IMG/VR virus record: IMGVR_UViG_2703718855_000002 | Length of the DNA: 39,413 bases | Direction: 5' to 3' (one strand) | Source: a virus | Taxonomy: Duplodnaviria; Heunggongvirae; Uroviricota; Caudoviricetes | In this document: one piece after another, positions 1 to 39,413 of the stretch | How the letters are laid out: the number at the start of each line of letters is the position of its first letter | Numbering within the stretch: position 1 is the first letter of the stretch | Notes under the pieces: model-generated | The model's database searches: none | Told to the model about the DNA's origin: nothing | What the model saw: the letters and a program-made list of their open reading frames with translations, nothing else | Made by a program: the position numbers and the translations under genes

Positions 1-1257
1 GTGCTTACCGATACAAAATTAAAAAACCTCAAGCCGCAGGACAAACTGTACAAGGTCTCCGATCGTGACGGGCTGTATGTAGCTGTGCTTACGTCAGGCA
101 CGGTCTCGTTTCGCTATGACTACCGTATCAACGGTCGCCGCGAAACACTGGTAATCGGGCAGTATGGGCGTGACGGTATCAGCCTGGCAGAAGCGCGAGA
201 AGAACTGATTGCTGCAAAGAAGCTGCTTAAAGCAGGCCAGTCACCGGCTGCGGCTAAACGTGACGGTATCAAAAAGATTCGTGGTGCCGAGACGTTTGCG
301 GTACATACCGACAGTTATATGAAACACGTCATCCTGGCTGACAGTACCCGCGCAATGAAGCAGGCGGTGATCGACCGTGACATACTTCCAGTTCTTGGCA
401 ACAAAATGATGACTGAAATTACCACATCGATGGTTCGTGATTTGTGTGACCGGATTGTCGAACGCGGTGGTCGGGCAACAGCAGTACAGGCAAGGGAGAT
501 CATCAGCAGCGTATACCGTCACGCCAATGACCGTGGTCATGGTTTGTTTAATCCTGCGGCTGACATTAAACCTTCGTCTATCGCCATATTTAAACCACGA
601 GAGCGAACACTGACACCAGAAGAAATTGGCCTGTTCTTCCGCACGCTGGATGCCATTGGTGCTATGGGCACTATGAAAATGGCTTTAAAGCTGGTGCTTA
701 TCACTATGGTTCGTAAAGGCGAGTTCACCAATGCAACGTGGGATGAAATAGATTTTAAAAAATGGACATGGACAATTCCTTCAGACCGCATGAAGGGAAG
801 CCGGGCGCACGTTATTTACCTGCCTAAACAGGCACAGGATATATTGGTCGGGTTACAGATGTGCGCTGGTGGAAGTGAATATCTGGCTCCTGGTCGTTAC
901 AATTTCCGGAAGCCATTATCTAATGCCGCGCTGAACTCTCTGATCGACAGAACGGTGAAAATAATAAATGAAGATGGTGAGCATATTCAGGATTTCACCG
1001 TACACGATATGCGCCGTACAGCCAGTACGTTGTTGCATGAGGCTGGTTATCCTTCAGACTGGATTGAAAAGGCTCTGGCACATGAGCAGAAAGGTGTGCG
1101 CGCCGTATATAACAAAGCGGAATACGCAAGACAGCGCGCCTACATGTTGCAGCAGTGGGCCGATATGATTGATTCCTGGATTGACGGGGAGCATACGGAT
1201 CTGATTCCGTTCTCCCCGTCGAAGTTTGAGAAGTGGATGGAAGACAGTAATAAATAA
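1..1257 (+). CDS. int: Tyrosine recombinase / phage integrase (P4-type), GTG start at window position 1
   Basis: 418-aa ORF; N-terminus MLTDTKLKNLKPQDKLYKVSDRDGLY and C-terminal HDMRRTASTLL...VYNKAEYARQRAYMLQQWADMI typical of P4-family integrases; located at prophage end. Confidence 0.85.
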   Translation: MLTDTKLKNLKPQDKLYKVSDRDGLYVAVLTSGTVSFRYDYRINGRRETLVIGQYGRDGISLAEAREELIAAKKLLKAGQSPAAAKRDGIKKIRGAETFAVHTDSYMKHVILADSTRAMKQAVIDRDILPVLGNKMMTEITTSMVRDLCDRIVERGGRATAVQAREIISSVYRHANDRGHGLFNPAADIKPSSIAIFKPRERTLTPEEIGLFFRTLDAIGAMGTMKMALKLVLITMVRKGEFTNATWDEIDFKKWTWTIPSDRMKGSRAHVIYLPKQAQDILVGLQMCAGGSEYLAPGRYNFRKPLSNAALNSLIDRTVKIINEDGEHIQDFTVHDMRRTASTLLHEAGYPSDWIEKALAHEQKGVRAVYNKAEYARQRAYMLQQWADMIDSWIDGEHTDLIPFSPSKFEKWMEDSNK

Positions 1258-1259
1258 TT

Positions 1260-1919
1260 CTATCCTTCCTGGACTTTGGTAAGCGTCAGATTTCCGCAGA
1301 ACACTGCGCCGGTGTCGATGTACATCTGGTTTGCATACACCAGTGGGTGATGTGCTGGCGTATGACCGAAGATGAACAAATCGGCACCGGTTATCTCCGA
1401 GACAATACCGTCCTGCGCGTCGCTAACCCGCTCACGATTCCATATCACCATTTCTTCTGGTACTGGCTTATCGAATGCGTATTCGTTGTGCGGGTAGTCT
1501 GCGTGACAGATGACGACCTTCTTATTGCCGGTAACCAGTTCGATAATCATCGGGAGGTTGGTAATCTTTGGCAGAAGGTATTTGAGTTGCACATCCTGCT
1601 CAGAATCAAGTTGGTGCCACCATCCACCGCCGTTTGACATCCAATGTCCGAAACTTCCGCCGTTGACCAGTGCATCCAGCATCATCTGCTCATGGTTGCC
1701 ACGAACAGCTCGGAACCACGGCATAGTAATCAAATCCAGGCATTCGACGTTTTCAGCGCCGCGGTCAACAAGGTCACCAACGGAAATAAGTAAATCGCGC
1801 GCCGGGTCGAATGAAACTTTGTCGAGTTCGTTCATCAGCAGCGTGTAGCACCCATGCAGATCGCCGACGACGAAGATATTGCACCAGTCAGCGCCATTGA
1901 TGCGTTGATATAGGTTCAT
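1260..1919 (-). CDS. Ser/Thr protein phosphatase (lambda PP-like metallophosphatase)
   Basis: Motifs GDLHG, GDLVDRG and GNHE in the 220-aa product from ATG at 1919; ATGA overlap with upstream gene. Confidence 0.85.
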
Positions 1920-2566
1920 GCTGCACGCTCCCGCCCCTGGTTGTCTATTGGTGACACCGGAGCATTGCTGAATGCATTTGTTAATCCGCCAATATCCAAC
2001 GCGTATCCAGGGTGTAGTTGCACTGCCGGGTCTTCGCACTGATTACCCCAAACATCGAAGCCATGAGACGACTGGCGGGCGAACAGTTCAATGCGAGAAA
2101 CATCGCCTAACAATTGCACAAGTTTTTCACGAACGACATCTGGTTTTCTTGAATGCTCAAGCCGCGGTGCGGTAAATGACTGAACGATCCCTGCATTAAT
2201 GCGCGTAGGTAGTTTTCCCTTAACTGCAAACAGGCAATCTTCACTATTGGCGCGAGTCATGTGCCCCATACCCATAACCAGTTTATCTGGTTGTCGACTA
2301 CCACATTTTATCCACGTGAAGCCCTTCATGGTCATCAGACGGAATCCCCAGGCTTCAACAACTTTTAGTGCTTCGAGTGGTTGTGTTGGCACCCACCACA
2401 TGGCCAACAGACAGTTTTCACCGGCCAAATCCCACACAGGAAGGCGGCAGATATCCAGCACACTCATAACAGGATATTTAAAGCCGGCACCGCGATTACC
2501 ATCTGCGGCTTTGTCCCGGTATACCCAGGGTGGATCTGCATAGATTAGTGTGTATTTCTTAGTCAT
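1916..2566 (-). CDS. MT-A70 family N6-adenine DNA methyltransferase
   Basis: YADPPW motif near N-terminus ([14 protein letters not shown]); ATG at 2566 preceded by GGGGTGG; alternative GTG start at 2578. Confidence 0.8.
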
Positions 2567-2825
2567 AAACCACCCCACAACATCCTATGCCGCTATAGTC
2601 GCCACGGCGAAGGCCGTTACCTTTTGTGATACATTGGTCCCTGCGAACAGCGATCCTTGCACGCTCAACATCACCAGAAGCAACATCCATACACTGAAGC
2701 CAAAGGTGGGCGGCAATGCGGAACTGCCCTTTTTTCTCTCTTTCAATCGCGCGTTTTTCGATCTCTATCGCCGCAGGAGTAACGGCAACAACCTTTGAAT
2801 GGCTGCGCATTGAAACCTTGTTCAT
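2559..2825 (-). CDS. Hypothetical small protein
   Basis: ORF in track 2559..2858; ATG at 2825 chosen, alternative ATG at 2810 has better AAGG spacing; overlaps methylase start by 8 nt. Confidence 0.35.
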   Translation of the reverse strand: MNKVSMRSHSKVVAVTPAAIEIEKRAIEREKKGQFRIAAHLWLQCMDVASGDVERARIAVRRDQCITKGNGLRRGDYSGIGCCGVVYD

Positions 2826-2967
2826 GTGATATTTTTCAAGTCGGCTTAACTTTCTCACTTAATCCAACCCTCTCTGAAAATTAATGCCAGCAGATAAAGC
2901 CATGCTGAAACAGAGGCCAGGAATAAGTACCATCCTGACCATTTGCTCCAGTGCCTTAGCAGCGCAC

Positions 2968-3216
2968 TCATGCAGCGTTGCTCACAGGACGATATACACG
3001 TTGCTGAACAGGAGGCTTTTTACCCTGGAACTCTGCCGGGCTTGCTGCCTGACGTTCATCAAGCCAACGCTCAACTTCATCACGGTTCCATGCGCAGCGT
3101 TTATCGGTGATATACCAGCGTTTAGGAAATTCCCCTGCGCGCTCCATACGGTCGATAGTGCTCCATGACAGTGGCACCACCGCCAGGAGTTCCTTCTTAC
3201 CTAATGCACCTTTCAT
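2968..3216 (-). CDS. AlpA-family transcriptional regulator / excisionase-like DNA-binding protein
   Basis: 82 aa; LLAVVPLSWSTIDRMERAGEFPKRW...AWNRDEVERWL matches AlpA/HTH_17 pattern; SD AGAGAGGT upstream of ATG 3216. Confidence 0.7.
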   Translation of the reverse strand: MKGALGKKELLAVVPLSWSTIDRMERAGEFPKRWYITDKRCAWNRDEVERWLDERQAASPAEFQGKKPPVQQRVYRPVSNAA

Positions 3217-3265
3217 AAATACCTCTCTTGGTTGCAGTGCGGCGCGCGTGGCGCCGCGGTGGTGG

Positions 3266-4147
3266 TTACATAGATGTTTCGTTTAATTCTTCCCGACGAA
3301 CGCTGTAAACGTCGGTGGCTTTTGCCAGCAGTTCGTCATCATCTGAAAGTTTTTGTGCAATGTATTTGTAAGCCTTATCCAGTTCGGAGACAGTGATGTA
3401 ATTCATCGCTGCGCTGGTAAAGGCCATCAGCATTTCTTCTGGATCACGGCTATCCGCTTTACGCGTTTGCTCATCAGGCTTTTTCGCTGGTTTAGCGTTG
3501 ATCAGACTGTTCATTCCCGCAGCAGTGGTCGTTTGCGGAGTAATGTCTCGCTCAACGCGCGGTGCCGTTTCCTGTAATTCGTCAGGGGTGTAAACACCGA
3601 GAAGTACATCAGGAGCGTGCAGGCGAGCCCATCGTTTCGTGCAAAGATAGGCAAGCTGCTGGCGCGGATCCTGTTCCCACAATGGAGAGTTACGCACTCC
3701 GGCTTGCGCCATACTGATGGTAAGCTCACGGGGTTCTGCTTCTCCTTTAAGAACTGCTGACACAGTTACCGTCAGATTCGGTGATTTATCTGTTTTGCCG
3801 TTAACATTCGACCAGTCACCGCTCCAGCGATAATTCAGGCGTGTCGCTAGCAGGCTGGAAGAGGATACGACCGCGTTTACCAACTGTGCTTCGTAGCCTA
3901 ACGTTCCGTTTACCACATGCGTTTTCTGCGCCACGGCGAAAGGATTCATTCCCCACTGTGCCGCCTGCATGGTCACCGCCAGACAATCGGCAGGTTTGCC
4001 TTCAAGATGTTTCGGTACAGTCGCTTTGCTTTGTGACATCAACTCCGCGAAACGCACCAGTTGATTCATGCCCTCCGGGCTGAAGATTGCCGCAGCAGTA
4101 CCTACAGTTGCGCCTGGTTGTGATGTGATTGCGATATCATTGCTCAT
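3266..4147 (-). CDS. Single-strand annealing protein (RecT/Bet-like recombinase)
   Basis: 293 aa; start ATG overlaps stop of upstream exonuclease (ATGA), the classic exo-SSAP pair; family assignment from memory, not searched. Confidence 0.55.
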   Translation of the reverse strand: MSNDIAITSQPGATVGTAAAIFSPEGMNQLVRFAELMSQSKATVPKHLEGKPADCLAVTMQAAQWGMNPFAVAQKTHVVNGTLGYEAQLVNAVVSSSSLLATRLNYRWSGDWSNVNGKTDKSPNLTVTVSAVLKGEAEPRELTISMAQAGVRNSPLWEQDPRQQLAYLCTKRWARLHAPDVLLGVYTPDELQETAPRVERDITPQTTTAAGMNSLINAKPAKKPDEQTRKADSRDPEEMLMAFTSAAMNYITVSELDKAYKYIAQKLSDDDELLAKATDVYSVRREELNETSM

Positions 4148-4965
4148 ACGTACATATCCTGTTTACGTGCCCAGTCAGGGCGTTTAATAATTTCCACTCC
4201 GCCCCACTCATCGTTGATGCGGCATTCGTGATAGGTATTCAGATCCCGGTGGAACAGAGCGTGCCCGGCATCGACATCCGGCGCATCCAGCTCGAACACG
4301 CGTACCGGATACCGACCACAATCAATGCTTTCGCTCACGGCAAGAAAGAAAAAGCCATGCGGCTGACCAGTAACCCTCATTGCGCCTTCGCGGTACATTG
4401 CGTCCTGCACGTGGTAGCGGAATTCCTCGATGTGGCGTGCAAAACGGTCCATATCTGCAACCTTTTTCACGTCGACGATCACGTTGTGCTCGTTCAGCCA
4501 TTTGTCTGGACGAATTCGGCACAACTCACCCGTATCTTCATCGTTCCAGTACATTGATGCTTCGCAGTAACCAGGTGCTTCCAACATCCAGCGTGCCGCC
4601 GGGTGAGCCATTGCGCTAGCACGCATCAGCTCCAGTTTTCGCCACTGCTCTGCATCAAGTACCGAAATCCCCATATCCGCCACATCACGAAGAAATTCCT
4701 CTTCGTCAGCTTTACCTTGTTTCGTCCGACGATCGAATTTCGGTGAAACAATGAAGCGTTTGTCGAACTCTCCAGGCTCCAGAAGCAGACAGTGCAATGC
4801 GGTTCCCATATCCAGTGCAGACTTTTTCTCTTCGTCTTCTGGTGCTGCCTGAACCCATTTAAGAAGCGCCGGATTCTTGGCAACCATGTCCAGTTGCGAC
4901 TTACTCACGCCGTCACCGGCGTGGTAGTCTTCGTTGCTGATGTCGAAATAAATTCCCGGTTTCAT
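4144..4965 (-). CDS. PD-(D/E)xK recombination exonuclease (YqaJ/RecE-like)
   Basis: 273 aa; N-terminal GIYFDISNEDYHA...SKSQL and RPDK ... VDVKK consistent with PD-(D/E)xK core; ATGA coupling on both sides. Confidence 0.6.
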   Translation of the reverse strand: MKPGIYFDISNEDYHAGDGVSKSQLDMVAKNPALLKWVQAAPEDEEKKSALDMGTALHCLLLEPGEFDKRFIVSPKFDRRTKQGKADEEEFLRDVADMGISVLDAEQWRKLELMRASAMAHPAARWMLEAPGYCEASMYWNDEDTGELCRIRPDKWLNEHNVIVDVKKVADMDRFARHIEEFRYHVQDAMYREGAMRVTGQPHGFFFLAVSESIDCGRYPVRVFELDAPDVDAGHALFHRDLNTYHECRINDEWGGVEIIKRPDWARKQDMYV

Positions 4966-5261
4966 GCCGCGTCCCTCTGTCCATCAAGCTGATCCGCCAG
5001 ATCCCAGCGGGCGATAATTGCCATTGCCTCTCGCCGATAGGCATCCATCAGTTCTTCGAACTCAGGGCTGTCTTTAGCAGCCTCCAGTACTTCCTGACGA
5101 ACGCCTTTGCCTGTTACAACGTCGAAAGTTGAGGACAGTTGATGAAGTCGGATGCTCTCAATCAGTTCAACTTGTCGGTCATATAGCTGTTCTGACAGGC
5201 GGTAGTCCTTGTCGAATGCCAGCATGATTTTTTGAAGATTTTTCTGCTGATTAACGTTCAT
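4962..5261 (-). CDS. Hypothetical early protein
   Basis: ORF track 4962..5276; ATG at 5261 preceded by GGGAGGG; stop overlaps exonuclease start (ATGA). Confidence 0.45.
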   Translation of the reverse strand: MNVNQQKNLQKIMLAFDKDYRLSEQLYDRQVELIESIRLHQLSSTFDVVTGKGVRQEVLEAAKDSPEFEELMDAYRREAMAIIARWDLADQLDGQRDAA

Positions 5262-5263
5262 TA

Positions 5264-5416
5264 TCAGCCCTCCCATATCTCGTTAGCGTTGGCCACATCG
5301 CGAGCTTCTTTGCTGACGAAAGCCCACTTAATGCCTTCCTGTAAGGTGCGGAACTTCCAGCTCATGAATCCGCATGCAGTAACGCAGTACCAACCGTTGA
5401 TGATTTTCCACTGCAT
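5264..5416 (-). CDS. Small hypothetical protein (50 aa), first gene of leftward early operon; not in ORF track
   Basis: ATG at 5416 to TGA at 5264; product MQWKIINGWYCVTACGFMSWKFRTLQEGIKWAFVSKEARDVANANEIWEG; stop abuts start of next gene (TGATAATG). Confidence 0.3.
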   Translation of the reverse strand: MQWKIINGWYCVTACGFMSWKFRTLQEGIKWAFVSKEARDVANANEIWEG

Positions 5417-5435
5417 AACTTGTTACCTCGGTCTG

Positions 5436-5450
5436 TTACCGTTTAGGTAA
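5436..5450. promoter_or_regulatory. Operator-like palindrome TTACCGTTTAGGTAA (left operator region)
   Basis: Perfect TTACC-N5-GGTAA; 62 bp from site 5498. Confidence 0.5.
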
Positions 5451-5497
5451 TAATTATGCGTATTTGGTTTGATGTCAATAGATATGAGTTAAAAAAA

Positions 5498-5512
5498 TTA
5501 CCCATTAGGTAA
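5498..5512. promoter_or_regulatory. Operator-like palindrome TTACCCATTAGGTAA (left operator region)
   Basis: Perfect TTACC-N5-GGTAA with extended A/T flanks. Confidence 0.5.
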
Positions 5513-5524
5513 TAGTGTAGGCAA

Positions 5525-5548
5525 TAAAAAAGCCACCAGAAGGCGGCT
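5525..5548 (-). terminator. Rho-independent terminator after repressor gene
   Basis: Minus-strand hairpin AAGCCGCCTTCTGGTGGCTT followed by TTTTTT (plus-strand A-run 5525..5530). Confidence 0.5.
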
Positions 5549-5569
5549 TACTTACTGAAAAGTATTATT

Positions 5570-6154
5570 TTATTGTTTGTTTTTTTCGTTCTGGTTGATG
5601 ACAAATTCAATGTAACTTTCGATCTTTGCTTTCTCGGTTTCAGGTAACAATGCGTAGCGCGAGCGGTCATAGTTGATAGTTGCAGGGTCGTGCGGGTGAA
5701 TCAGTAGTTCATATCCGTGACGCCCGAATGCAGATGCAACATTCTCCAGGGTGGAAATGGAAACGCTGACCTCATTGTTTAACAGGCGGCTGATTGTCAC
5801 CTGGGCGACGCCGGATGCGCGGTGAAGTTTTCCCTGTGTTGAAAGGTCGCGGCTTTCGCTCATCCAGCGTTCCAGGTTGTGAGCCGCCAGCTGACCAATG
5901 TCGCTTGGGCCGACAGGCTGAAAACCTTCCTGAGAAAGCGAGCGATCGATATCAAGCCAGTTACGGGGTTTATTGGCGGCAGCTTCAATTTTTCGCGCAA
6001 CCTGGTCGCCGATAACCTTCTTGCCAAGAGCCCAGCGGTTTACCAGATTTGCCTGAGTTCCAAGTTTTTCAGCCATCCGCGTCTGAACACCATTGAATTC
6101 ACGGTCGATCAAGTCGTTGAGATTTTGCCTGCGGACGTCCTGGATACTTTTCAT
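5570..6154 (-). CDS. Prophage repressor (CI-like, XRE-type HTH, no S24 peptidase domain)
   Basis: 194 aa; N-terminal HTH (TRMAEKLGTQANLVNRWALGKK); divergent from Cro-like gene with palindromic operators on both sides; C-terminal half has a second HTH-like segment (ASGVAQVTISRLLN). Confidence 0.7.
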   Translation of the reverse strand: MKSIQDVRRQNLNDLIDREFNGVQTRMAEKLGTQANLVNRWALGKKVIGDQVARKIEAAANKPRNWLDIDRSLSQEGFQPVGPSDIGQLAAHNLERWMSESRDLSTQGKLHRASGVAQVTISRLLNNEVSVSISTLENVASAFGRHGYELLIHPHDPATINYDRSRYALLPETEKAKIESYIEFVINQNEKNKQ

Positions 6155-6209
6155 TTTCTGGAAAATCGCCTCATATATGAATCAGTAGATGATTCAATTT
6201 AAAGCAATA

Positions 6210-6224
6210 TTACCCAATAGGTAA
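6210..6224. promoter_or_regulatory. Operator-like palindrome TTACCCAATAGGTAA (right operator region)
   Basis: Perfect TTACC-N5-GGTAA between repressor and cro-like starts; adjacent partial site 6227..6241. Confidence 0.5.
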
Positions 6225-6257
6225 ATGCACCCCATAGGTAACTATCCTTGATTTTTG

Positions 6258-6272
6258 TTACCTTATGGGTGA
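6258..6272. promoter_or_regulatory. Operator-like palindrome, imperfect (TTACCTTATGGGTGA)
   Basis: One mismatch in right arm; 48 bp from site 6210. Confidence 0.35.
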
Positions 6273-6308
6273 ATATTTATTATCTGAAATAAATATCAGG
6301 CAATAGCT

Positions 6309-6539
6309 ATGAGCGATAACGGACATTTCGATTTCAAAAAGCACTGGCTTGCACTTACTCCGGATGAGCGTGAAGCCTTCGCACAGGAAGCCGGAACGAC
6401 GAGTCATTATATCCAGACTCACTTAACAGGTAAGCGCAAAATGCCAGGTAAAGTATTGATGAATGGGCTTTTTAAAGCCTGTAAAACAAGACAATGGCTG
6501 CGCTCAAAAGCAGAACTGGCATACTTCTTCTACTCATGA
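6309..6539 (+). CDS. Cro-like / YdaS-like small HTH regulator
   Basis: 76 aa, divergent from repressor, followed by a terminator; HTH-like segment EAFAQEAGTTSHYIQTHLTGKRK. Confidence 0.5.
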   Translation: MSDNGHFDFKKHWLALTPDEREAFAQEAGTTSHYIQTHLTGKRKMPGKVLMNGLFKACKTRQWLRSKAELAYFFYS

Positions 6540-6560
6540 TATCCATCCACAACCCTCTGT

Positions 6561-6584
6561 AGACCGCCATCCGGCGGTCTTTTC
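6561..6584 (+). terminator. Rho-independent terminator (tR1-like) after cro-like gene
   Basis: AGACCGCC-ATCC-GGCGGTCT hairpin followed by TTTT. Confidence 0.6.
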
Positions 6585-6594
6585 ATATCTATTC

Positions 6595-6609
6595 GTACCT
6601 CAAAGGTAA
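6595..6609. promoter_or_regulatory. Operator-like palindrome, imperfect (GTACCTCAAAGGTAA)
   Basis: One mismatch in left arm; lies between tR1-like terminator and next gene. Confidence 0.3.
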
Positions 6610-6689
6610 TAAAAAACCAAATCTGGTTGATCTTTTTTTTGTGTCAGCACAAAATGACCGTAATCCCAATACTAATAACAGGGCTTACC

Positions 6690-6890
6690 ATGGAAATCAT
6701 TACACGTATTGATGCCGCAAAGCGCGGACTTAAACGCTATTACACCGGAAAACAATGTAAGCACGGACATGACAGTGAACGCTGGGTTTACAACGGACAC
6801 TGTGTTGAGTGCACCATGGAATCAAACCGTCGCATCAGGGCAGAGATTAAGCAGATCATGATTAATTCCTCCCCACAACACTCAAGCTGA
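6690..6890 (+). CDS. Small Cys/His-rich (zinc-ribbon-like) protein
   Basis: CKHGHDSERWVYNGHCVEC; start uncertain (ATG 6690 or 6654, TTG 6627). Confidence 0.35.
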   Translation: MEIITRIDAAKRGLKRYYTGKQCKHGHDSERWVYNGHCVECTMESNRRIRAEIKQIMINSSPQHSS

Positions 6891-6905
6891 TAGCGGAGAT
6901 TAATC

Positions 6906-7721
6906 ATGAGCAGACATGCAACAGATTGGGCCTGGGAGACAGATCCAGGCAGCTCATCATTAAAGCTCATACTGCTCTCGATGGCTGACAGAGCCGATGA
7001 ATATAACCTCTGCTACCCCAGCATAGAACGCCTAGTTAAAGACACTTGCCTGAATAAAAAAACCGTGCAGGCCGGACTTATATCGCTCATGAAAATGGGG
7101 CTTATTTCAGATACCGGAGAGAGAAAGGGAGCGACGAAAAGAGTGCGGGTTTTCTCTCTTAATATAACCAAAAACGGGAACATTAAAGGCAACCGGGAAG
7201 GGGGTAATGAACCCGAAAACGGTAATGTTACCGAAAACGGGAATATACCCAAAAACGGGATGTTGAATGATCCCAAAAACGGGATGTTGAATGATCCCAA
7301 AAACGGGATCCAGAACCAGTCATATAACCAGTCATTTAACCAAGAGAGGGAGAGCAGGACAAAAACCGGGGATTCTGTGCCTCATGACCCCGGCGCAAAC
7401 AACGCTGTGATGAATAACTTTGTTCCTCCAGGTGGGCCAGGGCAATTAGGCAAATTTGTCATGCATGAACAATGGCAGCCATCAGATGACTTTCTTCGGA
7501 AAAGCTCATTGCAGGGGATCTACCTGGACAGTCTGCCAACGGCACAGGAACTTGCAGAGTTCAGAATTTACTGGATGGCTGAGGGTAAGGCATACCATCA
7601 GGCACAGTGGGAGCAGAAGCTGGCAAGGCGGCTGCAGATTAGCAGACAGAAGCAATCAACATTACCTGATAACAACGTTCCGCACTGGAACAGCCCTGAA
7701 GCATGGGAGGATTTCTTGTGA
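6906..7721 (+). CDS. Replication initiation protein (lambda O-like; N-terminal HTH, C-terminal DnaT-like domain)
   Basis: 271 aa; internal iteron array encodes an Asn/Gly-rich linker; immediately upstream of P-like gene with overlapping stop/start. Confidence 0.75.
   Translation: MSRHATDWAWETDPGSSSLKLILLSMADRADEYNLCYPSIERLVKDTCLNKKTVQAGLISLMKMGLISDTGERKGATKRVRVFSLNITKNGNIKGNREGGNEPENGNVTENGNIPKNGMLNDPKNGMLNDPKNGIQNQSYNQSFNQERESRTKTGDSVPHDPGANNAVMNNFVPPGGPGQLGKFVMHEQWQPSDDFLRKSSLQGIYLDSLPTAQELAEFRIYWMAEGKAYHQAQWEQKLARRLQISRQKQSTLPDNNVPHWNSPEAWEDFL
7167..7313. repeat. Iteron array (candidate replication origin) inside O-like gene
   Basis: Six direct repeats with core CC(A/G)AAAACGG(G/T)A; two perfect 24-bp tandem copies CCCAAAAACGGGATGTTGAATGAT at 7248..7271 and 7272..7295; followed by CCAGTCAT(A/T)TAACC x2. 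Confidence 0.65.
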
Positions 7722-8503
7722 ACAACGTTTTTACCGCGATACAAAACCGTGACGGAGAAGCCCTTTCTCGCATGTCAGGTTATGAGCATCAGTACACCAA
7801 CAATGACAACGTGGTGAACATGTCAGCAGAGAGGCTTGTTGATGCCCTTTTCAAACAGCTGAAACAACTGTTTCCGGCGGCAGTGGTAACCAACCTGAAG
7901 ACGCCAGAGCAGGAAGTTTCTGCAAAACAGCAGTGGATTGCTGCGTTTGCCGAAGGGGGGATCCGAACCCGTGAACAGGTTTCTGCTGGTATGCGCCACG
8001 CCCGCGCCAGTGAATCTCCGTTCTGGCCGTCGCCAGGGCAATTCATCAAGTGGTGCAAAGACAGCAAGATGGTTCTTGGCGTCACCATTGACGATGTGAT
8101 GGCAGAGTTTCACCGGTACAGCAAGGAAAAAAGTTTATATCCTGGCGGTCCCGAAAGATTCCCGTGGCGACATCCGGTTATGTACTGGGTCGTATGTGAT
8201 ACCCGCCGTGCAATGTATCAGCGCCAGCTTAGCGAGATTGAGGTTGAGAAACACGCGCGCAGGCTGCTCGATGATTGGGCGAAAAAGGTGGCTTCCGGAC
8301 AGCAGATACCCGATCCGGTGATCAGCATACAGGCAAAGCCAGAACCCATGAGTACACCTCCGGACACAGGGAGAGACGTTTACCATCCACCAGGGCGAAG
8401 TTTCGGGTGCATGCCTAACGCCGCCACCCTGGGGGGAATAACACCGGCCCAGTGGCTGATGGAGGAATACCGGCGAGGGAAAGCGGCAGGACTCATCAGG
8501 TAG
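7703..8503 (+). CDS. Replication protein P-like (helicase loader)
   Basis: Collinear with lambda P as recalled (QWIAAFAEGGIRTREQVSAGMRHARASESPFWPSPGQFIKWCKDS vs lambda RQWVLAFRENGITTMEQVNAGMRVARRQNRPFLPSPGQFVAWCRE); start ATG 7703 or GTG 7718 overlapping O stop. Confidence 0.85.
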   Translation: MGGFLVNNVFTAIQNRDGEALSRMSGYEHQYTNNDNVVNMSAERLVDALFKQLKQLFPAAVVTNLKTPEQEVSAKQQWIAAFAEGGIRTREQVSAGMRHARASESPFWPSPGQFIKWCKDSKMVLGVTIDDVMAEFHRYSKEKSLYPGGPERFPWRHPVMYWVVCDTRRAMYQRQLSEIEVEKHARRLLDDWAKKVASGQQIPDPVISIQAKPEPMSTPPDTGRDVYHPPGRSFGCMPNAATLGGITPAQWLMEEYRRGKAAGLIR

Positions 8504-8540
8504 CACCAGCGCGGCAGCGCATTTTTTTACGCCTGTATAA

Positions 8541-8555
8541 TTACCTTGCAGGTAA
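8541..8555. promoter_or_regulatory. Operator-like palindrome TTACCTTGCAGGTAA
   Basis: Perfect site in intergenic region after P-like gene; 62 bp from site 8603. Confidence 0.5.
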
Positions 8556-8602
8556 CAAAATATGCGCATAGCTATTGATTTTAACTCTAATGTGGATTTA
8601 AA

Positions 8603-8617
8603 TTACCTGAGGGGTAA
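8603..8617. promoter_or_regulatory. Operator-like palindrome TTACCTGAGGGGTAA
   Basis: Perfect site overlapping the RBS of the gene starting at 8621. Confidence 0.5.
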
Positions 8618-8620
8618 GGC

Positions 8621-8965
8621 ATGAAAAAGCAGTTACAGGCTCTTGGTCGACTCAAGACAGGCCAGATGAACAAAACAGAATCTGCGTACTGCCAGCACCT
8701 GGAGCTGCGCAAGCATGCCGGTGAGGTGGCCTGGTACCGGTTCGAAGGTATCAAGCTGAGACTGGCTGATAACACGTTTTACACGCCGGACTTCGCAGTG
8801 ATGCTCACCACCGGAGAGATGGAATTACACGAGGTGAAAGGTTTCTGGACTGACGACGCCAGGGTGAAAACCAAAGTCGCAGCAGATCAGTATCCGTTCC
8901 GCATCATCGGCGTGACTGTGAAGCCGAAGAAAGCCGGTGGCGGATGGAATGTCGAAGTGTTCTGA
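8621..8965 (+). CDS. DUF1064-like phage protein (possible nuclease fold)
   Basis: 114 aa; pattern YCQHLELRKHAGEV...YTPDFAV...HEVKGFWTDDARVKTKV recalled as DUF1064-like. Confidence 0.45.
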   Translation: MKKQLQALGRLKTGQMNKTESAYCQHLELRKHAGEVAWYRFEGIKLRLADNTFYTPDFAVMLTTGEMELHEVKGFWTDDARVKTKVAADQYPFRIIGVTVKPKKAGGGWNVEVF

Positions 8966-9026
8966 ATCGACGATCCTTTTTGATATCAACGTAATCAATA
9001 ACTTATACGGGTAAGCGGGGGTAAAG

Positions 9027-9476
9027 ATGGAATGCAATGTGAGTGAACTGGTGAAGCGCGGGCATGACCAGGCCGCAGAGCTGAAGGCATCATGCGGCGC
9101 CGTCGATGTGCGCACTGTGGCGCAGCTGATCAGCGATCTGGCTACGCAACTGGATGTGCAACTGACTCGCAGTAATGCTCTGGCTGCGGAGAATGCGTGG
9201 CTGAAAAATGCAATCACCGCAGTAAGCAAAACATCAGAAGAGTGTGAGATTAACGGTGACGAATTGAAATATGTCGTCGAGCCTTCTGAATTTGATGCGT
9301 TGACTGATTTGCTGGACGAAACACCAGCGACCGACGCCTTCCTGGCTGAAGTACGGGCGCAGGGCGTGGAGATGGCTATGGAGCATATGCAGTCGAGCGG
9401 TTCGTTAACATTTGGAGATTGCTACATATCACTTAACGAGTTCGCCGCCCAGCTTCGTAAAGGAGGCAACCAGTGA
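9027..9476 (+). CDS. Hypothetical early protein
   Basis: 149-aa ORF, acidic; stop overlaps next start. Confidence 0.4.
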   Translation: MECNVSELVKRGHDQAAELKASCGAVDVRTVAQLISDLATQLDVQLTRSNALAAENAWLKNAITAVSKTSEECEINGDELKYVVEPSEFDALTDLLDETPATDAFLAEVRAQGVEMAMEHMQSSGSLTFGDCYISLNEFAAQLRKGGNQ

Positions 9477-10246
9477 GCAAGATTAACTATCAGGCACTGC
9501 GTGAAAAGGCAGAGAAAGCAACGTGTGGTGTGTGGTCGCTCGAATATGGAGAGGAGAGACTTGATGCTGGTGATGCACTAATTCATCGTGAAGTTGTTGG
9601 ATATCTTCCCATTTGCAGAATTGAAGGAGCGCATCCTGAAAGCGGTTTCGATGAAGATTTCCAAATGGAACAGCAGGCCAATGCTGAATTCATCGCCGCA
9701 GCCAGTCCAGTTACCGTGCTGGCATTGTTGGATGAACGGGAAAGAAACCAGCAATACATCAAATCACGCGACCAGGAGAACGAGGAGATTGCGCTTACGG
9801 TTGGGAAGCTGCGTGTTGAGCTTGAAGCAGCAGAGAACAACCTTATTGATAGTGAATGCCATGTTGCTGAACTGGAAGAAGCTCTACGCGATAAGCAGGC
9901 GTTACTTGAAGCCTCAGAAAAGCGCAACGCAAAATTACAAAGCGAGAATGCATACATCCGCAACCGGTACAAAGAACTGGACCTATTAATCGGGAAAAAC
10001 ATTCTGGTCATGCAGGCTGCCATTATCGAATGGCAGGCAACTGGCGACGCTAAGAGCGGACTAGCATGGATTTATAACACACTGTTTGGCCCTGGCGAAT
10101 TACCGGACGAATCTGAGAAAGATGCTCAGGCCTACTTTAATCGCAAATATGCACCGATTGACGAAAAGCTTATGGCGCTTCACAAGTGGTTTTGGGAACA
10201 AAGTGAAGCCGAGCGCGCCGCTGGCATTCGCATCAAAGGAGAGTGA
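9473..10246 (+). CDS. Ead/Ea22-like coiled-coil protein
   Basis: 257 aa; N-terminal KINYQALREKAEKATCGVW and central coiled coil; family assignment tentative. Confidence 0.45.
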   Translation: MSKINYQALREKAEKATCGVWSLEYGEERLDAGDALIHREVVGYLPICRIEGAHPESGFDEDFQMEQQANAEFIAAASPVTVLALLDERERNQQYIKSRDQENEEIALTVGKLRVELEAAENNLIDSECHVAELEEALRDKQALLEASEKRNAKLQSENAYIRNRYKELDLLIGKNILVMQAAIIEWQATGDAKSGLAWIYNTLFGPGELPDESEKDAQAYFNRKYAPIDEKLMALHKWFWEQSEAERAAGIRIKGE

Positions 10247-10247
10247 G

Positions 10248-10439
10248 ATGAACGGACAAATCTCAATTGTTCGACCGGGAGCATGTGACGATTGCGAGAT
10301 ACGAATGATTATTCGTCTGGCGAGGGGGAAAACAATAACTGCTCTCATTACTCCAGAAAATCTCGCATTAGCATTAACCGGAAAGTCAGACCTGCCAGTA
10401 GAGCTAAAGCTGCGAAATGTTGAGATTAAGGTGAAATAG
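10248..10439 (+). CDS. Hypothetical small protein
   Basis: ATG 10248 preceded by AAAGGAGAG; 63 aa. Confidence 0.4.
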   Translation: MNGQISIVRPGACDDCEIRMIIRLARGKTITALITPENLALALTGKSDLPVELKLRNVEIKVK

Positions 10440-10441
10440 CT

Positions 10442-10987
10442 ATGACCACTATTACCAAAGAGCGACTGCTGACAATCAAGCAGTGGCGCGAAACATACGG
10501 ACCGGGTAGCAACGTTGTACTGCCAGCAGAAGAAGCGGAAGAACTGGCACGAATTGCTCTGGCATCGCTGGAAGTCGAGCCTGTAAGCCAAACTTACAAC
10601 TTGCCAGAATTAATCGAGGGCATGGAAGTTTCCATTGATGTAAGCACTTGTGATGCTGATTTAGGTAATCGCTATTTCGGCACCGTCACCGAGGCGTTAG
10701 AACTTGATACTGCCAAGAATGGTTACATCCTCCTGGTTCAGGACGCAGAGCCAAACTTCGATGTAAATGGCAACTCTCCGGGAACTCCGGATAGTTGGAT
10801 AAGCTGTAGTGAGCGAATGCCGAAAGGGTATGCTGATGTGTTAGTGACCGACGGCGAGCATGTCGAGGTTAAATGGTGGGATGAATCTGGGTATTGGAAT
10901 AGTTGGACGGAACTTAGCTCAGATATCCTTGCCCATGAAATAACTCACTGGATGCCGCTACCGGAGCCGCCGCAGGAGGCGAAATGA
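10442..10987 (+). CDS. DUF551-like phage protein
   Basis: C-terminal ...WISCSERMP...HEITHWMPLPEPP typical of DUF551 as recalled. Confidence 0.5.
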   Translation: MTTITKERLLTIKQWRETYGPGSNVVLPAEEAEELARIALASLEVEPVSQTYNLPELIEGMEVSIDVSTCDADLGNRYFGTVTEALELDTAKNGYILLVQDAEPNFDVNGNSPGTPDSWISCSERMPKGYADVLVTDGEHVEVKWWDESGYWNSWTELSSDILAHEITHWMPLPEPPQEAK

Positions 10988-11337
10988 TGGACTATTCACA
11001 GTTAAGTGATTTTGAAATTAACAGAATGGTAGGAGACATAATTTTTAAAGGCCTTTGGGCATGTAAACCGGAAACATCAGGGAATAACACCAACAAATGG
11101 TATTACGGAAATGCTGATACAACTTTTGAGCCATTAAACCCTTTACCTGACTACTGCAATAATCCATCGGATGCATGGCCTATTATTGTTGATAATAAAA
11201 TCAGTCTAACCTGCCACCAATCTCGCGGTGAGTGGTCAGCTGTTTTTAATGCCGAGAACATTTGCTTTCATGCGAATAATCCACTCCGAGCCGCCATGAT
11301 TGTATTTCTCATGATGCAGGAAAATCAGAATGGCTAA
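10984..11337 (+). CDS. Hypothetical protein
   Basis: 117-aa ORF with overlapping start/stop on both sides. Confidence 0.4.
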   Translation: MMDYSQLSDFEINRMVGDIIFKGLWACKPETSGNNTNKWYYGNADTTFEPLNPLPDYCNNPSDAWPIIVDNKISLTCHQSRGEWSAVFNAENICFHANNPLRAAMIVFLMMQENQNG

Positions 11338-11668
11338 ATCAGCAGCAGAGCGCAAAGCCGCTCAGAGAGCCAGACAAGCTGCATCTGGTGTGCGTAAGCT
11401 GGAGATTGTGCTTGATGCTCAGGAAATTGAAATGCTGGAGCGTAACTGTGCCACGCGTCGCCCCGGGCGTGCGCCTTACGAATTTGGTGAGTATATAGCG
11501 TTACTGATCCGCCAGGATGATGCACGCGTGCACGGGCGTATAAAATCGATCAGCAGAAAACGTTGCGGTAAGTGCGGCGAGAGAGTTCCTGTGAATTCAT
11601 GCCCGTGTAATGGCGACTCGCAATGCTGGGTGACTAAAGGCTGGCATGAAACGAAATTAATAGTGTGA
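11330..11668 (+). CDS. Hypothetical protein with Cys-rich C-terminus; candidate late regulator by position
   Basis: 112 aa; CGKCGERVPVNSCPCNGDSQCW; last gene before the terminator/terminase junction. Confidence 0.4.
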   Translation: MAKSAAERKAAQRARQAASGVRKLEIVLDAQEIEMLERNCATRRPGRAPYEFGEYIALLIRQDDARVHGRIKSISRKRCGKCGERVPVNSCPCNGDSQCWVTKGWHETKLIV

Positions 11669-11676
11669 CATGTCAC
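11665..11676. repeat. 12-bp perfect palindrome GTGACATGTCAC (copy 1)
   Basis: Overlaps stop codon of 11330..11668; 42 bp upstream of terminator hairpin. Confidence 0.6.
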
Positions 11677-11717
11677 GAGTAGATTATGCATGATGAATTT
11701 GATGGGTTTTGAATACT

Positions 11718-11744
11718 GCCGCCAACTATGGCGGCTTTATTTTG
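11718..11744 (+). terminator. Rho-independent terminator immediately upstream of terminase genes
   Basis: GCCGCCA-ACTA-TGGCGGC hairpin followed by TTTATTTTG. Confidence 0.6.
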
Positions 11745-11754
11745 CATGGTACTA

Positions 11755-11769
11755 TTACCACAACGGTAA
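11755..11769. promoter_or_regulatory. Operator-like palindrome TTACCACAACGGTAA
   Basis: Perfect site between terminator and terminase small subunit start. Confidence 0.5.
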
Positions 11770-11772
11770 CTA

Positions 11773-11787
11773 TTACCACGGTGGTTA
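11773..11787. promoter_or_regulatory. Operator-like palindrome, imperfect (TTACCACGGTGGTTA)
   Basis: One mismatch; overlaps terminase small subunit RBS/start. Confidence 0.3.
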
Positions 11788-12383
11788 TGATGCCTGCTGA
11801 ACCTAAAACCTATAAACGCAAATCAACGCAATTTAAGCCACTAACAGCAATGCAGGAGGCTTATTGCCAGTCATACATCAAAACGCCTGAAAACCAGACT
11901 CAGGCAGCGATTAACGCAGGATTCTCCCCAAATACAGCGGCAGTTAAAGCCAGTGTCATGATGCGCGATGAACGCATTCAAAAACGGATTGCCGAGTTGA
12001 TGGAGGAGCGCAACAAACGAATGCGCGTCAGTGCTGATTACGTTCTCATGCGCCTGGTGGAGATCGACCAGATGGACGTGATCGACATCCTCAACGACGA
12101 TGGGAGCCTTAAACCAATCCGTGAGTGGCCGAAAATCTGGCGCACTACGCTTAGTGGCTTTGATCTGTCATCGACCATCATGAACATGAACGAGGATTCG
12201 ATAGAGACAATCCTCAAAAAAATTAAATGGCCTGACAAGGTGAAGAACCTTGAGCTGATTGGTAAGCATGTTGATGTCAACGCGTTCAAAGAACGTCTGG
12301 ATGTTAATGTGAATGTGACAATTGCTGATCGCATAGCAGCAGCCAGGAAGCGACTCAAAGAACGTCAGGATGGTAATCAGTGA
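11787..12383 (+). CDS. Terminase small subunit
   Basis: Start ATG 11787 (MMPAEPKTYKRK), downstream of terminator; the track TTG start at 11709 lies inside the terminator; precedes large subunit with overlapping stop/start. Confidence 0.7.
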   Translation: MMPAEPKTYKRKSTQFKPLTAMQEAYCQSYIKTPENQTQAAINAGFSPNTAAVKASVMMRDERIQKRIAELMEERNKRMRVSADYVLMRLVEIDQMDVIDILNDDGSLKPIREWPKIWRTTLSGFDLSSTIMNMNEDSIETILKKIKWPDKVKNLELIGKHVDVNAFKERLDVNVNVTIADRIAAARKRLKERQDGNQ

Positions 12384-13855
12384 CAGATACAGAGTTATCT
12401 CCTGAAGAGCAGTTGATCGAGGATATTGCAGGGTTCACTCACGATCCGCTTGGCTATGCCCTCTATGCGTTCCCGTGGGGGGAAGAGGGGACTGAACTGG
12501 CACATGCCACCGGCCCACGTCAGTGGCAGGCTGATGCGTTCCGAGAGATACGTGATCACCTGCAGAATCCAGAGACGCGCTATCAGCCGCTTATGCTGGC
12601 ACGCGCTTCTGGTCACGGTATTGGTAAATCCGCATTCATCTCAATGCTGATCAACTGGGGCATGTCCACTTGCGAGGATTGTAAGGTCGTGGTGACCGCC
12701 AACACCGACAACCAGCTACGAACGAAGACCTGGCCGGAAATTATCAAGTGGTCGAACCTTGCTATCACGAAAGAGTGGTTTACCTGTACCGCTACCGCGA
12801 TGTACAGCAATGACCCTGGGCACGACAAGCGGTGGCGAGCTGACGCAATCCCCTGGTCTGAGCACAACACTGAGGCATTCGCCGGACTACACAACGAGCG
12901 AAAACGCATCATCGTGGTATTCGATGAAGCGTCGAACATTGCGGATCTGGTGTGGGAAGTTGCTGAGGGTGCGCTTACGGACGAAGACACTGAGATTATC
13001 TGGGTGGCGTTCGGAAACCCTACACGTAACACCGGACGTTTCCGCGAATGTTTCCGCAAATATAAACACCGCTGGAAAACTGCGCAGATTGACAGCCGAA
13101 CGGTGGAAGGCACTAACAAACAGCAGTTGCAGAAATGGGTTGATGACTACGGGGAAGACAGCGACTTCGTTAAAATCCGTGTGCGCGGCATATTCCCTGA
13201 TGCATCTGAATTGCAGTTTATCCCTACCGGTCTTACTGATGAGGCAATGAAACGGGTGGTAACCGCTGCGCAGGTGGCGCATGCTCCGGTGATAATCGGT
13301 GTTGACCCGGCATATTCAGGCGTTGATGACGCGGTGATATACCTGCGGCAGGGGCTACACAGTAAGGTGCTGTGGACTGGCAACAAGACTACCGACGATC
13401 TGATTATGGCGAAGCGTATCGCTGACTTTGAAGACCAGTATCAGGCTGACGCGGTGTTCATCGACTTCGGTTACGGAACCGGTCTGAAGTCAATCGGTGA
13501 CGGATGGGGTCGTACATGGCAACTTGTTCCGTTCGGTGGCGCGTCTACTGACCCGCAGATGCTCAACAAGCGTGGGGAGATGTTCAATTCATGCAAGACA
13601 TGGCTGAGGCTGGGCGGCATGCTGGATGACCAGGAAACAGCAGACGACCTGTCGGCGGCAGAGTACAAAGTTCGAGTGGATGGTAAAATCGTTATCGAAC
13701 CGAAGGAAGATATCAAGGAGCGGCTTGGGCGTTCGCCGGGTAAAGGCGATGCGCTACTGCTGACGTTTGCGTTCCCTGTGTCTAAGCGTCTGCGAATTCC
13801 CGGGCAGCAGAACCAGCAAGGCAAGGCCATCACAGATTACGATCCCTATGCTTAA
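12380..13855 (+). CDS. Terminase large subunit
   Basis: 491 aa; Walker A-like GHGIGKS; GTG start overlapping small subunit stop. Confidence 0.85.
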   Translation: MTDTELSPEEQLIEDIAGFTHDPLGYALYAFPWGEEGTELAHATGPRQWQADAFREIRDHLQNPETRYQPLMLARASGHGIGKSAFISMLINWGMSTCEDCKVVVTANTDNQLRTKTWPEIIKWSNLAITKEWFTCTATAMYSNDPGHDKRWRADAIPWSEHNTEAFAGLHNERKRIIVVFDEASNIADLVWEVAEGALTDEDTEIIWVAFGNPTRNTGRFRECFRKYKHRWKTAQIDSRTVEGTNKQQLQKWVDDYGEDSDFVKIRVRGIFPDASELQFIPTGLTDEAMKRVVTAAQVAHAPVIIGVDPAYSGVDDAVIYLRQGLHSKVLWTGNKTTDDLIMAKRIADFEDQYQADAVFIDFGYGTGLKSIGDGWGRTWQLVPFGGASTDPQMLNKRGEMFNSCKTWLRLGGMLDDQETADDLSAAEYKVRVDGKIVIEPKEDIKERLGRSPGKGDALLLTFAFPVSKRLRIPGQQNQQGKAITDYDPYA

Positions 13856-13897
13856 TCCGCTGGTTGGGATAATGTCGTTGATATCCTCTGATGAGGA

Positions 13898-13925
13898 TAA
13901 AACAAAGCCAGCTCATCGGCTGGCT
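13898..13925 (-). terminator. Rho-independent terminator after reverse-oriented gene 13946..14317
   Basis: Minus-strand hairpin AGCCAGC-CGATGA-GCTGGCT followed by TTTGTTTTAT. Confidence 0.5.
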
Positions 13926-13929
13926 GTTT

Positions 13930-13941
13930 GTGACATGTCAC
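13930..13941. repeat. 12-bp perfect palindrome GTGACATGTCAC (copy 2)
   Basis: Lies between stop of 13946..14317 (minus) and its terminator hairpin. Confidence 0.6.
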
Positions 13942-13945
13942 GGTG

Positions 13946-14317
13946 TTATTGCTCGCTTAGCTTCTGCTTCAGCAAGTAACCTTCGAGCATCCAGATTTTG
14001 TTTACAGCATTCTGCCGGGCAATCTTCCGACCAATTTCTGCATCAAAGTTTTCCGGGCTTGCACAGGCGCTCTCTCCGGTGACGGTGAAGCCGTTGCGCA
14101 GCACCAGGACGCAGAACGTCAGCAGAGAAAGTGATTCGTGCGGCTGGTAGTTTACCTCTCCGCCAGTATGTTTCGCTTTTATGGCTTTGCCAAAGGCACC
14201 ATCTTCTGCTGTGAAATATGCCTCCTGAGCAATAATGCCTTCGATATGGTCTGGCGTAACGCGCGGTGCCGTTTTGCCTTTCTCAACGATTTCTTTTTCG
14301 ATTTGCTGGTCGTTCAT
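13946..14317 (-). CDS. Hypothetical protein (reverse-oriented accessory gene next to tRNA)
   Basis: 123-aa ORF with SD AAGGTGAG 6 nt upstream of ATG 14317. Confidence 0.5.
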   Translation of the reverse strand: MNDQQIEKEIVEKGKTAPRVTPDHIEGIIAQEAYFTAEDGAFGKAIKAKHTGGEVNYQPHESLSLLTFCVLVLRNGFTVTGESACASPENFDAEIGRKIARQNAVNKIWMLEGYLLKQKLSEQ

Positions 14318-14328
14318 AATCTCACCTT

Positions 14329-14353
14329 AAAAAAAATGCCCGGCGAACCGGGC
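14329..14353 (-). terminator. Rho-independent terminator downstream of tRNA-Arg
   Basis: Minus-strand hairpin GCCCGG-TTCG-CCGGGC followed by T-run. Confidence 0.55.
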
Positions 14354-14516
14354 GAACTGGAAGCAATGAGTTATGCCTTCCGTGGCTGTACTGGTTTACA
14401 GCATGAAGTCATCGCAATGGCGTCCTGCTGTAAAAAGGGCGGTGGTAGTCCTTCAAGGGAAACCATCACCGCCAAGCCCCTGGAACTTCTGGCATCACGG
14501 TCCTTAGGCGTGATTC

Positions 14517-14592
14517 TGGCGTGGCATGCAGGATTCGAACCTGCGACCAACCGCTTAGAAGGCGGTTGCTCTGTCCAACTGAGCTAATGCCA
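14517..14592 (-). tRNA. tRNA-Arg (anticodon UCU)
   Basis: Reverse complement folds as cloverleaf: 7-bp acceptor stem GTGGCAT/ATGCCAC, anticodon loop CUUCUAA, T-arm GGTTCGAATCC, discriminator G, encoded CCA. Confidence 0.85.
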
Positions 14593-14915
14593 CAACGCTG
14601 AGAGCACTTAGCCTGTTAAGGCGCCACATTTTGTCGCGGCTCCATAAATGCTCTCATCGTTGTACCCTCGTCTCTTCCGAGGCGTCACACCGAATCGCCG
14701 GGATGGTGAATCCCCGTGCGCGGAATAAAACCGCTCGACTTGCACATTCCGGCTACCTGGTTCGTTTGCCCGAGCAAGGGAGGGTGCCCCTTAAACGTAT
14801 CCAGACCGCTATCGGCGCATGTGCCATACGCCGTACTGCTCAAAATAAAAGCTCACTCCACCTGTTCAATTTAACGACAAGCCAGTCAGGTTAATAACCG
14901 GAATGAACTCTTTGG

Positions 14916-14930
14916 TTACCTGAAAGGTAA
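14916..14930. promoter_or_regulatory. Operator-like palindrome TTACCTGAAAGGTAA (upstream of structural operon)
   Basis: Perfect TTACC-N5-GGTAA. Confidence 0.5.
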
Positions 14931-14968
14931 TAATTTGTGCGTTAAATGTCAACTATCTACGATAAATA

Positions 14969-14995
14969 AATCATATGTGGTTAAATTGGTAATAA
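14969..14995 (+). promoter_or_regulatory. Candidate late promoter: AATCATATGTGGTT - 7 nt - TAATAA
   Basis: 14-bp near-palindrome then 7-nt spacer then -10-like hexamer; same architecture at 33613 and 36253. Confidence 0.45.
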
Positions 14996-15020
14996 TTTAA
15001 TTGCGTACGGAGTCATTGAT

Positions 15021-15227
15021 ATGTGCATGGGTAGCTCACCGTCAGTGCCTGCAACACCAGAAGTTCAGGCAGCACCACAGGAGCAGGATGCCGCCGTTGT
15101 TGATGCCCGCGACGAAGAAACTCGTCGCCGTCGCGCTGCTGCTGGTCGTAGTTCTACGCTGCTTACCGGTTCTCAGGGCGACACATCAACCGCTAATACC
15201 AGCGGTAAAACGCTGCTTGGTCAGTAA
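15021..15227 (+). CDS. Hypothetical small low-complexity protein
   Basis: 68 aa; translation context CGGAGTCATTGA-N-ATG identical to that of the portal gene. Confidence 0.35.
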   Translation: MCMGSSPSVPATPEVQAAPQEQDAAVVDARDEETRRRRAAAGRSSTLLTGSQGDTSTANTSGKTLLGQ

Positions 15228-15241
15228 CCGGAGTCATTGAA

Positions 15242-16921
15242 ATGGCGGAAACAACTAAAGAGCGATTGAACAAACAGTTCGCACAACTTGAAAGCGAGCG
15301 TCAGTCGTTCGAGCCGCACTGGCGCGAGTTGAGTGATTACATTAACCCGCGTGGTTCCCGCTTTCTGACTTCTGAGGTCAACCGTAACGATCGACGCAAT
15401 ACACGTATTATTGATTCGACCGGGACTATGGCGGCGCGCACTCTCGCCAGCGGCATGATGTCAGGCATCACAAGCCCCGCCCGTCCGTGGTTTCGCCTGG
15501 CTACGCCAGATCCTGAAATGATGGATTATGGCCCTGTTAAGTTGTGGCTTGAGGCGGTGCAGAACCGCATGAACGATATGTTCAATAAGTCGAATCTCTA
15601 TCAGTCGCTGCCGCAGTTATACGGAAGCCTCGGCACATACAGCACTGGTGCAATGGCAGTGCTGGAGGATGACGAGGACATCATTCGCACAATGCCATTC
15701 CCGATAGGCAGTTACTACCTGGCTAACTCACCTCGTGGCAGTGTGGACACCTGTTTTCGCAAGTTCTCTATGACTGTTCGTCAGCTTGTTCAGGAGTTCG
15801 GGCTAAATAACGTCAGCGAATCCGTAAAAAGCATGTGGGAAAGCGGCACCTACGAGAAGTGGATTGAAGTGATGCATTCGGTTTACCCGAACATTGACCG
15901 CGATACATCGAAGCTGGATAGCAAGAACAAGCCATTCAAATCGGTTTATTACGAGGTTGGTGGCGATAACGACAAGTTGTTGCGTGAGTCCGGATTCGAT
16001 GAGTTTCCAATTATGGCTCCGCGCTGGGAAGTTAACGGCGAAGATGTTTATGGATCATCATGCCCGGGTATGCTGGCGCTTGGACCTGTTAAGGCATTGC
16101 AGCTTCTCCAGAAGCGCAAGTCGCAGTTGATTGATAAAGCCACCAATCCGCCGATGGTTGCTCCGACTTCCCTCAAGAATCAGCGCGCCTCCCTTCTTCC
16201 TGGCGACATCACGTATATCGATCAGATTACTGGTCAGGATGGCTTCAGGCCTGCTTATCTGGTTAACCCCAGTACAGCAGATTTGGTGGCAGACATTCAG
16301 GACACTCGTCAAATCATTAACAGCGCCTACTTTGTCGATCTGTTCATGATGTTGCAGAACATCAATACCCGCTCGATGCCTGTTGAAGCGGTGATCGAAA
16401 TGAAAGAAGAAAAACTTCTGATGTTGGGGCCGGTTCTGGAGCGTCTGAACGACGAATGTCTTAATCCTCTCATTGACCGCGCTTTCTCGATGATGGTGCG
16501 TAAAAACATGCTGCCGCCACCGCCTGACGCGATGGAAGGTATGCCCCTGAATGTCGAATACATTTCCGTCATGGCTCAGGCGCAGAAGTCTATCGGCCTG
16601 TCCAGTCTAGCGTCTACGGTCAACTTCATTGGTCAACTTGCGCAAGCGAAACCAGAAGCTCTCGACAAACTCAACGTTGATCAGGCGATCGATGCATTCG
16701 CTGATATGTCCGGAGTGTCTCCAACCGTCATTGTTCCGCAGGAACAGGTTGAGCAGGCTCGCCAGCAACGGGCACAGCAACAACAGCAGCAACAAATGAT
16801 GGCGATGGGGATGGCGGCGGCACAGGGTGCCAAGACGCTAAGCGAAGCTAAAACTTCGGATCCGAGTGTTTTGTCAGCTATGGCGAATGCAGTTAGTGGT
16901 CAGGGTGGGCAATCACAATGA
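15242..16921 (+). CDS. Portal protein (T7 gp8-like head-to-tail connector)
   Basis: 559 aa; resembles T7 gp8 as recalled, including Q-rich C-terminus QQRAQQQQQQQMMAMGMAAAQGA. Confidence 0.8.
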   Translation: MAETTKERLNKQFAQLESERQSFEPHWRELSDYINPRGSRFLTSEVNRNDRRNTRIIDSTGTMAARTLASGMMSGITSPARPWFRLATPDPEMMDYGPVKLWLEAVQNRMNDMFNKSNLYQSLPQLYGSLGTYSTGAMAVLEDDEDIIRTMPFPIGSYYLANSPRGSVDTCFRKFSMTVRQLVQEFGLNNVSESVKSMWESGTYEKWIEVMHSVYPNIDRDTSKLDSKNKPFKSVYYEVGGDNDKLLRESGFDEFPIMAPRWEVNGEDVYGSSCPGMLALGPVKALQLLQKRKSQLIDKATNPPMVAPTSLKNQRASLLPGDITYIDQITGQDGFRPAYLVNPSTADLVADIQDTRQIINSAYFVDLFMMLQNINTRSMPVEAVIEMKEEKLLMLGPVLERLNDECLNPLIDRAFSMMVRKNMLPPPPDAMEGMPLNVEYISVMAQAQKSIGLSSLASTVNFIGQLAQAKPEALDKLNVDQAIDAFADMSGVSPTVIVPQEQVEQARQQRAQQQQQQQMMAMGMAAAQGAKTLSEAKTSDPSVLSAMANAVSGQGGQSQ

Positions 16922-17214
16922 CAGATTACGAAGACGATCAACTGAAAGAAGAAAACGCCCGTAAGCAACGTGACATGGCACAGCGTGAAATTGATGACAT
17001 TCGCTTTGTCATGAGCAGTGAACAGGGGCGTCGCGTTGTCTGGTCTGTGCTGGAGAAAGGCCGGGTGTTTTCCGCTATCTCTCCGATGGATGCTATGGCA
17101 ATGGCATTTAATGAGGGGCAACGCAATCTGGCGCTGGAACTGTTTCAGCGCGTTATGGCGCATTGCCCTGAACAGTATTTGAAGATGGCCAAAGAGGCCA
17201 GTGAACAGGAGTGA
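16918..17214 (+). CDS. Hypothetical head-module protein
   Basis: 98 aa; ATGA overlap with portal stop. Confidence 0.5.
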   Translation: MTDYEDDQLKEENARKQRDMAQREIDDIRFVMSSEQGRRVVWSVLEKGRVFSAISPMDAMAMAFNEGQRNLALELFQRVMAHCPEQYLKMAKEASEQE

Positions 17215-17216
17215 TC

Positions 17217-17912
17217 ATGAATTTATTTGAGCGTTTGCTGTATCGCCGTCTTTGCAATGAGCAACCAGTCGATGGTGGAGCAGCTCCGGCTGCGTCAGAA
17301 CCGTCAGCGCCTGCAGGTGATAACCCTGCTCCAGTTGGTGATCCATCACAACAGGAAGGTGATAAGCCACAACCTGTTGCTGATGGCGATAAACCTGCTG
17401 ATGACAAAAAGCCTGAAAACGATAAGCAGGATGAAAAAAAGGACGGCGATAAACCAGAGGGTGCGCCTGAGAAGTACGAATTTCAGGCTGCCGAAGGCGT
17501 AGAGCTGGATACAGAAGCGTTGAAGGAGTTCGAGCCGGTGGCTCGAGAACTAAACCTGACCAACGAGCAAGCGCAAAAGCTGGTTGATGCTTATCCGAAG
17601 ATTCTGGCAGGTGTTCAGCAGCGCCAGGCAGAAGCCTGGCAGAAAACAACCGAGCAGTGGGCTGCGGATGTAAAAGCTGACAAAGAAATCGGTGGCGACA
17701 AGTTGATTTCTAACCTTAGCTCCGCACAGCGTGCGCTTGACCAGTTCGGGACACCTGAACTCAAAGAATATCTGAACACCACCGGGCTGGGTAATCACCC
17801 TGATCTGGTCAAAACGTTCGTGAAAATCGGAAAGGCGATGTCTGAAGATGGCATGGTCACCGGTGGTAATGAAGGCCAGCGTAGTGCGGCCGAAGTGCTC
17901 TATGGCAAATAA
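17217..17912 (+). CDS. Scaffolding protein
   Basis: Acidic, Pro/Asp/Lys-rich low-complexity N-terminus; between portal and capsid; ATG 17217 after SD AACAGGAG. Confidence 0.6.
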   Translation: MNLFERLLYRRLCNEQPVDGGAAPAASEPSAPAGDNPAPVGDPSQQEGDKPQPVADGDKPADDKKPENDKQDEKKDGDKPEGAPEKYEFQAAEGVELDTEALKEFEPVARELNLTNEQAQKLVDAYPKILAGVQQRQAEAWQKTTEQWAADVKADKEIGGDKLISNLSSAQRALDQFGTPELKEYLNTTGLGNHPDLVKTFVKIGKAMSEDGMVTGGNEGQRSAAEVLYGK

Positions 17913-17926
17913 GAGAGGAAATGACA

Positions 17927-18913
17927 ATGGCTGTTAAAGGCTTAACTGCGCTAACGCTGGCTGACTGGGGTAAGCGCGTCGATCCAAACGGGAAAGTCGA
18001 TAAGATTATCGAGCTTCTCGGTCAAACTAACCCGATCCTTCAGGATATGCCTTTTGTCGAAGGGAACCTTCCTACCGGACACCGAACCACCATTCGTTCT
18101 GGTTTACCTTCAGCTACCTGGCGTTTGCTGAACTATGGTGTACAGCCAAGCAAATCAACCACAGTGCAGGTCACCGATTCCGTTGGCATGCTGGAAACCT
18201 ATGCTGAAGTCGATAAGTCACTGGCTGATTTGAACGGCAATACCGCCGAATTCCGCCTGTCTGAAGACCGCGCATTTATTGAAGCGATGAATCAGCAGAT
18301 GGCGCAGACGCTGTTTTATGGTGATTCCAGCGTTAACCCTCAGCAGTTTATGGGACTGTCCTCCCGCTATTCCAGCCTGTCTGCGGGTAATGCTCAGAAC
18401 ATCATTGATGCTGGTGGCACGGGTACAGATAACACCTCAATCTGGTTAGTGGTGTGGGGCGAAAACACCGTGCATGGCATCTTCCCGAAAGGGCAGAAGG
18501 CTGGCATCCAGATGGAAGATAAAGGCCAGGTGACACTGGAAGATGCTAATGGCGGCAAGTACGAAGGCTATCGCACCCATTACAAATGGGACAACGGACT
18601 TGCTCTGCGTGACTGGCGTTATGTTGTTCGCATTGCAAACATCGATGTCAGCAATCTTTCAGAACCTTCCTCTGCCGCAAATATTGCGAAGTTGATGGTT
18701 AAAGCACTGCATCGCATTCCAAACCGTGGCATGGGCCGCCCGGTGTTCTACATGAACCGCACTGTAGGCCAGGCTCTTGATCTGCAGTCTCTGGAGAAAA
18801 CATCTCTGGCTATCAGCGTAAAAGAGACTGAAGGCGAGTGGTGGACTTCATTCCGTGGTGTACCAATCCGTGAAACTGATGCGCTTCTGGAAACAGAAGC
18901 CCGCGTGGTGTAA
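17927..18913 (+). CDS. Major capsid protein
   Basis: About 330 aa in the canonical position after scaffold; strong SD AAGAGAGGAA. Confidence 0.75.
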   Translation: MAVKGLTALTLADWGKRVDPNGKVDKIIELLGQTNPILQDMPFVEGNLPTGHRTTIRSGLPSATWRLLNYGVQPSKSTTVQVTDSVGMLETYAEVDKSLADLNGNTAEFRLSEDRAFIEAMNQQMAQTLFYGDSSVNPQQFMGLSSRYSSLSAGNAQNIIDAGGTGTDNTSIWLVVWGENTVHGIFPKGQKAGIQMEDKGQVTLEDANGGKYEGYRTHYKWDNGLALRDWRYVVRIANIDVSNLSEPSSAANIAKLMVKALHRIPNRGMGRPVFYMNRTVGQALDLQSLEKTSLAISVKETEGEWWTSFRGVPIRETDALLETEARVV

Positions 18914-18929
18914 CGCCTGTTATTAACCT

Positions 18930-18949
18930 GTGGGTCGTAACAGACCCAC
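18930..18949 (+). other. Stem-loop immediately after capsid gene (GTGGGTC-GTAACA-GACCCAC), no U-tract
   Basis: 7-bp perfect stem located 17 nt after capsid stop. Confidence 0.4.
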
Positions 18950-18964
18950 TAATGGAGAAAGAAG

Positions 18965-19402
18965 ATGATCACCGACAAACTGTTGATGTTCTCCGAAGCT
19001 CAGGCGGTTACGAATACCGCGGCTTCTACTGACGTAATCGATCTCGGTCCAATTGACGGAAAACGTCGTGATATCGGCGTGGGTTACCCGCTTGAGTTTT
19101 GGGCGCTGGTTAACGAAGCCGCCACGGCAAGTGGTGAGGCAACTGTAAACATCCAGTTGCAGACGAGTGAGAATAACAGCTCATGGACCACTATTTATGA
19201 TAGTGGTGCACTGGCAAAGACCGCCCTGACAGCAGGTAAACGAGTTGTTTCTGCAAAAGTGCCTGCCGGTGTTCAGCGATATCTGCGTGTTAACTACTCC
19301 GTCGCAACTGGCCCACTAACGGCTGGCGAATTCACTGCTGGTATCAGTCTTGATGTTGATGCCAATACGCCGTATCCGATCCGCTCAAAAGTAACTGGTT
19401 AA
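18965..19402 (+). CDS. Hypothetical virion protein (possible capsid decoration)
   Basis: 145-aa ORF in head module; function guessed from position. Confidence 0.4.
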   Translation: MITDKLLMFSEAQAVTNTAASTDVIDLGPIDGKRRDIGVGYPLEFWALVNEAATASGEATVNIQLQTSENNSSWTTIYDSGALAKTALTAGKRVVSAKVPAGVQRYLRVNYSVATGPLTAGEFTAGISLDVDANTPYPIRSKVTG

Positions 19403-19403
19403 G

Positions 19404-19748
19404 GTGATATCGATGTCAGGTGAGAAACCAAGATACCGCGTTCTGCGCCTCTCTCATATCCATAACACTCTGTGGCCGGAGGGGGCGGAAATCGAATACG
19501 AAGGTGAGCCTGGTAGCGCACTGGAACCTGTTAACGATGCAGCCAGACAGGCAAAAGCAAAGGTAGCAGGAAAGGTGTCAATGGCAGCAACCAGTACCAA
19601 AATCATCAACGATGTGTCAGATGATGGTGAGCTGGATAAGCTCCGTGAAGAGTACGAATTGCTCTTTAACGAGAAGCCACACCATAACGCCAAAGCCGAA
19701 ACGCTCCGCGAGAAGATCGCAGATAAGCGTAAAGAACTGGGCGTGTAA
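19404..19748 (+). CDS. Hypothetical protein
   Basis: 114-aa ORF, start adjacent to previous stop. Confidence 0.4.
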   Translation: MISMSGEKPRYRVLRLSHIHNTLWPEGAEIEYEGEPGSALEPVNDAARQAKAKVAGKVSMAATSTKIINDVSDDGELDKLREEYELLFNEKPHHNAKAETLREKIADKRKELGV

Positions 19749-19765
19749 GCCTCGCGGATCAGACA

Positions 19766-19786
19766 AGGGGCTTCGGCCCCTTTATT
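19766..19786 (+). terminator. Rho-independent terminator within structural operon
   Basis: AGGGGC-TTCG-GCCCCT hairpin followed by TTTATT. Confidence 0.5.
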
Positions 19787-19798
19787 GCAGGAGTGTAT

Positions 19799-20122
19799 AT
19801 GGAACTCGTAAACCTCAAAACCGGCACTGACAGCTACCAGGATGAGAGCGGAGAAACCAGAACTCGCGATGAATACCCGTGGGGGCTGTGCATCACTCTT
19901 AATAACGACACATTGAATAAGCTGAAGGCGCAACCTAAGGGCGTCGGAACGGAAGTGATGATAACTGCAAAGGCTGTTATTCGAGGCCTGTCTGCCAGAG
20001 AAACTAACGATGGCGTTAATCGCAGCGCCGATCTGCAGATCACTGATATGGCGATCGCTCCTGTTTCCGGGGATGTAGAAAAATCAGCGGCTGAAACTCT
20101 GTACGGTAACGGAGGTGAGTGA
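19799..20122 (+). CDS. Hypothetical protein
   Basis: ATG 19799 after SD GCAGGAG; stop overlaps next start. Confidence 0.4.
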   Translation: MELVNLKTGTDSYQDESGETRTRDEYPWGLCITLNNDTLNKLKAQPKGVGTEVMITAKAVIRGLSARETNDGVNRSADLQITDMAIAPVSGDVEKSAAETLYGNGGE

Positions 20123-20727
20123 TGGCCTCTGTAGTAGAGATCTGTAATCGTGCGCTGTCCAATATTGGCAACAGCCGCAGCATTAACAGCCTGACGGAAG
20201 CCAGCAAGGAAGCGGGGGAATGTTCGCTGCACTTTGAGGCCTGTCGTGATGCTGTGCTTTCTGATTTTGACTGGAACTTTGCTACCAAACGCGTGGCGCT
20301 TGCAGATACGAGCAATCCACCGCCTGACTGGGAATATGCGTACCAGTACCCGTCCGATTGTCTGCGCATTACTGAAATTATGCTTCCTGGTGTACGCAAT
20401 CCAACAGCAGCAATGCGCGTTCAGTACGAAGTTGGTGCAGACACCAACGGAACAGGAAAATTGATCTACACAGACCAGCCTCAGGCATGGCTCAAGTATG
20501 TCTCTCGCGTTACAGATGTAAACATGTTTGATGCCATTTTTATGGAGGCGCTGGCCTGGCGTCTTGCGGCAGCCATTAACATGGCGCTGACTGGGAATGC
20601 GGATCTCGGTACATTTGCTCTCAATATGTACAATCGCGTGATTCTTAGTGCTGGCTCGCATAGCCAGAATGAATCACAGGAACCACAACCACCGGTTGAC
20701 GAGTTTACCATTGCGAGGTTGTCCTGA
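20122..20727 (+). CDS. Tail tubular protein A (T7 gp11-like)
   Basis: About 200 aa; N-terminal pattern similar to T7 gp11 as recalled; SD GGAGG; precedes gp12-like gene. Confidence 0.6.
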   Translation: MASVVEICNRALSNIGNSRSINSLTEASKEAGECSLHFEACRDAVLSDFDWNFATKRVALADTSNPPPDWEYAYQYPSDCLRITEIMLPGVRNPTAAMRVQYEVGADTNGTGKLIYTDQPQAWLKYVSRVTDVNMFDAIFMEALAWRLAAAINMALTGNADLGTFALNMYNRVILSAGSHSQNESQEPQPPVDEFTIARLS

Positions 20728-23180
20728 TGGCTATCAGTTGGATCCAGCCCAGCTTTGCCGGTGGTGAGATTGGACCGTCGTTGTACGGTCGTATCGACAT
20801 GGCGAAGTACCAGGTGGCATTGCGCAAGTGCGATAACTTTATCGTGCGGCAGTATGGTGGTGTTGAGAATCGACCTGGTACGCGTTTTGTCGGTGCCGCC
20901 AAATACCCAAATCGGAAATGCCGCCTGATCCCGTTCCAGTTCTCGACGGTTCAGACCTATGCTCTGGAGTTCGGGCACCAGTACATGCGCGTTATCAAAG
21001 ATGGTGCGTTGGTGCTGAACAGCAGCAATGTTATTTATGAAATTGCCACGCCATATACTGAAGCCGATCTGTTCCGAATTAAATTCACGCAAAGCGCCGA
21101 CGTGCTTACGCTGGTTCACCCGGCATACCCGCCGAAAGAGTTGCGCCGCTACGCGCATGACAACTGGCAACTGGTTGATGTGGTAACGAAGAACGGGCCA
21201 TTTGAAGATATCAATATTGACGAGTCAGTGACGGTTTATGCCAGCGCCAGCACCGGGACAATTACGTTAACGGCAAGCGCCTCTATTTTTGGCGCGGAGC
21301 AGGTAGGCAAATTGTTCTATCTGGAACAGCCTGCAGTGGATTCAGTGCCGGTATGGGAAACCAGTAAGAGTACGTCGATTGGCGATATTCGCCGTGCAGA
21401 CAGTAATTACTATCGCGCCGTTACAGCAGGCAAAACAGGCACTTTGCGCCCTTCGCATACAGAAGGCACATCATGGGATGGCTGGGGCGGATCCGGTGAT
21501 GATGATACTGGCATTGAGTGGGAATATCTGCACAGTGGTTTTGGCATTGCCCGTATCACTGCTGCAAATGGCACTACTGCAACTGCTGAGGTGATTTCCT
21601 ATATCCCTTCGCAGGTCGTTGGCGAGGATAATGCCAGCTATAAATGGGCTAAATATGCCTGGAACAGTGTTAATGGTTATCCTGGCACTGTTGTTTATTA
21701 TCAACAACGTCTTTATTTCGCCGCATCGACTGCGTTCCCTCAGACTATCTGGGCCAGCCGTACCGGGGATTATAAGGATTTTGGCAAAAGCAATCCTACG
21801 CAGGATGACGACAGAATTATCTACACCTATGCCGGGCGTCAGGTTAATGAGATCCGCCACCTGATTGATGTCGGTTCGCTGGTGGCACTGACTTCTGGAG
21901 GTGAGTACGTCATCACCGGCGACCAGAACAAAGTGTTAACCCCATCATCATTTGCATTCAGCTCTCAGGGATCAAATGGCTCGAGCAATGTCCCACCAAT
22001 TGCCGTGGCGAATATTGCTCTGTTCGTCCAGGAGAAAGGCAGTGTTGTACGCGATCTGGCCTACTCATTCGATGTTGACGGATATCAGGGGAACGACCTT
22101 ACTATCCTTGCCAATCATCTTTTTCAGAAGCACAGCATTGTTGACTGGTGCTTCTCGATTGTCCCTTACTCCAGCGCCTTCTGCATTCGTGATGATGGTA
22201 AATTACTGGTGATGACCTACTTGCGCGATCAGCAGGTTTTTGCATGGGCACCACAATCCAGTACCGGAAAATATGAAAGCACATGCAGTATCAGCGAAGG
22301 CAATGAAGATGCGGTGTATTTCGTCGTTAACCGAACCGTTAACGGGCAAACAGTGAGATACATCGAGAGACTGTCCAGCCGTTTATTTACCAGCGATGAA
22401 GATGCTTTCTTTGTTGATTCTGGCCTTAGCTATGATGGAAGAAATACGTCTGACAGAACGATGACAATCACTGGTGGTTCTGGCGAATGGGATTACCGCG
22501 CGGAATATACAATCAGTGTTTCTGGTGGTGCGTACTTCACCAGTAGTGATGTTGGTGCACAACTACAGTTCCCTTATACCGGCGATGAAGTGTCAAAAAA
22601 ATTACGTTGCGACATTATTTCTGTAACCAGCACTACTGCTGTAGTGGTTCGTGCTAACAGGAACGTCCCGACATCCCTCAGGGATGTGGGCACCACGAAC
22701 TGGCAAATGGCGCGCCGGACATTTGGAGGCCTGTCTCATCTTGAAGGACAGACCGTAAACATTCTCTCTGATGCTAATGTGGAGCCACAGAAAGTGGTTT
22801 CCGGAGGTGCCGTCACGCTGGAATCACCTGGGGCTGTAGTGCACATCGGCCTGCCAATAACTGCTGAATTCGAAACACTGGATATCAACATTAACGGACA
22901 GGAAACGCTGCTGGACAAAAAACAGGTGATCCCGTCCGTTACTCTGGTTGTGAATGCCAGCCGCGGCATCTGGGCGACTACGCCAGGCGGTAAATGGTAC
23001 GAATATCCACAGCGTGAATTCGAGTTCTACGATGATCCTGTTGATGACGCTACCGGAAAAGTAGAAGTGAAACTGGACAGTAACTGGGGCAAAAACGGAC
23101 GTGTAAGAATCCGTCAGCTTGACCCGTTGCCGCTGTCTGTTCTTGCCGTTATTCCTCGCCTTACTGTTGGGGGATTCTGA
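20727..23180 (+). CDS. Tail tubular protein B (T7 gp12-like)
   Basis: 817 aa; size, position and N-terminal pattern consistent with gp12 family. Confidence 0.65.
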   Translation: MAISWIQPSFAGGEIGPSLYGRIDMAKYQVALRKCDNFIVRQYGGVENRPGTRFVGAAKYPNRKCRLIPFQFSTVQTYALEFGHQYMRVIKDGALVLNSSNVIYEIATPYTEADLFRIKFTQSADVLTLVHPAYPPKELRRYAHDNWQLVDVVTKNGPFEDINIDESVTVYASASTGTITLTASASIFGAEQVGKLFYLEQPAVDSVPVWETSKSTSIGDIRRADSNYYRAVTAGKTGTLRPSHTEGTSWDGWGGSGDDDTGIEWEYLHSGFGIARITAANGTTATAEVISYIPSQVVGEDNASYKWAKYAWNSVNGYPGTVVYYQQRLYFAASTAFPQTIWASRTGDYKDFGKSNPTQDDDRIIYTYAGRQVNEIRHLIDVGSLVALTSGGEYVITGDQNKVLTPSSFAFSSQGSNGSSNVPPIAVANIALFVQEKGSVVRDLAYSFDVDGYQGNDLTILANHLFQKHSIVDWCFSIVPYSSAFCIRDDGKLLVMTYLRDQQVFAWAPQSSTGKYESTCSISEGNEDAVYFVVNRTVNGQTVRYIERLSSRLFTSDEDAFFVDSGLSYDGRNTSDRTMTITGGSGEWDYRAEYTISVSGGAYFTSSDVGAQLQFPYTGDEVSKKLRCDIISVTSTTAVVVRANRNVPTSLRDVGTTNWQMARRTFGGLSHLEGQTVNILSDANVEPQKVVSGGAVTLESPGAVVHIGLPITAEFETLDININGQETLLDKKQVIPSVTLVVNASRGIWATTPGGKWYEYPQREFEFYDDPVDDATGKVEVKLDSNWGKNGRVRIRQLDPLPLSVLAVIPRLTVGGF

Positions 23181-23644
23181 TGATCGATGTTCGAATTATT
23201 CCCGCTACCGAAGAGCATCTTCAGATGATTTTGCCGGATGTTCGTCAGGCTGATATTGACGAACTGTATGCGGTATCACTGATGACTACCGAAGATGCGC
23301 TGCGTGTTGGTCTGCGTACTGCGACTATGGCCTGGTCAGGATTTGCGAACGGAGAACCGGTAACCATGTTTGGCATATCTCCGGCGTCAATGATCGGTGG
23401 CAATGGTACGCCCTGGCTGGTCGGAACCAGCCGTATCGAAAAATATCAGAAGACATTTCTTCGCCACTGCCGCCCTGTATTGCAGCAGATGCTGGCAGTT
23501 TATCCGCGCCTGGAAAACTATGTCGACGAGCGAAACCATGTTGCCAAAGCATGGCTGCACTGGCTTGGATTCAGGCTTGAAGAAGCCGCGCCTTATGGTG
23601 CTCTTGGTCTTAATTTCCACAGATTTCACATGGAGAGAAAATAA
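23180..23644 (+). CDS. Internal virion protein (gp13-position)
   Basis: 154-aa ORF directly after tail tube B, overlapping stop/start. Confidence 0.4.
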   Translation: MIDVRIIPATEEHLQMILPDVRQADIDELYAVSLMTTEDALRVGLRTATMAWSGFANGEPVTMFGISPASMIGGNGTPWLVGTSRIEKYQKTFLRHCRPVLQQMLAVYPRLENYVDERNHVAKAWLHWLGFRLEEAAPYGALGLNFHRFHMERK

Positions 23645-24189
23645 TGTGCGATCCGGTTATTGCTGGTGGCGCAATGCTCGCCATGAGTGGCATTCAGGCA
23701 TACACCCAGTACCAACAGGGAAAGTATGCCTCGAAGGTTGCAGAAGCGAACGCAGATATAGCCACAGCTCAGGCAAATGATGCAATAAACAGAGGTAACG
23801 CTGAAGCTGAGCAACGGCGCAGAGAGACCCGACAGCGGCTTGGTACACAGGCGGCGACAATGGGGGCTACCGGCGCTGATTTATCTACAGGTAACGCGCT
23901 GGATATATTTGGCGACACTGCCCAGTTTGGCGCTCTTGATTCTCTGACGACGGTGAATAACGCGCGACGCGAGGCTTACGGTTATCAGGTTCAGGCTGCC
24001 AACTATAAAGCAGAAGCCAGTTCAGCCCGTAAACAGGGGAATGTGGGAGCAGCAACAACATTGCTCACTGCGCCTCTGAAGGCATACGGTGCGTACCAGA
24101 TGTTTGGTGGGACGTGGAGTCCGTTTACTCAAAGCACTCCTGCACCAATCGGGGCAGCAGCAGGAACCAGATTACCCGGAGGATTATAA
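23644..24189 (+). CDS. Internal virion protein (gp14-like)
   Basis: 181 aa, Ala/Gly/Gln-rich; position. Confidence 0.45.
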   Translation: MCDPVIAGGAMLAMSGIQAYTQYQQGKYASKVAEANADIATAQANDAINRGNAEAEQRRRETRQRLGTQAATMGATGADLSTGNALDIFGDTAQFGALDSLTTVNNARREAYGYQVQAANYKAEASSARKQGNVGAATTLLTAPLKAYGAYQMFGGTWSPFTQSTPAPIGAAAGTRLPGGL

Positions 24190-26702
24190 TGCCAGTCGTA
24201 CCAACAGTATCCGGACGTCAGGTTGAGAGCCGTGGAGTTCAGTCAGCAGGCTTGCAGACGTTTTCTCAGCCAGGTATTGGTGATGCTTTTGTTCGGGCAG
24301 GGGCAGAGGCAATTGATGTTTTTGGTCAGGCAAAACAGCGTGCCAATATCGCTCTGGCTCAGGAGGCATCTCTTAACCTCAGTCAGATAAGCAGCGATCT
24401 GTTGAATAACCCTGAAACAGGTTTGCTTAACCTGAAAGGGAAAAATGCTATTGGAAAAGGTCAGGAGTATACGCAGCAGTTTGATGCTCAGATCGAACAA
24501 CTGGCTATGTCGCTGCCGGATGAACAGGCTCGTAATGCTTTCATGCAGCAGGCGCAGCAGCAGCGTATTCAGTTCACTACGCAGGCTGGGCGGCACGAGA
24601 TAGGGCAAATAAATGCCTACGAAGAAGGCCAGTTTCAGGCGACGCTGCTGAACAATGGTAAAAATGCCGCAGCATTGTATGGCGACAACGCCGCATACGT
24701 ATTGGCTAATAAGCAAACTTTCCAGCAAATTGAGGATTACGGCATTGCGCATGGCTGGAGCGACGAGCAAATACAGGCCAAGAAAATCGAGTTTAAAGAG
24801 AAGGTTGCTGATGCCGCATTGTCCCAGTGGTCGGCAAACAATGCGACCGCATTCATCCAAAGTAATGGCGAGTTAAGTGATACTGCTGCTGGAGCTCGCC
24901 GTGCTGTAGCAGATAGTGACTCTTCCGAGCGTGCCCGTGGCATACGCAACAATAACCCAGGAAATCTCGAATACAGCAAAACTAATCCGTGGGTAGGCCA
25001 GACCGGTGATGATGGTCGATTTGCGAAATTCGAAACACCTGAACACGGGATTCGTGCATTAGGGCGGAACCTGATGTCGTATCAGAGGCAGGGTATTGAT
25101 ACCGTCAGTGAGATAATTAATCGCTGGGCACCGCCTACTGATAAAAATGACACTATGTCGTATATCAAAGCAGTGTGCGAACAACTTGGCGTTTCTGCTG
25201 ATGAGCCTCTCGATGCATCTAATCCTGATACCCTGAAGGCGCTTTGTGCAGCCATTATCCATCATGAGAACGGTAGCCAGCCATACAGTGATCAGCAGTT
25301 AACTGCTGGTGTCAGTGCAGCACTTGGTTTATCAACAATTCCAACCAACACCAAACGCTATACCGGTAATGCAGCATTCGATGCGGCATCTCCTGAGGCG
25401 CAGGCAAGTTTTATGCGACAGGCGGATCAACTGCGTCGGCAGCAGCAGGCTGAATATAAAACGATGATTGACAGCCAGGTTCGCGATGCGACAGCTGCGT
25501 ATATGCGTGGCGTTGAATTTCCTAACCCACCTGGTGAGGATGATTTTATTGCAGCTTATGGTGTCAGAGAAGGAAACCTGCGATATACCGAGTTTAAGAA
25601 TACGCAGATCGCCGGACAGTATATAGGTTCTTTCCGCAACATGCCGACAAGCAGCATTACAGCATATGTTGAGCAATTACGCCCGGATACTGGTGAGACA
25701 GGGGAGGGGTATGCGGCACGCGCAGCTCTTTATGACAACGTTGTTTCGGCTGCAAATCAGGTGATAAAGCAGCGGCAATCGGATCCTGTGCAGTTCTCTC
25801 TTGCCGCCGGACAGGCTAAGCCTATCGACATGAGCAATAAGGATAACTTTGGACAGAGCGTTGCCTTGCGTGCCGCTCAGGTCAGTGACCTTGCCAAGTC
25901 ATATGGCACTCCACTGACGTTCTTTTCCAAAGACGAGGCCAATCAGATCGGTGTTTTCTTTCGTGATGCGCCCGTTTCCCAACAGGCAGCATATCTCGAT
26001 ACCATCAGGCAAAGCACTGGCGGTGGGCAGGTGTATATGTCAGCACTACAGCAGATCAGTGCCAACGCTCCATCTGCTGCCGTTGCCGGGATACTGATGG
26101 ATAAGCCTGGTGGTATTTTGGCAGAAAAAAACTGGTTTAATCCGGATGTTTCCGTGTCTCCTGAAACCGCTGCGCAGACAATTCTTGCTGGCGCGGCGGC
26201 TCGTAAAGGTACTGATGATTCGAAAGGTATTCCGATGCCTAAAGATGCTGATCTTCGCCTTGAGTTTTCTGACATGGTGAAGGATGCATTTGCTGGTGAT
26301 GCTCAGGGGGCATCAATGGCATACGAGATCGCAAAGGACTATTACGCTGGTGTGATGGCGAAAAAAGGCGTGGTATCAGGCGAAATTGACAATGATATCT
26401 GGAAACAGGCTGTTAACGTAGCTACAGGTGGCGTGCATGACTATAACGGAATGGGGAATGTTCTTTTGCCGTGGGGAATGTCTGCAGAGCAATTCGATAA
26501 GCAGGTTAATCAGGCTTGGAATGAACAAGTTGTCGGCACAGGGATAAAAACACCGCCTGGTCAGTATGGTTTGCAAAGTTACGGCGATAGTCAGTACCTA
26601 GTAAAACTTGGGACTGGATATCTGCTGAAGGATGATGGTTCTCCTGTTGTTCTTGATCTGACACAGAAGCGTCAGAGATTCTCCGGAGATATTCCGCAAT
26701 GA
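24189..26702 (+). CDS. Internal virion / ejection protein (gp15-like)
   Basis: 837 aa; ATG 24189 overlaps previous stop (TAATG); contains an RNNNPGNL...FAKFETPEHG segment that may be an enzymatic domain. Confidence 0.55.
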   Translation: MPVVPTVSGRQVESRGVQSAGLQTFSQPGIGDAFVRAGAEAIDVFGQAKQRANIALAQEASLNLSQISSDLLNNPETGLLNLKGKNAIGKGQEYTQQFDAQIEQLAMSLPDEQARNAFMQQAQQQRIQFTTQAGRHEIGQINAYEEGQFQATLLNNGKNAAALYGDNAAYVLANKQTFQQIEDYGIAHGWSDEQIQAKKIEFKEKVADAALSQWSANNATAFIQSNGELSDTAAGARRAVADSDSSERARGIRNNNPGNLEYSKTNPWVGQTGDDGRFAKFETPEHGIRALGRNLMSYQRQGIDTVSEIINRWAPPTDKNDTMSYIKAVCEQLGVSADEPLDASNPDTLKALCAAIIHHENGSQPYSDQQLTAGVSAALGLSTIPTNTKRYTGNAAFDAASPEAQASFMRQADQLRRQQQAEYKTMIDSQVRDATAAYMRGVEFPNPPGEDDFIAAYGVREGNLRYTEFKNTQIAGQYIGSFRNMPTSSITAYVEQLRPDTGETGEGYAARAALYDNVVSAANQVIKQRQSDPVQFSLAAGQAKPIDMSNKDNFGQSVALRAAQVSDLAKSYGTPLTFFSKDEANQIGVFFRDAPVSQQAAYLDTIRQSTGGGQVYMSALQQISANAPSAAVAGILMDKPGGILAEKNWFNPDVSVSPETAAQTILAGAAARKGTDDSKGIPMPKDADLRLEFSDMVKDAFAGDAQGASMAYEIAKDYYAGVMAKKGVVSGEIDNDIWKQAVNVATGGVHDYNGMGNVLLPWGMSAEQFDKQVNQAWNEQVVGTGIKTPPGQYGLQSYGDSQYLVKLGTGYLLKDDGSPVVLDLTQKRQRFSGDIPQ

Positions 26703-28501
26703 GTTACTTTGGCCTTAATCCAGTAAACCAGAATCAGCAGCTTGACGAAGCAGCATCAAATCCAGCTGGCTTTAACAGCGATGTTGGTTTTTTCGACAAT
26801 GCTGTAGGAGCGGCATTGTCTGGTTTGTACTCCGGGCTGGTGGCAAAGCCAGATCAGTTGCTATGGGCAGGGATGGATAAAATCGTATCCCCGATTGCTC
26901 AGTTTGTTAACGAAAACACCTCGCTCAATGACACTTCAGTTTCATACATTGCTGAGCAGAGAAAACTAGCAGAGCAGCAGGTTAAGCGGCTGACGCCTGA
27001 TGCCGCGACAACCGGAACCGCCGGGCAGGTCCTTTATGGGTTGTTCGATATGGGCGGGCAGGCTGTTGTCGGTACAACGCTCGGTGGTCCGGTCGGAGGT
27101 GCTGCGGCGGTAACTTCGCTACAGGGTTTTTCTGAGTTTGAACGGCTGACAGCACAGGGTGTTGATTTCAGGACGGCGCAGGAAGCGGGATTAGTGCAGG
27201 GTATTACTGCTGGTGCCGGAACACTGATCCCTATGAGCCTCGGGTTACGTGCTGGTGGTGCGCTGGCGGAAGGTGTGGCGGCTCAGCTTGCGCGGACGGG
27301 TGAAAGTTCAGTGCGACGCGCCGCAGCAACAGCAGTACGTGCAACGCCAGATATTGCCTATGCCGCAGGTACAAATATTGCGTTCGGTATGGCACAGCGT
27401 GGGCTTACTGCAAAAACGCTTCGTGATGGTGGCTATAGCGAAATGGCTAACCAGTATGATGTGTTGGATCGACAGGCAATTGCTATTGATGCTGTTCTTG
27501 GGGTGGCGTTTGGTGGTGTCGGCAGATTTATTAACTCTCGCGGCGAGTCTACAAGCGCACCAAATTTTTCACCAGTTGATATTGATGCTGCACTGGCGGC
27601 GAATGCCGCTCATCATGCTGAAATTGATATTGCTCCCGGCGTTCCGATCAACGTGCTTTCGCGTAATTCGCACATTCAGGCTCTGCGAAAAGCCATGTCT
27701 GATGTTAGCCAGGGGAGACCTGTAGACGTTGCCAGCATTGTTGAGTCTGCATCTTTCAGTGAAATTCCTGGGCGCAAGAGTCTGCTGTCTCAGGCAGTTA
27801 ATGAGGCTCTGTCATCTGTAGATGATGGAGTAACTGCGCGCGCTATAGAAAATCGGTTGCTTGAAGAACAGGCTGCGCAGCTTTTGCCGCGTGGCGATAG
27901 ACAGGTTTACCAGTCTGAAATCGCTAATAGCCAACGAATTATCGACAATCTCACTGAACAGCGCGCACAAATTCTTGCAGAAGAGCCAACTGGTAGCGGT
28001 AAAGCTTTGTCTCGTGCTCGATCAGATAAACAGGCCAGAATTCGCGATATTGACCAACGAATCCGGCAGGCACAAGAACGCCTGGAATTTTCCCGTAACG
28101 CGTTGGCGCCGCACGAGCCTGGAGGTCAGTTTTTTGAAGCTCGAGCAGAACTGGCACGGCGACAGCAGGCAGAAAGTGAACTTAATGCTCAGGCTGTTTC
28201 ATTCTATAAAACAGCAGAGGTCAGGACGCCAGACGAAGTAGCTCCTTTTGAGCCCGGTAAGATATTGCAACAGACAGAACAAAAAATGATGGCAGATCCG
28301 GCAGGAGATATTGATCTGCGTATAGCTGAAGACTCGCTGCTTGAATCTCCGGACATGATAATCACCGTGCTGGATGATGATGGTAATCCACAATCGCGCA
28401 GTGCGCGTGAAGTACTGGATGAAGCGAACAGGGAAAGTGAGCAGGCAATACAGGATTCCAGCCTGTTTGATGTTGCTGTGGCGTGTTTCTTGAGAGGTTA
28501 A
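26699..28501 (+). CDS. Internal virion / ejection protein (gp16-like, part 1)
   Basis: 600-aa ORF, Ala/Gly-rich with coiled-coil C-terminus. Confidence 0.5.
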   Translation: MSYFGLNPVNQNQQLDEAASNPAGFNSDVGFFDNAVGAALSGLYSGLVAKPDQLLWAGMDKIVSPIAQFVNENTSLNDTSVSYIAEQRKLAEQQVKRLTPDAATTGTAGQVLYGLFDMGGQAVVGTTLGGPVGGAAAVTSLQGFSEFERLTAQGVDFRTAQEAGLVQGITAGAGTLIPMSLGLRAGGALAEGVAAQLARTGESSVRRAAATAVRATPDIAYAAGTNIAFGMAQRGLTAKTLRDGGYSEMANQYDVLDRQAIAIDAVLGVAFGGVGRFINSRGESTSAPNFSPVDIDAALAANAAHHAEIDIAPGVPINVLSRNSHIQALRKAMSDVSQGRPVDVASIVESASFSEIPGRKSLLSQAVNEALSSVDDGVTARAIENRLLEEQAAQLLPRGDRQVYQSEIANSQRIIDNLTEQRAQILAEEPTGSGKALSRARSDKQARIRDIDQRIRQAQERLEFSRNALAPHEPGGQFFEARAELARRQQAESELNAQAVSFYKTAEVRTPDEVAPFEPGKILQQTEQKMMADPAGDIDLRIAEDSLLESPDMIITVLDDDGNPQSRSAREVLDEANRESEQAIQDSSLFDVAVACFLRG

Positions 28502-28506
28502 ATTAA

Positions 28507-30981
28507 ATGAGACAGGAATGTATACAAGCGGTCCAGCAGGTGGCGCAGCGCGCGTTAACGGCGCGAGAAATACAGAACATTGAAGACCGCATTTATCGAA
28601 ATATGCGCTCCATTGCTCGTGATGACCCGATGTCGTGGCGACAACTTTCCGAATCAGAACGGTTGTATCGTGCAGCACAATTGGCATCTGAAGAATTACA
28701 GCGAGAAGCGGCATTAAAGAAACGTCGTGTGGCCCTCACTATAGCCGCACGTCAGAGATTGGATAAATTTATCAATAGCTATCAAGGGGCTGATGGGAAA
28801 CTTGGCGCTCTTAACCGTACTATTGCTTTTAATGCAGACGGTAAATCGAATTTCCTCTCTGTTGAATCCAGAACAAAAGCCACTCGTGATTATGCATTGA
28901 GTCAATTGCAGGAGGCATTTGAAGCAGTTGATCCTCGCTTTTTTGGCCTGTTTGAAGATGAAGCGGGCGTGCGTGACCTGGTATATGAAATGCGAGGGCA
29001 AAATACTGGCAATGCTAAAGCAAGAAAAGGTGCTAAGGCGTGGAGAGAAGTGACAGATCTACTTCGCCGCCGGTTTAATGATGCTGGTGGGGACATTGGC
29101 TATCTCGAAAACTGGGGGATCCCTCAACATCATTCTATGGAAAAGGTTGGGGCGGTATCAAAGGATAAGTGGGTTAGCGATGTTATAGGTAAGCTGGATC
29201 GCAAATATTATACCCGAGCCGATGGACAACTGATGAACGATGCCGAGTTGTCTGCATTTCTTGGAGAGGCTTATAACACGATCGCTACTGGTGGGCTGAA
29301 TAAGCTTACTGATACCGGAATGCGAATTTCCGGCGCACGTGCTAACCGTGGTAATGCATCACGACAGATACATTTCAAAGATGCAGATTCCTATCTCCAA
29401 TATCAACAACTTTATGGCGATCGCTCTCTATGGGAAATCATGGTCGGTCACCTGGAAGGTATCAGTAAAGATATTGCTCTGGTGGAAACATATGGTCCAA
29501 ACCCCGATCATGTTTTCCGCTCTCTTCTTGATCAGGTGAAGGCAGAAACGGCAACAGCTAACCCGAGTAAAACCGGTAAAGTCGAGCGGCTGGCGAACAA
29601 CACAGAGAATCTGTACAACTTTATTTCCGGAAAGACACAGCCTGTAGCGAATCCGCACATCGCGCGATGGTCTGACAATATCCGCAACTGGCTGGTTGCC
29701 AGCAGACTCGGTTCCGCGTTGCTGTCATCGTTCTCTGATCTTGGGACCATGTATCTGTCTGCGAAGGTGACCAACCTTCCAATGAACCAGTTATTCCGCA
29801 ACCAGCTTGAAGCTATGGACCCAACGAACCGTACAGAACTTGCGCGGGCGCGCCGCGCTGGTCTGGCGATGGAATCTCTACTTGGCAGCGTTAACCGCTG
29901 GGCGATGGATAATATGGGGCCGTCAGTGTCTCGTTGGGCGGCAACGGCGGTAATGCGTGCCAGTGGGCTTACAGCATGGTCAGATGCGCACAAGCGCGCC
30001 TATGGCGTAACCATGATGGGAAGCCTGGGAGAAGTAGTGTCACGGACACCAGACCTTCGTAGCCTCGATGATTCTGATTTTCGCATCCTGAAAAGCAAAG
30101 GGATTACTGACACAGACTGGAGCGTATGGAAGCTGGCGCAACAGGAGGACTGGGGGAACGGCAATAATACGATGCTGACACCGGAAAGCATTATGCGTAT
30201 CCCTGATTCAGCAGTTAAACATCTTGGTGAGCCTGAACGCGTGAAATTTGAGGCAATGCGTAAACTGCTCGGTGCCGTAACTGAAGAAGTTGATATGGCT
30301 GTTATTACACCTGGAGCACGTGAGCAGCTGATAACCGGTTCTGGTATTCAGCGTGGAACATGGAAAGGTGAATTAACGAGAAGTGTTTTCCTGTTTAAAT
30401 CGTTCCCTATCTCGGTTGTTATGCGTCACTGGTCACGCGCTATGGGTATGCCGTCTGCTGGTGGTCGTGCGGCATATATTGCGACGTTTATTGTCAGTAC
30501 GACCATTCTTGGCGCTTTGTCGCAGCAACTTAACGACCTTGCGTCTGGTCGTAATCCTCGAGAGATGACAGGAGAAGATGCCGCAAAATTCTGGCTTGGT
30601 GCTCTACTGAAAGGTGGTGGTCTTGGCCTTTACGGTGACTTTTTATTGTCAGATCACACTAGGTACGGAAGCGGCGCGCTGGCGTCGATGCTTGGCCCGG
30701 TAGCTGGTCTGGTTGATGACGTAGTGAAGATTGCTCAGGGCATACCGTTAAATGCTGTGGAAGGGAAGAGTGAGCAGACTGGTGGTGATCTGGTGAAGCT
30801 GGGGAAAGGTTTGATGCCAGGTGCGAATCTCTGGTACTTAAAGGCGGCTCTCGATCATATGATCTTTAACCAGATGCAGGAGTATTTTTCACCAGGCTAT
30901 TTGCGTAAAATGGAGCAACGTTCGAAGAAAGAGTTTAATCAGACATACTGGTGGCGACCTCAGGATGTCACTCCGCAATAA
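28507..30981 (+). CDS. Internal virion / ejection protein (gp16-like, part 2)
   Basis: 824-aa ORF continuing the module. Confidence 0.5.
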   Translation: MRQECIQAVQQVAQRALTAREIQNIEDRIYRNMRSIARDDPMSWRQLSESERLYRAAQLASEELQREAALKKRRVALTIAARQRLDKFINSYQGADGKLGALNRTIAFNADGKSNFLSVESRTKATRDYALSQLQEAFEAVDPRFFGLFEDEAGVRDLVYEMRGQNTGNAKARKGAKAWREVTDLLRRRFNDAGGDIGYLENWGIPQHHSMEKVGAVSKDKWVSDVIGKLDRKYYTRADGQLMNDAELSAFLGEAYNTIATGGLNKLTDTGMRISGARANRGNASRQIHFKDADSYLQYQQLYGDRSLWEIMVGHLEGISKDIALVETYGPNPDHVFRSLLDQVKAETATANPSKTGKVERLANNTENLYNFISGKTQPVANPHIARWSDNIRNWLVASRLGSALLSSFSDLGTMYLSAKVTNLPMNQLFRNQLEAMDPTNRTELARARRAGLAMESLLGSVNRWAMDNMGPSVSRWAATAVMRASGLTAWSDAHKRAYGVTMMGSLGEVVSRTPDLRSLDDSDFRILKSKGITDTDWSVWKLAQQEDWGNGNNTMLTPESIMRIPDSAVKHLGEPERVKFEAMRKLLGAVTEEVDMAVITPGAREQLITGSGIQRGTWKGELTRSVFLFKSFPISVVMRHWSRAMGMPSAGGRAAYIATFIVSTTILGALSQQLNDLASGRNPREMTGEDAAKFWLGALLKGGGLGLYGDFLLSDHTRYGSGALASMLGPVAGLVDDVVKIAQGIPLNAVEGKSEQTGGDLVKLGKGLMPGANLWYLKAALDHMIFNQMQEYFSPGYLRKMEQRSKKEFNQTYWWRPQDVTPQ

Positions 30982-30990
30982 GGATGAGAA

Positions 30991-31092
30991 ATGATTGCTT
31001 TTATTCTTGTTGTGTTTGCGCTTGTTGCACTTGGCGTTATGAACCGTAATGTATCATTGACGATGGCGAATTTGCTGTTGCAGTTATTTTGA
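30991..31092 (+). CDS. Small hydrophobic peptide (33 aa, single predicted TM)
   Basis: ATG 30991 with SD AAGGATGAG; MIAFILVVFALVALGVMNRNVSLTMANLLLQLF. Confidence 0.25.
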   Translation: MIAFILVVFALVALGVMNRNVSLTMANLLLQLF

Positions 31093-31137
31093 TATTATCT
31101 GGTGTAGCAGGGTACATAGGCTTGTCATAACGTGAGC

Positions 31138-31149
31138 GTGACATGTCAC
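31138..31149. repeat. 12-bp perfect palindrome GTGACATGTCAC (copy 3)
   Basis: Directly abuts terminator hairpin 31150..31167. Confidence 0.6.
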
Positions 31150-31175
31150 AGGCCGCTTTCGCGGCCTTGTTTTTA
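31150..31175 (+). terminator. Rho-independent terminator ending the internal-virion-protein operon
   Basis: AGGCCGC-TTTC-GCGGCCT hairpin followed by TGTTTTT. Confidence 0.65.
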
Positions 31176-31334
31176 ACGAATGCCACCTCCGCCCGGGCGA
31201 GAATCCGCAGAACGCCCACCGCAGCGGGAGCCGTCAGCGGCAGTATCGCTGTCGTGCTGACAACGACCGGCAAAGGCCTGAGTTGAAGCTACCAGAGACA
31301 ACAAAACGAACAGTGCAGCAAATGCTTTTTTCAT
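31173..31334 (-). CDS. Small secreted peptide (53 aa; Sec signal peptide, 2 Cys, Gly-rich mature part)
   Basis: MKKAFAALFVLLSLVASTQAFA then GRCQHDSDTAADGSRCGGRSADSRPGGGGIR; own promoter TTGACG-16-TATAGA at 31375..31348; no strong SD. Confidence 0.4.
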   Translation of the reverse strand: MKKAFAALFVLLSLVASTQAFAGRCQHDSDTAADGSRCGGRSADSRPGGGGIR

Positions 31335-31347
31335 TGTGAAATTTCCA

Positions 31348-31375
31348 TCTATAAGCCACCTCAATGTGGCGTCAA
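31348..31375 (-). promoter_or_regulatory. sigma70-like promoter for small secreted peptide gene
   Basis: -35 TTGACG (31375..31370), 16-bp spacer, -10 TATAGA (31353..31348) on minus strand. Confidence 0.45.
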
Positions 31376-31404
31376 TGAGTGTAGCACTGACTTTTGTTTC
31401 GTCC

Positions 31405-31428
31405 ACAAAAAAGCCCGCGCTGCGGGCT
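31405..31428 (-). terminator. Rho-independent terminator after 210-aa gene
   Basis: Minus-strand hairpin GCCCGC-AGC-GCGGGC followed by TTTTTT, 5 nt after stop. Confidence 0.6.
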
Positions 31429-31432
31429 TCTA

Positions 31433-32065
31433 TTAATGCAGTTTATCTTTGCTTATAACCAGTAGTCTGTGGGTATGCACATCTTTATCACTGCCCCAAC
31501 AGAAATCAGCCCACTGGCTATAGAAATCATCCCATGATGTCATGAAGCTAAGAGGTCTATCTTCTTCAGAGCCATCTGAAACGTATACATTATATCCCGG
31601 GGTGTTTATAGCCCAAGAAATCATTCTTTCCCAGAATCTTCTCCCATCGATTGTTTGTTGCTCATCAGATACAACAATCGCATATTGCTCTAGGAAGAAC
31701 TGAAAAAAAATCTGAGGCAAACCATGAACAGCACGGTCATGAATAACATTAGGCGTACGCCATACCATGATCTGCGTACATGTTCTTTTGGCTTCGACGA
31801 TATCTTCCCGAAAGATTAACTTAACCGCATACACCGTTTCTGGAGTATCGCTGGTAGTAATCATTCTGTAATGATCGCCATTACAAGATTTTACAAGGCG
31901 ATAACCATAAGGTGTTGTGAATCCCGGAAGAACGAAATCAACCACACCTTTCGCTAAGTAGCTTTCGGTGTGACTAGTGTTCTTCTCAGACATGTTCAGT
32001 TTTCTATCGAAATCTGCTTCTGGGATAATGTATGGCATCGCTTTTCTTGTTGTATTTGTTCTCAT
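31433..32065 (-). CDS. Hypothetical protein, no recognisable family (moron; candidate accessory/exclusion function)
   Basis: 210 aa, Trp-rich and acidic; strong SD GGGAGGA; own operator-bearing promoter region and own terminator. Confidence 0.55.
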   Translation of the reverse strand: MRTNTTRKAMPYIIPEADFDRKLNMSEKNTSHTESYLAKGVVDFVLPGFTTPYGYRLVKSCNGDHYRMITTSDTPETVYAVKLIFREDIVEAKRTCTQIMVWRTPNVIHDRAVHGLPQIFFQFFLEQYAIVVSDEQQTIDGRRFWERMISWAINTPGYNVYVSDGSEEDRPLSFMTSWDDFYSQWADFCWGSDKDVHTHRLLVISKDKLH

Positions 32066-32124
32066 TTCGTCCTCCCATGTTTGGCTACAGGACGCGTTTT
32101 GAAGGGAAGATTAAAAATGCTTTC

Positions 32125-32139
32125 TTACCCTTGAGGTAA
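32125..32139. promoter_or_regulatory. Operator-like palindrome TTACCCTTGAGGTAA
   Basis: Perfect site 60-74 bp upstream of ATG of 210-aa gene. Confidence 0.5.
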
Positions 32140-32211
32140 TAGTACGCTATTCACCCCCAGTCTGCAATCTGTACAGAATTATTTAAAGGCACATCCCTGT
32201 GCCGCCGCCCG

Positions 32212-32922
32212 TCAGAAGAACCCAGCCTTGTCGTTGATGTACTCCGCGTGCGTCTGGATATCACGCAGGCATTTGCTCACACCGACGATGTAGCAGAACA
32301 TGGTGGTCAGTTCCGCCGCCGCGCCCGATACGTCGTGCCCGTCTTCCTGTAACTGGTTTAGCAGATTCATCAGCAGTGAGCTCTCCGTCAGGCCGAGAAC
32401 ACCAGACGGCGAATGAATCAGGCTACGGTAGCCTGGCTTCAGTGGGGCACTGTAGGTTTTGTTCTCTATCTTCATTGCCTGCATCACTGCTGATGCTGTG
32501 GCGTTGGCTACCTGGTCGGCAACCATCTTTATGCGTTCTTCCTGCGGGAGCGAGTTTTTAATGTAACTTCCGGTGCGGCGGATCTGAGGAAGAACCTCAC
32601 CTGTAACCCATTTACGAAAGCGGTAGGGGATAGTGCCTGGTGTCACCGCATCGCGGCAGCGGAGGATCAGTGTGTAGAGGCCTGACTCGGAGATGATGTT
32701 GATCTCTTTTACTCGGCTATCAAAAATTGCACGATGTTCATGCCCTATGTTGAACATAGACCTTTCATCATCATCCAGTTTTTCAAGTGATTGGGTGACG
32801 TTTTGGATACGCAGCGCACTACAAACGTCTTGGGCTACAAACCATGGTTGGCCATCGATAATGATGGAACGGATAGGGTTAACAGATTCAAATTTGAAGA
32901 TGGCAGTTTGAGCATTAGCCAT
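32212..32922 (-). CDS. Antirepressor (N-terminal Bro-N domain)
   Basis: FKFESVNPIRSIIIDGQPWFVAQDVCSALRI matches Bro-N; C-terminal 60 aa paralogous to product of 33238..33495; ATG 32922 with SD GGAGA. Confidence 0.7.
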   Translation of the reverse strand: MANAQTAIFKFESVNPIRSIIIDGQPWFVAQDVCSALRIQNVTQSLEKLDDDERSMFNIGHEHRAIFDSRVKEINIISESGLYTLILRCRDAVTPGTIPYRFRKWVTGEVLPQIRRTGSYIKNSLPQEERIKMVADQVANATASAVMQAMKIENKTYSAPLKPGYRSLIHSPSGVLGLTESSLLMNLLNQLQEDGHDVSGAAAELTTMFCYIVGVSKCLRDIQTHAEYINDKAGFF

Positions 32923-33077
32923 GGTGGTTATCTCCACTTAGTGATTTTAATCACCACCGCAACGCCAATTACTGGTGGTGAACTGGACAAGGTTGGCGTA
33001 CCGGCCTAAGTGGTACCGGCGTCCTTTCGGACCCCTGCCCAGCCCACCATAATTCGGATATGGCTGTGTTTAACGCA

Positions 33078-33101
33078 TAAAAAAACCACGTCTGGCGTGG
33101 T
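33078..33101 (-). terminator. Rho-independent terminator downstream of small antirepressor-like gene
   Basis: Minus-strand hairpin ACCACG-CCAGA-CGTGGT followed by TTTTTTT. Confidence 0.5.
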
Positions 33102-33191
33102 ATGCGCCACTTAGTAACTCGGGACGCCAATCCCGGCACTGGATTTTGCCAGTGCCCGATTACTATGGCACAAGAGGAGTGCGATGTAAAT

Positions 33192-33206
33192 TTACCGCAA
33201 AGGTAA
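33192..33206. promoter_or_regulatory. Operator-like palindrome TTACCGCAAAGGTAA
   Basis: Perfect site in the 300-bp region between the two antirepressor-like genes. Confidence 0.5.
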
Positions 33207-33237
33207 ATATAAGCACTCATCTTGGTAATTTCAAATC

Positions 33238-33495
33238 TTATCTGGTTTGTTTTCGTAATTGTTCGGCACAATAGTCGAGATGTGTTTGCAGATCCCGCAT
33301 AGACATCTGTGAGCTGGTGACGTAGTTAATCAGTGCAGTCAGTTCGGCAAGTGGGCCATCGACATTAAATCCATCCTTATCGAGATCCCGGAGTAATTTC
33401 ATCAAGTGCGATCCCTCCACCAGTGATCTGACGCCTCCCGGCGTGTGAATCCTTTCGGTAAATCCGTCTTCCAGTGGATAGTGATACTGCTGCAT
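33238..33495 (-). CDS. Small antirepressor-like protein (stand-alone paralog of the Ant C-terminal domain), LexA-controlled
   Basis: 85 aa from ATG 33495 (SD GGAGA); GGVRSLVEGSHLMKLLRDLDKDGFNVDGPLAELTALINYV aligns with Ant C-terminus SGVLGLTESSLLMNLLNQLQEDGHDVSGAAAELTTMFCYI; LexA box 22 bp upstream. Confidence 0.55.
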   Translation of the reverse strand: MQQYHYPLEDGFTERIHTPGGVRSLVEGSHLMKLLRDLDKDGFNVDGPLAELTALINYVTSSQMSMRDLQTHLDYCAEQLRKQTR

Positions 33496-33516
33496 CTTAT
33501 CTTCTCCATGCAATAA

Positions 33517-33532
33517 CTGTATATTTATACAG
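33517..33532. promoter_or_regulatory. LexA (SOS) box CTGTATATTTATACAG
   Basis: Perfect CTGT-N8-ACAG with AT-rich spacer, immediately upstream of small antirepressor-like gene. Confidence 0.75.
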
Positions 33533-33571
33533 TATCAAATAATTTGTTTGCTATCCAGCACGTTTTGTAAA

Positions 33572-33586
33572 TTACCCGAAAGGTAA
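33572..33586. promoter_or_regulatory. Operator-like palindrome TTACCCGAAAGGTAA
   Basis: Perfect site in divergent region between small antirepressor-like gene and tailspike. Confidence 0.5.
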
Positions 33587-33612
33587 TATCTATTCGTATT
33601 TACAGTCTTTCT

Positions 33613-33639
33613 ATCCATATGTGGTTTTTCAGGTAATAG
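33613..33639 (+). promoter_or_regulatory. Candidate late promoter: ATCCATATGTGGTT - 7 nt - TAATAG (tailspike)
   Basis: Same motif/spacing as at 14969 and 36253. Confidence 0.45.
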
Positions 33640-33690
33640 AATAACCAGATATGCGGCGCAACGGGTGCTGCGACTATCTGGAGATTTAAC

Positions 33691-39413: not shown

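What the first reader, a model, noticed from the sequence alone, without database searches (positions are those of the whole stretch)
32212..33532. SOS-linked antirepressor circuit: a LexA box controls a small stand-alone paralog of the Bro-N antirepressor's C-terminal domain
The repressor (5570..6154) has no S24 autocleavage domain, so RecA cannot inactivate it directly. A perfect LexA box CTGTATATTTATACAG (33517..33532) sits 22 bp upstream of an 85-aa gene whose product aligns with the last 60 residues of the Bro-N antirepressor at 32212..32922. This matches the Gifsy-type induction logic (repressor inactivated by a LexA-controlled antirepressor), here with an unusual split: a full Ant without a LexA box plus a LexA-controlled C-domain-only paralog.
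Basis: partly seen in the sequence, partly recalled or inferred. Interest (0 to 1): 0.65.

Follow-up and report, generated by a model that had tools for sequence, protein, structure and literature searches.

The report
Known SOS antirepressor plus RNA-gated paralog
This prophage carries the already characterised LexA-controlled antirepressor switch of epsilon15/SPC32H-type phages, and next to it a second antirepressor gene, gated by a P1/N15-style antisense RNA, that reuses the same repressor-binding domain, so it is mostly ordinary with one modest new twist.

Summary
Every factual statement in the finding holds. There is a near-consensus LexA box just upstream of an 85-aa gene. That protein is homologous to the C-terminus of the neighbouring Bro-N protein. 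The repressor lacks an S24 domain.

The circuit itself is not new. The window is a phiV10/epsilon15-like (Uetakevirus) E. coli prophage. The 85-aa protein is the ortholog (about 87% identity, E 1e-46) of Salmonella phage SPC32H Ant, solved in complex with its repressor (PDB 5D50). The 194-aa repressor is the homolog of SPC32H Rep. The LexA box is conserved in all seven relatives aligned.

The small protein is the complete, canonical antirepressor. The Bro-N protein is a fusion of a Bro-N domain with an Ant-like domain.

Its 315-bp leader encodes an IsrK-like RNA and a C4 antisense RNA, both above Rfam thresholds. The C4 loops pair with the gene's ribosome-binding site and co-vary with their targets across 11 phages. 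This is the P1/P7 immI and N15 anti-immunity design.

Sharing one effector domain between the two antirepressors was not found in the literature I could search. Interest is low to moderate.

The parts
5570..6154 (-). rep: 194-aa prophage repressor with two HTH-like segments and no S24 autocleavage domain
   Evidence: Pfam shows HTH_3 at residues 106-147 and a YdaS-like HTH at 21-61, with no S24 hit. It matches PDB 5D50_A, SPC32H Rep, at E 4e-42 over residues 1-190, and 5D4Z_A (Rep C-terminal domain) at E 4e-20. It is 100% identical to the phiV10 and ZX5 repressors.
33571..33587 (.). Operator-like palindrome ATTACC-N5-GGTAAT just upstream of the ant promoter, between ant and the divergent tailspike gene
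   Evidence: Present in the window and in all seven relatives aligned. The homologous 17-mer in the epsilon15 record is annotated 'protein_bind: repressor; lysogeny'.
33529..33557 (-). Putative ant promoter: -35 TGGATA (33552..33557), 17-nt spacer, extended -10 TGaTACTGT (33529..33537)
   Evidence: Read directly from the sequence. CTGGA.A and T.TG.TA.TGT are invariant in the seven-phage alignment A1. The generic promoter scan did not call it, so this is an inference.
33515..33534 (.). LexA box (core CTGT-N8-ACAG at 33517..33532). It starts inside the -10 hexamer and covers the predicted transcription start
   Evidence: 18 of 20 matches to consensus, unique in the window, 0 of 200 shuffles reach 18. 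In all 7 relatives: the full CTGT-N8-ACAG core in 5, and with the first C replaced by A in the 2 Klebsiella phages. LexA-like boxes also precede ant in Erwinia, Citrobacter and Samsonia prophages.
33238..33495 (-). ant: 85-aa antirepressor, ortholog of SPC32H Ant
   Evidence: PDB 5D50_E 'Anti-repressor protein', E 1.4e-46 over residues 2-84. tblastn gives 86.7% identity to SPC32H ant and 98.8% to phiV10 p24. Same position next to the tailspike gene as in SPC32H.
33162..33234 (-). Promoter region of the second module. It holds two sigma70-like sites: TTGAAA-17-TATATT (33234..33206) and TTTACA-17-TGcCATAGT (33190..33162). They flank or overlap an operator-like palindrome TTACC-N5-GGTAA (33192..33206)
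   Evidence: Promoter scan. The palindrome and the second promoter are invariant in 11 phages. The second promoter predicts a start near 33155, which is the 5' end of the Rfam isrK match.
33079..33155 (-). IsrK-like leader RNA carrying decoy/target sites a1 (TTGGCG, 33125..33130) and b1 (CTAAGTGG, 33107..33114). It ends in an intrinsic terminator (stem 33085..33101 plus a T-run)
   Evidence: Rfam RF01394 isrK scores 67.2 bits against a gathering score of 50. RF03163 c4-a1b1 scores 44.3 bits against 46.7 at 33116..33168. Terminator scan. Coordinates checked.
32971..33054 (-). C4-type antisense RNA with recognition elements b' (CCACUUAG, 33006..33013) and a' (CGCCAA, 32993..32998)
   Evidence: Rfam RF01695 C4 scores 66 bits against a gathering score of 45, covering the full model 1-87. 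Loops identified.
32932..32968 (-). C4 target sites in the Bro-N mRNA leader: a2 (TTGGCG, 32963..32968) and b2 (CTAAGTGG, 32934..32941). b2 overlaps the Shine-Dalgarno GGAG (32932..32935)
   Evidence: The cognate b'-b2 duplex is -12.6 kcal/mol and the a'-a2 duplex is -9.9 kcal/mol. There are four b' types and three a' types in 11 phages, each with matching a1, b1, a2 and b2.
32212..32922 (-). Bro-N::Ant-domain fusion gene (236 aa). Bro-N domain at aa 17-112 (32587..32874). Ant-like domain at aa 155-231 (32230..32460)
   Evidence: Pfam Bro-N. The C-terminal part matches PDB 5D50_E at E 1.7e-13 and phrog_450 at E 6.5e-36. The N-terminal part is 52% identical to N15 gp30. The ZX5 ortholog, with a 98.9% identical C-domain, lowered lysogeny about 1000-fold when overexpressed (PMC9782041).

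Best explanation
The region holds two antirepressor modules that most likely aim at the same repressor but answer to different signals.

Module 1, SOS induction:
- In the lysogen, Rep (5570..6154) cannot be cleaved via RecA. It holds the prophage silent, probably through the ATTACC-N5-GGTAAT palindromes found at about 14 intergenic sites.
- LexA sits on the box that overlaps the -10 hexamer and start site of the ant promoter.
- DNA damage leads to LexA self-cleavage and synthesis of the 85-aa Ant.
- As shown for the SPC32H ortholog, tetrameric Ant binds the C-terminal domains of Rep dimers and takes the Rep tetramer off the DNA.

Module 2, anti-immunity of the P1 immI / N15 type:
- A promoter overlapped by an operator-like palindrome transcribes an IsrK-like leader (sites a1 and b1, then a terminator).
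- On read-through, it also transcribes a C4 antisense RNA and the Bro-N::Ant-domain gene.
- C4 pairs through its a' and b' elements with a2 and b2 on the mRNA. b2 covers the Shine-Dalgarno sequence, so the fusion protein stays untranslated in a lysogen.
- The protein is made when cognate C4 is lacking or is titrated by a1/b1-bearing leader RNA, for example on superinfection by a phage of another C4 type.
- Its Ant-like C-domain then inactivates Rep.

What is shown and what is inferred:
- Shown here: the homologies, the RNA family matches, the complementarity and its co-variation, and the conservation of the LexA box.
- Shown in relatives: Ant-Rep binding and LexA control in SPC32H, and the anti-lysogeny effect of the ZX5 Bro-N protein.
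- Inferred: promoter positions, Rep binding to the palindromes, and binding of Rep by the fusion protein.
For: Module 1:
- Ant matches 5D50_E at E 1e-46, and Rep matches 5D50_A at E 4e-42.
- The SPC32H record names these genes ant and rep at syntenic positions.
- The LexA box is 18 of 20, unique in the window and conserved across the genus.
- Literature: PMC7380047 states that SOS and LexA cleavage lead to Ant synthesis, citing Kim & Ryu 2013. PMC9638917 states that tetrameric Ant binds two Rep dimers.

Module 2:
- Rfam isrK scores 67 bits and C4 scores 66 bits, both above their gathering scores.
- Both RNAs are found in all 10 relatives that carry the Bro-N::Ant or AntA::Ant gene. They are absent from SPC32H, epsilon15 and BUCT711, which lack that gene.
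- Across 11 phages there are seven a'/b' combinations. Every one has compensatory a1, b1, a2 and b2. Cognate duplexes are -8.6 to -12.7 kcal/mol; non-cognate duplexes average about -5.
- b2 overlaps the Shine-Dalgarno sequence.
- The characterised N15 anti-immunity locus has the same isrK plus C4 leader and a 52% identical Bro-N domain.

The fusion's C-domain as a Rep-binding module:
- It is 43% identical to Ant, with 18 positions invariant across both paralog groups.
- It stays 92-100% identical wherever Rep is 98.5-100% identical, although the N-terminal domain is swapped: only about 80% identical in ZX5 and TL-2011b, and an AntA-type domain in phiv142-3.
- ZX5 overexpression reduced lysogeny.
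Against: - Nothing was tested biochemically for this phage.
- Rep is only about 42% identical to SPC32H Rep while Ant is 87% identical. Conservation of the binding interface is therefore assumed, not shown.
- I could not read the two SPC32H primary papers. Details of LexA binding there rest on secondary citations and my own recollection.
- The generic promoter scan did not call the ant promoter.
- For module 2 the direction of regulation is ambiguous. In P1, C4 represses. In Gifsy-1, short IsrK activates translation of the read-through mRNA (PMC4825925).
- The module has no icd or orf45 equivalent; the longest leader ORF is 14 codons.
- In phiV10 itself the Bro-N gene is frameshifted, so the second module is dispensable for a viable phage.
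- The co-divergence of the C-domain with Rep could simply reflect shared phylogeny.
Confidence: 0.75

Rival explanations
1. The Bro-N protein is the principal, full-length antirepressor. The LexA-controlled 85-aa protein is a truncated accessory paralog that only modulates or triggers it.
For: The two proteins share a domain. The Bro-N protein is the one annotated as 'anti-repressor' in most records, and it has an anti-lysogeny effect when overexpressed in ZX5.
Against: The small protein is a full-length ortholog of SPC32H Ant, which is 86 aa and was crystallised bound to Rep. SPC32H and epsilon15 have only this gene and no Bro-N gene. phiV10, a viable temperate phage, has a frameshifted Bro-N gene but an intact small ant.
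Confidence: 0.08
2. The Bro-N::Ant-domain protein does not act on the resident Rep. Its Ant-like domain serves only for oligomerisation, or it targets repressors of other prophages (crosstalk). The Bro-N domain would carry the real activity, such as DNA binding or host takeover.
For: The C-domain is only 43% identical to Ant. Antirepressors acting on foreign repressors, and under non-LexA control, are documented: FsoA of Fels-1 (PMC3121763). IsrK/C4/Bro-N cassettes occur with unrelated C-domains in N15, Limnobaculum and Samsonia. This shows the Bro-N part is a generic unit.
Against: The C-domain stays 92-100% identical in phages with identical Rep while the N-domain is exchanged. 18 positions are invariant across both paralog groups. 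ZX5 ORF4 overexpression reduced lysogeny of its own phage, whose Rep is 100% identical to the one here.
Confidence: 0.15
3. The Bro-N fusion is a negative modulator. It forms mixed oligomers with Ant through the shared domain and damps or delays SOS induction.
For: Ant acts as a tetramer (PMC9638917), and the two proteins share the domain.
Against: There is no supporting evidence. The ZX5 overexpression phenotype is pro-lytic, not pro-lysogenic. The cassette architecture matches anti-immunity loci.
Confidence: 0.04
4. The LexA box is a chance palindrome in an AT-rich intergenic region and ant is not SOS-regulated.
For: The loose pattern CTGT-N8-ACAG occurs three times in the window against 0.5 expected, and 1 of 100 shuffles reached three.
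Against: 18 of 20 matches to the full consensus; 0 of 200 shuffles reach this. The box holds the same position in all seven aligned relatives despite divergent flanks, with the first C replaced by A in the two Klebsiella phages, and LexA-like boxes precede ant in more distant prophages. It overlaps the conserved -10 element.
Confidence: 0.02

Closest known systems
Salmonella phage SPC32H Rep-Ant-LexA antirepression switch (Kim & Ryu 2013 J Virol 87:11775; Kim et al. 2016 PNAS 113:E2480; PDB 5D50, 5D4Z)
   Same: Same genus (Uetakevirus). Ant is an ortholog (about 87% identity, 85 vs 86 aa). Rep is a homolog with the same two-domain layout and no S24 domain. ant occupies the same position, divergent from the tailspike gene. 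The LexA box is conserved over the ant promoter.
   Different: Rep is only about 42% identical. SPC32H has no IsrK/C4 leader and no Bro-N::Ant-domain gene downstream of ant.
Phage P1/P7 immI operon (C1-controlled promoter, a1/b1, c4 antisense RNA, a2/b2, icd, ant); from established knowledge and Rfam RF01695/RF03163
   Same: Same order of elements. The C4 RNA scores above the Rfam threshold. Two recognition elements pair with targets both upstream and downstream of c4. The downstream target covers a ribosome-binding site. Recognition elements differ between phages that share the primary repressor, which is what makes P1 and P7 heteroimmune.
   Different: There is no icd-like ORF, so the antirepressor gene itself carries the masked ribosome-binding site. 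The protein is a Bro-N fusion with an SPC32H-Ant-like effector domain. The host phage is a small podovirus rather than a plasmid prophage.
Phage N15: anti-immunity locus (small processed RNA plus antirepressor gene 30) and a separate LexA-controlled AntC (Ravin et al. 1999, Mardanov & Ravin 2007, from my knowledge; AntC cited in PMC3121763)
   Same: One phage carries two antirepressors, one SOS/LexA-controlled and one controlled by a C4-type RNA. The N15 locus gives isrK and C4 Rfam hits upstream of gene 30, and the gp30 Bro-N domain is 52% identical to the one here.
   Different: In N15 the C-terminal half of gp30 is unrelated to the domain here. It has no detectable paralog in the part of N15 searched (25567..46375), a stretch that contains one LexA-like box. 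Here the two antirepressors share one effector domain. N15 also has genes 32 and 31 between the RNA and the antirepressor gene.
Salmonella Gifsy-1 isrK-orf45-anrP locus (Hershko-Shalev et al. 2016, PMC4825925) and Gifsy LexA-controlled antirepressors GfoA/GftA (Lemire et al. 2011, PMC3121763)
   Same: An IsrK RNA with its own terminator, read-through into a downstream antirepressor gene, and a processed RNA (STnc1160) complementary to IsrK. Non-cleavable repressors are inactivated by small LexA-controlled proteins.
   Different: There is no orf45 coupling ORF here. Protein homology to AnrP, GfoA or GftA was not tested. In Gifsy-1 the two kinds of antirepressor gene are at separate loci.
Phage P22 immI (ant next to tailspike gene 9, controlled by Mnt, Arc and sar antisense RNA); established knowledge
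   Same: A secondary immunity region with an antirepressor gene sits beside the tailspike gene of a podovirus, under antisense-RNA control.
   Different: The regulators differ (no Mnt or Arc), as does the RNA family. P22 C2 is RecA-cleavable, so P22 Ant is not needed for SOS induction.

Membership tests
SPC32H-type Rep/Ant/LexA antirepression system | Small (about 86 aa) Ant protein homologous to SPC32H Ant | tested here: met
   5D50_E at E 1.4e-46 over residues 2-84; 86.7% identity by tblastn.
SPC32H-type Rep/Ant/LexA antirepression system | Repressor homologous to SPC32H Rep, including the C-terminal domain that Ant binds, and lacking an S24 autocleavage domain | tested here: met
   5D50_A at E 4e-42 over residues 1-190. 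5D4Z_A (C-terminal domain) at E 4e-20 over residues 89-190. Only HTH Pfam hits.
SPC32H-type Rep/Ant/LexA antirepression system | LexA operator overlapping the ant promoter | tested here: met
   18 of 20 matches to consensus, starting inside the inferred -10 hexamer. In all 7 aligned genus members including SPC32H; the two Klebsiella phages have A for the first C of the core. LexA binding itself was not tested.
SPC32H-type Rep/Ant/LexA antirepression system | Physical Ant-Rep binding and SOS-dependent induction | not testable with these tools
   Needs pull-down or EMSA and mitomycin C induction of ant deletion lysogens.
P1/P7 immI-type C4 antisense control | C4 RNA with the family's structure | tested here: met
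   RF01695 scores 66 bits against a gathering score of 45, full-length model match.
P1/P7 immI-type C4 antisense control | Upstream a1/b1 and downstream a2/b2 sites complementary to the two C4 recognition elements, with the downstream site masking a ribosome-binding site | tested here: met
   Complementarity and compensatory variation in 11 phages. b2 overlaps GGAG at 32932..32935. RF03163 c4-a1b1 scores 44.3 bits, just under its gathering score of 46.7, but RF01394 isrK, which covers the same leader, scores 67.2 against 50.
P1/P7 immI-type C4 antisense control | icd-like ORF between c4 and ant whose translation is coupled to ant expression | tested here: not met
   The longest ORF in the leader is 14 codons. 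The Bro-N gene follows the targets directly.
P1/P7 immI-type C4 antisense control | Operon promoter under control of the primary repressor | tested here: inconclusive
   The operator-like palindrome at 33192..33206 overlaps or abuts two promoter-like sites and is invariant in 11 phages. The motif is annotated as a repressor site in the epsilon15 record. Binding was not tested.
Gifsy-1 isrK-orf45-anrP locus | IsrK RNA with a Rho-independent terminator, upstream of an antirepressor gene | tested here: met
   RF01394 scores 67.2 bits against a gathering score of 50. Terminator at 33101..33085.
Gifsy-1 isrK-orf45-anrP locus | orf45 upstream ORF translationally coupled to anrP | tested here: not met
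   No comparable ORF is present.
Gifsy-1 isrK-orf45-anrP locus | Antirepressor homologous to AnrP | not tested
Bro-N domain proteins (PF02498) | Bro-N domain above the Pfam gathering score | tested here: met
   69.7 bits against 25.6, residues 17-112.
Lambda-type RecA-cleavable repressors (S24) | C-terminal S24 peptidase domain | tested here: not met
   No S24 hit at E <= 0.1. The C-terminal domain instead matches the SPC32H Rep tetramerisation and Ant-binding domain.

The most novel reading that the evidence does not exclude
phiV10-group phages have re-aimed a mobile IsrK/C4-gated Bro-N anti-immunity cassette, of the kind characterised in N15 and P1, at their own repressor. They did so by using a duplicate of the phage's SOS antirepressor Ant as its C-terminal effector domain.

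The C4 recognition loops and their four targets diversify among phages whose Rep is identical. This would give P1/P7-style heteroimmunity in a prophage family matched in about 10% of complete E. coli genomes.

In addition, no terminator separates the LexA-controlled ant from the a1/b1 leader. SOS transcripts could therefore titrate C4 and switch on the second antirepressor as a feed-forward amplifier.
Probability: 0.35. Interest if true: 0.5.

Novelty: new member of a known kind. Interest (0 to 1): 0.3.

Why it matters
The SOS circuit needs no new explanation. It is the SPC32H switch in an E. coli relative, so the finding mainly corrects annotation:
- The ant gene is labelled 'hypothetical protein' in the RefSeq E. 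coli rows shown. It is 'unknown function' in PHROGs and has no Pfam or NCBIfam model, although the module region (32150..33700) matches 535 of 5426 complete E. coli genomes.
- The C4 region is annotated in at least one record, ZX5, as a protein-coding 'ash family' gene.

The part worth a specialist's attention is that two antirepressors share one effector domain under two unrelated controls, LexA and a C4/IsrK riboregulator. The C4 specificity loops also vary among phages with identical repressors. If functional, this would predict which phiV10-like phages, including phages used for O157 typing and detection, can superinfect or cross-induce each other's lysogens.

Tried and rejected
- I tried to read the two primary SPC32H papers (PMC3807360, PMC4983836) and the epsilon15 genome paper (PMC2698709). 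None is held, so the SPC32H mechanism is cited from secondary sources and PDB entries.
- Pfam, NCBIfam and PADLOC gave nothing for the small Ant or for the 210-aa downstream ORF. The weak DUF724 hit for Ant (17 bits against a cut-off of 38) was dismissed as noise.
- I looked for a second LexA site in front of the Bro-N gene. There is none with at least 14 of 20 matches anywhere else in the window.
- I considered a formal pair count on the MAFFT alignment of the leaders. The variable loops are out of register there, so I extracted the elements by anchors and computed duplex energies instead.
- I tested whether N15 shows the same paralogy between its RNA-gated antirepressor and another gene. No paralog of the gp30 C-terminal half was found in N15 25567..46375.
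- I considered structure prediction of the fusion protein. I skipped it because the direct sequence match to a solved chain (E 1.7e-13) already settles the fold, and a monomer model cannot test Rep binding.
- The search of the large protein collection with the C-terminal 107 aa returned only 30 clusters and missed the exact full-length protein. I therefore did not use it for prevalence and relied on BLAST against phages and E. coli genomes.
Full report
**What the window is.** The 2.3 kb around the finding matches Escherichia phages of the phiV10/epsilon15 group (genus Uetakevirus) at 91-98% DNA identity. The gene order parallels phiV10: integrase, immunity region, replication, terminase, virion genes, tailspike, lysis. 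The window is therefore an integrated phiV10-like prophage.

**Checking the observation.**
- CTGTATATTTATACAG is at 33517..33532.
- The 20-mer with flanks (33515..33534) matches the LexA consensus at 18 of 20 positions. It is the only site in the window with at least 14 matches, and no shuffle out of 200 reached 18.
- On the minus strand an ATG at 33495 opens an 85-aa ORF ending at 33238, with GGAG 8 nt upstream.
- Its product aligns with residues 155-228 of the 236-aa Bro-N protein (32212..32922, minus strand) at 43% identity, E 2e-16.
- The Bro-N domain is confirmed.
- The repressor at 5570..6154 (minus strand, 194 aa) has only HTH-type Pfam matches and no S24 domain.

**What the small gene is.**
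- It is not an orphan fragment. It matches chain E of PDB 5D50, 'Anti-repressor protein', at E 1.4e-46 across its whole length. By tblastn it is 86.7% identical to the gene named ant in Salmonella phage SPC32H.
- The repressor matches chain A of the same entry, SPC32H Rep, at E 4e-42. It also matches the separately crystallised Rep C-terminal domain at E 4e-20.
- In SPC32H, ant sits alone between the tailspike gene and a small membrane-protein gene. That is the same place as here.
- SPC32H is the phage in which this switch was worked out (Kim & Ryu 2013; Kim et al. 2016). I could not open those papers.
- A review states that in such Salmonella prophages SOS induction and LexA self-cleavage lead to synthesis of an Ant that inhibits the repressor by protein-protein contact, citing that work (PMC7380047).
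- Another paper summarises that tetrameric Ant binds two Rep dimers and breaks the DNA-binding Rep tetramer (PMC9638917).

**Promoter and LexA box.** I aligned the region upstream of ant from the window, phiV10, SPC32H, epsilon15, Tyrion and two Klebsiella phages.
- The LexA box is present in all seven: the full CTGT-N8-ACAG core in five, and with the first C replaced by A in the two Klebsiella phages.
- A TGGATA element, a 17-nt spacer and TGnTACTGT are also conserved. I read these as a -35 hexamer and an extended -10.
- The LexA box begins inside the -10 hexamer and covers the expected start site (coordinates verified).
- The generic promoter scan did not call this site, so the promoter assignment is my inference.
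- LexA-like boxes also precede ant homologs in Erwinia, Citrobacter and Samsonia prophages.

**The Bro-N protein and its control.**
- The C-terminal 80 residues of the Bro-N protein match 5D50_E at E 1.7e-13. They also match the same PHROG as Ant, phrog_450, at E 6.5e-36. The paralogy is real.
- Across four small Ants and four Bro-N C-domains, 18 positions are invariant.
- The N-terminal Bro-N part is 52% identical to gp30 of phage N15, annotated there as the antirepressor. The C-terminal halves of the two proteins are unrelated.
The 315-bp spacer between ant and the Bro-N gene gives two Rfam matches above gathering scores. One is isrK at 33079..33155 (67.2 bits against 50). The other is C4 antisense RNA at 32971..33054 (66 bits against 45). 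There is also a near-threshold match to the a1/b1 target family.
- The isrK match ends in the only minus-strand terminator of the region, 33101..33085.
- Upstream lie two sigma70-like sites.
- The second of these, TTTACA-17-TGcCATAGT, is invariant in 11 phages and predicts a start at the 5' end of the isrK match.

**Base-pairing and co-variation.**
- The C4 hairpin loop carries CCACUUAG (b') and the adjacent single strand carries CGCCAA (a').
- Perfect complements occur twice. One set lies in the IsrK-like leader (a1 at 33125..33130, b1 at 33107..33114). The other lies just before the Bro-N start codon (a2 at 32963..32968, b2 at 32934..32941). b2 overlaps the Shine-Dalgarno GGAG.
- I compared 11 phages: the window, phiV10, TL-2011b, ZX5, EC.W1-9, phiv142-3, Phi05_1387B, Tyrion and three Klebsiella phages. 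They carry four b' types and three a' types in seven combinations.
- In every phage all four targets carry the matching change.
- Cognate duplexes are -8.6 to -12.7 kcal/mol. Non-cognate duplexes average about -5 kcal/mol.
- This is strong comparative evidence that the pairings are functional.
- Several of these phages have 100% identical Rep yet different C4 types. That is the situation that makes P1 and P7 heteroimmune (established knowledge).

**Association of the parts.**
- isrK and C4 are present in every relative that has the fusion gene. They are absent from SPC32H, epsilon15 and BUCT711, which lack it.
- The same leader precedes gene 30 in N15.
- It also precedes Bro-N genes with other C-domains in Limnobaculum and Samsonia.
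- The cassette 'IsrK-C4-Bro-N-X' is thus a mobile unit whose C-terminal domain X varies.
- In the phiV10 group X is the Ant domain, and it tracks Rep. Where Rep is 98.5-100% identical, the C-domain is 92-100% identical. This holds even though the N-domain is only about 80% identical (ZX5, TL-2011b) or is replaced by an AntA-type domain (phiv142-3, and clusters P0121, P0123, P0138).
- In Tyrion the identities are 78% for Rep and 77% for the C-domain. In Klebsiella phages they are 45% and 54%.
- The only experiment on such a protein is in phage ZX5, whose Rep is identical to the one here and whose C-domain is 98.9% identical. Overexpressing the Bro-N 'anti-repressor' lowered the prophage count from 1e9 to 1e6 (PMC9782041). 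That paper does not mention LexA; its ZX5 record labels the small ant gene 'hypothetical protein' and the C4 region an 'ash family protein' CDS.

**Operator-like palindromes.**
- TTACC-N5-GGTAA occurs 14 times in the window, allowing one mismatch, against 0.7 expected.
- By my reading of the ORF list, most copies lie between ORFs: on both sides of rep, before the replication, terminase and lysis blocks, upstream of ant, over the promoter of the second module, and before the 210-aa ORF.
- The epsilon15 record annotates the same 17-mers as 'repressor; lysogeny' binding sites.
- I take them as Rep operators. This is inference.

**How it most likely works.**
- Module 1 is the SPC32H switch. LexA holds ant off. 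DNA damage releases it. Ant strips the non-cleavable Rep from its operators.
- Module 2 is an immI-type anti-immunity device. In a lysogen, Rep and C4 RNA keep the fusion protein off.
- A superinfecting relative with a different C4 type, or an excess of a1/b1-bearing leader RNA, would allow its translation. Its Ant-like domain would then inactivate Rep.
- The sign of IsrK action is uncertain. It could be a decoy for C4, or a direct activator as in Gifsy-1 (PMC4825925).
- No terminator lies between ant and the leader. SOS transcripts may therefore feed into module 2. However, TL-2011b and EC.W1-9 have insertions there, so such coupling is not obligatory.

**Comparison with known systems and novelty.**
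- The SOS circuit is already known in the same genus.
- A phage with one LexA-controlled and one RNA-gated antirepressor is known from N15 (PMC3121763, and my own knowledge of the N15 literature).
- What I did not find described is that the two antirepressors share one effector domain. In N15 the corresponding C-terminal half has no paralog in the region I searched.
- I therefore rate the finding as a new member of a known kind, of low to moderate interest. A somewhat more interesting reading is not excluded: cassette re-targeting by domain capture, diversifying C4 specificity, and possible SOS feed-forward.
- The region queried (32150..33700) matches 535 of 5426 complete E. coli genomes, 234 of them over at least 80% of its length, and under the matches shown only 'hypothetical protein' labels cover the ant position. 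The practical value is mainly better annotation.

Noticed in passing
window 5436, 5498, 6210, 6258, 6595, 8541, 8603, 11755, 11773, 14916, 32125, 33192, 33572, 36217 (15-mers starting at these positions): The palindrome TTACC-N5-GGTAA (usually ATTACC-N5-GGTAAT) occurs 14 times, allowing one mismatch, against 0.7 expected. By my reading of the ORF list, most copies lie between ORFs, ahead of gene blocks. The identical motif is annotated 'repressor; lysogeny' in the epsilon15 record. This suggests that Rep directly controls many dispersed promoters, as C1 does in P1.
   Followed up: partly
window 31433..32065 (-): A 210-aa ORF lies downstream of the Bro-N gene and is preceded by an operator-like palindrome (32125..32139). 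It matches phrog_1349 (unknown function, E 3e-113) and has no Pfam, NCBIfam or PADLOC hit. This slot is variable among relatives: TL-2011b has a YafO-family toxin there and phiV10 has nothing.
   Followed up: partly
L001/L008 (phiV10) record 19551..20230: In phiV10 the Bro-N::Ant-domain gene is split by a frameshift into p23 (194 aa) and p22 (29 aa). The reference phage of the group therefore probably lacks a functional second antirepressor, while its isrK and C4 elements are intact.
   Followed up: partly
L013 (ZX5) 1050..1163; L001 (phiV10) 3297..3364: The C4 RNA region is annotated as a protein-coding 'ash family protein' in ZX5. In phiV10 it is a misc_feature 'similar to hypothetical protein SF0880'. 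These are probable mis-annotations of a non-coding RNA.
   Followed up: no
Alignment A4; L007 (Klebsiella phage ST11-OXA245phi3.2) 2495..2755: The small Ant of Klebsiella phages carries DGHDVSGAAAEL, identical to the motif in all Bro-N C-domains. E. coli and Salmonella small Ants have DGFNVDGPLAEL. This suggests exchange or gene conversion between the two paralogs.
   Followed up: no
window 33238..33495 vs 5570..6154, compared with SPC32H (L002): Ant is far more conserved than its presumed partner. Ant is about 87% identical between this phage and SPC32H, while Rep is only about 42% identical. Either the interface is a small conserved patch, or Ant is constrained by something else such as tetramerisation or broad cross-reactivity.
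   Followed up: no
window 14517..14593 (-): A tRNA-Arg (anticodon TCT) gene lies on the minus strand, between the terminase genes and the downstream virion-gene block.
   Followed up: no
L012 (phiv142-3) 1211..1867; protein clusters P0121, P0123, P0138: Some relatives carry an AntA/AntB-type N-terminal domain (PF08346) instead of Bro-N, fused to the same Ant-like C-domain and behind the same isrK/C4 leader. The N-terminal domain is interchangeable.
   Followed up: partly
L003 (TL-2011b) 7277..8221: TL-2011b and HEMP4 show a third place matching the Ant domain. In TL-2011b a 314-aa gene annotated 'anti-repressor Ant' lies nearby on the opposite strand, but I did not check that this gene is that third match. 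Some relatives may carry three Ant-domain proteins.
   Followed up: no
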